A stretch of 64,000 nucleotides of DNA from assembly GCF_054482525.1 (NCBI RefSeq), contig NZ_CM137006.1; one strand, 5' to 3'. Every line of letters starts with the position of its first letter. The stretch's first letter is position 1. The notes under the pieces are model-generated. The model saw nothing but the letters and a program-made list of their open reading frames with translations. It was not told the DNA's origin and ran no database searches. The position numbers and the translations under genes were made by a program. Below are positions 1 through 64,000 of this stretch, one piece after another.

Positions 1-647
1 ACCACCCGCAAACGCTCCAGAGACTGGCGCAAACGTAGCGCATGTTCCTCATGGCTCTCTTTACCGCAACACGCCCCAGCGCAACGTTTTAATGCAGAAC
101 GAAAACAAGCACGCCCGCGGCTTAACGGTTCTAGTCCCAACAGGCCATAACAAAGTTTTTGTTCATCAGCGATGGTCTGCAATGCTTGCAAAGCTGCGCG
201 CCTATTGGCAAACAGGCCAAACAGGTTGGAGGCTCGTGAAAAATCCACCTCTTTGGCATACACCACATCAACACGCTTTTCATTTAATTGCAGGGCGCAG
301 AGCTGGCGATTGCGGCGCAACCGTTTATTAAACAGCGGCTGTTGTTCTTTGATTAATCGCGCTTCAAGGAGCAGAGCGCCGATTTCGCCTGCGGTGCAGA
401 TCCAGCTAATTCGCCGGGATTGCCGTAGCATGGCGGCTTCATCCGGGGTGCGTAAATGAGAAAGCACCCGACTGCGGATATTAACGCTTTTGCCGATATA
501 GAGCGGCATGGTGTCACTTTCGCCATGAAACAGATACACCCCTGGTCGGGTGGGTAAGTCATTAAGGAATGAACGTAAATGTTCGGGATATTCATAAATT
601 GCCGCAGCTTCAAATTCGAGCCGCGGAGAAGTTAAACGCCGTACCAC
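1..647 (-). CDS. cho: Cho (UvrC-homolog excinuclease), 3' end runs off window; GTG start
   Basis: Own minus-strand translation gives VRRLTSPRLEFEAAAIYEYPEHL...GVYLFHGESDTMPLYIGKSVNIRSRV (GIY-YIG motif); position downstream of nadE matches known order. Not in ORF track because it lacks a stop in the window. Confidence 0.8.
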   Translation of the reverse strand, partial: MVRRLTSPRLEFEAAAIYEYPEHLRSFLNDLPTRPGVYLFHGESDTMPLYIGKSVNIRSRVLSHLRTPDEAAMLRQSRRISWICTAGEIGALLLEARLIKEQQPLFNKRLRRNRQLCALQLNEKRVDVVYAKEVDFSRASNLFGLFANRRAALQALQTIADEQKLCYGLLGLEPLSRGRACFRSALKRCAGACCGKESHEEHALRLRQSLERLRV

Positions 648-739
648 TGTTGACTCCGAATGCTGGTTATCTATCCAGTGTAACAGGCGGGGAGCGATTA
701 AAAAAGAGGCGGGTTGATGACAAAGGTTACACCGTCTGA

Positions 740-835
740 CGTGCTACGCCTGTCAGGCCTATTCGACTCCTGCAATGTATTGAATTTGCATAGTTTTGTA
801 GGTCGAATAAGGCGTTCACGCCGCATCCGGCGTGA
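740..835. repeat. REP/BIME-like extragenic palindromic element
   Basis: Intergenic GC-rich palindromes (gcctgtcaggcc; cacgccgcatccggcgtgaac) typical of E. coli REP units between convergent genes. Confidence 0.5.
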
Positions 836-876
836 ACAAATTACTCTTTTTCGCACAATCCAATAGGTGCAAATTA

Positions 877-1704
877 TTACTTTTTCCAGAAATCATCGAA
901 AACGGTAATTGGCGGACGGCGTTTATGTTCGGTTTTCAGATACCAGTTCTCTATTGTTCTGGCGACCTGTTCAGGTACGTTTTTCCCTTCCAGATAGTCG
1001 TCGATATTGTCATAGGTCACGCCGAGTGCCACTTCATCTGGCAGAGAAGGGCGATCATCTTCCAGATCGGCCGTTGGCGCTTTCTTATAAAGGTGTTCCG
1101 GGCAACCTAATGCCGCCAGTAACTGTTTACCCTGACGTTTGTTGAGACGATACAGCGGATTAATGTCCGTACCGCCGTCACCATATTTAGTGAAGAATCC
1201 GGTAATGGCTTCTGCTGCATGATCGGTGCCCACCACGACACCGCTGGTCATACCCGCAATGCTATATTGTGCTTTCATCCGCTCACGCGCTTTTTCATTG
1301 CCACGGACAAAATCGCTCAGTTCAATGCCTGCTTCCCGCAATGCCTGCTCGCTTGCCAATACCGCGCCCTTGATATTAACGGTTAATACGCGATCCGGTT
1401 GAATAAAGGCAATGGCATCCTGGCAATCTTGTTCGTCGGCCTGAACACCATAGGGCAGGCGTACGGCAATAAATTGCAGCGATTCGTTGCCGGTTTCCTG
1501 GCGCAGCTCATTAATCGCCATCTGGCACAGCTTTCCGGCAAGCGTGGAGTCCTGACCGCCGCTGATCCCGAGCACCAGTGATTTAATGAACGGATAAGTT
1601 TGCAGGTAGCTTTTCAGAAAATCGACACTACGACGAATTTCCTCTTCAGCATTTATCTGCGGTTTTGCGCCCAGCGCCTTTATTATTTGTTGTTGCAATG
1701 TCAT
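877..1704 (-). CDS. nadE: NH3-dependent NAD+ synthetase
   Basis: 275-aa [36 protein letters not shown]...SGGQDS (PP-loop); recognised sequence. Confidence 0.95.
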
Positions 1705-1905
1705 TGAACCCCTCCAGACAGAAAAGACAAAACTTCCTTAAAGCTAACCCGTTGCTACTGAAACGACAAGCGACAGCGGGCTGAATGGTGGTTAAAACGT
1801 CATACAGGAATCCTCTGAAAGCGGAGCCGTTTCGTTCACGGGCTTGAAAAAGCGCCCAATGTATTCCAGGCTTATCTAACACGCTGATAAACAAGAGGAC
1901 GGAAT

Positions 1906-2244
1906 ATGAACAAGAATATGGCAGGAATTCTGAGTGCAGCGGCGGTATTAACCATGCTGGCGGGTTGTACGGCTTATGATCGTACCAAAGACCAGTTTGT
2001 ACAGCCTGTGGTGAAAGACGTCAAAAAAGGCATGAGCCGGGCGCAGGTTGCACAAATTGCAGGTAAACCTTCGTCTGAAGTGAGCATGATCCATGCTCGT
2101 GGTACTTGCCAGACCTACATCCTGGGTCAACGTGATGGTAAAGCAGAAACCTACTTTGTCGCGTTAGATGATACCGGACATGTCATCAACTCCGGTTATC
2201 AGACCTGTGCTGAATACGACACTGATCCACAGGCTGCGAAGTAA
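1906..2244 (+). CDS. osmE: Osmotically inducible lipoprotein OsmE
   Basis: 112-aa ORF with signal peptide and lipobox (LAGC); divergent from nadE as in E. coli. Confidence 0.9.
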
Positions 2245-2275
2245 TCACTTCGCCTGAAAGCTTGAGTTACAACGG

Positions 2276-2304
2276 AAACCGGCCATTGTGCCGGTTTTTT
2301 TTGG
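2276..2304 (+). terminator. Rho-independent terminator after osmE
   Basis: Hairpin aaccggcc-attg-tgccggtt followed by T8. Confidence 0.7.
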
Positions 2305-2542
2305 CCTGAGTTCTTAATTATCTTCGCGAATTATTTGCCCGAAATGTGAAGAGGGTCATAACCGCAGGTCAAGGAGAGACAATTTATAAGGTCAAAGAAA
2401 TACTATTGCTCAGGTCTATACCGTATACTCCTTTCAGCCACAAAAAAAGTCATGTTGGTTTCGCAAGTTACCCAGAGCATGGAAGCAGGTTAAGGCTTGC
2501 GGAGTGTCTGGCTGACAGATAATCGTCGATGAGGGCAGTTTT

Positions 2543-2863
2543 ATGGAAAAGAAACACATTTATCTGTTTTGTTCTGCGGGCATGTCTACCTCTTTACTGG
2601 TATCAAAAATGCGCGCACAGGCAGAAAAATATGAAGTTCCGGTCATTATTGAAGCATTTCCGGAAACACTGGCTGGTGAAAAAGGTCAGAATGCCGATGT
2701 CGTGTTATTAGGGCCGCAGATTGCTTATATGTTGCCCGAAATCCAGCGTTTGTTACCCAACAAACCGGTTGAAGTAATTGACTCGCTGCTTTATGGCAAA
2801 GTCGATGGTTTAGGCGTGCTTAAGGCTGCGGTTGCAGCGATTAAAAAAGCCGCAGCAAATTAA
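2543..2863 (+). CDS. chbB: PTS chitobiose-specific EIIB
   Basis: 106-aa [23 protein letters not shown] (EIIB Cys motif); first gene of chbBCARFG order. Confidence 0.9.
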
Positions 2864-2947
2864 TTTATTTTAAATTTTCCCGTCAAAGAGTTATTTCATA
2901 AATCAATACCGCAATATTTAAATTGCGGTTTTTAAGGGTATTTTTCT

Positions 2948-4306
2948 ATGAGTAATGTTATTGCATCGCTTGAAAAGGTACTCCTCCCTTTTGCAGTTAA
3001 AATAGGAAAGCAGCCACACGTTAATGCAATCAAAAATGGCTTTATTCGCTTAATGCCGTTAACCCTTGCGGGGGCCATGTTTGTATTAATTAACAACGTT
3101 TTTCTAAGCTTTGGGGAGGGGTCGTTTTTTTATTCCTTAGGTATTCGCCTGGATGCCTCAACCATTGAAACACTTAATGGTCTGAAAGGTATTGGCGGCA
3201 ACGTATATAACGGAACATTAGGGATAATGTCTTTAATGGCACCGTTCTTTATTGGCATGGCGCTGGCAGAAGAGCGTAAAGTCGATGCGCTGGCGGCTGG
3301 GTTGTTATCCGTTGCAGCATTTATGACCGTCACCCCATATAGTGTCGGTGAGGCCTATGCGGTTGGCGCAAACTGGTTAGGTGGGGCGAATATCATCTCC
3401 GGGATTATTATTGGCCTGGTGGTGGCAGAAATGTTTACCTTTATTGTCCGCCGCAATTGGGTCATTAAATTGCCCGATAGCGTACCTGCTTCAGTATCGC
3501 GTTCCTTCTCGGCTTTAATTCCCGGCTTTATTATTCTTTCCGTGATGGGGATTATTGCCTGGGCGTTGAATACCTGGGGCACCAACTTCCATCAGATCAT
3601 TATGGATACCATCTCAACCCCACTGGCATCGTTGGGTAGCGTGGTGGGCTGGGCCTATGTGATCTTTGTTCCACTGCTCTGGTTCTTCGGTATTCATGGT
3701 GCGCTGGCGCTGACCGCACTGGACAACGGCATTATGACGCCTTGGGCGCTGGAAAATATCGCGACCTATCAGCAATATGGTTCCGTCGAAGCGGCGCTGG
3801 CAGCCGGTAAGACCTTCCATATCTGGGCCAAGCCGATGCTGGACTCCTTTATTTTCCTCGGTGGCAGTGGTGCGACTTTGGGTCTGATCCTGGCTATCTT
3901 TATCGCTTCTCGCCGTGCTGATTATCGTCAGGTGGCAAAACTGGCGCTGCCGTCCGGCATCTTCCAGATTAACGAACCGATTCTGTTTGGTCTGCCAATT
4001 ATCATGAACCCGGTGATGTTTATTCCGTTTGTACTGGTACAACCGATTCTGGCGGCAATCACCCTCGCAGCTTACTACATGGGCATTATTCCTCCGGTGA
4101 CCAATATTGCACCGTGGACCATGCCAACCGGTCTGGGAGCCTTCTTTAATACCAACGGTAGCGTCGCCGCATTGCTGGTCGCACTCTTCAACCTTGGCAT
4201 CGCAACGTTAATTTATCTGCCCTTTGTTGTGGTCGCTAACAAAGCACAAAATGCGATTGATAAAGAAGAGAGCGAAGAAGATATCGCTAACGCCCTGAAA
4301 TTTTAA
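2948..4306 (+). CDS. chbC: PTS chitobiose-specific EIIC permease
   Basis: 452-aa polytopic membrane ORF in chb operon position. Confidence 0.9.
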
Positions 4307-4356
4307 TCGATGCCGGTACGGGTAATCGTGCCGGTAAGAATAGAGAGGAACGATGT

Positions 4357-4707
4357 ATGATGGATCTCGATAATATTCCCGATACGCAAACGGAAGCTGA
4401 AGAGCTGGAAGAAGTGGTGATGGGGCTTATCATCAACTCCGGACAAGCGCGCAGCCTGGCGTATGCGGCACTGAAACAGGCGAAGCAGGGCGATTTTGCC
4501 GCAGCAAAAGCCATGATGGATCAGTCACGGATGGCATTGAATGAAGCGCATCTGGTACAGACGAAACTGATTGAAGGCGATGCGGGCGAAGGTAAGATGA
4601 AAGTGAGTCTGGTGCTGGTCCACGCTCAGGATCATTTAATGACGTCCATGCTTGCGCGTGAACTGATTACCGAATTAATTGAGCTTCATGAAAAACTGAA
4701 GGCATAA
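4357..4707 (+). CDS. chbA: PTS chitobiose-specific EIIA
   Basis: 116-aa ORF, helical EIIA-lactose/cellobiose family, operon position. Confidence 0.9.
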
Positions 4708-4714
4708 GGAGTCG

Positions 4715-5557
4715 ATGATGCAGCCAGTGATTAACGCGCCGGAAATTGCCACTGCCCGAGAACAGCAGTTGTTTAATGGCAAAAATTTCCATGTGTTTAT
4801 CTATAACAAAACTGAGAGTATCAGCGGACTGCATCAGCACGACTATTATGAATTTACTCTGGTATTAACCGGGCGTTATTTCCAGGAGATTAACGGTAAG
4901 CGCGTGTTACTGGAACGGGGCGATTTTGTTTTTATTCCGTTAGGTTCGCACCATCAAAGTTTTTATGAGTTTGGTGCCACGCGCATATTGAACGTTGGGA
5001 TCAGTAAACGCTTTTTTGAGCAGCATTACCTGCCGTTGTTGCCTTATTGCTTTGTAGCTTCGCAGGTATACCGGACCAATAACGCTTTTCTCACCTATGT
5101 GGAAACAGTGATTTCTTCATTGAATTTCCGCGAAACAGGGCTGGAAGAGTTTGTTGAGATGGTTACTTTTTATGTCATTAACCGTTTACGTCATTACCGC
5201 GAAGAACAGGTGATTGATGATGTACCGCAGTGGCTGAAAAGTACGGTAGAAAAGATGCATGATAAAGAGCAGTTTAGTGAATCGGCGCTGGAGAATATGG
5301 TGACGTTGTCAGCCAAATCACAGGAATATTTGACGCGAGCGACTCAACGATATTATGGCAAAACACCAATGCAGATTATTAATGAGATCCGTATTAATTT
5401 TGCCAAAAAACAACTGGAAATGACCAACTATTCCGTGACGGATATTGCGTTTGAGGCCGGTTATAGTAGCCCGAGTTTGTTTATTAAAACGTTTAAGAAA
5501 TTAACGTCCTTTACGCCTAAGAGCTATCGTAAGAAATTGACTGAATTTAATCAGTAA
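4715..5557 (+). CDS. chbR: AraC-family dual regulator of chb operon
   Basis: 280-aa ORF with C-terminal AraC HTH ([13 protein letters not shown]). Confidence 0.9.
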
Positions 5558-5661
5558 GTCGTTATACCTGACAATTCACATATCTGTCCTGTTGCTGGAT
5601 TATTTATGTCCGGGGGGGCAGATATGCCAGATATCAGTATTCTGTACTGAAGGGAGAAATT

Positions 5662-7014
5662 ATGAGCCAGAAATTAAAAGTCGTCACTATTGGTGGCGGG
5701 AGCAGCTATACCCCGGAGTTACTGGAAGGATTTATTAAGCGTTATCACGAATTGCCGGTCAGCGAATTATGGCTGGTGGATGTCGAAGGTGGTAAAGCTA
5801 AACTGGATATTATTTTTGATCTCTGCCAACGGATGATTGATAACGCTGGCGTCCCGATGAAGCTTTATAAAACGCTGGATCGCCGCGAAGCATTGAAAGA
5901 TGCTGATTTCGTTACTACCCAACTGCGCGTAGGCCAATTACCGGCGCGCGCACTGGATGAACGTATTCCATTAAGTCATGGTTATCTTGGTCAGGAAACT
6001 AACGGCGCGGGCGGTCTGTTTAAAGGTCTGCGTACCATTCCGGTGATTTTTGACATCGTAAAAGATGTCGAAGAACTTTGTCCGAATGCATGGGTGATTA
6101 ACTTCACTAACCCGGCGGGAATGGTCACTGAAGCCGTTTATCGTCATACCGGATTTAAACGCTTTATCGGCGTGTGTAATATTCCGATCGGCATGAAGAT
6201 GTTTATTCGCGATGTTCTGATGCTGAAAGACAGCGATGATTTATCTATCGATCTGTTCGGCCTCAACCATATGGTGTTCATTAAGGATGTGCTGGTAAAT
6301 GGCAAATCACGCTTTGCCGAATTGCTTGATGGTGTGGCATCCGGGCAGTTAAAAGCATCTGGCGTTAAAAATATTTTCGATCTGCCATTTAGCGAAGGCT
6401 TAATTCGTTCTCTGAATCTGTTGCCGTGTTCTTATTTGCTTTATTACTTCAAGCAAAAAGAGATGCTGGCTATTGAAATGGGCGAATACTACAAAGGCGG
6501 CGCACGAGCGCAGGTAGTACAGAAAGTCGAGAAACAACTTTTTGAGCTGTATAAAAACCCGGAGTTGAAAGTTAAGCCGAAAGAACTGGAACAGCGCGGT
6601 GGGGCTTATTACTCTGATGCAGCATGCGAAGTGATCAACGCTATCTACAACGACAAGCAAGCTGAACATTACGTTAATATCCCGCATCATGGGCATATTG
6701 ATAATATTCCGGCAGACTGGGCGGTAGAAATGACCTGTACGCTGGGGCGCGATGGCGCGACGCCACATCCGCGCATTACGCATTTCGATGATAAAGTGAT
6801 GGGGCTGATTCACACCATTAAAGGCTTCGAGATTGCTGCCAGCAACGCCGCACTTAGCGGAGAGTTTAACGATGTGTTACTGGCCCTAAACCTTAGTCCG
6901 TTGGTGCATTCCGATCGCGATGCTGAGCTGCTGGCACGCGAGATGATTCTGGCGCACGAGAAATGGTTGCCAAATTTTGCCGACTGCATCGCAGAGCTTA
7001 AAAAAGCACATTAA
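5662..7014 (+). CDS. chbF: 6-phospho-beta-glucosidase (GH4, NAD/Mn-dependent)
   Basis: 450-aa ORF, N-terminal KVVTIGGGSSYTPEL Rossmann motif of family 4 glycosidases. Confidence 0.9.
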   Translation: MSQKLKVVTIGGGSSYTPELLEGFIKRYHELPVSELWLVDVEGGKAKLDIIFDLCQRMIDNAGVPMKLYKTLDRREALKDADFVTTQLRVGQLPARALDERIPLSHGYLGQETNGAGGLFKGLRTIPVIFDIVKDVEELCPNAWVINFTNPAGMVTEAVYRHTGFKRFIGVCNIPIGMKMFIRDVLMLKDSDDLSIDLFGLNHMVFIKDVLVNGKSRFAELLDGVASGQLKASGVKNIFDLPFSEGLIRSLNLLPCSYLLYYFKQKEMLAIEMGEYYKGGARAQVVQKVEKQLFELYKNPELKVKPKELEQRGGAYYSDAACEVINAIYNDKQAEHYVNIPHHGHIDNIPADWAVEMTCTLGRDGATPHPRITHFDDKVMGLIHTIKGFEIAASNAALSGEFNDVLLALNLSPLVHSDRDAELLAREMILAHEKWLPNFADCIAELKKAH

Positions 7015-7785
<771 letters not shown>

Positions 7786-7795
7786 GTAAGGTGGT

Positions 7796-7825
7796 AAGGT
7801 CACTCCCCAGGGGGCGTGACCTTAT
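7796..7825. terminator. Putative bidirectional terminator hairpin between convergent chbG and katE
   Basis: Inverted repeat aggtcac...tcccc-ag-ggggc...gtgacct in an 46-bp convergent intergenic gap. Confidence 0.45.
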
Positions 7826-7831
7826 CCATAT

Positions 7832-10093
7832 TTACGCCGGGATTTTGTCAATCTTAGGAATGCGTGACCACACGCGGTGTGCTGCCATCAGCGTTAACAG
7901 TTCATCCATAAAACTACCATCGGCGCTGTCAGCTTCCACAATCCCTTCTTCACCCTGGTCAGCGACCTTGATTGTTGCTTTAAACTTGCGCGCGTCTCCT
8001 GCCAGCGCAATCGGTTTAAGGTGTTTGTAGGCTTCCATCAGGTAGTAGTTGGCATCGCCGTTGTCAGCGATATCCGCGATATTGCCGCAAGGGACAATAA
8101 CCGCATCGACCGTCAGCGAAGGTGCACCGGCAAAGGTAGCGGCTATAGGCAACACCGTACCGTCATCCGCAGTCACTTCACCCATTCGGGAGTAGAGCAG
8201 TTTGGCATGAACGCCTTTGGCCTTCAGCGCCTTGAGAATGGCCAGAAGGTCTGCCGATCCCACTTCATCATTAAGTAAAATCGCTACCACGCGACCTTTC
8301 ACATCACCGTCAGGAATGGCGTACAAACTTAAGGATGGATCCTTTTTCAGACCGTTGACGTCCGGAGGCGGGGTGATATTCAGCTGGTCGTCCGTCAGCT
8401 CGATACCGAGATTTTTCGCCACCGCCTGGGCCAGAGTGAGATCAATATGTGCCAGCTGGTCAACAACGCGCTCACGAATATACGGACGAACTACTTTGCT
8501 TAACTCAAAACTGAAACCATCGACAATATGGCGCTGCTCGAATGGCGTCTGACTTAGCCAGAACAGACGCGGATGGGAATAATATTCGCCAAACGATGGG
8601 CTGCGCTCGCGAACTTTATTGCCTTCCACGCGCTCCTGGTATGATTCAAAACCGCCGCGTTTCGGCCCCGGCGGTGTTTCGCGCGGCCAGTTATCGTTGA
8701 TCGAGTTCGGTTCATAATTCGCCGGGTTAGTGTCGATCCCCATACGATGCATGCCGTCACGCTGGAAATTATGGTAAGGGCAGGTCGGGCGGTTAATCGG
8801 AATCTCATGGAAATTCGGCCCACCAAGACGACTGATTTGTGTATCGGTATAGGAGAACAAACGTCCCTGCAACAGGGGATCGTTGGTGAAGTCCAGACCA
8901 GGAACAATATGACCTGGATGGAATGCTGCTTGTTCGTTTTCGGCAAAGAAGTTATCCGGATTGCGATTGAGCACCATCTTGCCGACACGCTGAACGGGCA
9001 CCAGTTCTTCCGGGATAAGTTTAGTTGGATCAAGAAGGTCGAAGTCGAACTTAAATTCATCTTCCTCAGGAATCAACTGGAAGCCCAGTTCGTATTCCGG
9101 AAAATCGCCTGCTTCGATGGCTTCCCACAACTCGCGGCGGTGGAAGTCCGGGTCACGTCCGGTTAGTTTTTGTGCTTCATCCCAAACGAGTGAGGCTTTA
9201 CCTGCCAGTGGTTTCCAGTGGAAACGTACGAACGTTGCCTTCCCTTCGGCATTAATCAGGCGGAAGGTGTGAATACCGAAGCCTTCCATGGTGCGGTAAC
9301 TGCGCGGGATACCGCGATCCGACATCGCCCACATCACGTTGTGCAGAGTTTCAGGTTGCAGAGAAACATAATCCCAGAAAGTATCGTGGGCGCTTTGCCC
9401 TTGTGGAATTGCCCAGTGCGGTTCTGGTTTTACCGCATGAACAAAATCGGGGAATTTATGCGCATCCTGGATAAAGAAGATTGGCGTGTTATTGCCAACG
9501 AGGTCAAAAATACCCTCTTCAGTATAGAACTTGGTGGCAAAGCCACGGATATCACGCACGGTATCGGCAGACCCAGCACCACCCTGAACGGTAGAGAAAC
9601 GTACAAATACTGGGGTGATTTTATTCGGATCTGAGAGGAAATCCGCTTTGGTGATATCGCTTAAGCTTTTATATGGCTGGAAATAACCGTGAGCGGCTGA
9701 TCCGCGTGCATGAACAATACGTTCCGGGATGCGCTCATGGTCAAAGTGAGTGATTTTCTCGCGCAGAATAAAATCTTCCAGCAGCGTTGGACCACGGCTA
9801 CCGGCACGCAGTGAGTTTTGATCATCGGCGATGCGCACGCCCTGATTAGTGGTCAGCGCAAAATTTTCACTGCCTTTGCGTACGTCTTCCAGAGAATTAA
9901 GTTTTTCGTTACGCGTATCAGGGGCTTTCAGGCTCCCAGGGGCGGTAGGTTGTGCACCTGGCGGTGTTGGTTCAGCCGCTGGACGATGAGATCCGTCCTC
10001 AGGTGCCAGTGAGTCCATCCCCGGTTTCGCTTCGCTGGAATCGTGTAGTGGTGACTGGTGCTGATGTGGGTTCTTTTCGTTATGTTGCGACAT
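7832..10093 (-). CDS. katE: Catalase HPII
   Basis: 753-aa ORF, catalase core motifs ([24 protein letters not shown]) plus C-terminal extension typical of large-subunit catalases. Confidence 0.95.
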
Positions 10094-10275
10094 TGAACTC
10101 GTCTCCTTAACTTATTACTGAAAGGGCCGCTGTTTTGGTCAAAAAACCCTCTAACTATAGACCATCAGCCAGATCCCGCTTCGGAGACTATTCTGGAAAC
10201 GGTGTTATGAAATACACGCAAAGCGGGACGTACAGGGGCTAAATCGGCTAAACTACAGTTTTTCTGATTTTTAAT

Positions 10276-10539
10276 ATGCGTTTAGTGAAGCCAGTAATGA
10301 AGAAACCGCTCCGTCAGCAAAACCGCCAGATTATTAGCTATATCCCACGCACGGAACCCGCGCCGCCAGAACATGCGATAAAGATGGATTCGTTTCGTGA
10401 TGTCTGGATGCTGCGTGGCAAATATGTTGCGTTTGTACTGATGGGAGAGTCATTTCTGCGCTCACCGGCGTTTACTGTGCCTGAATCCGCCCAGCGTTGG
10501 GCAAATCAGATCCGCCAGGAAGGGGAAGTGACTGAGTAA
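10276..10539 (+). CDS. cedA: Cell division modulator CedA (probable true start at internal ATG 10297, 80 aa)
   Basis: ORF matches CedA from MKKPLRQQNRQIISYIPR onward; divergent from katE as expected. Confidence 0.8.
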   Translation: MRLVKPVMKKPLRQQNRQIISYIPRTEPAPPEHAIKMDSFRDVWMLRGKYVAFVLMGESFLRSPAFTVPESAQRWANQIRQEGEVTE

Positions 10540-10814
10540 GGCTTAGGTACCTCCCGGTTGGGCCGGGAGTTACATGACCTGAAATTCTGTATTTCGTTGC
10601 TACATTCATTCAATCCACCTGTAACAAAAAGCTGTCTTTGACGATCTATTGCTATAAATAAGTGATCTTTTTTCTTTAATTGTTTATTTATTTTATAATA
10701 GTTAAGTTTAGCTAATCAGAATGAGCTATTTTTGATAGTTCATCCTGTGGCGTTGCCATTAAACTTATATTGTAAATTGCTTAGATTCAAATGAGATAAT
10801 AATTTTGTTGAAAT

Positions 10815-11630
10815 ATGAGGTGGGAGATGTTTTCTACAAATTTAATACAGAGTGATTATGGTAATTTAAATATTAAAAACCTTGCCTTCGACTCTTTTAA
10901 AGAAAGACTGCAGTCTACCATGACAGCACTCACTTTCTTTATATCAACGGGTCAATGTGCCTGCGATGAAATAGCAGAATCAAACTTCAATTATATGATT
11001 GCCTATATGTCTAACATTAACTATGATGCCTCAAAGCCAGGAGCGCCAGCACTTAGTTTTGATACGTATCTGCAGGACAATGTTAAATATAGAGTGATAA
11101 TTAATAATCTTTATGGTAGTGAAATTAGAATAAGAGGTATTAATGAGAATTTTGTTGGGATGGATTTTACCTGTGAATTCCGACCAGAAAAAATGACCAA
11201 TTTGATCAATATAAAAAACAGGTTGGTTATTCACTATTTAAGAACGATATACTATGAACAAAATTATATACATCCTGTTGGGAGCATTTTTGCTGCGATT
11301 CAAAAAAATGAGAGTCTCCTAAAGTTTCCTTCGGTAATATCAATGCTTAATGTCAATCTTCTTTTTAATCCACTGAATCTTCCGGGAATGGGAAGTGGTG
11401 TGCTTGAAGAGATTATGAGTATTTCAGATAGTTCACTTAGAAAACGTCTTGGGTATGAGGTTTTAAGCTTCTCGCTACAAGCACATTCATTGAGTCAGGA
11501 ATGTATCGATAAGTTAGCCATTTTTTTCGCTGACGATCTGTTTAAATATGAGTCAGTATGCATCGCCGCGATGGAACATTTAAAAAGTAAGGCAACGGCC
11601 CCTATACAAAACGGACCGTTGCCAGCATAA
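10815..11630 (+). CDS. ydjO: Uncharacterized protein YdjO (AT-rich, likely horizontally acquired)
   Basis: 271-aa ORF in expected position between cedA and ydjN; strongly AT-rich coding sequence and upstream region. Confidence 0.7.
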   Translation: MRWEMFSTNLIQSDYGNLNIKNLAFDSFKERLQSTMTALTFFISTGQCACDEIAESNFNYMIAYMSNINYDASKPGAPALSFDTYLQDNVKYRVIINNLYGSEIRIRGINENFVGMDFTCEFRPEKMTNLINIKNRLVIHYLRTIYYEQNYIHPVGSIFAAIQKNESLLKFPSVISMLNVNLLFNPLNLPGMGSGVLEEIMSISDSSLRKRLGYEVLSFSLQAHSLSQECIDKLAIFFADDLFKYESVCIAAMEHLKSKATAPIQNGPLPA

Positions 11631-11633
11631 GAA

Positions 11634-13025
11634 TTAACGGTGTGCCAGTTCGGCGTCGTCTTCGCTATCCAGAATGGCTTTATCGGTTTGCTTCAGCCAC
11701 TGGCTGGTCAGCGTACCAGCGGTCATCGAGCCACTAACGTTTAGCGCCGTACGCCCCATGTCGATAAGCGGTTCAACGGAGATTAACAATGCCACCAGGG
11801 TTACTGGCAGGCCCATCGCAGGCAGCACAATCAGTGCGGCGAAAGTTGCACCACCACCGACACCGGCAACGCCTGCGGAACTAACGGTAACAATACCGAC
11901 CAGCGTCGCAATCCACATCGGGTCCAGCGGGTTAATGCCAACCGTAGGCGCAACCATCACCGCCAACATTGCCGGATACAAACCGGCGCAGCCGTTCTGA
12001 CCAATGGTCGCACCGAAAGAGGCGGCGAAACTGGCGATGGATTCAGGAACACCGAGTCGACGCGTTTGTGCTTCCACATTCAGTGGGATAGACGCAGCAC
12101 TGGAACGGCTGGTAAAGGCAAACGTCAGTACTGGCCATACCTTACGGAAGTACTTCAGCGGGCTCACGCCATTAATGCCCAGCAGAAGGCCATGCACTGC
12201 AAACATAATCAGAAGACCGAGGTAGGACGCGACAACGAAACTTCCCAGTTTGATGATGTCTTGCAGGTTAGAACCTGCAACCACTTTGGTCATCAGCGCC
12301 AGAACGCCGTAAGGGGTCAGCTGCATGACCAGGCGAACCAGTTTCATCACCCAGCTTTGCAGGGTATCGATAGCGGCTAAGACGCGTTCACCTTTCGGCG
12401 CATCATCCTTCAGCAGTTTCAGCGCAGCTACGCCGAGGAATGCGGCAAAAATTACCACGCTGATAATTGACGTCGGATTGGCTCCGGTCAGATCAGCAAA
12501 CGGGTTTTTCGGGATAAAGGACAAGACCAGCTGCGGAACGCTCAGGTCAGAGACTTTACCAACATAGTTACTTTCGATGGCGTTCAAACGTGCAGTTTCT
12601 GCACCACCCTGAACCAGACCTTCAGCCGTCAAACCAAACAGGTTGGTGACCAGCACACCGACCAGCGCCGCAATCAGCGTGGTAAACAAAAGCGTTCCGA
12701 TGGTCAGAAAACTGATTTTGCCTAACTGTGATGCGTTATGCAGACGGGCAACCGCGCTCAGAATAGAGGCGAAGACTAACGGCATAACGATCATTTGCAG
12801 CAGTTGAACATAGCCGTTACCAACAATGTTAAACCACTGTACAGAATCTTTAAGTACCTGGCTGTCAGAACCATAAATGGTATGCAGGGCAAGGCCAAAA
12901 ACCACACCCATCACCAGACCCACCAGCACTTTTTTCGCCAGACTCCACTGTTTATGGCGGGTCTGAGCCAGCGCAAACAGCAGTACAACGAACACCACGA
13001 TGTTCGCAATTAATGGAAAGTTCAT
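11634..13025 (-). CDS. tcyP: L-cystine transporter TcyP (dicarboxylate/amino acid:cation symporter family)
   Basis: 463-aa polytopic membrane ORF (ydjN); recognised sequence. Confidence 0.9.
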
Positions 13026-13157
13026 CCCCGTTCTCCTGATCTTATTATTTCTATCACTGCGTAGCAGTCATAGTGTTGGCGCAAGATTAACAGAACTGTG
13101 AGCTGGCTCTTATATTCAAATGGAATTGCTTATTCCAGAAAGGTGATTTTTGCCTTT

Positions 13158-28662: not shown

Positions 28663-29643
28663 ATGCTGACACTTGCCCGCCAACAACAGCGACAAAATAT
28701 TCGCTGGCTATTATGCCTGTCAGTTTTGATGCTGCTGGCGCTTCTCTTAAGCCTTTGCGCCGGTGAACAATGGATCTCGCCAGGTGACTGGTTTACTCCT
28801 CGTGGCGAACTGTTCGTCTGGCAAATTCGCCTGCCACGTACGCTGGCTGTATTGCTGGTTGGTGCGGCGCTGGCTATATCCGGCGCAGTAATGCAGGCGT
28901 TGTTTGAAAATCCTCTGGCAGAACCTGGACTACTTGGCGTCTCTAACGGTGCAGGCGTAGGGCTTATCGCCGCGGTATTGCTTGGGCAAGGGCAACTCCC
29001 AAACTGGGCACTAGGGCTGTGTGCGATTGCTGGCGCGCTTATCATCACTTTAATACTCTTACGTTTCGCCCGTCGTCATCTTTCGACCAGTCGGTTATTG
29101 CTGGCTGGCGTTGCATTAGGGATTATCTGTAGCGCACTAATGACGTGGGCTATCTACTTTTCCACCTCTGTTGATTTACGTCAGCTGATGTACTGGATGA
29201 TGGGCGGTTTTGGCGGCGTAGACTGGCGGCAAAGCTGGCTGATGCTGGCATTGATCCCCGTGTTGTTGTGGATCTGTTGTCAGTCCAGACCGATGAATAT
29301 GTTAGCACTTGGCGAGATCTCGGCGCGGCAACTGGGTTTACCCCTGTGGTTCTGGCGCAATGTGCTGGTGGCAGCGACCGGCTGGATGGTTGGCGTCAGT
29401 GTGGCGTTGGCGGGTGCTATCGGCTTTATTGGTCTGGTGATCCCACATATTCTCCGGTTATGTGGTTTGACCGATCATCGCGTATTACTTCCCGGCTGCG
29501 CGCTGGCAGGGGCGAGCGCATTGCTGCTGGCCGATGTTGTAGCGCGCCTGGCATTAGCTGCCGCAGAGCTGCCTATTGGCGTGGTCACCGCAACGTTGGG
29601 TGCGCCGGTGTTTATCTGGTTATTGTTAAAAGCAGGACGTTAG
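28663..29643 (+). CDS. btuC: Vitamin B12 ABC transporter permease
   Basis: 326-aa polytopic membrane ORF (FecCD family). Confidence 0.9.
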
Positions 29644-29705
29644 CCGCAAAAAGACGGTCTATGATTAAAAGCTAAGATTTTTACTGACCACACCCAGGAG
29701 AAACG

Positions 29706-30257
29706 ATGCAAGATTCCATTCTGACGACCGTAGTGAAAGATATCGACGGTGAAGTGACCACGCTGGAGAAGTACGCCGGTAATGTGCTGTTGATTGTCAA
29801 TGTCGCCTCAAAGTGTGGCTTAACGCCGCAATATGAGCAGTTGGAGAATATTCAGAAAGCCTGGGCCGATCGTGGTTTTGTGGTGCTGGGATTCCCGTGC
29901 AACCAGTTTCTGGAGCAAGAACCGGGCAGCGATGAAGAGATTAAAACTTACTGCACCACTACATGGGGGGTGACGTTCCCGATGTTCAGTAAGATTGAAG
30001 TTAATGGTGAAGGACGCCATCCGCTGTATCAAAAATTGATTGCCGCAGCGCCGACCGCAGTCGCGCCGGAAGAGAGCGGATTCTATGCCCGTATGGTCAG
30101 CAAAGGTCGTGCACCGCTGTACCCTGATGATATCTTATGGAATTTTGAGAAATTTTTAGTTGGCAGGGACGGATTGGTCATCCAGCGTTTTTCCCCGGAT
30201 ATGACGCCGGAAGATCCCATTGTGATGGAAAGCATTAAACTGGCGTTGGCAAAATAA
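29706..30257 (+). CDS. btuE: Glutathione peroxidase-family protein
   Basis: 183-aa ORF with [17 protein letters not shown] motif; stop overlaps btuD start (ATGA). Confidence 0.9.
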
Positions 30258-31006
30258 TGTCTATTGTGATGCAGTTACAGGATGTTGCGGAGTCTACCCG
30301 CCTGGGGCCGCTTTCTGGCGAGGTTCGGGCTGGGGAGATCCTGCACCTGGTGGGGCCGAACGGCGCGGGTAAGAGTACCTTACTGGCGCGAATGGCCGGA
30401 ATGACCAGCGGTAAGGGAAGCATTCAGTTCGCGGGGCAACCACTGGAAGCATGGTCCGCAACAAAACTCGCGCTGCATCGCGCCTATCTTTCACAACAGC
30501 AGACGCCGCCGTTTGCAATGCCGGTCTGGCACTACCTGACACTGCATCAGCACGATAAAACGCGTACCGAACTACTGAATGATGTCGCAGGGGCGCTGGC
30601 TCTTGATGACAAACTCGGACGTAGCACCAATCAACTTTCCGGCGGTGAATGGCAACGCGTACGTCTTGCTGCGGTGGTGCTGCAAATCACACCACAAGCC
30701 AATCCCGCAGGTCAATTGCTGCTTCTTGATGAGCCGATGAACAGTCTTGATGTTGCGCAACAAAGTGCGTTAGACAAAATTCTGAGCGCGCTGTGTCAGC
30801 AAGGACTGGCGATTGTGATGAGCAGTCACGATCTCAACCATACATTGCGTCATGCGCATCGGGCATGGTTGCTAAAAGGTGGAAAAATGCTGGCCAGTGG
30901 ACGCAGGGAAGAGGTGCTCACGCCGCCAAATCTGGCGCAGGCCTATGGGATGAATTTTCGCCGTCTGGATATCGAAGGTCACAGAATGCTGATTTCGACC
31001 ATCTGA
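30257..31006 (+). CDS. btuD: Vitamin B12 ABC transporter ATP-binding protein
   Basis: 249-aa ORF, Walker [10 protein letters not shown] and ABC signature LSGGEWQR. Confidence 0.9.
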
Positions 31007-31083
31007 TTTCATTAGTATCTTGAAAATCGGGTAATTACGACGCTAAATTAATGCAAGAATAAAAAACAGAGGAACCGTACGGA

Positions 31084-31548
31084 ATGCGTTTCTGCCTTAT
31101 TTTGATCACAGCACTGTTTCTGGCCGGTTGTAGCCACCATAAAGCACCGCCGCCAAATGCCAGACTTTCTGATTCGATTACCGTTATTGCCGGTTTGAAC
31201 GACCAGCTACAGAGCTGGCATGGCACGCCGTATCGTTATGGTGGCATGACGCGGCGCGGTGTGGACTGTTCGGGGTTTGTGGTTGTGACGATGCGCGATC
31301 GTTTCGATTTGCAGCTGCCCCGAGAAACCAAACAACAAGCCTCTATCGGCACGCAAATTGATAAAGACGAGTTGCTGCCAGGTGACCTGGTCTTTTTCAA
31401 AACGGGTTCCGGACAAAATGGTTTGCATGTAGGTATTTACGATACCAACAACCAATTTATCCACGCCTCTACCAGCAAGGGAGTGATGCGTTCCTCACTC
31501 GATAATGTCTATTGGCAGAAAAATTTCTGGCAGGCGAGACGAATCTAG
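31084..31548 (+). CDS. nlpC: NlpC/P60-family lipoprotein
   Basis: 154-aa ORF with lipobox LAGC and catalytic Cys context (DCSGFV). Confidence 0.85.
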   Translation: MRFCLILITALFLAGCSHHKAPPPNARLSDSITVIAGLNDQLQSWHGTPYRYGGMTRRGVDCSGFVVVTMRDRFDLQLPRETKQQASIGTQIDKDELLPGDLVFFKTGSGQNGLHVGIYDTNNQFIHASTSKGVMRSSLDNVYWQKNFWQARRI

Positions 31549-31794
31549 TATGTCGAAAAATGGACGGCGATGATACATCTCCGTCCATTTACTCCTGAAT
31601 ACAGTAGTATTTTACAGACAAAAATTCCGTAAATGGATTATTCGTTTATAATCAGGATAATCTAATAAAAGGACCCCTGAAAAAGTGGTTAACATGGAAC
31701 AAATGAAAGTTACTCCTTCTGTAATTGTTATGTCTTATGGCCTCATCCCTTTTAGCCGGATACTGAAAAACATCCTTCGAGAGGGACGGTTACC

Positions 31795-32508
31795 ATGAAG
31801 ATTTTTTTGGAGAATCTTTATCATTCTGATTGCTATTTCCTGCCGATAAGAGATAACCAGCAAGACCTTGTCGGCGTTGAGTTAATTACCCATTTCTCCA
31901 GTGAAGATGGTACGGTTCGTATCCCGACGAGTCGGGTTATAGCGCAACTTACCGCGGAGCAACATTGGCAATTATTTTCAGAGCAGTTGGAATTACTAAA
32001 ATCATGCCAACACTTTTTTATTCAACATAAACTCTTTGCCTGGCTTAATTTAACGCCACAAGTGGCTACTTTATTATTAGACAGGGATAATTACGCGGGC
32101 GAACTATTAAAATATCCGTTTATTGAACTGTTGATTAATGAGAATTACCCGCATCTCGATGAAGGAAAAGATAATCGCGATCTTTTGTCCTTATCGCAAA
32201 TGTATCCCCTTGTGTTAGGTAATTTGGGCGCAGGCAATAGCACAATGAAAGCGGTTTTTGATGGTCTTTTCACCCGCGTCATGCTGGATAAAAGTTTTAT
32301 TCAGCAACAAATCACGCATCGCTCCTTCGAACCGTTTATTCGTGCGATCCAGGCGCAAATTTCCCCATGTTGCAATTGCATCATCGCGGGGGGCATTGAT
32401 ACGCCAGAAATAATGGCACAGATTACCCCCTTTGATTTCCATGCTCTCCAGGGATGCCTGTGGCCTGCCGTTCCCATAAATCAGATAACGACGTTGGTTC
32501 AGCGATAA
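31795..32508 (+). CDS. ydiV: EAL-like anti-FlhDC factor YdiV
   Basis: 237-aa ORF in conserved position; degenerate EAL domain. Confidence 0.8.
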   Translation: MKIFLENLYHSDCYFLPIRDNQQDLVGVELITHFSSEDGTVRIPTSRVIAQLTAEQHWQLFSEQLELLKSCQHFFIQHKLFAWLNLTPQVATLLLDRDNYAGELLKYPFIELLINENYPHLDEGKDNRDLLSLSQMYPLVLGNLGAGNSTMKAVFDGLFTRVMLDKSFIQQQITHRSFEPFIRAIQAQISPCCNCIIAGGIDTPEIMAQITPFDFHALQGCLWPAVPINQITTLVQR

Positions 32509-32531
32509 CCCTCCTGTTTGCTGGTGTTTAA

Positions 32532-34007
<1,476 letters not shown>

Positions 34008-34010
34008 AGG

Positions 34011-34202
34011 CTACTTGGTCAACAGCAGCTTGCCAGCCTGAGTTTTACGGAGCAGATATTCTTGCCCGTCATGATCGATAATCAGTTTGCCATCCGGACC
34101 TAACAGTGTCTGGCTGGAAATTCGCCGAATAGGCTGCGGGGAAGCGGTCTTGTGATTGGCATCCGTTTCAGGCGTGAGTTTTCTGCTATCCGTATAACGC
34201 AT
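34011..34202 (-). CDS. ydiE: HemP-like small protein YdiE (63 aa)
   Basis: Start moved to ATG giving [18 protein letters not shown]... Confidence 0.7.
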
Positions 34203-34333
34203 AAAAATTAATAATAATTGATATAACAATGATTCTTATTATCAATATTCTGGCGGGCCAGAGCAAGCAGTAATTTGTTGAGAAGACAACAAGTTGCGCA
34301 GAAATGCCCATTCCGTCAGGAATGGGCACGCAT

Positions 34334-35380
34334 TCAGAAGCGGGTATCAACCGCAGAGGCGAGTTTTTCGACCAGGCGTTCGGTATCTTCCCAGCCCAGA
34401 CACGGGTCGGTAATCGATTGACCGTAAGTGAGCGGCTGACCGCCGACGATTTTTTGCGTTCCTTCGCGCAGGAAACTTTCCGCCATAATTCCAGCAATCG
34501 CCGTAGAGCCATTGCGGATTTGCTGACAAATATCCTCACAAACTTCTAACTGGCGACGGTGCTGCTTCTGGCAGTTACCGTGGCTGAAATCCACCACCAG
34601 ATGTTCAGGTAAATCAAACTCGTGCAGCGTATCGCAGGCTGCGGCGATATCATCGGCATGGTAATTCGGTTTTTTGCCGCCACGCATAATAATATGGCCA
34701 TACGGGTTGCCGCTGGTCTGATAGATGGTCATCTGACCATTTTTGTCTGGCGAGAGGAACATATGGCTGGCGCGGGCTGCGCGGATAGCATCCACAGCAA
34801 TCCGCGTGTTGCCATCGGTACCATTTTTAAAACCTACCGGACAGGAGAGTGCCGAAGCCATTTCACGGTGGATCTGACTTTCGGTAGTACGTGCGCCAAT
34901 CGCGCCCCAACTGATTAAATCAGCAATAAACTGACCGGTCACCATATCGAGGAACTCAGTCGCGGTGGGGACGCCCAGCTCATTTACCTGTAAAAGTAAT
35001 TTGCGCGCCAGCTCCAGACCGTGATTTACCCGATAGCTGCCGTTTAAATCCGGATCGGAGATTAGCCCTTTCCAGCCGACAACAGTTCGTGGTTTTTCAA
35101 AATAGGTGCGCATTACGATTTCCAGCCGTGACTGGTACTGGTTGCGCAGCGACTGCAGACGGGTGGCGTACTCCATTGCAGCGGTGAGATCGTGGATCGA
35201 GCAGGGGCCAATAATGACCAACAGTCGCTTATCTTCACCATTCAGTATTTTTTCAATTCTGCGGCGGGAGTCGGTGACATGGGTGGCGACGCCAGGCGTT
35301 ACGGGATACCGTAGCGCGAGTTCGGCGGGCGTTACCAGGCTCTCAATACGCGCAGTACGGAGTTCGTCAGTTCTGTTCAT
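34334..35380 (-). CDS. aroH: DAHP synthase, Trp-sensitive
   Basis: 348-aa ORF MNRTDELRTARIESLVTPAEL; class I DAHP synthase. Confidence 0.95.
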   Translation of the reverse strand: MNRTDELRTARIESLVTPAELALRYPVTPGVATHVTDSRRRIEKILNGEDKRLLVIIGPCSIHDLTAAMEYATRLQSLRNQYQSRLEIVMRTYFEKPRTVVGWKGLISDPDLNGSYRVNHGLELARKLLLQVNELGVPTATEFLDMVTGQFIADLISWGAIGARTTESQIHREMASALSCPVGFKNGTDGNTRIAVDAIRAARASHMFLSPDKNGQMTIYQTSGNPYGHIIMRGGKKPNYHADDIAAACDTLHEFDLPEHLVVDFSHGNCQKQHRRQLEVCEDICQQIRNGSTAIAGIMAESFLREGTQKIVGGQPLTYGQSITDPCLGWEDTERLVEKLASAVDTRF

Positions 35381-35525
35381 TACAAGTCTCAGAAATTTGT
35401 TGCTTCTACGGCAGGACTACCGGGAAGTGATGCGCATCACGATAAACCAATCGCAGCTGATTTCAAGTGCGAGGTGTGTCACACCTCGCCGGGTGGTTAG
35501 CATGATAACAAAAAAACAAGTTAAT

Positions 35526-35543
35526 GCACTAGTTCTCTAGTAC
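35526..35543. promoter_or_regulatory. TrpR operator (aroH)
   Basis: Minus-strand reads GTACTAGAGAACTAGTGC, a near-perfect palindrome of the CTAG-centred trp operator type, upstream of aroH and overlapping the ppsR 3' end. Confidence 0.6.
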
Positions 35544-36370
35544 ATTCGACGGCTAAGGCCCATGATATCGAGGATCTTGGTGGCAATCTCTTCTACCGAA
35601 TAATTGGTACTGTTAATCCACGGGATCTGATTTTTACGGTACAAGGCTTCTACTTCCGCGACTTCCATCCTGCACTGACGAAGCGAGGCATAGCGACTGT
35701 TCTCCCGACGTTCTTCGCGAATCGCCGCCAGACGTTCCGGGTCGATAGTCAGGCCGAACAATTTATGCTGAAGCGGTTTGAGCGACGCGGGTAGCACCAG
35801 ATTATCCATATCGTCGGCAATAAAGGGGTAGTTTGCCGCGCGGATACCAAATTGCATTGCCAGATACAGACTGGTGGGGGTTTTACCACAGCGAGAAACG
35901 CCGAGCAGGATCACCTGAGCCTGGTCCAGATTGCGTAACGAAATGCCATCATCGTGGGCGAGGGTGTAATCAATCGCAGCAATGCGCGCATCATATTTAT
36001 TGAGATTATTAGGGTTAAGGCCATGGGTACGATGAGCAATCGGCGTGGGATCCAGTTTCATCTCTTGTTGTAGCGGGGCAACCAGCGCCTGAACGATATC
36101 CTGGCAAAAGCCTTCACTTTGCAAGATGATGGCGCGAATCTCCGGCAACACGATGGAGTAGAAGACCAGCGGGCGCACACCTGTCTGGTGATAAATTGCG
36201 TCAATCTGATCCTTCACTGCCCGTGCACGGCTCTCATTTTCGACAAACGGCAGCGTAATGCTGCTGATAGTGACGGGAAATTGTGACATTACTGCGTGTC
36301 CTAATACCTCCGCAGTTATTGCCGTACCATCAGAAATATAAAAAACGTGGCGATCAACAGCATTATCCAT
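35537..36370 (-). CDS. ppsR: PEP synthase regulatory protein (bifunctional kinase/pyrophosphorylase)
   Basis: 277-aa ORF, DUF299; divergent from ppsA. Confidence 0.9.
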
Positions 36371-36702
36371 TTTGTTCTTCCCGTGATGCAGACATAATTC
36401 TATGAAAGCATAAATTAAAAACGCACAGAAGCGTAGAATGTTATGTCTGGTTTATAAAATGAACCTTCAATTTTATTATTTATGAAAACAGCATTTCATT
36501 TTTATGGTTTCGTTTATACCGATGGTTTATGTGGAAATTGTCGAATAGAGCAGGTTTGCGCAACGCTGGGATCAGTCTTAAAAAGTAAAAAAATATATTT
36601 GCTTGAACGATTCACCGTTTTTTTCATCCGGTTAAATATGCAAAGATAAATGCGCAGAAATGTGTTTCTCAAACCGTTCATTTATCACAAAAGGATTGTT
36701 CG

Positions 36703-39081
36703 ATGTCCAACAATGGCTCGTCACCGCTGGTGCTTTGGTATAACCAACTCGGCATGAATGATGTAGACAGGGTTGGGGGCAAAAATGCCTCCCTGGGTGA
36801 AATGATTACTAACCTTTCCGGAATGGGTGTTTCCGTTCCGAATGGTTTTGCCACAACCGCCGACGCGTTTAACCAGTTTCTGGACCAAAGCGGCGTAAAC
36901 CAGCGCATTTATGAACTGCTGGATAAAACGGATATTGACGATGTTACTCAGCTTGCGAAAGCGGGCGCGCAAATCCGCCAGTGGATTATCGACACTCCCT
37001 TCCAGCCTGAGCTGGAAAACGCCATCCGCGAAGCCTATGCACAGCTTTCCGCCGATGACGAAAACGCCTCGTTTGCGGTGCGTTCCTCCGCTACCGCAGA
37101 AGATATGCCGGACGCTTCTTTTGCCGGTCAGCAGGAAACTTTCCTCAACGTTCAGGGTTTTGACGCCGTTCTCGTGGCAGTGAAACATGTATTTGCTTCT
37201 CTGTTTAACGATCGCGCCATCTCTTATCGTGTGCACCAGGGTTACGATCACCGTGGCGTGGCGCTCTCCGCCGGTGTTCAGCGGATGGTGCGCTCCGACC
37301 TCGCATCTTCTGGCGTGATGTTCTCCATTGATACCGAATCCGGCTTTGACCAGGTGGTGTTTATCACTTCCGCATGGGGCCTTGGTGAAATGGTCGTGCA
37401 GGGTGCGGTTAACCCGGATGAGTTTTACGTGCACAAACCGACACTGGCGGCGAATCGCCCGGCTATCGTGCGCCGCACCATGGGGTCGAAAAAAATCCGC
37501 ATGGTTTACGCGCCGACCCAGGAGCACGGCAAGCAGGTTAAAATCGAAGACGTACCGCAGGAACAGCGTGACATCTTCTCGCTGACCAACGAAGAAGTGC
37601 AGGAACTGGCAAAACAGGCCGTACAAATTGAGAAACACTACGGTCGCCCAATGGATATTGAGTGGGCGAAAGATGGCCACACCGGCAAACTGTTCATTGT
37701 GCAGGCGCGTCCGGAAACCGTGCGCTCACGCGGTCAGGTCATGGAGCGTTATACGCTGCATTCACAGGGTAAGATTATCGCCGAAGGCCGTGCTATCGGT
37801 CATCGCATCGGCGCGGGTCCGGTGAAAGTCATCCATGACATCAGCGAAATGAACCGCATCGAACCTGGCGACGTGCTGGTTACTGACATGACCGACCCGG
37901 ACTGGGAACCGATCATGAAGAAGGCATCTGCCATCGTCACCAATCGTGGCGGTCGTACCTGTCACGCGGCGATCATCGCTCGTGAACTCGGCATTCCGGC
38001 GGTAGTGGGCTGTGGTGATGCAACAGAACGGATGAAAGACGGTGAGAACGTCACTGTTTCTTGTGCCGAAGGTGATACCGGTTATGTCTATGCGGAGTTG
38101 CTGGAATTTAGCGTGAAAAGCTCCAGCGTAGAAACGATGCCTGATCTGCCGTTGAAGGTGATGATGAACGTCGGTAACCCGGACCGTGCTTTCGACTTCG
38201 CCTGCCTGCCGAACGAAGGCGTCGGCCTTGCGCGTCTGGAATTTATCATCAACCGTATGATTGGCGTCCACCCACGCGCACTGCTTGAGTTTGACGATCA
38301 GGAACCGCAGTTGCAAAACGAAATCCGCGAGATGATGAAAGGTTTTGATTCTCCGCGTGAATTTTACGTTGGGCGTCTGACTGAAGGGATCGCGACGCTG
38401 GGTGCCGCGTTTTATCCGAAGCGCGTCATTGTCCGTCTCTCTGATTTTAAATCGAACGAATATGCCAACCTGGTCGGTGGTGAGCGTTACGAGCCAGATG
38501 AAGAGAACCCGATGCTCGGCTTCCGTGGCGCGGGCCGCTATGTTTCCGACAGCTTCCGCGACTGCTTCGCGCTGGAGTGTGAAGCAGTGAAACGTGTGCG
38601 CAACGACATGGGGCTGACCAACGTTGAGATCATGATCCCGTTCGTGCGTACCGTAGATCAGGCGAAAGCGGTGGTTGACGAACTGGCGCGTCAGGGGCTG
38701 AAACGTGGTGAGAACGGGCTGAAAATCATCATGATGTGTGAAATTCCGTCCAACGCCTTGCTGGCAGAGCAGTTCCTCGAATATTTCGACGGCTTCTCAA
38801 TTGGCTCAAACGACATGACACAGCTGGCGCTCGGTCTGGATCGTGACTCCGGCGTGGTGTCTGAACTGTTCGATGAGCGCAACGATGCGGTGAAAGCACT
38901 GCTGTCGATGGCGATTCGTGCCGCGAAGAAACAGGGCAAATATGTCGGGATTTGCGGTCAGGGTCCGTCCGACCACGAAGACTTTGCCGCATGGTTGATG
39001 GAAGAGGGGATCGATAGCCTGTCTCTGAACCCGGATACCGTGGTGCAAACCTGGTTAAGCCTGGCTGAACTGAAGAAATAA
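36703..39081 (+). CDS. ppsA: Phosphoenolpyruvate synthase
   Basis: 792-aa ORF; PEP-utilising enzyme motifs ([21 protein letters not shown]). Confidence 0.97.
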
Positions 39082-39087
39082 AATAAA

Positions 39088-39116
39088 TCCCCGGCGGCGT
39101 TTTGTCGCCGGGTTTA
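39088..39116. terminator. Bidirectional terminator between convergent ppsA and fadK
   Basis: Hairpin cccggcggcg-ttttgt-cgccggg with T-rich flanks. Confidence 0.7.
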
Positions 39117-39137
39117 TGTGATCCCCGAAGATGAAAC

Positions 39138-40784
39138 TTATTCAATCTCTTCACAGACATCCTGAGTTAATCGCCGCATAATATCTTTCCTTAACAAAAA
39201 CTTTTGTATTTTACCTGAGGCAGTGCGCGGTAGTTTTTCGATTACCACGATATGTTCAGGATATTTATATTTCGCGACCCGTTTACGGCTAAAAAAAGCC
39301 ACCACCTCTTCCAGCGATAATGAATGATGCGGTGCTTTCAGCACGACATAAGCGCATGAGCGTTCACCTAAACGTTCATCGGGCATCGCAACCACACAGG
39401 CATCGTGAATTTTAGGATGCTGCAATAAAATATCTTCTACTTCACGGCTGCTAATATTTTCGCCGCCGCGGACAATAATATCTTTCTTGCGCCCGGTTAT
39501 TTTTATATAGCCAGCCTCATCCATGCGGCAGAGATCGCCGCTGTAATACCAGCCTTCTTCATCCAGCGCACGGGCGGTTAATTCAGGTTCATCAAAATAC
39601 CCCATAAACACATTGGGGCCACGCGAGGCTTCTTCACCTTCGTAACCTGGCGGTAAGGTCTTGCGTGCGTCATCGACCACTTTAATCTCAACTCCTGCGG
39701 CAGCGTAACCATCGGTGTGCATAAAGCGCGATAAAGGATCGTCGAGATTCACCACTGCGTGCGGCGAACTTTCTGTGGAACCATAAACACTTAATAATTT
39801 AATGCCGTGCTGCTGGCATTCACGCGCCACTTTTTTGGGGATTGTGGTCCCGCCGCAAAGAAAGAAGCGCAGCGCTGAAAGGTCTGCGGGTTGTTTCTCC
39901 AGTAAATTCAAAAGATCATAGACAAACGGCGTTGCGCCGAGCATACAGGTGCAACGCTGCTGCTCAAGCAGCGCGAGACACGCATCAGGAGTGAAAATAT
40001 CTAACAACACGCTGCGAGCGCCAATTAAGAATGGTGCCGTTACGCCATGCAGAAAGCCCGTTGCATGACCAAGTGGCGCAGGCATCATAAAGACATCCTG
40101 CCAGGTCAGATTCAACCGCGCGCAATAAGCCCGCTCACTGGCGAGAATATTGTTATGCGTTAGCATCACGCCCTTTGGCAGACCCTCGGTTCCGGAGGTA
40201 AACAGCACCGCGGCTAATTCATCGCCGTGGACCGTTATCGCCGTGGTCAGAGGAGTATTGTCGGCGATAATCTGACTTAATGAGAGGGAAGAGGTGGCGG
40301 GAGCCAGTTTGTCCACGCCGACAATTTGTTGTAGTTGTGGAAGCTGATTTTGCAGCGGCAGGATTAAATCTACCGGACGCGTTTGTTTAAACAACGTCGG
40401 AGCAAAGAACATTTTTGCCTGACACTTATTGAGCACCCATACCAGTTCTGCTTCCCGCCAGGAAGGCAACAGCGGTACGGAAACCGCACCGATTTTCAGG
40501 CAGGCAAGATAGATAACGGTAAATTCACACCAGCCAGGCAGTTGAAATGCGATGCGATCGCCTGATTCAATACCCTTCGCTAACATCCAGTTTGCCAGAC
40601 AGCTCGCGGCGTGATCGAGCGCGCTATAGGTGTATGATGCACCATGATTATCGACCACGGCAATTTTGTCTGGCATCGCACGAGCGGTCTGCTGCCAGTA
40701 ATCGGCCAGCGAAGCATCGCCCCATAGCCCTTGCTGACGATACGCCGCACGACGTTGTTCGTTAAACGTTAATGTCACTTTCAT
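39138..40784 (-). CDS. fadK: Short-chain acyl-CoA synthetase (start set at ATG giving MKVTLTF; 548 aa)
   Basis: AMP-binding enzyme motifs (TSGTEGLPKG); first gene partner of ydiQRST cluster. Confidence 0.85.
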   Translation of the reverse strand: MKVTLTFNEQRRAAYRQQGLWGDASLADYWQQTARAMPDKIAVVDNHGASYTYSALDHAASCLANWMLAKGIESGDRIAFQLPGWCEFTVIYLACLKIGAVSVPLLPSWREAELVWVLNKCQAKMFFAPTLFKQTRPVDLILPLQNQLPQLQQIVGVDKLAPATSSLSLSQIIADNTPLTTAITVHGDELAAVLFTSGTEGLPKGVMLTHNNILASERAYCARLNLTWQDVFMMPAPLGHATGFLHGVTAPFLIGARSVLLDIFTPDACLALLEQQRCTCMLGATPFVYDLLNLLEKQPADLSALRFFLCGGTTIPKKVARECQQHGIKLLSVYGSTESSPHAVVNLDDPLSRFMHTDGYAAAGVEIKVVDDARKTLPPGYEGEEASRGPNVFMGYFDEPELTARALDEEGWYYSGDLCRMDEAGYIKITGRKKDIIVRGGENISSREVEDILLQHPKIHDACVVAMPDERLGERSCAYVVLKAPHHSLSLEEVVAFFSRKRVAKYKYPEHIVVIEKLPRTASGKIQKFLLRKDIMRRLTQDVCEEIE

Positions 40785-40840
40785 TTTGGACTCTCGAGAC
40801 AGAACATCAGGCCCGAGATGCGGGCCTGTGGGATGCATGA

Positions 40841-41134
40841 TTAGCCGTAGCGAAAATCAATACCGAAGGTGCCTGCGGGATATTGCCACTGTTCGAGAAT
40901 AGTGTTGCCGCACAGCACCCGACAGGTGCCGCACTCCAGACAACCGGCAGAATCAAAATGAATGTTGCCGGCGTCATCCTGCTTATAAAGTCCGGCAGGG
41001 CAGGCTTTCATTAATTTACGGAATTCATTGATATCGGGATTTGCCGCCAAAATGATATGCGGGTGGCCCTCATCAACATGGAATTTATTGACGCCTAATT
41101 TGATGTCGACGTTAACCGTAGCGTTCTGGCTCAT
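40841..41134 (-). CDS. ydiT: Ferredoxin-like protein (FixX family)
   Basis: 97-aa ORF with Cys cluster (CPAGLY...CLECGTCRVLC). Confidence 0.85.
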   Translation of the reverse strand: MSQNATVNVDIKLGVNKFHVDEGHPHIILAANPDINEFRKLMKACPAGLYKQDDAGNIHFDSAGCLECGTCRVLCGNTILEQWQYPAGTFGIDFRYG

Positions 41135-42420
41135 AGCGCGGTTGCTCCCTTAATGCCATCTTTCAGCAAGTTGATCAGCCCAATTTTCTTCGCGTGTCCC
41201 ATGATCATTTTGCGTACCGGCTGGTTTGGTTTGCCGTCAATGGTGAACATATCGTTCATGATGTCGGCGACCATGCGCGGATACTGACTAAACAGGCGCG
41301 GGTTTTCCATCAGCGCCGGGACCTTGCGAAAATGCTGCATATCGCGCATAACACAACTTTGTTCCAGCTCACGTTTGTATTGCGCCAGACTGCTGGCGGA
41401 GAAATCCGCGCGTTCTTTGGCGGCAATCACTGTTGTGGCGGCAGCCTGAGCTGATGCAATGGCTAAATCCATGCCGCGAACTGTAAAACCCAAATTCAGG
41501 CAGAAGCCTGCGGCGTCACCAACGATCATCACGCCATCGTTAACCAGCTGCGGCACCATCGCCAGACCGCCTTCCGGTACCATATGCGCGGAGTATTCAA
41601 GCAGTTTGCCGCCGCTAATCAGCGGGCGAATGGCGGGGTGTTGTTTAAAATCTTCCAGCATTTGCGGCACACTTTTTTGCGCATGGGCGATATCACCCAA
41701 TCCACAAACCAGCCCCAACGATACGGAATCATTGTTGGTATAGAGAAATCCGCCGCCCATCAGGCCGTCAGAAGGGGAACCGGCAAACAGCCAGGCGGCA
41801 CCTTCCTCGCCCGTAATATTAAAGCGATCGTTGATCTGTTCTGGTGTGAGGCCAATAACCTCTTTAACACCAACAGCGTAATGATGCGGATCGGAAGCGG
41901 GAACCATTCCCAGCGAGCGGCCAAGCATCGAGTTAACGCCATCAGCCAGAATCACCACATTCGCTTCAAGAACATCATCCCCGGCCTGAACGCCAGTGAC
42001 CTTGTTTCCTTCACGAACCAGCGCATCGACACGAACGCCCGGGATAAACTGCGCGCCAGCCTGTTCGGCTTGTTCCATCAACCACGGGTCCAGACGATTA
42101 CGCAATACGGTATAAGAAGCGTGTTGCGGAACATCTGGTTGCTCGCGGTGAAAATCGAGGGTAACGGCGCTTTCTTCGGTTAAGAAGGAGATTTTCTCGC
42201 GTGTGACCTTGCGTTCTACCGGCGCTGATACTGCAAAGCCTGGAATGATTGCTTCAAGTGTGTGGGCATAAAGACGCCCGCCGGTCATGTTTTTACATCC
42301 GGCACTGTCGCCGCGTTCTATCACCAGGACATCCAGCCCGGCTCGCGCCATGACCAGTGCGGCAACGCTACCGGCAACGCCCGCACCGACCACAATGGCA
42401 TCAAATTTGTCATCCGACAT
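41131..42420 (-). CDS. ydiS: Electron-transfer flavoprotein:quinone oxidoreductase (FixC family)
   Basis: 429-aa ORF, N-terminal FAD motif FDAIVVGAGVAGS. Confidence 0.9.
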   Translation of the reverse strand: MSDDKFDAIVVGAGVAGSVAALVMARAGLDVLVIERGDSAGCKNMTGGRLYAHTLEAIIPGFAVSAPVERKVTREKISFLTEESAVTLDFHREQPDVPQHASYTVLRNRLDPWLMEQAEQAGAQFIPGVRVDALVREGNKVTGVQAGDDVLEANVVILADGVNSMLGRSLGMVPASDPHHYAVGVKEVIGLTPEQINDRFNITGEEGAAWLFAGSPSDGLMGGGFLYTNNDSVSLGLVCGLGDIAHAQKSVPQMLEDFKQHPAIRPLISGGKLLEYSAHMVPEGGLAMVPQLVNDGVMIVGDAAGFCLNLGFTVRGMDLAIASAQAAATTVIAAKERADFSASSLAQYKRELEQSCVMRDMQHFRKVPALMENPRLFSQYPRMVADIMNDMFTIDGKPNQPVRKMIMGHAKKIGLINLLKDGIKGATAL

Positions 42421-42475
42421 GCGTTATGCTCCCTTCCCGCTGCGTTTACAGCGGGAGATGTGGTTGAAAGGGGAA

Positions 42476-43414
42476 TTAGCGGCTCAACTGGCTAATCAGG
42501 GCAGGGACGACTTTGTAGATATCGCCCACCAGACCGTAGTCGGCATAGTTGAAGATTGGCGCATTTTTATCTTTATTGATGGCGACAATCACTTTTGCGC
42601 CGTTGCCGCCAACCATATGCTGGATCTGCCCGGAGATCCCCAGCGTCAGGTAGAGATCGGATTTCAGCAACACGCCGGAGACACCGATATAACGTTCACG
42701 CTCCATCCAGTTCTCGCCTTCGGCAATTGGACGTGAACAGCCGACTTCAGCATTCAGAACCGCCGCCAGTTCGTGGACCATTTTCAGGTCATCCTGCGCA
42801 GCCAGACCACGACCGACGCCAACCACACGTTTTGCTTTGCTCAGGTCCACGCTGCTTGCCGCTTTCGCACGGCGTTCGCGACAGAGAATTTCATGACGCG
42901 GGGCAACATAAGGTACCGTTTCTGTCGGGCACTGATGAGCGGTATCACTGGTGCACGGTTCCTGAACACCGGGCGCAAGGGTAATGATCGCCAGCGGGCT
43001 GTTGATCTTTTCCTGTGCGAACGCTAACCCGCCATACATCCGGTGTTCGGCGCAAATGTGACCATCGACAATATCCACCGCAGTGGCATCGTTCACCAGC
43101 GCCGCATTCAGTTGCACACTTAACCGTGCTGCCAGAGCTTTACCACGTTTCGTCGCGGCCAGCAGCAACATAGAAGGGTGTTTATCTTTCAGCAGGGCAG
43201 CAATGCTTTCGGCGTAATTTTCAGTACGTTGCAGCGCATCATTTTGCTCAAGAACATAAATACATTTTGGACCATAAGGTATAACTGCCTGCGCCTGGTC
43301 GGTATTTTGTACAATGGCATACACCTGTTGGCCCCATTGCTGCGCGCCGCTAAACAGTTCAGCATAACGTTCAGGATTATCGCTAAAGACCCAGACGCTG
43401 TTTAATTGACTCAT
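42476..43414 (-). CDS. ydiR: Electron transfer flavoprotein alpha subunit (FixB family)
   Basis: 312-aa ORF. Confidence 0.9.
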   Translation of the reverse strand: MSQLNSVWVFSDNPERYAELFSGAQQWGQQVYAIVQNTDQAQAVIPYGPKCIYVLEQNDALQRTENYAESIAALLKDKHPSMLLLAATKRGKALAARLSVQLNAALVNDATAVDIVDGHICAEHRMYGGLAFAQEKINSPLAIITLAPGVQEPCTSDTAHQCPTETVPYVAPRHEILCRERRAKAASSVDLSKAKRVVGVGRGLAAQDDLKMVHELAAVLNAEVGCSRPIAEGENWMERERYIGVSGVLLKSDLYLTLGISGQIQHMVGGNGAKVIVAINKDKNAPIFNYADYGLVGDIYKVVPALISQLSR

Positions 43415-43433
43415 CGTTTCTTCTCCGTAGGCT

Positions 43434-44198
43434 TCAGTTCAGGGCTTTCTTCAGATGTTCCGCCAGCTCGGCAATGGCCTCCGGCGAATCGTTATCGAGA
43501 ATGATGTGCTTACGTTCTGTTTGCGGCGGTACGCGAATGCTGGTCAGTTCAGCAAGTGGCGCGCTCTGGCTCCAGCCAATGTCACTTGCCTGCCACTGAT
43601 TTATCGGTTTTTTACCCGCGCCGAGAATGGCTTTCATCGAAGGAATGCGTGGCATATTAATATCGGAGGTGACGCAGAGCACGGCTGGAACAGAGAGCTC
43701 AATAACTTCAACATCATCTTCAAGCGTGCGTTCAATCACCAGTGTATTGCCCTGACGCTGAATAGCACTCACTGCATTAATCACCGGAAGTTGTAGAATT
43801 TCTCCGACCAGCAAGCCAACCTGCTGGGCATAAAGGTCGCCGGAACCTTCACCAAAGATCAGTAAATCGAAGCCGATCTTTTCAACTGCTGCCGCCAGCG
43901 CCTTTGCGGTATCGAGAGGTAGTGCATGTTCAAGTTGCGCATCCTGCACCAAATACAGGCTATGTGGCCCGCGGGATAGCACGTCTTTGCGCACTTTCGA
44001 GTTCTGCAACAATGAGCCGCCAATGGTCAGCGCGGCTATCTCATCGTCATCTGTTGCAATCTGGCTTGCAGCTTCAATGGCATTGAGATCGAACTGGCTG
44101 ATTTTGGCGTCGGCATTGTCGAAATTCAGGGTATATTCTGGAGTGACAACAATGTCCTGTTCTTCAGGCACCAGCTTAAAGCAGGTTATTATTTTCAT
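43434..44198 (-). CDS. ydiQ: Electron transfer flavoprotein beta subunit (FixA family); start at ATG giving MKIITCFK
   Basis: 254 aa; track ORF N-terminal extension (to 44297) judged non-coding. Confidence 0.85.
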   Translation of the reverse strand: MKIITCFKLVPEEQDIVVTPEYTLNFDNADAKISQFDLNAIEAASQIATDDDEIAALTIGGSLLQNSKVRKDVLSRGPHSLYLVQDAQLEHALPLDTAKALAAAVEKIGFDLLIFGEGSGDLYAQQVGLLVGEILQLPVINAVSAIQRQGNTLVIERTLEDDVEVIELSVPAVLCVTSDINMPRIPSMKAILGAGKKPINQWQASDIGWSQSAPLAELTSIRVPPQTERKHIILDNDSPEAIAELAEHLKKALN

Positions 44199-44513
44199 GA
44201 TTTCTCCTGTGAGTCGCATACGGAACCATCTCCGATGGAAGGTAAAAATGGCCTGAAAATAGTGTGCGATAGCGGTGCGGGGTTTTCGACGGAGCAAGCT
44301 GTTTTCCTTGCCAACAATCTTGCAAAAAAAATGCGATCGCTAAAACAAAAGTGCAATTTGTGGCAATGTTGTTATTCCATGACCGTACAATCTTGCATTC
44401 AGTGTAAATAATCTTGTTTAGCTCTCGCTAAACGCGGTTGTATAACCGCAATACACGCCGTATTTTATCCGGCATATATTGTTTTTGCTTGCTCATGGAA
44501 TAGGGAGGTTGTC

Positions 44514-45425
44514 ATGTATCAACGCTGTTTTGATAACGCCAGCGAAACGCTGTTTGTCGCCGGTAAAACGCCACGGCTTTCACGTTTTGCATTTAGCGAT
44601 GATCCAAAATGGGAGTCCGGACATCACGTTCATGACAATGAAACCGAGTTGATTTACGTCAAGAAAGGGGTAGCAAGGTTTACCATCGATTCTTCGTTAT
44701 ATGTCGCGCATGCCGATGACATTGTGGTGATAGAACGTGGCAGGCTGCATGCGGTGGCCTCTGACGTTAACGATCCAGCAACGACGTGTACCTGTGCGCT
44801 GTACGGCTTTCAGTTTCAGGGGGCTGAGGAAAATCAGCTACTGCAACCGCATTCTTGCCCGGTAATTGCCGCAGGGCAGGGAAAAGAAGTCATTAAAACC
44901 TTATTTAATGAGCTAAGTGTGATTTTGCCGCAAAGTAAAAATAGCCAAACATCTTCGTTATGGGACGCATTTGCCTATACGTTAGCAATTCTTTACTATG
45001 AAAACTTTAAAAATGCTTATCGTTCGGAGCAGGGGTATATTAAAAAAGATGTTCTGATAAAAGATATTCTTTTCTATCTGAATAATAATTATCGCGAAAA
45101 AATCACTTTAGAGCAGTTATCGAAAAAATTTCGTGCCAGCGTCAGTTATATTTGCCATGAATTTACCAAAGAGTATCGTATTTCCCCTATTAACTATGTT
45201 ATTCAACGGCGTATGACGGAAGCGAAATGGTCACTCACTAATACTGAATTATCACAGGCAGAGATCTCCTGGCGTGTGGGTTATGAAAATGTCGATCACT
45301 TTGCCAAACTGTTTTTGCGCCATGTCGGCTGTTCGCCCAGCGATTACCGCAGGCAATTTAAAAACTGTTTTGCGGAACAAGAAATCCTATCTGAATTTCC
45401 TCAACCAGTAAGTCTTGCCGGATAA
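44514..45425 (+). CDS. ydiP: AraC-family transcriptional regulator
   Basis: 303-aa ORF with cupin N-domain and C-terminal AraC HTH. Confidence 0.85.
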   Translation: MYQRCFDNASETLFVAGKTPRLSRFAFSDDPKWESGHHVHDNETELIYVKKGVARFTIDSSLYVAHADDIVVIERGRLHAVASDVNDPATTCTCALYGFQFQGAEENQLLQPHSCPVIAAGQGKEVIKTLFNELSVILPQSKNSQTSSLWDAFAYTLAILYYENFKNAYRSEQGYIKKDVLIKDILFYLNNNYREKITLEQLSKKFRASVSYICHEFTKEYRISPINYVIQRRMTEAKWSLTNTELSQAEISWRVGYENVDHFAKLFLRHVGCSPSDYRRQFKNCFAEQEILSEFPQPVSLAG

Positions 45426-45467
45426 ATCTGGCGGCGCAGTTTGTTAAGAAGCTGCGCCGCCTGCAGA

Positions 45468-46619
45468 TTATTTGTTCTGATAATCTTTCAGGATCTGCCG
45501 ACCTGCTACGTAAATCATAATTTCGTCTGTACCGCCGCCGATACGTTCACAACGGACATCACGCCAGAAGCGGGAGACGCGCGCCTCATCGGTATAGCCC
45601 AGACCGCCCATGATTTGAATCGCATCATCAATGACTTCCATTGCGGTACGTGCGCAGTACAGTTTTGCCAGCGCCGCGCTGGTGCGCAGTGACTGATGCT
45701 GATCGGCTTGCCATGCCACTTTCAACACCATGTTGCGCATGTTGTCGATCTTAATCGCCATCAGCGCCAGTTTTTCCTGGATCATCTGGTTATGACCAAT
45801 TGGTTTACCAAAAGCGATACGTTGGTTGGCATAGCGGGCGGCATCTTCGAATGCGCATTCGGCAAAGCCGGTGCTGCGCGCGGCGTTGATCAGGCGCTCC
45901 ATCTCAAAGTTGTACATCACATTGAGGAAACCCATTCCTTCTTCGCCCACTATGTCGCTCTCTTCAACTTCCACGTTGTCGAGATAGACTTCGCAGGTGC
46001 TGAGCATATGCCAGCCGATTTTATGCAGCGGGTTAATCTTAATGCCGGGCTTACTGGAGTCGACCCACCACAGGGTGAAGGCTTTTTTGGGATCTTTCGG
46101 TTGCGGATCGCGCGCCAGCACCAGCATATACGGGTACTCTTTCGCACCGGTAATAAAGGTTTTCTGTCCATTGATGTAAACCTTGCCGTTTTTACGCGTG
46201 TAAGTGGTGGTAGCGCTGTTGTTATCTGAGCCAGCACCTGGTTCCGTCAACGCCAGGGCATAGGCGGGGTCGCCGGTTTCCAGGGTGCTTTCTGCCGTTT
46301 TACGTAGCTGCTCTGCAGAACCGAAACGGCGCATACTGTGAATACATTGACCGTTGGTGATCAAAAATGCCGGAGCACCGCATTTTGACACTTCCATCAG
46401 CGCCAGCATTTGGGTGACATAATCCGCAGGGATACCACCAAATTCTTCCGGCACGCCAAGCATGGAAATACCGTTATCCGCCAGTGCCCGCATAAACTCA
46501 CGCGGATATGTCCCGTTTTGATCGCAGGTGCGGAAATACTCTTCCGGAAAGTTAGTCGTAATCAGTTCGCGAATACTGGCCAGCAGCAGTTCTTGTTCTT
46601 CAGTTAAAGAAAAATCCAT
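45468..46619 (-). CDS. ydiO: Acyl-CoA dehydrogenase-family protein (start at ATG giving MDFSLTEEQ; 383 aa)
   Basis: ACAD fold motifs; track ORF start at 46673 is upstream in-frame extension. Confidence 0.85.
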   Translation of the reverse strand: MDFSLTEEQELLLASIRELITTNFPEEYFRTCDQNGTYPREFMRALADNGISMLGVPEEFGGIPADYVTQMLALMEVSKCGAPAFLITNGQCIHSMRRFGSAEQLRKTAESTLETGDPAYALALTEPGAGSDNNSATTTYTRKNGKVYINGQKTFITGAKEYPYMLVLARDPQPKDPKKAFTLWWVDSSKPGIKINPLHKIGWHMLSTCEVYLDNVEVEESDIVGEEGMGFLNVMYNFEMERLINAARSTGFAECAFEDAARYANQRIAFGKPIGHNQMIQEKLALMAIKIDNMRNMVLKVAWQADQHQSLRTSAALAKLYCARTAMEVIDDAIQIMGGLGYTDEARVSRFWRDVRCERIGGGTDEIMIYVAGRQILKDYQNK

Positions 46620-46632
46620 CATTATACTCCTG

Positions 46633-48228
46633 TTAATTAGCCGCTTCAGGCAGGACAAAACCCATCGCCGCATCGATAAATAATCTTTCGTCCATCAGTT
46701 TGAGTTCTGGCGAAATCACTGGGGTGAAATCCATTTTGTCGAGAATATCTTTTTGTAAATCGACGCCAGGAGCGATTTCGATTAAATGCAGGCCGTCTTC
46801 TTTTAGCGTGAATACGGCGCGCTCAGTGATATAACGAACATCCAGTCCTCGCTCGAGAGCGATTTTTCCGCTGAAAGTAATTTCTGGTAGTTCCCGAATA
46901 AATTTCTTCACCCGTCCTTCCTGGACGATATTTAATTTGCCGTCGGCAATTTCTGTTTTTAAACTGCCCGCAGTTAATGTGCCGCAGAAAACGATTTTCT
47001 TCGAAGTGGCACTGATATCAATAAATCCACCGGTGCCCATGATTTTACCATTGAATTTATGCACGCCGACGTTACCGTGCTGGTCGACTTCAGCAAAACT
47101 CAAATAACAAACATCCAGACCGCCACCGTGATAAAAATCAAACTGGGACGTCATATCCAGAATGGCACGGGTATTCACGTTCGCGCCAAAGGCGATCCCC
47201 TGTGAAGTAATACCGCCAATTGGGCCTGTTTCTACCGTCAGAATAAAGTCATCAGCACAACCTTCTTCCCGGGCGACCAGGCCAATGCCGTCAGCAATAC
47301 CGACGCCGACATTCCCCACTGCGCCTTTGCGCATTTCGAATAATGCACGCCGTGCAACTAATTTACGTTGGTTTAGGGGCAGGCTAAGTTTGGTGCTGTC
47401 ATCAAGGGTGAAGTCACCAGAAATAAAGCGGTTAACCGGTGCACCGCCATACAGTTGGGTTTGATCCGGATCGACTACCACAATATCCACCAGATAACCC
47501 GGAATACGGACAGATTTAGGATGCAGCGTGGCTTTCTTAACCATCTTCTGCACCTGCATCATCACAATACCGCCGTTATTGTGCACCGCCTGAGCAATAA
47601 CCAATGCGTCGAGATACATCACCTCATCTTCAAAAGTGGCGTAGCCTTCACTGTCGCAGGTGGTAGCGCGAATGAAGGCAATATCTGGCGCTATCGCTTT
47701 GTAATAGAGATATTCTTTGTTTTCAAACTCGACCAGTTTAATCAGGTCTTCTTTAGTGACTTCATTCAGTTTGCCGCCTTGCTGGCGTGGATCGACAAAT
47801 GTTCCGATACCAATATCACTAATAATACCAGGCTGGTGGGCTGCGGCGGCGCGTAAGGTTTGTGTAAGTACACCTTGTGGATAGTTATAAGCAATAATTT
47901 TATTTTGTTCTGCGAGATCAGAAATACGCGGCGATTGTCCCCAGTGCCCGCATAATGCCCATTTCACCAGACCTTCTTGCGCCAGCGGACTAATACCGCG
48001 GTCGGCGCGATCGCCAAGCCCTGTTGGACTAATAATCGATAAATTACGTGGCGTTTGAGTCTGTTTATATTTATCAGCAAGAGCAGTAATTAACGTGGTG
48101 GCTTCCAGAATACCGCCGCCAGCGCCTAACACACAAAGTGTTGCTTCGTCGGGAATATAATTCACCGCTTCCTGTGCCGACAGGACCGGCACTCGTCCAT
48201 TAATACGAGGTGGTTTTACAGGTTTCAT
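46633..48228 (-). CDS. ydiF: Fused alpha/beta acetate/acyl-CoA transferase
   Basis: 531-aa ORF, CoA-transferase family I. Confidence 0.9.
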   Translation of the reverse strand: MKPVKPPRINGRVPVLSAQEAVNYIPDEATLCVLGAGGGILEATTLITALADKYKQTQTPRNLSIISPTGLGDRADRGISPLAQEGLVKWALCGHWGQSPRISDLAEQNKIIAYNYPQGVLTQTLRAAAAHQPGIISDIGIGTFVDPRQQGGKLNEVTKEDLIKLVEFENKEYLYYKAIAPDIAFIRATTCDSEGYATFEDEVMYLDALVIAQAVHNNGGIVMMQVQKMVKKATLHPKSVRIPGYLVDIVVVDPDQTQLYGGAPVNRFISGDFTLDDSTKLSLPLNQRKLVARRALFEMRKGAVGNVGVGIADGIGLVAREEGCADDFILTVETGPIGGITSQGIAFGANVNTRAILDMTSQFDFYHGGGLDVCYLSFAEVDQHGNVGVHKFNGKIMGTGGFIDISATSKKIVFCGTLTAGSLKTEIADGKLNIVQEGRVKKFIRELPEITFSGKIALERGLDVRYITERAVFTLKEDGLHLIEIAPGVDLQKDILDKMDFTPVISPELKLMDERLFIDAAMGFVLPEAAN

Positions 48229-48370
48229 TGTTAATTCCTGATTCAGGTGTGATTTTCCCTACGCCTGATGGAGAATTAGCGCACAGAGACTCACGAAATA
48301 TTTTTATTAAATACGGTTGAATATATTTTTTAGTTCGGCGGGGAGGGTGTTCCCGCCGAAATATTATTGC

Positions 48371-49129
48371 TTATGCCTGGTGTAAAATAGTTAATACCGT
48401 GCGCAAATCATTTACCGAGATTTGCCCTGGCGCAGACGCTTTTTTTACCGCACCAAAAGTTGCCGCCGACCCAAATACTTCACCAGCCAGACGAGAAATT
48501 ACGCCAGTTTTTGCCATCGACATCGTGATAATTGGACGATCGGCATACTGCTCCTGCATCTCCAGGGTCGCGGCAAGCAACGTCAGCACATCGCTGGTAC
48601 TTTGCGGCATCAGCGCAATCTTAGGAATATCGGCGTCGAAGGACTGCATTTTGCGCAGACGGGCAATGATTTCTTCGGCTTCCGGCGTTTTATGGAAGTC
48701 ATGGTTGGACATGACAACTTTCACATCATGCGCGTGGGCGTAGGCGACGGTTTCTTTAACCTGATCATCACCGGTAAATAACTCCAGATCGATCATATCA
48801 ACCAGGCCGCTGTCGATGGCTGCACGATTGAGTGCAATATAAGCCTCGGTGGAAATCGCCTGCTCGCCGCCTTCTTTGGCACTGCGGAAGGTAAACAGCA
48901 GCGGTTTTTCTGGCATGGTCTCACGGAGAATTTTTGCCGCCGCCATGACAGACTCCACATTGGAGAGGTCGGCATAGTGGTCCACACGCCATTCCAGAAT
49001 ATCAAAGTCCGCTTCACGATAGGCGAGAGCTTCGGATTTCACGCTGGCGATATCTTTCGCCATCAGCGAGACGATGATTTTAGGTGCGCCCGTACCAATG
49101 ACGAGATCTTTTACAGTTACGGTTTTCAT
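48371..49129 (-). CDS. aroD: 3-dehydroquinate dehydratase type I
   Basis: 252-aa [29 protein letters not shown]. Confidence 0.95.
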
Positions 49130-49159
49130 TTTTTACCCTTTCTGCACGCGGTCAGCCTG

Positions 49160-50026
49160 TCAGGCACCGAACCCCATGACCTGTTTAACATATTCCAGAG
49201 GGAAATCTTTGCCAGTCCATAACGTGAACTGTTCAGCCCCTTGCCACAACAACATGCCGTATCCATCAATTGTTTTGCAACCAGCTTGTTGCGCCTGCTG
49301 CAATAACTTCGTCATATGCGGGTTATACACGCATTCAGTGACCAGAAGTCCCGGATGTAACAGACTGATATCATTAACCAATGATTCATTCTCAAGGGGT
49401 TTCATACCCACTTTTGTGCCATTGGTTAAAATGTCGGCGGAAGCCAGGGCTTCAGCAAAGGCTTGCTGATCGGCGAGATCGGTAACCGTGACGACACAAT
49501 CGGTGTTTTCATTAACCCGCTGCGCGAAGGCGAGGGCTTTATCGAAGAACTCATCCCGACGGTTAAAGAGTTTAATTTCTTTTAAACCTTCAATTGCCCC
49601 CTGCGCGCCAATTGCCGTTGAGGCACCTCCGGCCCCTAACAGCACCATCGTTTTGCCTTTGATATCAAAACCGCTCTCTTTAATGGCGCGAATATGCCCC
49701 GTGCCGTCGGTGTTATAGCCACGCAGATAGCCATCATCATTAACGATGGTGTTGATGGCCCCCACCAGTTTGGCAGCTGGCGTTAATTCATCTACATATT
49801 CACACGCCAGTTGTTTGTTGGGCATCGATACACCAGTTCCGCGCATTTTGAGGGCTTTTAATCCTTCAATTGCTCCGGGAAAGCTATCGTTATCCACTTC
49901 GAAGGCCATATAGGTAAATGGCAATCCTGCTTTTTCTAAGGCTTTATTCTGCATTTCGGGCGATAAACTGTGGCGGATGGGATAGGCCATCAGCCCAATC
50001 AATTCGTATTTTGCGGTAACATCCAT
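49160..50026 (-). CDS. ydiB: Quinate/shikimate 5-dehydrogenase
   Basis: 288-aa ORF, shikimate dehydrogenase fold (GAGGAS motif). Confidence 0.9.
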
Positions 50027-50037
50027 AATTAACTCCT

Positions 50038-51309
50038 TTAACCTCTATGCTTAATTGTGTTTAACCGGGTGCTAAATTTACGCTCGCCAAACCGCACATC
50101 ATTTTCAGGAATAATGAAAACGCGGTAATAGCGGATAAAGACAATAATTGCGGTAATCAGGGCCAGCAGCGCGAAAGTAAAATCGAGAACAATGATATAT
50201 TGCAGGCCGATGTTCGACAGATAACCGGTAATCAGCGGAATAACAAAGTTAGCCAGTCCACCCATCATCATATAAATACTGGTGACTTTGGCTTTGCTTT
50301 TTGGAAAAAACTCTGACATGACCGAAACGCCGAGCTGTAAAATGCCGCCAGCCGCTGAGAAACCGATAACAAAGGCTCCGGCATTGCACACCAGTGGAGA
50401 AGGGTACAGGTAGATAATGGCAGCTGTTATTGTTGCCAGTGCAGAGTTAAATACATTAGCCCAGATGGGCCGGATCATTTTTTTTAGTAGTGCGGCAAAA
50501 ATAAAGACACAGACTAATGAGCCCATACTGTAATAAGAGATGGTTTTTAATGCTTCAGCTTCTGACATACCAGCAAAAGCCATCGCATATTTGGGCATCC
50601 ACACCACAATCACATAAAAGGTCGAGAATGCGGCTACGCCGAACATTACCGATGAAACACCTTCCAGCCAGACTAATGGTTTGCTGTTCATTTGTGGTAA
50701 TTCATGAGCTACGCTGGCGTCCACCAACTGGCTGGGGAATTTGCTTTTCAACAGCATCAGCGTGATCAGTAAAAATAGGATGCCTGGAATAATCAGCCCA
50801 TAGCCGTACCAGATGTTATTGAGCAACATATAGCTCACCAGCATTGGGTAGAACATTTGTCCGAATGACACCATCGCTTTAACCAGTATGACCGCCGAAC
50901 CAGAGGCTTTCGGAAAGCATTCCATGAGCGCAGGGTAGCCACCCGTATCCAGCGCTGAGTTAGCGATACCTACGCACACTGCCAGACAGTAGGCGAGAGT
51001 TAAATTCGGGCAAGCGGGAATACCAAAGAAGAATAGCAGGTACATTATTACTGCCATTAATATCACCGCCCGACGACCAAACTTATCGGAGATCACACCG
51101 AAGAATAAAATACTGATCAATCGCCCCAAACCGATACCGGAAATTAAATAGGCAATGCCCGCGTTGTCAGTGGAAAACTTTTCTGCCAGAGATGACATAT
51201 TTTGGGCAAGCGTAATAACACTAATGCCGTGCAGGAAATAGCTGAAGTAAATACAAAGAACAGCCAGGATAAATGGCGTGCTGAAAGCCTTATTTTGAGA
51301 CATTTTCAC
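50038..51309 (-). CDS. ydiN: MFS transporter YdiN
   Basis: 423-aa 12-TM-like ORF. Confidence 0.85.
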
Positions 51310-51529
51310 AGCTCCTTGCTGAAAGATAATTTCGTTACCGTACGTATTGTTCTCCGACGGTTTACATAATTACTATACTGAAGATGATTTTCCCTGGGTA
51401 CATGGCATAAAGTTTATGTTTCCAGGAATATTGCATGTCATAGTTTGTTTTTGATCGCGATTTTCCTTAGTTAGCGCAGAAAGAGTTATTTATCCGTAAG
51501 ATCTTGCATGACCTGAAAAGAATATTGCA

Positions 51530-52744
51530 TTACCCACCCGGAGCGGCATTTTCCTTTAGCGAGTGATGCCACGTTTCTTTGCGGCTGCGTAAGCCGATAA
51601 ACAGTGCCAGTAAAAAGCCGATGGCAGCGATGGCGGTATCGAACCACATAATATCGGCAATACTTCTTTGGGACAGATGAGCCGTAATCAACGGAATAGT
51701 AAAGGTCGCAATACTGCCCGCACTGTAATAGATCCCTGTAGCTTTACCTTTAGCGTAGGGGAAACGTTCAGCCATTAATGTCAGGCCAATTTGCACAACA
51801 CCTCCAGCAGAGGTAAAACCAATGACAAAAGCAAATATTATCACCACATAAAATGTGGGATGCAGACAGACGGTAAACAGAGCAATAAATGAGATAAAGG
51901 TGTACAGCATCAGTAATGTTGTTGGGCGAACGGTATTACGAATGAGTGGAGCGGTGATAAATACACAAAGCAGCGAACCCACGGTGTAGATACTGAGTAG
52001 TTTGATCGACATAGTGTATGACATGCCTGCAACAAATTGTCCGTACTGTGCCAGCCACTGGCTAACCAGATAAAAGGTTGCCATTGAGATATAGCCATAT
52101 AAGGTATAACTGGCTAAATCGATTATTGAGCAGCGATGTTCCGTAGAGCTGGTGGTTTTCTCTATGACAGGTAAGCGACGACCCGGATGGGGTGGGAACG
52201 TACAACGGTATAAAAACAGAGCGTTAATAAACATAATGCCTGCGGCAATCATAAAGGACCAGCCGAACCACAGTTCAGCCCACACTAACAGGCTGATGAT
52301 TAGCGGTAATAAAAATTGCCCGCTGGAAACAAATGCTTTAATTAAAATATTGGCTGTACCCGGTGAGCGTGGAAAAGCTTCCATCAAACTGGGATAGGTG
52401 CCTGCATCGAGAAAACTGTTTGCCATTCCCGCCAGAAAGCCCAAACCATAAGCGATAATGATGTTATTGGTGTGCAGGATGCCAAAAAAGAAGGCCATAT
52501 AGCAGCACATCCCGAGCATGATAAAAGGGCGGCGACCAAAGCGATCGGATAATAATCCTGCAAAAAGCAAGACACTTAATCGACCAATACCCAGCGATGA
52601 GATAACTATTGAGACGCCTGCGGCATTAGTCTGCCAAAGCGTCTCCAGCGAGGCCATATTCAGGCTCATCAAAATGACGCCCATACCATGCACCAGGTAA
52701 TTAAAATACAACCCAAGTGCGGTAGGGAAATAGGGATTTTTCAT
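51530..52744 (-). CDS. ydiM: MFS transporter YdiM
   Basis: 404-aa membrane ORF, paralogous to ydiN. Confidence 0.85.
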   Translation of the reverse strand: MKNPYFPTALGLYFNYLVHGMGVILMSLNMASLETLWQTNAAGVSIVISSLGIGRLSVLLFAGLLSDRFGRRPFIMLGMCCYMAFFFGILHTNNIIIAYGLGFLAGMANSFLDAGTYPSLMEAFPRSPGTANILIKAFVSSGQFLLPLIISLLVWAELWFGWSFMIAAGIMFINALFLYRCTFPPHPGRRLPVIEKTTSSTEHRCSIIDLASYTLYGYISMATFYLVSQWLAQYGQFVAGMSYTMSIKLLSIYTVGSLLCVFITAPLIRNTVRPTTLLMLYTFISFIALFTVCLHPTFYVVIIFAFVIGFTSAGGVVQIGLTLMAERFPYAKGKATGIYYSAGSIATFTIPLITAHLSQRSIADIMWFDTAIAAIGFLLALFIGLRSRKETWHHSLKENAAPGG

Positions 52745-52843
52745 AGGTTCTACTTAGCAAAGGTGCTTTAAAAAGTGAAGCGATGTTGTATCAGCATCCG
52801 TTCATTATTGTTGTAACAACGACAATTCCTTTCTGTGGGAAAA

Positions 52844-53200
52844 TTAACAAAGGCGCTCCAGATCGTGTGCATATAATTCAGCGGCTACCGATTGATAGAT
52901 CTTCCAGTCAATAAAATTGCCATCAGGGTAGACACGTTGAAACGCGGTTAAGTCGGGGAAAAAACGCATGGTGTTGTTGCCGATGCGGTTATTTATTTTC
53001 TCTATGATGGCATGAAGATGTTTTTTTCGTTGCTGTCGCATAGCCAACAGTTGCTCGACCACACGATCAGGAATGGCGCATTTGCCATTTTCCCACTGAC
53101 GCCAGCTTTCATTGTCACCGGTCTGGGCAATCCAGGTCGCGCATTCATCAATAGTCATAGCAAAAATATGGCGAAGAGCCTGGAGTTCATAAGCGTTCAT
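52844..53200 (-). CDS. ydiL: Uncharacterized protein YdiL (118 aa; start at ATG giving MNAYELQ)
   Basis: Recognised sequence; last core gene before the accessory element. Confidence 0.8.
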   Translation of the reverse strand: MNAYELQALRHIFAMTIDECATWIAQTGDNESWRQWENGKCAIPDRVVEQLLAMRQQRKKHLHAIIEKINNRIGNNTMRFFPDLTAFQRVYPDGNFIDWKIYQSVAAELYAHDLERLC

Positions 53201-53338
53201 CGTGTAATGGCTGCATGAAATAAACAATAAAATATAAATAACATTATCAGCCTGCCGACGGCTTGAAGAGAGTCACAGTATCTTGTGCAACATTATTGGA
53301 AAGCGTGAGGGGCGAGGTAGCGAAGCGGAAAAATGTTA

Positions 53339-53443
53339 AAAAAAAGCCCATCGTGGGAGATGGGCAAAGACTACACACAGCAATTCGTTGTTTCACTCAG
53401 GGGATTTAAGTCATTGATTGATTTATGGGTATGCGGTTTTTCG
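53339..53443 (-). ncRNA. rprA: sRNA RprA (3' ~69 nt canonical, 5' end divergent)
   Basis: Minus strand 53407->53339 reads AAAUCCCCUGAGUGAAACAACGAAUUGCUGUGUGUAGUCUUUGCCCAUCUCCCACGAUGGGCUUUUUUU (rpoS-pairing region plus terminator); the 5' end coordinate is extrapolated from the expected length. Confidence 0.7.
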
Positions 53444-53472
53444 GCATAAACCAAATTAAGCAAGGCTTGAAA

Positions 53473-54054
53473 ATGGACACACAAATTGCACACATATCGC
53501 ACACAAATAAAAAGGGGTATGTATGGCGCAAGCGTTATGAAAAACGCACGATTGAAATCATCCTACGCACCCGTGATAAATCAATTGCCATAAAAAGAGC
53601 GGCATCAATAACAATTCGCTATATGGAATTAAAATCACTTGACGTTCCATTTAAAGCAATGCTGGAAATGTTAAAAAAGTTTCGTGATGGTCTGATTACG
53701 TCACATGACATTGAGCGCTTAAGGTCGATTGCGATAGCTTCACAGGAAGCTCCACACGCCGCTGTAACCGCTTCGCCTATACAAAGTGTTGGCTATGATG
53801 TCAAAACCGCTCAGAAAGCCGCACAGGGGCATTCCCTTGGCGATGCTCAAAAAGTGTACTTTGGCGCCAACACCGAATGGAAAGAAAAAACCATCAAGGC
53901 TTATTCTGGTTGTATCGACCGCTTTATTTTATGGTGCGCTAATAAAAATATTCATACCGTGGAAGAAATAACGAAAGAGCATGTGATTTCATTTAAATCC
54001 AGCATGGATGAAGAAAAATTAGCCTCCATGACTAAATTTCGCATAATAATATGA
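53473..54054 (+). pseudogene. Tyrosine-recombinase (integrase)-like N-terminal fragment; catalytic domain absent
   Basis: ORF ends after a SAM-like core-binding segment (TIKAYSGCIDRFILWCANKNIHTVEEITKEHVISFKSSMDEEKLASMT); no downstream RHRY catalytic domain; start uncertain (53425/53473). Confidence 0.4.
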
Positions 54055-54362
54055 TTCGGGTTAGCATAACCAATACTTTTATTAAAGCCTATGTATGCAC
54101 CAATTTCTTTATACTTTAACTTAGTGAAATCTGAAATAATACTCAGTGGCTGCAATACGTTATGTCCATTGTGCGCCCCTTCATTAGCGCAAAATCCTGT
54201 ATTTGCAAACTGACCTTTATCACGCCAGATGAATCTATCAACGCCGCCACATACAGGACATGGTGTATGTTCATTTGGTTTAATATCAATTCCAAAATCA
54301 TTCATATGCACCAATGGATTCTTTTTAATATAATTATTCAAATCAGTAAAGAAATTAGCCAT
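53952..54362 (-). pseudogene. Primase N-terminal zinc-ribbon fragment (P4-alpha/T7-gp4-type CPxCGG..C), truncated
   Basis: HTPCPVCGGVDRFIWRDKGQFANTGFCANEGAH zinc-ribbon signature; ORF stops after about 135 aa and overlaps the integrase fragment on the opposite strand. Confidence 0.45.
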
Positions 54363-54681
54363 TATATTTGCTCCCGTATCGCCTTGCTGGATGCTTTGCA
54401 AAGAAATCAACGATATCTTGTTTGCGATACCAGATATAACCGTCTAATTCATGATGAATTTCTTGCGGAAATTCTTTAGGGTTAAAGCGTTTGGCGGCAT
54501 AAAACATTGGTTTAGTAACACCAGATAAAGCAATTGCATCATTGCCACACACAAGCCCTGTAAGTTGCACTTTCTGCGATTGTTCTTTTATCTGTGCCGC
54601 GATTAGCCTTTTATTCTCATTAACGTATTTTTCAATCTGTAGCTTACGCATTTTTTCGCGCATGTAATTTATATCGGTCAT
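54355..54681 (-). CDS. AlpA/excisionase-like DNA-binding protein
   Basis: 108-aa ORF; C-terminal segment TKPMFYAAKRFNPKEFPQEIHHELDGYIWYRKQDIVDFF resembles AlpA-family HTH. Confidence 0.5.
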   Translation of the reverse strand: MTDINYMREKMRKLQIEKYVNENKRLIAAQIKEQSQKVQLTGLVCGNDAIALSGVTKPMFYAAKRFNPKEFPQEIHHELDGYIWYRKQDIVDFFAKHPARRYGSKYNG

Positions 54682-54697
54682 TTTAGTATCCTATATA

Positions 54698-56200
54698 TTA
54701 AGTCATTATCTGTGCTGGTGGGGTAATGATATGAATTATCCCTCGATTATTCATAATGAATCTACATCGTTCAAGCCCTGTAATTGCTCGCTTTATATTA
54801 TTTGGCTGCATTTTATACTCAGTTTTTAATGCCTTCGTTAAATCGGATTCATGTACACAGCCATCAGCACTAAATTCCATTAACTGTATTATCATTTCTA
54901 AAACTCGTTCTTGTGCTGGTGCATTTTTCTTTTTTAACTCGCTCATATATGAGTCGTAAGCGAGAGTATTATTACGCGCAGCATTTTGAGTAAAATTAAC
55001 TCCTGCTTCATATGATTCTGCATTTACAGCGTTTTGCATTAATTGCTTATTTTGCTGTTGCGTTGTTAGTGGTTGCCGCTGTTGCGTGTGCATTTGCGCA
55101 TAATCATTTATCGGTGATTGCTGCATGATAAATGGTTCATCATTAGCTTGTTTGCGTTCTATTTTTCCTGCTGCAATTACTGGAGTTGGCCTATCAATAA
55201 ATACCAACGTCTTAGTATTGGCGTTTACCTGATAACCTTTTGCATTTTCTTCGGGATAATCGCATAATTCATTATTAATATCATGTAATTCACAGACGGT
55301 AATTCCGTTATCCGCTGTGCATAAATCAAATTGCATCACTGGTAATTTTGCAGCGCTACGGTTTTTTTCGATAGTGAGTGATACGGATAACCCAAAATCA
55401 TTACCCTGCATTTGCTCTAGTTTAATGACTGTATCAGAGTCATTTTTAAGGGTAATGGCTCCTTTCATACCTTTAGCCGCATCTTTGCCGCCGTGGTGAA
55501 CCATCAAGACAAAAGAATTTGTTTCTACTGCAATTCTTTTCAAAATCGAAATCAGCTTACGCATTGCAATAGCATCATTTTCATCAGGATTTTCCATATC
55601 CAAAATGGTTTTTCCATCAATGCTTTTTTTTGTGTAGTATGCCAAAAATGAAGAAAGCGTATCAAAACAAATGATGCCGCCTTTGTTATTGGTGATTTTA
55701 TTTACATCATTTATTATTCGATTCTGTATTTCTTTATCAAATAAGTTTATTTGTGGTGACAAGATGTGCATTCTGTCATTTTTAACGCCACTATTAAACT
55801 TATTAGACCACGCTGTATTTCGATCTTTGATTTCAACGCCTGTTTCACCATCAAAATAAAAAGCATGGCATTCTTTAGCAACTCGCAAACCAGCCCACGG
55901 TTTACCCTGTGCAACTCTGTTTAAAAGAGATAATGCCGCAAATGATTTGCCTGTGTTGGATTCACCATAAAGGAAGCCGACCTGTTTTCGGTTAAATAGA
56001 TTTTCAATTACAGGGCGTAACCGCTTTTCTGATTGCAATTGAATTTCAGCTAATTCAATTGCACACAATTCATCATTTATACCATCATATTCAGACCACT
56101 CACCGTAGTTGGCGGGTGCGTAATAATCAATCGCGAGAGTGTAATAATAATCAGGAATAGCAGACCAATCAATAAACATTCCTGTGCACATATCATTCAC
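54698..56200 (-). CDS. RepA-like/RecA-fold P-loop ATPase (replicative helicase-type) with C-terminal putative winged-helix domain
   Basis: 500-aa ORF; Walker A GESNTGKS, Walker B-like IICFDTLSS, LMVHHGGK; adjacent iteron array. Confidence 0.6.
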   Translation of the reverse strand: MNDMCTGMFIDWSAIPDYYYTLAIDYYAPANYGEWSEYDGINDELCAIELAEIQLQSEKRLRPVIENLFNRKQVGFLYGESNTGKSFAALSLLNRVAQGKPWAGLRVAKECHAFYFDGETGVEIKDRNTAWSNKFNSGVKNDRMHILSPQINLFDKEIQNRIINDVNKITNNKGGIICFDTLSSFLAYYTKKSIDGKTILDMENPDENDAIAMRKLISILKRIAVETNSFVLMVHHGGKDAAKGMKGAITLKNDSDTVIKLEQMQGNDFGLSVSLTIEKNRSAAKLPVMQFDLCTADNGITVCELHDINNELCDYPEENAKGYQVNANTKTLVFIDRPTPVIAAGKIERKQANDEPFIMQQSPINDYAQMHTQQRQPLTTQQQNKQLMQNAVNAESYEAGVNFTQNAARNNTLAYDSYMSELKKKNAPAQERVLEMIIQLMEFSADGCVHESDLTKALKTEYKMQPNNIKRAITGLERCRFIMNNRGIIHIITPPAQIMT

Positions 56201-56247
56201 CGTAATTTGGGTATTTAATTAAGAAAAATTCAATTACTTCTTCTTTT

Positions 56248-56400
56248 TTATATAGATGCTTTGTTTTTTTTGTTTTTATCGCAAGTAACTAAATGCTCTT
56301 TTGGAAATTCTTTAGGGTTAAAACGTTTAGCCATATAAAAAGCGGTTGAGCCAATTTTAGCCAAAAGTTGTGCTTCACGAGGTGTAATTAAGTCGCTCAT
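56248..56400 (-). pseudogene. Second, truncated AlpA-like copy (50 codons)
   Basis: MSDLITPREAQLLAKIGSTAFYMAKRFNPKEFPKE...; DNA about 56305-56340 is an imperfect duplicate of 54473-54510; ends in a poly-T/A tract. Confidence 0.35.
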
Positions 56401-56689
56401 GTAGGGTATCTCTTAGATGTATTCTGAGTGCGGTCATGGTAGGCGAGGGGAGGAATAGCGGCAAGCATTACCGGATATAGTAAGCACTACCAGCTAAAGT
56501 CTAACTAACTGTCAACAGATTGAGGCTAAAACCACTGTATGTAAATTCAATTTTAAAAATTAAAAATCATTCTGGCTTAACTAATTATGCTCAATTTAAA
56601 TTGAATCTGATAATAAAAAGAATCAATAAAATGGATTTAGTGATTTTTAGTTGGACGAAATCGTTCATTTTATGTGCATTGCTCGCTGG

Positions 56690-56925
56690 TGATAATTCAA
56701 CCAATCCATTCAACCTATTCGAATGGGTGGTGAATTTTTGACCGAATTAAATTCACCTGAATATTCACCGAATGATTCACCTGAATCATTCAGCCCTTCA
56801 TTCACCACGAAACCCAGGCGCGGCGGGGCTTACAGGCCGATTCATTCACCTGAATATTCACCTGAATATTCACCTGAATTATTCAACCAAAAATTCACCT
56901 TCATATTCACTCATTCACCTCTCTA
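56690..56925. repeat. Iteron array: at least 9 TTCACC hexamers, including tandem palindromic 12-mers ATTCACCTGAAT
   Basis: TTCACC at 56751, 56763, 56775, 56800, 56844, 56856, 56868, 56893, 56913; three exact tandem 12-mers at 56843-56878. Confidence 0.65.
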
Positions 56926-57236
56926 TAAATAAGCATTGGAATGCTTTTTATAGAGGTTGATGAATGAAGGTCGTTCAAGTGAATGAACTGTGAGTTGGGT
57001 AAACCCCTAGGGGTTGGGGGTGTTGTCGATTTGTGGTAAATTCCTTCTGCCAGCGTGAAAAAGGCGCTGGTGGGGATTTGCAGCCCCAAACAAACAAAAC
57101 CATTGGCAAGGAATTGCCGATGCGCGTGCGCACGTCAGTTATGGCGGTCACGGCGAGGGAGTCGAAAGGCTCGCCAGTTTTGTTTGTTTGCTGGTACTGC
57201 AAACCTCGTCGTGATCGTCACCACGGGGATGCATGT

Positions 57237-57488
57237 ATGCAGGAAACAGACTGGCACAAAGCGGATATTCTTGCCTCTTTAAAGAAAAAGAAAATCAGCA
57301 TGGCGGGATTATCCCGTGAACATGGTTTATCAAGTAGCACGTTGCTAAATGCACTTAGTAGAGAATGGCCTAGAGGCGAATTAATTATTGCTAATGCAAT
57401 TGGTGTGTCACCTCAAGAAATATGGCCTTCTAGGTATTTTGAAAAAGATGGCTCTCCAAAAAATCGTGTGATTCGTAAACCTGTTTAA
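57237..57488 (+). CDS. Ner-like DNA-binding protein (Mu Ner / Nlp family)
   Basis: 83 aa MQETDWHKADILASLKKKKISMAGLSREHGLSSSTLLNALSREWPRGELIIANAIGVSPQEIWPSRY matches the Ner family signature; upstream in-frame extension of track ORF judged non-coding. Confidence 0.7.
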   Translation: MQETDWHKADILASLKKKKISMAGLSREHGLSSSTLLNALSREWPRGELIIANAIGVSPQEIWPSRYFEKDGSPKNRVIRKPV

Positions 57489-57705
57489 ATAAGTCAATGC
57501 GTCTCTGATTAAAAGGGGCGCATTTTTGTTTTTACTGACTTGTTGCAATGTGGGATATGTTGCGCACGTGTGTGCGATAGTTGTTAATTGTTTTTTGTAC
57601 TAGTTAACAAATACGAATTTTCTGAGGGTGCTATTTTGGGTTTTAGCTGCGGCTTCGCCTTGCTGCCCTTCGGGCTGGTGGTGCAAGAAGAATGTTTGAA
57701 AACTT

Positions 57706-57751
57706 CCTTTTCTTTGCTTCACCAGCCCCGTAGGGGCGTGAGCGTAGCGAA
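57706..57751 (+). repeat. 46-bp direct repeat, copy 1 (identical to 61912-61957)
   Basis: ccttttctttgcttcaccagccccgtaggggcgtgagcgtagcgaa; contains hairpin GCCCC-GTA-GGGGC. Confidence 0.85.
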
Positions 57752-57849
57752 CCTAATCACTTTGATTTTGACACATATCGGTTCTATCATTTTCAGGAAA
57801 ATCATCATAGAATTATATAAAACATACGATTTTTAAGGTGAATTTTTAA

Positions 57850-59001
57850 ATGCACGAGAAAGCGCAAACAAAAATAAAAGATACTATTAGAGAAATACTA
57901 ATCACTCCAGCAATCGCTTTTACTGGTCGTGCAGGTCATTTTGATTTTTCATTATATGAAGTTTTAGCAAATGAGCTTAACAAAAGAAAGATAAAGTTTA
58001 AAATTGATAAATTATCATGTTGGATTATTTTTGATGGCGCAAAAAAACATTACTTTCAAGATAAATCAATTACTGACGCACAAGCGATAAATGATTTTGT
58101 GGATACGTTATGTAGTATTTACTGTGAAACACCTATGGATTACTCCATCGATTTTCACTTTAGAAATTTAAAAATCGATATCAACCCGATTGATTATGAG
58201 TTTGTTTCAATTAGAGCGGGTGAGGATATTGGTATTGGTTTGTTCGCTGAAAAAGAAAAGTATGCGATTGCGAGCATTAAAAAGAATGGCTATCTTTCAG
58301 GTGGTTATCCTAGCTCATTTATAAAATCGATTTTGCAAGATTTGAAAATCTTCATTTTTTTGATTAAAAGCATTAATTTGATTAAGACAGGAAAAACCAA
58401 TTTAGCATCCACGTTATTTCAATCGATGTCCGGTCATGCTGACACAATTAAGATTGATTGCGTTAATGTTAAATATCCTTGGATGAATAGCAGTGTCCAT
58501 ATTTCAGAGTCGGTAGGGAAATTTTTACACAACTTTATCTTCAATTATGAATTTGAAGAAGGCTACATTATAGAAAAAATAGATCATTCGCTTCAGCTAA
58601 TGAATGCAATAGTAAAAGATGAGTCAAAAGAAGCCTTGCGTATCAAGGCTGCAATTGATTGGTTGGTGCAATCTGAAATCACTGATGATGAAACCATGTC
58701 TTTTATTCAAATTTGCATGGGGCTTGAATCAATTTTTGGTGATGATGATTATGAGGGTGGCCTAACAAACATACTATCTGATAGATGCGCCTACTTAATA
58801 GGGAATAAAATTAAAGAGAGGAGATTTATAAAGGACACATTTAAAAAAATATATCAAGTTAGGTCAAAGATAGTGCATGGCGTAAGAAATCATTTATCAG
58901 ATGATGAATTATATTTTAGGCATTTAGCATATTCATATTTAGAGCGTTCTATTCTAAAAGAAATTCAAAATTTAGACCTGCAATCCCATCAGGCGACGTG
59001 A
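57850..59001 (+). CDS. Hypothetical 383-aa protein with C-terminal HEPN-like R-x4-H-G motif (candidate Abi-type RNase)
   Basis: Long AT-rich ORF with SD aaggtg 11 nt upstream; RSKIVHG at residues 338-344 (nt 58861-58881) in a helical C-terminal domain. Confidence 0.65.
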   Translation: MHEKAQTKIKDTIREILITPAIAFTGRAGHFDFSLYEVLANELNKRKIKFKIDKLSCWIIFDGAKKHYFQDKSITDAQAINDFVDTLCSIYCETPMDYSIDFHFRNLKIDINPIDYEFVSIRAGEDIGIGLFAEKEKYAIASIKKNGYLSGGYPSSFIKSILQDLKIFIFLIKSINLIKTGKTNLASTLFQSMSGHADTIKIDCVNVKYPWMNSSVHISESVGKFLHNFIFNYEFEEGYIIEKIDHSLQLMNAIVKDESKEALRIKAAIDWLVQSEITDDETMSFIQICMGLESIFGDDDYEGGLTNILSDRCAYLIGNKIKERRFIKDTFKKIYQVRSKIVHGVRNHLSDDELYFRHLAYSYLERSILKEIQNLDLQSHQAT

Positions 59002-59288
59002 AGCTTGTGCGCTTCATTATGGGGCTAGCCGCCATCAGGCAAGGCGATTGCATGTCTTTGCGCTTCGTCGCCTCCTGATGCGTTCTGTGAAGATGTCGAT
59101 CATTTAGTGAGCGCGGCGGATGTTGCTGATGGATAGTGTGGATGCAACTGAACCATACCGCGAAAAGTGGCAGGATTGCGCCGGAATCGTACCGCTAGCA
59201 GGTGTTGAGTGTAAGAAGTAGTGATTGGGTGAAATGAAGATAGAAGGCCGCATAGAGGCATACAACTAGCCTTATGCGGTTGGCTGGT

Positions 59289-59732
59289 TCAGCACTGGTA
59301 AAAGTTGGCGAGGTGTGGAATATGGCTGGTGGTGGTTTCGAAAGCCTTGAGGCGTCCATTTTTATCTTTTTTCAAGTAGAGCATTTTTAGTGCTGGTGGA
59401 AATACTGAATCCATAATTCCATAAACTCCCACATTTTCGTTTTCTTCTTTAAGCATTCCCCAATATTGATAACCATTTAATGCGCTATCATCAATGCCCG
59501 TTCCAACGCGCTTAATGTGGGCAAGATATCGGCCTTTTATCGTAAAGCTAAATGATTCATCACGTTCATTTGTGCAAGTGTAAAATCCATCATCGCTTTC
59601 ATTTATAACTTCAGATGCTTCACGATTTAATGAGTACTTGTCTAAGTTGTTTATGATGTCACTTCGCTGTGCGCATCCAGTCAAATTTAGAATGGTAAAA
59701 ATTAGTACAGAAGATGCAAGATATTTGTTCAT
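59289..59732 (-). CDS. Hypothetical lipoprotein (147 aa)
   Basis: MNKYLASSVLIFTILNLTGC signal peptide plus lipobox; start at internal ATG 59732. Confidence 0.6.
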   Translation of the reverse strand: MNKYLASSVLIFTILNLTGCAQRSDIINNLDKYSLNREASEVINESDDGFYTCTNERDESFSFTIKGRYLAHIKRVGTGIDDSALNGYQYWGMLKEENENVGVYGIMDSVFPPALKMLYLKKDKNGRLKAFETTTSHIPHLANFYQC

Positions 59733-59818
59733 TTTGATTATCCATATGAAAAGCAAGGTACTTAGATTAAATTACCCTGCTTAAGCAGTAATTAGCGGTT
59801 CCGTTAATAGAGGGTAGA

Positions 59819-60178
59819 TTATTTGTTAATTTGTTTTTTAGTGTGTGAGATAAAATTTCTAAGTAAATCTTTTTCAATTACAATTTCACATTTTAGGTTT
59901 TGGCTATCGACCGCATCAATTCTATCAAACCAAAACATTAATTCCTGGCTTGCATCGCATTTACGTTTGAATTTAATTGCCCTGCCGAATTTTTCACTTA
60001 AAGAATCATCATCACATAAAAAATAAATTTTATTATTAATGGTGATTTGAATTAAATATGTCTTCCTCGTTAGGTAATCTAACCTTTCGTTAGCTTTCAG
60101 TAAGTTAGCTTCAGCTTGTTTGATGCGTATAAGAGCATCCTCTTTGCTTAAAGGGGATGTATTGACAGACTTGATCAT
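59819..60178 (-). CDS. Hypothetical protein (119 aa), upstream partner of the lipoprotein gene
   Basis: ORF co-oriented with and 62 bp upstream of the lipoprotein gene; no recognisable family. Confidence 0.5.
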   Translation of the reverse strand: MIKSVNTSPLSKEDALIRIKQAEANLLKANERLDYLTRKTYLIQITINNKIYFLCDDDSLSEKFGRAIKFKRKCDASQELMFWFDRIDAVDSQNLKCEIVIEKDLLRNFISHTKKQINK

Positions 60179-60287
60179 AATTTAATCCTTTGGTTAAGAT
60201 TCATCAAAAATATGCCATAAATAGCCTTGAAGGTTGTGTGGAATACATATTATGATAGCTTCATCTAATCAGCAAGGGGAATAATAG

Positions 60288-60443
60288 ATGCCTTCTAAAC
60301 GTGTTATATGCTCACTTGATGAGCAAGAGTTAGATATTCTCGAAAAATATAAATTACATTATAAAAATATGCATGGCGTAAAATTAAACAGAACGGCAAT
60401 TATCAAAATGTTGATTAGTCGTCTATCAAAAGAAATTCAATAA
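60288..60443 (+). CDS. Small putative ribbon-helix-helix (CopG/Arc-like) regulator, 51 aa
   Basis: MPSKRVICSLDEQELDILEKYKLHYKNMHGVKLNRTAIIKMLISRLSKEIQ: beta-strand then two helices pattern; divergent from the minus-strand pair; below ORF-track cutoff, found by own reading. Confidence 0.45.
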   Translation: MPSKRVICSLDEQELDILEKYKLHYKNMHGVKLNRTAIIKMLISRLSKEIQ

Positions 60444-60495
60444 TAATTCTAATTACCAATTAATTTAAACTTCACATAATTAAAGAGGCAACTCT

Positions 60496-60810
60496 ATGCA
60501 CACTCTTTTTTCTAAATTTAAAAACAGGAAAATTAAAATGTATCAACCACGTTATAAAAGCAGAATGATTGACGATAATGAATATAATCAGGTGCTTCAA
60601 TCGAGAATGCAAAATCTTTTAAATCAATATAATAATGAGGTTTCAAACTTAACCCGCATTGGTGTTACAAATTTGGGTTTCGGCCGATGGGATAATGGAG
60701 AGAGCAAAATCAATAACCACGTTAATAAAGTAAGTGAGACTTTGGAAAAGATGCAATCTACGCAAGCCTTGATTGATGCTCTTGCAAATGAAATTACACA
60801 AACTAATTAA
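60496..60810 (+). CDS. Hypothetical small protein A (104 aa)
   Basis: ORF with SD aaagagg 8 nt upstream; AT-rich. Confidence 0.5.
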   Translation: MHTLFSKFKNRKIKMYQPRYKSRMIDDNEYNQVLQSRMQNLLNQYNNEVSNLTRIGVTNLGFGRWDNGESKINNHVNKVSETLEKMQSTQALIDALANEITQTN

Positions 60811-60894
60811 TCGAATGGGGGATGCTTTAAATGGTAATCGCAATCATGGTTGTAATGTTTTGGGCTTTCCTGATTCTTAAAGAGGAAATGAAAT

Positions 60895-61179
60895 ATGGTT
60901 AAATTTGGAGTGTTTTACCATCATGCATGGGGTGATGGTAAAAAGGAAATCCCGCCACCTGATTTAAATTACATCCGAACCGATCCACATAAAAATAATG
61001 AAATTGCTTTAGATGTTTTTGATTCAAGAATGGACGCACAAAAACGCGCTGATTTACTAAATTCACGCATGGCAAAAAATCAAACTGGTCAGCATTATGT
61101 TGCGCCAACAACGCAAGAAACCAAAACGGCTCAAAAGCGCTTTAAGTTTCCTTGTACTAGCATTTATGGGTGGAAATGA
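60895..61179 (+). CDS. Hypothetical small protein B (94 aa)
   Basis: ORF with SD aagagga; N-terminus KFGVFYHHAWGDGKKEIPPPD resembles that of protein C. Confidence 0.5.
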   Translation: MVKFGVFYHHAWGDGKKEIPPPDLNYIRTDPHKNNEIALDVFDSRMDAQKRADLLNSRMAKNQTGQHYVAPTTQETKTAQKRFKFPCTSIYGWK

Positions 61180-61181
61180 AA

Positions 61182-61556
61182 ATGAGTAAACAATTCGGTG
61201 TTTTCTTTTGGCGAAAAGGTGACGCTATTACCGATATCCCGTCAGATAAAAATGTTGCAAATCGCGGAGTAAAGCCTAAGCGCATTTTTTCAGATTATAT
61301 TGATGGAATGCGATATAAAGATAAAATGAATGCAACAATTCCAGCGGCGCAAAAAGGTAAATATGAATATGTATTAGCGGAAATTGTTGAACCAGACCCG
61401 AACAATACAAAGGTGTTGTTTAAATCTGGAAATTTAACAGAAGCATTAAGGGCGAAGCGACAAACAACCGAACAAATCAACCGAAATAAAATTGATGCAA
61501 TGATTAAAGAAGCCGCACACGATTACCTTTACACTATTACAGGAATGGAAAAATGA
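61182..61556 (+). CDS. Hypothetical small protein C (about 125 aa; start at ATG 61182 or 61176)
   Basis: QFGVFFWRKGDAITDIPSDKN N-terminus paralogous to B; abuts stop of B. Confidence 0.5.
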   Translation: MSKQFGVFFWRKGDAITDIPSDKNVANRGVKPKRIFSDYIDGMRYKDKMNATIPAAQKGKYEYVLAEIVEPDPNNTKVLFKSGNLTEALRAKRQTTEQINRNKIDAMIKEAAHDYLYTITGMEK

Positions 61557-61852
61557 TTATTGACGAGCGATTTATTAAATGGTCAATGGTGCTGGTGGAG
61601 GCCGGAAAGCCATCACCCAGCCTCGCGGGGCTTTATAAAGGAAACACTAAAGGATTAATCTTTTATAAAACACGTGAATTGGCATCAAATGCAGCCACTA
61701 AACGGAATGAGCAATTAGCAGGAACTAAATCAACCAGCCGATTTAAAATCATTAAATTGCATGACGCAGAAGCACAACAGAAACATGATTTTCAGTTAAA
61801 ACAGGAACGCCAGCGCCGCGATGCACGCCATATGCGCCGATTTGGTTTCTAA
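61553..61852 (+). CDS. Hypothetical small protein D (99 aa), basic C-terminus
   Basis: Start ATG overlaps stop of C (ATGA), indicating translational coupling. Confidence 0.5.
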   Translation: MIIDERFIKWSMVLVEAGKPSPSLAGLYKGNTKGLIFYKTRELASNAATKRNEQLAGTKSTSRFKIIKLHDAEAQQKHDFQLKQERQRRDARHMRRFGF

Positions 61853-61911
61853 ATATAACTCAATAACTCAACCAATGGTGATGTTAAAGAATAAGGTGGC
61901 CTTAAATTTCA

Positions 61912-61957
61912 CCTTTTCTTTGCTTCACCAGCCCCGTAGGGGCGTGAGCGTAGCGAA
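61912..61957 (+). repeat. 46-bp direct repeat, copy 2 (identical to 57706-57751)
   Basis: Same 46-mer, 37 bp upstream of the tape-measure-like ORF. Confidence 0.85.
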
Positions 61958-61993
61958 ATAAGTAACATTAATATCAAATCAGAGGTAAATAAA

Positions 61994-64000: not shown

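Follow-up and report, generated by a model that had tools for sequence, protein, structure and literature searches.

A putative control region and an interchangeable lipoprotein slot in a satellite-like island of Enterobacterales

Introduction

Three small neighboring genes raise the question of whether they form one functional unit or only happen to share a locus. They lie in a 64,000-nucleotide stretch of contig NZ_CM137006.1 (assembly GCF_054482525.1), which we call the window and whose numbering is used throughout. One gene, on the plus strand (60288..60443), encodes a 51-amino-acid (51-aa) protein; the other two are on the minus strand and encode a 119-aa protein (59819..60178) and a 147-aa lipoprotein (59289..59732). 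The initial annotation read them as a small divergent ribbon-helix-helix (RHH) regulator facing a two-gene operon and proposed that the three might constitute a defense or exclusion module, or a partner of the HEPN gene next door. Comparison of the locus across related islands points to a different arrangement: the 119-aa and RHH genes are the conserved backbone and control region of a rare island, and the lipoprotein is interchangeable cargo.

Results

A window ORF reading confirmed all three genes at these coordinates, with a lipoprotein of 147 aa if translation begins at the ATG; the program-made ORF extends to a TTG at 59756. In the identical locus of Escherichia coli SCU-102, RefSeq/PGAP annotates all three (WP_001139482.1, WP_000597764.1, and WP_001046151.1) as hypothetical proteins, the label that they currently carry. 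Comparison between islands revealed an excess of third-codon-position changes in each gene: changes at positions 1/2/3 were 13/7/33 for the 119-aa gene against island L003, 15/3/36 for the lipoprotein gene against L012, and 13/11/23 for the 51-aa gene against L011. This excess marks all three as real coding genes, as had been proposed, and indicates that they are under purifying selection. The impression that the minus-strand pair belongs to no assignable family also held up, as none of the three proteins gave a match in Pfam, PHROGs, NCBIfam, or PADLOC.

The three genes sit within an ~11.7-kb island inserted in rprA, which carries an integrase, a primase/helicase, a C4-like RNA, a Ner-like regulator, the HEPN cargo gene, and a lambda-H-like tape-measure gene, and no capsid, terminase, or lysis genes. 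The copy in the window is partly degraded; the intact copies L002 and L003 encode a 401-aa integrase, a GIY-YIG/T5orf172 protein, a primase, and a helicase. The E. coli strains FREC5 and S10 also harbor the island in intact form. Our comparison set, drawn from seven genera of Enterobacterales, consisted of 15 related islands (given below by L numbers), representing a rare integrative family of ~12 to 13 kb. An integrase plus a replication module in about 10 to 15 kb, with no capsid, terminase, or lysis genes, is the makeup of a phage satellite. No protein of any island had a PHROG or NCBIfam match to the P4 hallmarks (sid, delta, psu, epsilon, and alpha) or to PICI packaging and capsid-redirection genes, and the island DNA had no match in the phage genome collection. 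In the literature searched, neither this island nor its use of rprA as an attachment site is described; the published Tai tail-interference system proved to be unrelated to it.

The 119-aa and 51-aa genes are present and divergent in all 15 islands, in five of which the 51-aa ORF is conserved but has no gene call. The RHH character first suspected for the 51-aa protein was borne out at the level of structural models. When two copies of it were artificially joined in tandem and modeled with AlphaFold2 from 11 sequences, each copy showed a strand at residues 3 to 11 and helices at residues 12 to 29 and 35 to 51 (pLDDT 71 to 85), which is the architecture of the ~45-aa RHH domain, an N-terminal strand followed by two helices. 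The N-terminal strands of the two copies pair in the model as the antiparallel ribbon of an RHH dimer. The best eight Foldseek matches in the PDB were all the F-plasmid TraY protein, a natural tandem RHH protein (chain identity verified), with 114 to 123 aligned columns, probabilities of 0.98 to 1.00, and target TM-scores of 0.55 to 0.58. Sequence profiles were silent, as the 51-aa family had no Pfam match and no PDB profile match, and hhalign, run against an RHH alignment typed by hand, gave an in-register but nonsignificant match (3.5% probability). By the models, the 51-aa protein is nonetheless a probable RHH protein, and one in which the fold takes up the entire chain, leaving no C-terminal toxin-binding extension.

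This last point bears on a type II toxin-antitoxin reading, in which the RHH protein would be the antitoxin and either the 119-aa protein or the 90-aa protein encoded downstream would be the toxin. Many antitoxins are RHH proteins, and small proteins on a mobile element would fit such a role. Yet the two features expected of a type II pair, adjacent co-directional genes and an antitoxin with a C-terminal extension, are both missing. The 119-aa gene is divergent from the RHH gene rather than co-transcribed with it; the 90-aa gene begins 95 bp downstream of the 51-aa gene and is replaced or preceded by a gene of 63 to 65 aa in L006/L007, L011, and L016. No toxin-family match was found in Pfam, NCBIfam, or PADLOC. 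With divergent genes, a bare RHH domain, and no recognizable toxin, we consider a toxin-antitoxin arrangement very improbable.

The RHH gene is indeed divergent from the 119-aa gene, but the picture of a small stand-alone regulator serving the leftward pair did not survive inspection of its other flank, where it heads a six-gene string on the same strand. Four small orphan genes (60538..61852, plus strand), encoding proteins of 90, 94, 124, and 99 aa, follow it; none of these proteins matched a family in PHROGs, NCBIfam, PADLOC, or Pfam, and the 94-aa and 124-aa proteins show weak paralogy to each other (E 0.01). The last gene of the string (61994..63982, plus strand) encodes a 662-aa tape-measure-like protein with a lambda-H C-terminal domain (TIGR01541, E 3.6e-23), which also matches several PHROG tape-measure families and on whose homologues PF09718 is recorded.

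Between the RHH and 119-aa genes lies a candidate divergent promoter/operator region (60179..60287), delineated by a consensus scan and a 10-locus alignment. The scan predicted a rightward promoter with a -35 element TTGAAG at 60227-60232 and a -10 element TATGAT at 60251-60256 (plus strand), and the alignment supplied a candidate leftward -10 element on the minus strand, AAATAT at 60209-60214, which is invariant, as are the motifs CTTG and ATA.TA. Several variants have imperfect CTAT..ATAG palindromes over the rightward -10 element, which are weak and variant specific; no clear operator repeat common to all variants was found.

The same region is part of a co-diverging patch (60200..60400) that also includes RHH codons 1 to 37, which encode the strand and helix 1. 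Nucleotide identity to L003 is 52 to 70% within the patch, against 77 to 97% to its left in the 119-aa gene and 80 to 95% to its right, over the stretch that starts at 60400 and takes in the next gene. It thus appears that the N-terminal half of the RHH protein and the promoter region diverge as one patch, as an operator would with its repressor, although the patch could also be a single recombination tract with no functional link between its parts.

The 119-aa protein does not follow this pattern of divergence. It is a basic (pI 9.2), cytoplasmic protein in which no hydrophobic segment can be read from the sequence, encoded by an invariant backbone gene. Its structural model is confident, with a small alpha/beta core between a long N-terminal helix and a second helix at the C terminus, and contains no helix-turn-helix, RHH, or other known DNA-binding fold. 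We found no informative relative of this protein by sequence or by fold. Searches of PDB sequences with profiles of the RHH and 119-aa families returned nothing; a HMMER profile of the 119-aa family run against 1.84 billion cluster representatives recovered only its own cluster and coiled-coil noise from giant proteins; tblastn searches of the phage and plasmid collections with the 119-aa protein or the lipoprotein as query returned nothing; and a scan of 100,044 species-representative genomes yielded one further locus, in Phytobacter. Across islands in which the operator region has been replaced, the protein remains 87 to 92% identical, which makes it unlikely to be a factor that reads the operator sequence.

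This constancy weakens the possibility that the locus is a CI/Cro-like bistable switch, with the 119-aa protein as maintenance repressor of the rightward (late) string, the lipoprotein as a co-expressed lysogenic-conversion gene, and the RHH protein as a Cro- or Arc-like counter-regulator. The architecture invites the comparison: the two genes have a back-to-back promoter arrangement, a basic 119-aa protein, itself invariant, accompanies the RHH protein in every island, and the layout resembles that of P22 immI, where sieA-mnt faces arc-ant-gene 9. Against it, the model of the 119-aa protein has no known DNA-binding fold, the protein does not change in step with the replacement of the operator patch, and co-expression of the lipoprotein is at odds with the terminator-like hairpin described below. 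We therefore judge a switch of this kind unlikely.

The description of the 119-aa and lipoprotein genes as a two-gene minus-strand operon was right insofar as they are adjacent and on the same strand, but the 86-nt spacer between them contains two conserved elements that complicate it. Just past the 119-aa stop codon is a conserved 16-bp palindrome, TTAACGGAACCGCTAA (59792..59807, minus strand), a candidate protein-binding site that occurs once in the window and is perfect in L015 (TTAGCGGTTCCGCTAA). It is followed, at about 59751..59782 (minus strand), by a terminator-like hairpin and a UUUU tract, which lie some 18 nt before the start codon of the lipoprotein gene. RNAfold found the hairpin when run on the 15 spacers, and RNAalifold showed that six of its seven pairs were kept through changes on both sides; a simple, strict terminator scan did not flag it because its loop exceeds 8 nt. 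Together, the palindrome and the hairpin make simple co-expression of the 119-aa and lipoprotein genes doubtful.

What lies beyond this spacer is variable. A lipoprotein gene follows the 119-aa gene in all 15 islands, and these lipoproteins belong to at least four unrelated families. The window protein is a member of family A, with homologues in L002, L003, L005, L008, L009, L011, L012, L014, L016, and L017, whereas the slot in L004, L006/L007, L010, L015, and L009 holds lipoproteins unrelated to family A. Closely related islands can differ in this slot: L015 and L017 have tape-measure proteins that are 96% identical and lipoproteins of families C and A1, respectively, and L004 and L009, whose tape-measure proteins are 94% identical, have cassettes B and D+A3. 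No covariation between lipoprotein family and tape-measure type was seen across the compared islands, which argues against a specific partnership between the two. The pattern indicates a lipoprotein cassette that is swapped independently of the backbone. The slot is bounded on both sides by conserved noncoding elements, the downstream one being GC rich (59025..59290), present in 12 of the 15 loci whatever cargo flanks it, and without a match in Rfam or among phages.

The HEPN cargo gene (57850..59001, plus strand), which encodes a 383-aa protein and is so annotated by PGAP (an RSKIVHG motif can be read in its sequence), adjoins the lipoprotein gene and is convergent with it. The idea that the three genes might be its partner was not sustained by the comparison, as L004, L006, and L017 have the three genes but lack HEPN, and in L009 the HEPN gene is found beyond the Ner-like gene. 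HEPN is thus a nonobligate partner, and the obligate co-occurrence of a two-gene HEPN defense system is not seen here.

These comparisons also bear on the proposal that the trio is one self-contained defense or exclusion module, in which the RHH protein would autoregulate a toxic or effector 119-aa protein that acts with the lipoprotein, and possibly with HEPN as well. The genes are adjacent and divergent, all are orphans beside a HEPN gene, and the 119-aa gene is always followed by a lipoprotein gene. Against this, the 119-aa protein stays at least 86% identical while the lipoprotein family changes, so there is no specific pairing between them; a conserved terminator-like hairpin separates their genes; the RHH gene heads a six-gene string that runs the other way; HEPN is missing from the three islands just named; and there were no PADLOC matches. 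Since the lipoprotein is swapped cargo on a backbone in which the 119-aa and RHH genes are constant, we think it quite unlikely that the three form a single module.

The lipoprotein assignment itself was well founded. The window protein has a basic n-region, a hydrophobic core, and a lipobox, L-T-G-C, at residues 17 to 20 with Ala at position +2; its N terminus (MNKYLASSVLIFTILNLTGC) matches the pattern [LVI][ASTVI][GAS]C, and the lipobox Cys is found in every cassette family. Across the 15 loci, position +2 is occupied by Ala, Thr, or Ser and never by Asp, which by rule predicts sorting to the outer membrane. The mature part of the family A protein has two conserved Cys residues. Structure prediction gave no confident model of the lipoprotein, whose part of a fused model was too poor to use (pLDDT of <50 for residues 186 to 218; lipocalin-like matches only, with E of >1). 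Family C is the only lipoprotein family with a match in PHROGs, NCBIfam, PADLOC, or Pfam (phrog_2320) and is about 35% identical to phage ES18 gp20, annotated as a "possible moron." The window lipoprotein had only two chance-level PHROG matches at E of ≤0.1, and family A had no tblastn match in 50,697 phage genomes or in the plasmid collection. These searches revealed no sequence relationship of the window lipoprotein with Cor or Llp, and no compared island has a receptor-binding protein gene of the kind to which those lipoproteins are linked. A phage-exclusion role is still plausible, by analogy, given independently swapped, unrelated outer-membrane lipoprotein families, one with a relative in ES18 annotated as a moron.

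The slot might instead hold cargo unrelated to exclusion, such as a host-fitness or virulence factor (serum resistance of the Bor or Iss type) or an envelope-stress or island-release factor. Prophage lipoproteins with non-exclusion roles are well known, Bor among them, Bor and Iss being serum-resistance proteins; the lack of a linked receptor-binding protein gene is in keeping with such a role, as are the weak, signal-peptide-level matches of the Hafnia cassette to Rz-like spanin PHROGs (E 0.0015). Four unrelated families in one slot of near-identical backbones is, however, a pattern more typical of arms-race cargo, and a spanin would have no partner with a transmembrane domain, as the 119-aa protein has no hydrophobic segment. 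For the same reason, and because the window lipoprotein has no spanin PHROG match, an Rz/Rz1 spanin pair was rejected. We regard a non-exclusion role as fairly unlikely.

Discussion

The explanation that we favor, and that we regard as about evenly poised between right and wrong, is that the locus combines an island control region, made up of the RHH and 119-aa genes, with a gated slot for swappable moron-type lipoproteins, all within a satellite-like island. The 51-aa protein would be a bare RHH repressor of the Arc/Mnt/CopG type, acting as a dimer or dimer of dimers, that binds an operator in the back-to-back promoter region at 60200-60287. By doing so it would autoregulate the rightward string, comprising its own gene, the four small genes, and the tape-measure-like gene, and it would probably also act on the leftward promoter, which would drive the 119-aa gene. 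Our best guess for the 119-aa protein is a protein- or nucleic-acid-binding accessory of island regulation. Transcripts leaving its gene would meet the palindrome and the hairpin, where they may terminate, so that the downstream lipoprotein gene would be gated rather than simply co-expressed. The lipoprotein itself is most likely an outer-membrane, moron-type envelope factor that would mask or alter a surface receptor and so exclude phages, working like Cor or Llp without kinship to either.

A more far-reaching version of this explanation, which we hold tentatively and consider on balance doubtful, is that the rprA island family would be an undescribed class of enterobacterial satellite with its own lambda-H-like tape-measure protein. 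The RHH/119-aa region would then be a late-gene switch whose operator and reading-head specificity can be exchanged, and the terminator-gated slot would rotate receptor-masking lipoproteins, making it a dedicated cassette site for masking different phage receptors.

By themselves, the three genes give a new orphan RHH regulator, an orphan protein, and a moron-type lipoprotein, a result that is of value for annotation and unsurprising. Of wider use is the slot, since a site that rotates at least four unrelated lipoprotein families is a natural panel for finding new receptor-masking proteins. Should a helper phage be found, the RHH/119-aa region would be the obvious candidate switch for control of the tape-measure gene.

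Several known systems help to place these parts. The 51-aa protein is like Arc and Mnt of P22 immI and like CopG in being a chain of strand-helix-helix only (~45 to 53 aa) and in having its gene at the head of the operon that it would repress, beside a divergent promoter; the P22 arc operon, too, runs on towards a tail gene. It differs in having no detectable sequence relationship to these proteins, an inter-helix loop about 5 residues longer, and an operator that is a candidate only, and the gene facing its own encodes an alpha/beta orphan where the Arc/Mnt pair has a second RHH protein, Mnt.

The window lipoprotein resembles Cor (phi80, N15, and HK022) and Llp (T5) as a small outer-membrane-type lipoprotein on a phage-related mobile element, with a conserved Cys pair in its mature part and fast sequence turnover. 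In contrast to those proteins, with which it shares no homology, it has a mature part about twice the size of Llp, and its gene lies behind a terminator-like gate with no adjacent receptor-binding protein gene. Its cassette is similar to the lambdoid moron cassettes, such as ES18 gp20 next to the tape-measure gene, in being an exchangeable single gene bounded by conserved regulatory or terminator elements. It departs from them in having no evident dedicated promoter, in having the hairpin upstream rather than downstream of the lipoprotein gene, and, for family A, in being absent from the sequenced phages searched.

The island as a whole is most like the P4-like elements and PICIs, with which it shares a size of 12 to 13 kb, a tyrosine integrase, a primase/helicase, an AlpA-like small gene, a C4-type antisense RNA, variable defense-like cargo (HEPN and PIN), and the lack of capsid, terminase, and lysis genes. 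The PHROG searches set the island apart, as they recovered neither homologues of sid, delta, psu, or epsilon nor any PICI packaging gene. What most distinguishes the island from these elements is its tape-measure-like gene, which makes it a satellite-like element of a composition barely reported before: such a gene is otherwise reported only for the mycobacterial EPIPs and has been proposed for PLE11 (bioRxiv 10.64898/2025.12.02.691453).

The island and its relatives

The lipoprotein gene (59289-59732, minus strand), the 119-aa gene (59819-60178, minus strand), and the 51-aa gene (60288-60443, plus strand) reported in the initial annotation were all confirmed at these positions, where PGAP labels their products hypothetical proteins. 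A third-codon-position excess in all three marks them as coding sequence under purifying selection. The lipoprotein identity is sound (basic n-region, hydrophobic core, lipobox LTGC, and Ala at +2), and the statement that these proteins have no assignable family is upheld, since none of the three matched Pfam, PHROGs, NCBIfam, or PADLOC.

The trio lies inside an island of ~11.7 kb with a copy of the sRNA gene rprA on each flank (53336-53456 and just beyond the window end); the window is E. coli chromosome, and strain SCU-102 is 100% identical to it around the trio. Read rightward, the island comprises remnants of an integrase gene and a primase gene, a small gene, an AAA_25 helicase-like gene, an AlpA-like gene (50 aa), iterons of ATTCACCTGAAT, a C4-type antisense RNA (57137-57225; 65.8 bits against Rfam RF01695), a Ner/SfsB-like regulator gene, a HEPN gene (57850-59001, plus strand), the trio, four small orphan genes, a gene (61994-63982) for a 662-aa protein with a lambda gpH C-terminal tape-measure domain, and one further cargo gene. 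The island contains no capsid, terminase, or lysis genes. The related islands of E. coli FREC5 and S10 are intact and have a full primase, an integrase of 401 aa, and a GIY-YIG/T5orf172 gene, which identifies the window copy as degraded. Within 53473-54362, the integrase and primase are both truncated (193 and 136 aa, respectively) and overlap convergently, and the GIY-YIG/T5orf172 gene is missing; this copy is probably immobile. The module occurs in only 5 of 5,426 complete E. coli genomes and was found in neither the phage collection nor the plasmid collection.

The iteron array (56750-56911), which has at least six direct and inverted copies and separates the AlpA-like/helicase operon from the C4 RNA, is likely the island replication origin. 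A 44-nt direct repeat (54461-54504 and 56297-56340, 84% identical) revealed a motif, FY(A/M)AKRFNPKEFP, common to two small genes of this replication arm (108 aa and 50 aa), possibly an AlpA-like domain present twice. The C4-type RNA directly precedes the Ner/SfsB-like gene and has a loop, UUUUGUUUGUUU, with complementarity to 14 nt at 57087-57100 and to 10 nt in HEPN codons 5 to 8, suggesting P1/P4-style RNA immunity on the island.

RefSeq matches, a scan of species-representative genomes, and contigs with 119-aa homologs together yielded 15 related loci, which cover Escherichia, Salmonella, Citrobacter, Enterobacter, Kluyvera, Phytobacter, and Hafnia and at least three different chromosomal sites. 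Backbone gene order is constant across them. One arm consists of integrase, T5orf172, primase, small gene, helicase, and small gene; the other runs from the Ner-like gene through cargo and at least one lipoprotein gene to the 119-aa gene, with the RHH (ribbon-helix-helix) gene, small genes, the tape-measure gene, and further cargo divergent from it. The 119-aa gene and the 51-aa open reading frame are present and divergent in all 15 loci, the latter recovered in five without a prior gene call. The HEPN gene is cargo: it is missing from three islands (L006, L017, and the Hafnia island L004) and placed differently in a fourth (L009).

Upstream of the tape-measure gene, whose homologs (661 to 737 aa) are 33 to 96% identical between islands, lie two small genes (60895-61852). 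Their 94-aa and 124-aa products share the start (K/Q)FGVF(Y/F) and show weak paralogy (E 0.01), and the number of such genes differs between islands. Tail-assembly chaperones of siphophages occupy the same position, ahead of the tape-measure gene; no family match supports that reading here. An exact 46-nt direct repeat, CCTTTTCTTTGCTTCACCAGCCCCGTAGGGGCGTGAGCGTAGCGAA, which contains a GCCCC/GGGGC hairpin, occurs ~100 nt upstream of the HEPN gene (57706-57751) and ~37 nt upstream of the tape-measure-like gene (61912-61957). Other islands carry its core at the equivalent positions, and the repeat is probably a regulatory element shared by cargo and late genes.

A lipoprotein cassette slot

A lipoprotein gene follows the 119-aa gene in every locus, drawn from at least four unrelated families, all with a lipobox and a residue other than Asp at +2. 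Family A (the window and ten other loci) has a conserved C-x-N-x-x-DESF motif and a C-terminal Cys. Family B is found in the Hafnia island; family C, in L006/L007, L010, and L015, matches phrog_2320 and is ~35% identical to gp20 of phage ES18, which is annotated as a possible moron and adjoins the ES18 tape-measure gene; family D is found in L009, where a family A gene is next in line. The cassette swaps on near-identical backbones: L015 and L017 share tape-measure proteins that are 96% and 119-aa proteins that are 86% identical but carry cassettes C and A1 (a subtype of A), respectively, and the tape-measure proteins of L004 and L009 are 94% identical with cassettes B versus D plus A.

Conserved noncoding DNA edges the slot on both sides. 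On the upstream side are a palindrome of 16 bp (59792-59807) and a U-tract hairpin; on the downstream side, a GC-rich element of ~260 nt (59025-59290) is kept in 12 of the 15 loci, whatever the flanking cargo. This element lies between the HEPN and lipoprotein stop codons, has the core CAGG-AAGGCGATTG...CGCCTCCTGATGCG, and gave no Rfam or phage match. The plus strand is the better folder (G-U pairs), covariation is slight, and the element could be a noncoding RNA or a packaging or recombination site.

The initial annotation had suggested that the trio may form a defense or exclusion module or be a partner of HEPN. Independent swapping of the cassette, the hairpin that precedes it, the rightward gene string beyond the RHH gene, and the existence of islands without HEPN contradict a single three-gene module.

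The 119-aa protein belongs to the conserved backbone of the island and is cytoplasmic. It is basic (pI 9.2), lacks a hydrophobic segment, and is a member of a tight family with 28 invariant residues, among them RLDYLTRKTYLI and a KFKRK patch. The family is found in these islands only, making up a single cluster at 50% identity among 1.84 billion representatives and appearing at one locus among 100,044 species genomes.

The RHH protein and its promoters

Sequence profiles did not recognize the 51-aa protein, and an hhalign comparison of its family with a hand-typed RHH alignment gave an in-register match that lacked significance. Its proposed RHH character was supported by structure prediction. 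We modeled a single-chain RHH-linker-RHH tandem, joined by a second linker to the mature lipoprotein, using an alignment of 11 sequences paired by locus; both copies are predicted to form a strand (3-11) and two helices (12-29 and 35-51), with pLDDT of 71 to 85. The best eight Foldseek matches of the tandem model in the PDB were all F-plasmid TraY (probability 0.98 to 1.00, target TM-score 0.55 to 0.58, 114 to 123 aligned columns), the chain identity of the match being checked separately. TraY is a natural single-chain double RHH.

Like Arc, Mnt-N, and CopG, the 51-aa protein is the length of the RHH domain only, whereas RHH antitoxins have a C-terminal tail. A toxin-antitoxin pair is contradicted by this bare domain, by the gene orientation, and by the absence of toxin matches.

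In an alignment of ten intergenic regions, a rightward -35/-10 pair (TTGAAG at 60227, TATGAT at 60251-60256) is retained, and an invariant AAATAT fits a candidate leftward -10 element. More telling than these hexamers is the comparison of the window with L003, the E. coli S10 island. Nucleotide identity is 77 to 97% across the 119-aa gene, falls to 52 to 70% over 60200-60400, and returns to 80 to 95% from 60400 through the next gene. The divergent stretch takes in the promoter region and RHH codons 1 to 37, which include the putative DNA-reading strand and helix 1. Immunity regions show the same mosaic pattern, operator and reading head being exchanged together, and the comparison suggests that the RHH protein acts on the adjacent promoters. 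No operator motif common to all variants could be defined in a search.

The 119-aa protein could be the repressor in a CI/Cro-like switch, but it has no DNA-binding fold and does not covary with the operator; that it barely changes across the 60200-60400 swap argues against it as the operator reader.

Proposed mechanism and significance

We propose that the RHH protein is an Arc/CopG-type autorepressor of back-to-back promoters, controlling the rightward string that ends in the tape-measure-like gene. The 119-aa gene would be transcribed leftward, with most transcripts probably stopping at the conserved hairpin and so gating the cassette. Comparative and structural evidence points to these steps. 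The cassette product would be an outer-membrane lipoprotein with a receptor-masking or envelope-modifying role, which fits its rapid family turnover; its action would resemble that of the phage exclusion lipoproteins Cor and Llp, without kinship. We infer this exclusion function, and a role in host fitness or release is a possible alternative. The mechanism as a whole, from autorepressor through hairpin gate to cassette, seems to us about evenly balanced between holding and failing.

The trio itself comprises an RHH regulator and a moron-type lipoprotein, both of known kinds, and one orphan protein. The observations around it are more interesting and raise the ceiling of interest: a cleanly bounded cassette slot holding four lipoprotein families, two conserved noncoding elements without an Rfam match, and a tape-measure gene on an island resembling a satellite, all absent from the initial annotation. 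According to a 2025 preprint (bioRxiv 10.64898/2025.12.02.691453), tape-measure proteins are almost unknown in satellites, the exceptions being mycobacterial EPIPs and, as proposed, PLE11.
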